From positions 575,001-607,000 of the forward strand of contig NZ_CP157942.1 in assembly GCF_040207875.1 (NCBI RefSeq): a DNA stretch of 32,000 nucleotides, written 5' to 3'. Below are positions 1 through 32,000 of the stretch, in pieces; position 1 is the first letter of the stretch, and each line of letters opens with the position of its first letter. The position numbers and the translations under genes are program-made. The notes beneath the pieces are model-generated. The model was not told where the DNA came from. It searched no databases and was given only the letters and a program-made list of their open reading frames with translations. This stretch comes from Wolbachia endosymbiont of Armadillidium arcangelii. GTDB lineage: Bacteria; Pseudomonadota; Alphaproteobacteria; Rickettsiales; Anaplasmataceae.

Positions 1-24297: not shown

Positions 24298-27200
24298 ATG
24301 AATATTGTATTTTATTGTGAAGAGTTTAATGACTGTGATTTAGACAATGGTAAAACTCCTTTAAGGAAAAAGTTCAATGAAATAATTAAAGATTTAAAGG
24401 AAAACAACAGTACAAGCCAAGGAAATATAAAGTTAATAAAAGGTTGTGGGAATATTGAATATTTTCGAGCTAAATTAAGTGATAGTGACAGATTACTATT
24501 TACGAGGAGAAAGCATAATGACAAAGATGCTTTTGTTATTTTAGAAGTAATTCTGAATCATGATTATCATAAGTCTAAATTTTTAACAAATAGAGAAAAA
24601 ATAAGAAACATAAAAATAATAGATGAAAAAGTTCCTGATACAGTAGAGATTGAAGATGCTCCACAAATTCGTTGGTTAGGTAATTTTATTACTTTTAGTG
24701 CAAAGCAGGAAGATATAGTTGAAAGAGTTGAAAAGTTTGAATTACCTTTAGTTATTAGTGGACCTGCTGGCAGTGGAAAGACATCAGTGGCTTTGGAGAG
24801 CCTAAAAAGGATAAAAGAGAAGTTTGAGGGAGGAAAAATTCTATATATTACCAAATCCGAAAATCTTATAAAAGAATCAAAAAAAATATTTGAATGTGAA
24901 AATTACAATCAGACTACTGATGAACTAAGGACTCATACTCCAGAAGAAATTGATTTCTTATCTCTTCATGAATTTTTAAAAAAGATAATAAAAGTAGAAG
25001 GAAAGAAACCAATCAATAGAAGTAAGTTTTTTTCATGGTTCAAGGAAATATGCAAGAAAGATAAATTTAAAGGGTATAAAAAAGACGGAGATAAAATATT
25101 CGAAGAATTTACAGCTGTGATAGGTGGAGGAAGTTTATTAGGAGAAGATGGAAAAGATAGATATGCTAAATTAGGAAATAGACAATCTATATTTCCTATA
25201 GATAAAAGGAACAGTGTTTATGATTTTTTTGAAGAATATAGGAAATTTATAGAAGGAGATCAAAAGTATTATGATCCTAATCTTGTTGCTTATGAGTGCA
25301 TTGCAGAAGAAATGTATAATGCGATTGTTGTAGATGAAGTTCAAGATTTAACTGAAAGTACACTGAGTTTAATCTTGAAAAGTTTAAAAGATGAAAGAAA
25401 GGGTAATTTTTTATTATGTGGTGATGTTGATCAAGTAATACATCCTAGTTTTTTCTCTTTATCTAAGTTAAAATCTTTTCTCTATCAAAATAAATGTATA
25501 AGGGACCAAGGGTCAGAAGTTTTTTATACCCTTGAGAAAAATTATCGTAATAGCGAGCAAGCTATTGAACTTGCCAATCGTATACTACATCTTAAAAATT
25601 ATTGTTTTGCTTCGGAAGATAAAATGATAGTAGATAACGCTTTTTTCATGAAGAGTGATACTAAGAACAAAGGGAACGTTGGCTTTGTTACTGATGATAA
25701 AAAAGAAGAAATAGCAAAAAAAGTAAATGAATCTATGAATTGTGCTGTTTTAGCTCTGGATGATGAAAGTAAAGAAAGTGCACGTCAGTTATTTGATACT
25801 CCACTTGTGTTTAATATACATGAAGCCAAAGGCTTGGAGTTTGAAAATGTGATTCTTTACAAGTTTACATCGTGTAAAGCTTATAATGAAATATGGAATA
25901 TAGTATGTCCGGATAAAAGTGAGGGTGAAATAGATAATACTATTAATAGGATTCGTGATTCATATAACAAAAAGGATGTTAATACTTCAAGAAATAAGGA
26001 TAAGGAAGATAAGTCCTTGGAGAAATATAAATTTTATATGAACGCTCTGTATGTTGGAGTTACTCGTGCTGTTAGTAATATCTATATTGTAGATGATAAA
26101 AGTAATTTATTGAAAATAGTAGAACCAGGGGAAGAAGGTAATGTGAATATTAAGAAAGAAGAATCCAGTTCTGAAAAATGGAGAGATATGGCACTGGAGT
26201 TAATAGAGAAAGGAAACATAGAGCAAGCTAAAGATATAGCAGAAAAATTGTCACGTAAAGGGGAAAAAGAATATGCTAAAGAGGTTATGAATTCATTGAA
26301 AGCTAAAGGATGTCATAAACAGGATCAGAACTCAGATAAGAGCAAGCATACAAATTCAGTGTTAGAGAGTTCTAAATCTTCCTCACAAAGCTCAGAACAT
26401 GAAGGAAAAGAAGATGATATTAGCAAATCTCAGAATAAAAAGAGTAAACATAATCAAAACAAAAAGAAGAAAGCTAAGAAATGTAATAAAGTTCAAGAGG
26501 TGAAGCCACAGCTTTCTTTAAATGAGAAGGATAGTACTAATAAGAGTACAAACCCTCAGAATGAAGAGCATAAACAGGATCTAAATGACAAAAAGGAATC
26601 AAAAAGATTAGAGAAAAATAAAAAGGAATTATTTTTAGCTTTAAAAAATGGTAATTTGCAAAAGGCTAAACGGTTAATTAAGCAAGGAGTTAATGTTAAT
26701 GATAGTAATGAGGAAGGTAGTACTCCTTTACATTTGGCAGCAGAAAATGGTTACTTTGATATAGTTAAACTTTTTCTAGAGAATGGAGCTAAGGTTGATG
26801 ATAGGGATATTTTGAATCGTACTCCTTTACATTTGGCAGCAGAAAATGGTTACTTTGATATAGTTAAACTTTTTCTAGAGAATGGAGCTAAGGTTGATGA
26901 TAGGGATATTTTGAATTGTACTCCTTTACATTTGGCAGCAAAAAATGGTTACTTTGATATAGCTCAACTTCTTTTGCAGTATAAAGCTGAAGTTAATACC
27001 AAAGATACTTCAAGTCATACTCCTTTATATTTGGCAGCACAGAATGGTCACTATGAAGTAGTTAAACTTCTCCTAGATAATGGTGCGGATGTCAATGCTA
27101 AGAATAAGAAAGGTGTTACTTGTTTACATTTTGCAGCACAGAATGGTCACTATGAAATAGTTAAACTTCTTCTAGAGAATGGAGCTAAGGTTGATGATAG

Positions 27201-28239
27201 GGATATTTTGAATTGTACTCCTTTACGTATGGCAGCAAAAAATGGTTACTTTGATATAGTTAAACTTTTTCTAGAGAATGGAGCTAAGGTTGATGATAGG
27301 GATATTTTGAATTGTACTCCTTTACGTGTGGCAGCACAGAATGGTCACTATGAAGTAGTTAAACTTCTCCTAGATAATGGTGCGGATGTCAATGCTAAGA
27401 ATAAGAAAGGTGTTACTTGTTTACATTTTGCAGCACAGAATGGTCACTATGAAATAGTTAAACTTCTTCTAGAGAATGGAGCTAAGGTTGATGCTAGGGA
27501 TATTTTGAATTGTACTCCTTTACGTATGGCAGCAAAAAATGGTTACTTTGATATAGCTCAACTTCTTCTGGAGCATGGAGCTGATGTTAATGCTAGTAAT
27601 AAGGAAGGTAGTACTCCTTTACATTTGGCAGCAGAGAATGGTTATAAGAATGTAGTTGAAATTCTTCTGAGGAATAAAGCTAATATTGATGCTAGGAATA
27701 ATTTTAATTGTACTCCTTTGTTGAACGCACTAAAAGAAGGCCATTCCGAGATAGTTGACCTTCTGCTTGCTAACCCAAATATTAATGTTGGTTATTCAAA
27801 AGCTTCGTCTGCTAAAAAGAAAGAAGACAAAGAAAGATTTCTCCAAAAATTATCTCAAGATAATGAGTTGTTTAATCTGATAAAACAAGCAGCAGAAATA
27901 GATGAAAATAAGGTAGATGAATTACTCAAAAAGATAGAGAAATTACTGGAATCAAAAAACAAACATAGTTTCAAACCAAGCTTAAACTACTCTCCAGATG
28001 GTAATGATGAAAATACGACTATTAAAATTGCTATTAAAGCTAGTGGAAAGGTATTGCAGCTCTTATATGATTATGCGGAGAAGAATATAGGTACAGACAC
28101 TGAAATATTTAAAAAATTAAAACATGCTAAAGAAAACTCTCAGTCTAAGAGAGATCTTTGTAATGTTTCTGTCTCTAATCATTCTACTTTAACTCAAAGC
28201 CCCTCATTTGATGAGAGAGGATTTAGTGCCAAAGTATAA
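24298..28239 (+). CDS. 1313-aa multidomain protein: N-terminal YoeB/RelE-like toxin fold, UvrD-like SF1 helicase/ATPase, Lys/Ser-rich disordered linker with an NLS-like basic cluster, ~12 ankyrin repeats, and a helical C-terminal tail
   Basis: The N-terminus (aa 1-95) resembles YoeB: KKFNEIIKD..., YFRAKLSDSDRLLF, VILEVILNHDY. Helicase motifs: I GPAGSGKT (24760-24783), Ia ILYITKSENL, II VVDEVQDL (DEVQD at 25333-25347), III LLCGDVDQVI, IV LEKNYRNSEQAIELANRIL, V NIHEAKGLEFENVILY, VI ALYVGVTRAVSNIYIV. Basic cluster: KKSKHNQNKKKKAKK (26437-26481). ANK units of 33 aa, TPLHLAAxNG(Y/H)xxxVKLLLxNGAxV(D/N), run from about 26626 to 27780. Confidence 0.9.
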   Translation: MNIVFYCEEFNDCDLDNGKTPLRKKFNEIIKDLKENNSTSQGNIKLIKGCGNIEYFRAKLSDSDRLLFTRRKHNDKDAFVILEVILNHDYHKSKFLTNREKIRNIKIIDEKVPDTVEIEDAPQIRWLGNFITFSAKQEDIVERVEKFELPLVISGPAGSGKTSVALESLKRIKEKFEGGKILYITKSENLIKESKKIFECENYNQTTDELRTHTPEEIDFLSLHEFLKKIIKVEGKKPINRSKFFSWFKEICKKDKFKGYKKDGDKIFEEFTAVIGGGSLLGEDGKDRYAKLGNRQSIFPIDKRNSVYDFFEEYRKFIEGDQKYYDPNLVAYECIAEEMYNAIVVDEVQDLTESTLSLILKSLKDERKGNFLLCGDVDQVIHPSFFSLSKLKSFLYQNKCIRDQGSEVFYTLEKNYRNSEQAIELANRILHLKNYCFASEDKMIVDNAFFMKSDTKNKGNVGFVTDDKKEEIAKKVNESMNCAVLALDDESKESARQLFDTPLVFNIHEAKGLEFENVILYKFTSCKAYNEIWNIVCPDKSEGEIDNTINRIRDSYNKKDVNTSRNKDKEDKSLEKYKFYMNALYVGVTRAVSNIYIVDDKSNLLKIVEPGEEGNVNIKKEESSSEKWRDMALELIEKGNIEQAKDIAEKLSRKGEKEYAKEVMNSLKAKGCHKQDQNSDKSKHTNSVLESSKSSSQSSEHEGKEDDISKSQNKKSKHNQNKKKKAKKCNKVQEVKPQLSLNEKDSTNKSTNPQNEEHKQDLNDKKESKRLEKNKKELFLALKNGNLQKAKRLIKQGVNVNDSNEEGSTPLHLAAENGYFDIVKLFLENGAKVDDRDILNRTPLHLAAENGYFDIVKLFLENGAKVDDRDILNCTPLHLAAKNGYFDIAQLLLQYKAEVNTKDTSSHTPLYLAAQNGHYEVVKLLLDNGADVNAKNKKGVTCLHFAAQNGHYEIVKLLLENGAKVDDRDILNCTPLRMAAKNGYFDIVKLFLENGAKVDDRDILNCTPLRVAAQNGHYEVVKLLLDNGADVNAKNKKGVTCLHFAAQNGHYEIVKLLLENGAKVDARDILNCTPLRMAAKNGYFDIAQLLLEHGADVNASNKEGSTPLHLAAENGYKNVVEILLRNKANIDARNNFNCTPLLNALKEGHSEIVDLLLANPNINVGYSKASSAKKKEDKERFLQKLSQDNELFNLIKQAAEIDENKVDELLKKIEKLLESKNKHSFKPSLNYSPDGNDENTTIKIAIKASGKVLQLLYDYAEKNIGTDTEIFKKLKHAKENSQSKRDLCNVSVSNHSTLTQSPSFDERGFSAKV
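26722..26919 (+). repeat. Two tandem 99-bp ankyrin-repeat units, 98/99 identical
   Basis: 26722-26820 and 26821-26919 differ only at one base (cgt vs tgt, Arg/Cys). Confidence 0.95.
27034..27556 (+). repeat. 297-bp-period duplication (three ANK units) inside the ankyrin array
   Basis: 27034-27259 and 27331-27556 (226 bp each) differ at a single base (gat gat agg vs gat gct agg). Confidence 0.95.
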
Positions 28240-28501
28240 TAAAATATGAGAAAAAATGCCATCAAAGAAAAAGTCTGTGTGCCAGAACAATAGAGATAAT
28301 TCACAGTAGTATTAAGTTAATAAAACTATAGAGTTACTTTAAAAAAAATTGAAACTAGAGATTGGCAGGCTTTCAAAACAAAGCATTATCTTTAATCATC
28401 TTATTAAGTTATTGATTTTTCATATATAAAAAAATATTGCAAATATTATGTTTTATCTTCATTAAGTATCTCAAAAGGTTGATCCTCATTTAGGAGTACA
28501 A

Positions 28502-30128
28502 ATGATTTTCGGTAATAATAATTTATTAATTAATGCTTCAAGTATAGGTGACCTTAGTAAAGTTAAAGAACTTCTTGGAAATTGAGCTAATATTTATGCT
28601 AGAGACGAGAGAAGCAATACTGCTCTGCATGTGGCTGCTATGAATGGTCATTTAAATGTAGTAAAAGAGCTTTTAAGCAGAGGGGCTGTGATTTATACTG
28701 AAAATAAAGATTATTTCACACCTTTTGAATTAGCAAACAACGAAGGTAAGTTGGAAGTAGTAAATTTTCTTTTAAATCGCCAAGACAATTATGGCAAGCG
28801 TTACTGCATTATGCTATTAATAATAGAAACCAAAAATTGATAGATCTTTTATTAGGGAAAAGGGCTGATGTTAATGTTAAAGACAAAAAAGGGGATACTC
28901 CCCTGCATGTTGCTGTAATGACTAGTAATTTGTTTACTGATGAAATGTCTGATTTTTTGGATATGGTAAGAAAGCTTTTAGATAAAGGGGCTAAGATTTA
29001 TACTAGAAATAAAGGTAGTTTCACACCTTTAGGATTAGTAAAAAGAGGAAGTGACTTGGAGATGTTTTTTTTAATTACCAAGACAATTCTGGTAGTACGT
29101 TACTGCATCATGCTGCTTTTGATAATGACCCAAAATTGATAAAATTTTTATTAAATGAATTAAAGTTTAATATTAATATTATAAACGAAGAAGGCAATAC
29201 TCCTCTGCATGTTGCTGCGAGGTATGGTCGGTTAGATGCAGTAAAAGGGCTTTTAAGCAGAAGGGCTAATATTGATGCTAGAAACAATGTAAACAATACT
29301 CCTCTGCATATTGCTGCAAGGTATGGTCAGTTAGATGTAGTAAAAGAGCTTTTAGACAAAAAGGCTAAGATTTATACTGGAAACAAAGCAGGCAATGCTC
29401 CTCTGCATGTTGCTGCAAGGTATGGTCAGTTAGATGTAGTAAAAGAGCTTTTAGACAAAAAGGTTAAGATCAATACTGAAAACGGTATAGGCAGTACTCC
29501 TCTGCATGTTGCTGCAAGGTATGGTCAGTTAGATGTAGTAAAAGAGCTTTTAACCAGAAGGGCTAATATTGATGATGAAAACAAAAAAGGCAATACTCCT
29601 CTGTATGTAGCTGATATTAATGCTAAAAATAATAATAATTCTACTGCTCTGCATGTTGCTGCAAGATATGGTCATTTAAATATAGTAAGAGAGCTTCTAG
29701 ACAAAAAGGCTAAGATTTATGCTAAAAACACTGTAGGCAATACTCCTCTGCATGTTGCTGCAAGATATGGTCATTTGAATATAGTAAGAGAGTTTTTAAA
29801 AAGAGGGGCTAAGACTAATGCTGAAAACAAAAAAAGCGATACTCCTCTGCATGTCGCTGCAAGGCATGATTATTTAGATGTAATAAAAGAGCTTTTAAAC
29901 AAATGGGCTAAGATCAATGCTAAAAACAGTATAGGCGATACTCCTCTGCATGTTGCTGCAAGACATGGTCATTTAAATATAGTAAGAGAGCTTTTAAAAA
30001 GAGGGGCTAATATGTATGCTGAAAACAATGATGATCTTGTACCTTTTGAATTAGTAAACAACGCGGAGGTAGTAAATTTTTTTTTAGATCTCAAAAGCGA
30101 TCGTGTGCTGCAGCAACAAGCAGAATAA
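28502..30128 (+). pseudogene. Ankyrin-repeat gene (~540 codons if intact) disrupted by one nonsense codon and two frameshifts
   Basis: ATG at 28502 (MIFGNNNLLINASSIGDLSKVKELLGN). An in-frame TGA at 28583-28585 sits where the ANK consensus expects Gly (GGA). There is a frame change at about 28796-28800 (..NRQDNYGK / (T)LLHYAINNRNQKLIDLLL). A second frame change falls in the T8 run at 29065-29072 (..LEMFF / NYQDNSGSTLLHHAAFDNDPKLIKFLL). The last piece (29136-30128) holds about 8 units of TPLHVAARYG(Q/H)L(D/N)(V/I)V(K/R)ELL. Confidence 0.75.
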
Positions 30129-30550
30129 TGTTTGTGAGAAGCTTTATTGAAGATGAAGGAAGGTCCTTCGAAATCGGTTTTCAGGAGCAGGTTTCAAACC
30201 ACCTTAAGTGGCTCTATTTAAGAGATAGGGTCATAAGCGTTAAGGAAAAATCAGCGTAAGAGCTGGAAGGTGAGGATCAGAAAGGCGAACGTAAGTGAAC
30301 CACTGATGAACGTGTCGAAATGGGAAGTGAACATCGAAAGGGGGAGTGAGTCGTCACTGCCATTAAGTTAAGGGAAAGAGAAGTTAAGATTGGACAAAAA
30401 ATTTGAAGCGATTGATAATTATGGTAAATACTAGGGTGAATTTTTAAGAAAAGGGAGTCTGAAAAGTGCAAGTTATTTAAAAAAGTAATAATTGCAGGTT
30501 ATTTTGCAAAGAATGTACTAATGCAATGATACTGAAAAGATATCTTGAAT

Positions 30551-31402
30551 TTAAAACACATGTTTTCTAGCTCTTTTCTGGTAGTTGAGTGAACGAATAT
30601 CAGATATCTTATGACGATCAACTCTTCTCCCTTTTCTTACCACTAAAGTGTTCATCAAAAATAACTGTGATAGTCGATCCATAATGCAGTCTATGTCTGA
30701 CTCTGTAGAAAAAATATCAAAGGCTAAGTTTTTAATCGCATTAAATGAGACAGATTTATTGATGCTTTTTTTTAGTTTACTATTCTGTGCGCTCAATGTC
30801 TCTTCATCATCTTCTATCATGATACTTTCTAGATTACTGATGAAGATAGTTGACCAAAAATCCTGCTTGATAGTTTCAATACTTTTTCCTGTGAAATTCT
30901 CTAAATTTAATCTTCCCTTCAGCCTAAAAAAAAATGTTTCTACTCCCCAGCGCAAGTAATATAATCTCTCAAACTCTTCGACTGTAAAACTTTGCTCATC
31001 TAACAGAGATGTTACTAACACTTCAACTTCTCCAGAAGAAAGTATTATTTTGACTAACCTGAATTTCATCTCATCAGGTAATCCTAGCTTTCGTAGCTGT
31101 CTTGCTACTTTAATAGGTGCGGTAGACACTACCACCATACTAGATGGGCTTTCCGGCTTAAACATAGCGTTTATTTCATTGAAAGACGAACTTGGACAGC
31201 GAATTATATAATTGATTTTCCTTCCTGTAAGCTCAGCAAGAAATCGATAAGATACGTATCCTCTATCACAGATTAACAAATCGTCTGATTTTATGGATTC
31301 AAGCATACCGATCGCTAAATCAACCTCATAGCTGTCACCTCTACTTAGCTGTAATAGTTTAGATTTGATCTGACAGGTTAATAAAGTAAGATAAAAATAC
31401 AA
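30551..31402 (-). mobile_element. IS4-family (DDE_Tnp_1-type) transposase gene, N-terminally truncated
   Basis: 283 aa. LLICDRGYVSYRFL (first Asp) lies only about 45 aa from the ORF start, against about 100+ aa in intact IS4-type enzymes. YYLRWGVETFFFRLKGRLNLENFTG is the Y-x2-R-x3-E region. The ORF start abuts the next IS copy. Confidence 0.75.
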
Positions 31403-31426
31403 ACAAATTTTAAAGGAGTGTCAGAT

Positions 31427-32000
31427 ATGAGTACAACACAAGAAAAAATACTAAAACCAAAGTTAGGATTGCTAGAACTTGCAAAGCAATTAGGAAATGT
31501 ATCACAGGCGTATGGGATATTCAAGGGATACATTTTACCGCTTCAAAGAACTGTATGAAACAGGAGGAGAAGAGGCTTTACACGAGATAAGCAAAAGCAA
31601 GCCATTGTATGCAAATAGAGTGTCGGAGGATATAGAAAAAGCAGTAGTTGAAATAGCAATAGAGTTTCCAGTATACGGACAAGAAAGAGCAGCAAACGAA
31701 CTGAAAAAGAGAGATCTCTGCAAGTGGAATAAGATCAGTGTGGCAAAGAAACGATCTTGAAAACTTTAAAAAGAGGTTAAAGGCATTAGAAGCAAAAGTA
31801 GCTCAGGATGGTATCATTTTAACAGAAGAACAGATAACAGCTCTAGAAAAGGCTAAGGAAGAAAAAGAGGCCCATGGAGAAATTGAAACAGAGCATCCAG
31901 GATACTTAGGTAGCCAAGACAGTTATTATGTTGGTAATATCAAAGGTATTGGACGAATTTACCAGCAAACCTTTGTTGATACCTATTCCAGAGTTGCTTT
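31427..32000 (+). mobile_element. IS481-like (integrase-type DDE) transposase gene with at least 2 frameshifts. It continues beyond the window.
   Basis: [28 protein letters not shown] (frame 2) is followed by [28 protein letters not shown]...[10 protein letters not shown] (frame 0). Then comes [33 protein letters not shown]...HPGYLGSQDSYYVGNIKGIGRIYQQTFVDTYSRVA in a third frame. The family assignment comes from remembered motif similarity and was not searched. Confidence 0.7.

Follow-up and report, generated by a model that had tools for sequence, protein, structure and literature searches.

Type II toxins of the RelE/YoeB/ParE superfamily, such as archaeal RelE (1wmi), YoeB, YafQ and HigB2, are stand-alone proteins of ~90 aa that share a small alpha/beta fold and are encoded next to an antitoxin. 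The ParE-type members of this fold are not RNases. Nhi and the bacterial and animal Schlafen proteins of the group-3 type are single-chain nuclease-helicase immunity proteins, and RNase L consists of ankyrin (ANK) repeats, a pseudokinase and a KEN RNase, the repeats holding the RNase off until a ligand binds. Cami1, a CARF-RelE protein reportedly described by Mogila et al. in 2023, is said to act in type III CRISPR signalling. Both CARF-RelE and ANK-KEN fusions have been recorded (PMC3710099), and the Schlafen group-3-type combination of an RNase with an SF1 helicase is the subject of another source (PMC13056530). Type II Gabija (GajB-like helicase and MazF-like GajC) and DarHTG are tested anti-phage systems and precedents for a UvrD-like helicase paired with a nuclease fold of the toxin-antitoxin type (PMC13069673).

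In the window analyzed here (a 32,000-nt stretch of a Wolbachia genome), we found an intact, ankyrin-expanded Wolbachia copy of a widespread bacterial family in which a RelE/YoeB-type toxin fold is fused to a UvrD-like helicase (Table 1). The exact protein is present in public databases as WP_349968214.1, an "ankyrin repeat domain-containing protein" of a Wolbachia endosymbiont of Armadillidium. The analysis bears out the single 1313-aa ORF of the initial annotation. Its N-terminal domain of ~97 aa is followed by an intact SF1A UvrD/PcrA-like helicase and a linker rich in Lys, Ser and Asn; behind these come 12 ankyrin repeats and a tail of ~140 aa. Family-wide, a RelE/ParE-superfamily fold at the N-terminus is joined through a linker to a UvrD-like SF1A helicase, after which there are a helical element, ankyrin repeats and a C-terminal region. 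Our literature search retrieved no paper describing this family, no functional study and no biochemical or genetic data on any member, in keeping with the earlier statement that the fusion was not recognized as a described family.

Table 1. Features of the Wolbachia gene and its leader (positions in the window)
Feature	Positions	Strand	Basis or remark
Promoter-proximal region / 5' leader	24176..24297	+	Sole upstream part conserved with the orthologous locus
Whole gene	24298..28239	+	ATG start, 1313 aa, uninterrupted 3942-nt frame
N-terminal RelE/ParE/YoeB-superfamily fold domain (predicted), aa 1-97	24298..24588	+	AF2 model, Foldseek, conserved polar residues
Flexible linker, aa 98-133	24589..24696	+	Low pLDDT, variable among relatives
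SF1A UvrD/PcrA/Rep-like helicase core, aa 134-615 (Walker A 24760-24783)	24697..26142	+	Pfam, motifs, Foldseek
Three-helix element after helicase, aa 616-672	26143..26313	+	Model and conservation
Lys/Ser/Asn-rich low-complexity linker with KKSKHNQNKKKKAKK, aa 673-775	26314..26622	+	Sequence composition
Ankyrin array (one N-terminal cap and 11 TPLH-type canonical repeats), aa 776-1171	26623..27810	+	Pfam and repeat list
Wolbachia/Mesenet-specific helical C-terminal tail, aa 1172-1313, and stop codon	27811..28239	+	Homologue distribution

An AlphaFold2 model of aa 1-124 (pLDDT 82, pTM 0.74) shows a beta-alpha-alpha-beta4 topology. When this N-terminal model was compared with the PDB by Foldseek, the top 15 matches were all RelE, YoeB, ParE, YafQ or HigB2 toxins, among them archaeal RelE (1wmi_A, E 9.6e-4) and 6n90 (target-normalised TM-score 0.76, rmsd 2.5 A, probability 1.0). 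By sequence alone, the module retrieved nothing from Pfam, from a phmmer search of the PDB or from a comparison of the family profile with the PDB, and curated RelE, YoeB and ParE_toxin models gave no significant match; Pfam PF24732 (ParE_like) was matched by two of 39 family N-termini, with a best E of 3.1e-5. Alignment of the family with YoeB by hhalign reproduced the register that had been proposed by eye, pairing KKFNEIIKD with KKINELIKD and YFRAKLSDSDRLLF with FWSRRITEEHRLVY (family and YoeB, respectively), though with a probability of only 16.7%. The modelled structure thus confirms the RelE/YoeB-superfamily fold that had been suggested, but not a specific assignment to the YoeB family.

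Among ~50 relatives (24-40% identity), H88, Y90 and S93 of this domain are invariant and R57, R65 and E83 are conserved in at least 90%; the Shigella copy retains all of these residues. In the hhalign register, R65 aligns with R65 of YoeB, but a Lys stands in place of YoeB Glu46. H88 and Y90 would fall, in a register that we drew ourselves, at the positions of YoeB H83 and Y84 after the last strand. The domain keeps a fixed position: among the best 150 of 875 cluster representatives, its start falls in the first ~80 residues and mostly at residue 1. Full-length members have 900-1400 aa, and effector swapping at the N-terminus, as in many defence families, was not seen. The linker that follows differs in length and sequence between relatives, and its aa 109-130 have pLDDT <50 in the models.

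The helicase assignment with all SF1 motifs, made earlier from the sequence, holds. Pfam AAA_19, UvrD-helicase and UvrD_C_2 score slightly over their cut-offs, and the best Foldseek matches of a model of aa 1-700 (pLDDT 80) are PcrA, UvrD and Rep, as had been expected for this part. Moreover, the helicase motifs are invariant across 53 relatives, namely Q137, G155-T162 (GSGKT), D346-E347-x-Q349-D350, G375-D376-x-x-Q379, N415-x-R417-N418, E509-x-K511-G512-L513-E514 and R590. The three predicted helices that follow (625-637, 641-653 and 657-669, pLDDT about 90) carry W628, L635, G639 and I647, which are invariant family-wide, and Q643, which is at least 90% conserved.

The features specific to Wolbachia lie further downstream: array size, basic linker and tail. 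Ankyrin repeats have increased in number from 2 to 6-12 in the Wolbachia/Mesenet lineage, and a disordered basic linker together with a tail private to the lineage has taken the place of the ancestral C-terminal domain; at the position of the linker, free-living relatives show a structured helical segment. K and R make up ~0.2 of the residues in both segments computed (aa 617-700 and 701-855), and aa 673-700, where the model ends, are predicted to be disordered. The repeat list and the linker sequence bear out the earlier count of 12 repeats behind a basic linker, and Pfam Ank families match the array with E 4.7e-166. The tail has no match in Pfam; its homologues occur only in Wolbachia and Mesenet and are mostly C-terminal fragments of broken copies of the same gene. 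Array size shifts by three-repeat units between close strains: the orthologue in wVulC, at 99% identity, is shorter by exactly three repeats (a clean 99-aa indel at aa 1007-1105).

Purifying selection acts on both the N-terminal and the helicase modules, with dN/dS of 0.35-0.47 and 0.32-0.37, respectively, against three orthologues including Mesenet; values are >1 for the linker at aa 98-133 and 0.57-0.75 for the ankyrin array and tail. Many Wolbachia strains carry broken copies. Truncated or split forms account for at least eight Wolbachia protein clusters from Mb-scale contigs, for instance in the strain from Anopheles demeilloni (509 + 214 aa), in wCauB (824 + 195 aa) and in wMau-type strains, whose copies are without the N-terminal domain.

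Within the 1-kb spacer upstream of the gene, conservation with the orthologous locus is limited to the last ~120 nt before the ATG (86% over 129 nt), and sigma-70-like hexamers at 24241-24278 are consensus matches only, not enriched over shuffled sequences. Upstream of the gene there are only mechanically called ORFs of 40-52 aa, and a survey of 80 loci revealed no recurrent family of neighbouring genes; therefore, there is no conserved antitoxin and the gene stands alone, in agreement with the initial annotation, which saw no antitoxin-sized ORF in the 1 kb upstream. Its placement of the gene in an island fits the downstream side, which has a broken ANK gene, a group II intron fragment and a DDE transposase, but not the upstream side, where the genes are core (ABC1 kinase, ABC ATPase and ZnuA). 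Across the family, 113 flanking ORFs fall into 93 different Pfam families, none of them found in more than two ORFs, and PADLOC detected no defence family matching more than one of these ORFs. None of the PADLOC models covers the family itself, which gave generic UvrD-core matches only, and the examined neighbourhoods showed no CRISPR linkage. The Accumulibacter copy adjoins ResIII-PIN-N6_N4_Mtase defence genes and the Facilibium copy has AAA_21-RloB nearby; defence genes were absent at two of four extra well-annotated loci. Most neighbourhoods consist of ordinary metabolic or core genes, with the family member inserted as a lone gene.

The family is widespread, horizontally mobile and single-gene, with members often borne on mobile elements. 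It occurs in at least 437 species genomes, mostly of free-living bacteria, and in 142 plasmid records, including the Shigella virulence plasmid pINV; plasmid carriage was found in Shigella, E. coli, Piscirickettsia and Methylosinus. In E. coli, 115 of 5426 complete genomes (about 2%) carry a member, in CP4-like integrative islands. Piscirickettsia copies lie in regions rich in resolvase, IS and toxin-antitoxin genes, and another Wolbachia has the gene next to a prophage-type serine recombinase, ANK genes and transposases. The family was absent from the phage collection searched, which weighs neither for nor against a conflict role. Relatives at about 35-40% identity span 97-100% of aa 1-640 and have ankyrin repeats at the same position; they come from Tisiphia, Facilibium, Piscirickettsia, Methylomonas, Accumulibacter, Chlorobiaceae, Bacteroidota, Planctomycetota and others. 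The toxin-fold, helicase and ankyrin layout is thus ancestral to the family and not a Wolbachia invention; the idea of a three-way fusion special to this lineage is not supported, given the relatives in these taxa, on Shigella pINV and in E. coli.

Compared with the type II toxins, the Wolbachia domain is fused to a ~130-kDa remainder (~90 kDa in relatives of ~900 aa). Cami1 resembles the family in placing a RelE-fold effector and a sensor (putative in the family) in one polypeptide with no separate antitoxin, in what would likewise be an immune or abortive context; its sensor, however, is a CARF domain that binds cyclic oligoadenylate, whereas that of the family would be an ATP-driven SF1 helicase with ANK repeats. 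In Gabija GajB, type II Gabija and DarHTG, a UvrD-like SF1 helicase likewise accompanies a toxin or nuclease module (an RNase fold of the toxin-antitoxin type in the case of type II Gabija), but these are multi-gene operons and not a single chain. GajB models match generic motif regions only (E 1e-5 to 1e-11), and neither a GajA/OLD nor a GajC partner was found in the examined neighbourhoods. Nhi and Schlafen proteins share with the family a stand-alone gene in which an N-terminal nuclease-type domain precedes an SF1 helicase, although their nuclease folds differ from the RelE/BECR fold and the ANK repeats are extra in the family; the Nhi model matches motif II only (E about 1e-5) and the match to Pfam SLFN-g3_helicase is under its cut-off. 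RNase L, an innate-immunity protein, likewise combines ankyrin repeats with an effector, an RNase, in one chain, but its RNase fold is unrelated and it is eukaryotic and without a helicase; by analogy only, it may serve as a useful model for a possible ANK role.

We consider that the gene is best explained as an intact Wolbachia member of a mobile single-gene family whose product is most likely a self-contained conflict protein of the abortive-infection or defence type (probability roughly 45%). The helicase motor would act as a sensor that binds or translocates on abnormal or foreign nucleic acid, and this event would release the N-terminal RelE-type domain, which might then cleave RNA, probably mRNA and perhaps at the ribosome, and so halt translation. 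The ankyrin/C-terminal part may hold the protein inactive or bind a protein partner or trigger, and would replace the separate antitoxin of classical RelE/YoeB systems. Support comes from the folds, the intact helicase motifs, the conserved polar residues, purifying selection, the constant N-terminal position of the toxin fold, the lack of a recurrent neighbour, mobile-element carriage, the defence genes beside some copies and the anti-phage precedents, whereas RNase activity, helicase gating, the ankyrin role and the defence phenotype are inferences. The defence or addiction role raised in the initial annotation is plausible, but only some copies lie beside defence genes, most neighbourhoods being ordinary. 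Further points against this reading are the sequence similarity to catalytic RelE/YoeB families, which by itself is not significant, the ParE-type members of the fold that are not RNases, the lack of effector swapping and of a covering PADLOC model, the truncated copies in many strains and the obligately intracellular life of Wolbachia, with little phage diversity beyond phage WO.

These lone-gene neighbourhoods, together with the lack of an antitoxin and of effector swapping, would also suit an accessory helicase of nucleic-acid metabolism (repair, replication restart, transcription or translation quality control, or mobile-element maintenance) with no killing or defence, in which the RelE-fold domain is a non-catalytic adaptor for RNA, ribosome or protein. 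A permanently attached active toxin needs tight control, RelE-fold proteins include non-nucleases such as ParE, and the closest structures are repair and replication helicases and the RNA-polymerase-associated HelD. We nevertheless regard this as unlikely, for the patchy, horizontal distribution on plasmids and islands is atypical of housekeeping genes, the conserved Arg/His/Tyr/Glu set resembles an active or ligand site more than a scaffold, and decay in Wolbachia is frequent. That the gene is itself a relic, functionless in present Wolbachia and intact in this strain by chance, agrees with the truncated and split copies and with the broken ANK gene adjoining it, but is quite improbable given a 3942-nt stop-free frame in an AT-rich genome, intact catalytic motifs throughout, the constraint on the N-terminal and helicase modules (dN/dS 0.32-0.47) and the 99% identical wVulC copy. 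The array DNA, with periods of 99 and 297 nt, near-identical units and two identical 80-nt stretches, is of a kind that can mislead assemblers, and close strains differ by exactly three repeats; a chimera of helicase and ANK halves from different genes is nonetheless as good as refuted where the architecture is concerned, since the helicase-ANK-tail order recurs in independent Mb-scale assemblies of other Wolbachia and in Mesenet, and the ANK repeats occupy this position in distant relatives too. The earlier doubt about assembly persists for the repeat number alone.

A lineage re-use of the Wolbachia protein as a candidate host-directed effector (for example, type IV-secreted) would be compatible with an ancestral conflict function; the ankyrin array would bind host proteins, the basic cluster would be an NLS and the helicase and RNase would act on host nucleic acids. 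The lineage-specific changes are in the relevant parts (6-12 ANK repeats versus 2, a Lys-rich linker with KKKKAKK and a new tail), the array and tail evolve faster and change in repeat number between near-identical strains, and one Wolbachia copy has a prophage-type recombinase and other ANK genes as neighbours. By eye, the family also seems over-represented in intracellular or host-associated bacteria (Tisiphia, Legionellales, Piscirickettsia, Endozoicomonas and Shigella pINV). On the other hand, free-living methanotrophs, Accumulibacter, green sulfur bacteria and Bacteroidota commonly have the ANK-containing layout, a genome GC of about 30-35% leads one to expect Lys-rich low-complexity segments, and many strains carry broken copies. 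AnkA, AnkX and AnkY, effectors of Anaplasmataceae and Legionella, resemble the Wolbachia protein in having long ANK arrays in an intracellular bacterium, but their matches are repeat-only and, for Legionella, far under family cut-offs (252 bits for AnkY against 600), and the Wolbachia protein has no FIC domain. Its ANK module was inherited from free-living ancestors. Some orthologues are labelled "Phosphocholine transferase AnkX" by automated pipelines. Since free-living bacteria have the repeats as well and these are ancestral, they are uninformative on secretion and give no evidence for an AnkA-like host-nucleus effector, contrary to the initial annotation. We thus rate effector re-use as distinctly unlikely, a secondary reading behind that of a single-chain conflict protein. 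Because members are carried on the Shigella virulence plasmid and by about 2% of E. coli genomes, the function of the family is directly testable.

The window gene lies at 24298-28239 (+) as one ORF that starts with ATG, runs without interruption and encodes 1313 aa. The elements that the initial annotation had read from the sequence (a YoeB-like N-terminus, a helicase, a basic linker, ankyrin (ANK) repeats and a tail) were all located in the protein by ORF check, Pfam, repeat counting and linker sequence. The databases already contain an identical protein, WP_349968214.1 ('ankyrin repeat domain-containing protein'), encoded on a 1.71-Mb contig of a Wolbachia endosymbiont of Armadillidium. Pfam gave no match in aa 1-130, the linker or the tail, and no curated family covers the whole protein, the PADLOC, NCBIfam and Pfam matches being generic or repeat-only.

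A search with aa 1-640 retrieved Wolbachia proteins at 60-98% identity and then hundreds of proteins of ~890-1030 aa, most of them with ANK repeats, which share 34-42% identity over 97-100% of the query, N-terminal domain included (E 1e-93 to 1e-112). A member such as Shigella WP_164925050.1 has the N-terminal domain, the helicase and the post-helicase helices in co-linear order, with ANK repeats downstream. At least 437 species have a relative in a scan of one genome per species, and among the matches listed are Alpha-, Beta-, Gamma- and Zetaproteobacteria, Desulfovibrionales, Chlorobiaceae, Bacteroidota, Planctomycetota/PVC, Thermodesulfovibrionia and Chloroflexota; named sources of the relatives retrieved with aa 1-640 include Candidatus Tisiphia, Facilibium, Piscirickettsia (a plasmid copy), Methylomonas, Accumulibacter and Rhodocyclaceae. 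The N-terminal profile alone yielded 875 clusters at 50% identity, and in the best 150 of these it begins no later than about residue 80, in most cases at residue 1. The length of complete members is 900-1400 aa; short profile matches look like contig-end fragments. The family occurs in 142 plasmid records, including 101 of Shigella virulence plasmids, 13 of E. coli, 10 of Piscirickettsia and the Methylosinus OB3b plasmid, and in 115 of 5426 complete E. coli genomes (about 2%), mostly on the chromosome; the Shigella and E. coli copies reach 98% coverage in the alignment. The phage collection contained no family match.

These co-linear relatives in many phyla contradict the earlier proposal that the three-way fusion is special to this lineage. 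The accompanying statement that it is not a described family holds insofar as full-text literature searches found no description of the family or its function, but the family is already catalogued and widespread. Members are filed under names that are generic ('AAA family ATPase', 'UvrD-helicase domain-containing protein', 'ankyrin repeat domain-containing protein') and in some cases wrong ('Phosphocholine transferase AnkX', 'ATP-dependent DNA helicase Rep'). The window gene is a divergent member of this catalogued but uncharacterised family.

For the N-terminal domain (aa 1-124), the AlphaFold2 model (pLDDT 82, pTM 0.74) has a beta-alpha-alpha-beta4 topology, with helices packed on a 4-5-stranded antiparallel sheet as in the RelE/ParE/YoeB superfamily. 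The best 15 Foldseek matches of this model in the PDB were all RelE-superfamily toxins, with the names archaeal RelE, Agrobacterium YoeB/ParE, S. aureus YoeB, H. pylori toxin (4lsy), YafQ and HigB2 (target-normalised TM-score mostly about 0.5-0.76; probability 0.84-1.0). The anticipated structural similarity to RelE/YoeB was therefore seen, and the model supports a RelE-superfamily fold. A PDB sequence search gave no match to the single sequence of the domain and no solved toxin with the 39-member family profile, and the window protein matched none of the curated toxin models (YoeB_toxin PF06769, ParE_toxin PF05016 and similar). Pfam ParE_like (PF24732, 'ParE-like toxin domain') was touched by two of the 39 relatives (best E 3.1e-5), one of which scored 13.8 bits on individual rescan, under the model's 24.4-bit cut-off. 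Comparison by hhalign with an alignment of database homologues of E. coli YoeB reached a probability of only 16.7%; its weak register pairs KKFNEIIKD with KKINELIKD and YFRAKLSDSDRLLF with FWSRRITEEHRLVY, exactly as the first reading had done. What stands of the YoeB call is thus the superfamily fold, but membership of the YoeB family proper is not supported by the sequence tests.

Among relatives at only 24-40% identity, H88, Y90 and S93 are invariant and R57, R65 and E83 are at least 90% conserved. Ribosome-dependent mRNA cleavage involves Glu46, Arg65, His83 and Tyr84 in YoeB and a Lys/Arg/Tyr set in RelE. In the hhalign alignment, R65 of the family falls on YoeB R65 and the Glu46 position is occupied by a more RelE-like Lys; by our own register, the invariant His-x-Tyr would follow the last strand, where YoeB has His83-Tyr84. 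We infer that the domain may act as an RNase.

The helicase region of the window protein was assigned by Pfam to AAA_19, UvrD-helicase and UvrD_C_2, each just over the cut-off. The SF1 motif residues (tested for Q, I, Ia, II, III, IV, V and VI, arranged consecutively over two RecA-like domains) are present and invariant in 53 aligned relatives: Q137, GSGKT (158-162), DEVQD (346-350), GD..Q (375-379), N.RN (415-418), E.KGLE (509-514) and R590. The AlphaFold2 model of aa 1-700 (pLDDT 80, pTM 0.71) matched best to PcrA (1qhg, 1pjr), UvrD (2is4, 4c2t) and Rep (1uaa) in Foldseek (E 1e-10 to 6e-13), followed by HelD, UvrD1 and FBH1, with Upf1-like SF1B enzymes lower. By sequence, the resemblance to UvrD of solved structure is marginal (D. 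radiodurans UvrD, E 0.007), and a profile of the long alignment searched against the PDB was swamped by ankyrin proteins and uninformative on the helicase. The complete motif set and the expected UvrD/PcrA-like matches bear out the UvrD-like SF1 helicase of the initial annotation, which is a divergent SF1A branch. Judged from its motif residues, the motor appears ATPase-competent.

The linker (aa 673-775) is rich in Lys, Ser and Asn and contains KKSKHNQNKKKKAKK. Direct counting gave 11 TPLH-type repeats plus an N-terminal capping repeat at aa 776-1171, and Pfam about 11 repeats at aa ~860-1200; the 12 repeats and the linker composition claimed earlier were thereby confirmed. In co-linear alignment, two ANK repeats occupy this position in free-living members, followed by a conserved C-terminal domain of ~140 aa, with the motif RKxRxYxSSxLxxNE...YNRxLFxRxxxGxYxxNP in non-Wolbachia relatives. 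Pfam had no match for this domain, and a PDB profile search with its alignment, in which an ANK repeat was included, was swamped by ankyrin proteins. The window protein and all Wolbachia and Mesenet copies lack the domain; they combine 6-12 ANK repeats with a disordered basic linker and end in a different tail of ~140 aa. This tail is confined to Wolbachia and Mesenet, and most of its occurrences are short C-terminal pieces left by broken copies of the same gene. Since they have more ANK repeats, another tail and no ancestral C-terminal domain, the Wolbachia/Mesenet proteins form a divergent sub-lineage. A Wolbachia 'uvrD' helicase is reported to have been transferred to ant genomes three times independently, with >30% divergence from known Wolbachia sequences (PMC13320244; 2026), and no link to the present family could be made from that paper.

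Features surrounding the gene, with positions in the window (L087, orthologous locus in the Wolbachia of Apotomis)
Feature	Position	Strand	Remark
2224-aa ORF	40-6714	+	Fills the first 6.7 kb of the window
Group II intron RNA RF02003	17011-17146	+	100.1 bits
ABC1 kinase, ABC ATPase, ZnuA			Upstream neighbours; core genes
20-nt inverted repeat in spacer	23667-23686 / 23858-23877		90% complementary
55-nt stretch in spacer	23876-23930		93% identity to L087 10591-10645, just downstream of the orthologue
Second ANK gene, directly downstream	28565-30128	+	Three ORFs in different frames: 28631-28840, 28837-29139, 29136-30128
Group II intron RNA RF01999	30155-30271	+	100.7 bits
DDE transposase ORF	30551-31402	-	Mobile-element debris on the downstream side

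The island proposed for the gene is partly borne out, with mobile debris downstream and core genes upstream. The 55-nt stretch is a small dispersed repeat and possibly the 'MITE-like element' of the initial annotation. The downstream ANK gene has its own 99-nt repeat array and looks frameshifted or decaying. Upstream conservation with the Apotomis-strain locus extends only about 120 nt before the ATG, and the neighbours there are a serine recombinase, other ANK genes, transposases and a group II intron reverse transcriptase.

In Piscirickettsia, where both the chromosome and a plasmid carry the gene, its surroundings include a resolvase, IS elements and toxin-antitoxin genes. On the Shigella dysenteriae plasmid pSD1_197 (L089 7914-10826), a 970-aa member is located between the shf-capU-virK-lpxM cluster and IS elements; ospG and ipaH9.8 are also near. 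Two further plasmid-search matches, in S. flexneri (H23) and S. dysenteriae (H24), are two-piece alignments with no annotated feature, and these copies may be disrupted. E. coli copies are cargo of CP4-like integrative islands (YfjI, YfjJ/'inovirus Gp2', AlpA), with an Rpn-family nuclease downstream on two chromosomes (L090 and L092). A gene of ~170-190 aa and an HTH/AlpA-type regulator were observed just upstream on L090, L092 and a third chromosome, L091, the former being annotated as inovirus-type Gp2 in L091 and as hypothetical in the other two. One E. coli copy (strain GF60) is frameshifted.

Across 80 loci, ORF calling and all-against-all BLAST detected no recurrent neighbour family and no conserved antitoxin or partner. 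The window locus has no conserved flanking ORF either, and the type II layout of a small toxin gene with an adjacent antitoxin was not found, in agreement with the missing antitoxin noted at the outset. The nearest 113 flanking ORFs spread over 93 different Pfam families, each represented by two ORFs at most, and PADLOC gave no defence family more than one match (AbiEi, DrmD, Csx1, a methyltransferase and a few PDC candidates); neither search revealed a clear enrichment among these ORFs. Four further well-annotated loci comprise one after a ResIII-PIN-methyltransferase cluster, one with an AAA_21-RloB pair nearby and two among housekeeping genes. The member is a solo, mobile, accessory gene without antitoxin or obligatory partner, and its defence-island association is patchy only. 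A PRiA4_ORF3 (PF07929) gene was also observed immediately upstream of the Accumulibacter member (L093 9332-9910), in a block that comes after a ResIII-PIN-N6_N4_Mtase cluster, and within 2 kb of the member in Piscirickettsia (L004 3875-4282; L006 1487-1894). In all three Methylomonas loci (L001-L003), about 1.0-1.4 kb upstream is without a called gene, and the genes further upstream differ.

Several known systems were compared and rejected as identities. GajB models of Gabija match the generic core only, with E no better than about 1e-11, and no recurrent partner gene, such as one for the GajA OLD/TOPRIM nuclease, occurs. In two relatives the Nhi model PDLC02372 is confined to motif II and its surroundings, about 45-60 residues (E about 1e-5), and it does not match the window protein. 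No PADLOC model covers the family, the strong matches (PDC-M72A, 'Ankyrin', MzaA) being to repeats only, and NCBIfam models of the Legionella effectors AnkX/AnkY/AnkH reached 34-252 bits, where the cut-offs are 500-1400, and aligned exclusively with the repeats. As for precedents, Nhi and Schlafen-type proteins combine nuclease and helicase in a single chain, as proposed for this family, and Cami1 is an example of RelE fused to a sensor. CARF-RelE fusions, in which RelE is likewise joined to a sensor, have been noted (PMC3710099). Type II Gabija (a UvrD-like helicase with the MazF-like GajC) and DarHTG are experimentally supported anti-phage systems (PMC13069673) that team a UvrD-like helicase with a toxin-antitoxin-type nuclease fold. 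The family looks like a variant of the known toxin/nuclease-plus-helicase single-chain conflict proteins and not a categorically new one.

Our main reading, with a probability of about 0.45, is a single-chain conflict protein whose helicase would sense nucleic acid and free a RelE-type RNase. The evidence for it from gene neighbourhoods is weak. The analysis itself shows the toxin-type fold with its conserved Arg/His/Tyr/Glu constellation, the flexible tether, the SF1A motor, the protein-binding repeat module, purifying selection on the two enzymatic modules and the solo mobile gene. The motor would recognise unusual nucleic acid, for example free ends or the replication intermediates of phages or plasmids; GajB is described as recognising such nucleic acids. 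Recognition would free the RelE-type domain, leading to RNA cleavage and translation arrest, and the ANK/C-terminal part may replace the missing antitoxin or recognise a trigger protein. It is doubtful that the protein is instead an accessory helicase with the RelE-fold domain as a non-catalytic adaptor.

A functionless relic is improbable. At least eight truncated or split Wolbachia clusters lie on Mb-scale contigs, and the gene is dispensable in many Wolbachia strains; against three orthologues, dN/dS is 0.35-0.47 for the toxin-fold domain, 0.32-0.37 for the helicase, 0.57-0.75 for ANK plus tail and >1 for the short inter-domain linker, values which indicate purifying selection on the toxin-fold and helicase modules where the gene is intact. 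The first 100 codons (24298-24597 versus L087 7001-7300) are almost identical to the Apotomis-strain orthologue (dS 0.059; helicase part, dS 0.29), a contrast that points to 5'-end recombination or gene conversion. An assembly chimera of helicase and ANK halves, a worry raised earlier, can hardly be the explanation: independent Mb-scale assemblies share the layout, so the architecture is real. The worry persists for the exact repeat number. The wVulC orthologue (1214 aa) has 99% identity to the window protein (1202/1214), and the one notable difference is that wVulC lacks exactly three repeats, a clean indel of 99 aa (aa 1007-1105; window 27316-27612) consistent with the 297-nt tandem period of the DNA array. 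Repeat number is either truly polymorphic or assembly-sensitive through collapse. Another version, of 1062 aa, is deposited under Armadillidium vulgare. The suggestion of a secreted, host-directed effector, made from the ANK repeats and basic clusters, is undercut by the wide distribution of the family; as a Wolbachia-specific re-use it is unlikely, and would be compatible with an ancestral conflict role. The fuller version, in which an old conflict protein (a RelE-type RNase gated by a UvrD-like helicase) was re-tooled in Wolbachia into a secreted, host-acting factor through the expanded ANK array, a basic nuclear-targeting linker and a swapped C-terminus, is a long shot.

If the conflict-protein mechanism holds, the family would represent a new single-chain coupling of a toxin-antitoxin-type RNase fold to a helicase sensor without an antitoxin gene, and would take its place beside Cami1, Nhi, Schlafen-type proteins and type II Gabija among immune or conflict proteins that draw on one set of modules. 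Large and unstudied, the family is carried without annotation by the Shigella virulence plasmid and by about 2% of complete E. coli genomes; its presence there makes the hypothesis testable by standard E. coli genetics rather than in unculturable Wolbachia. Should the re-tooling be true, an isopod-feminising symbiont would possess a toxin-fold/helicase enzyme that acts on the RNA, ribosomes or chromatin of its host. At least one Wolbachia 'ankyrin gene' is a remodelled bacterial enzyme and not a eukaryote-like import, and its repeat number appears to change between near-identical feminising strains.
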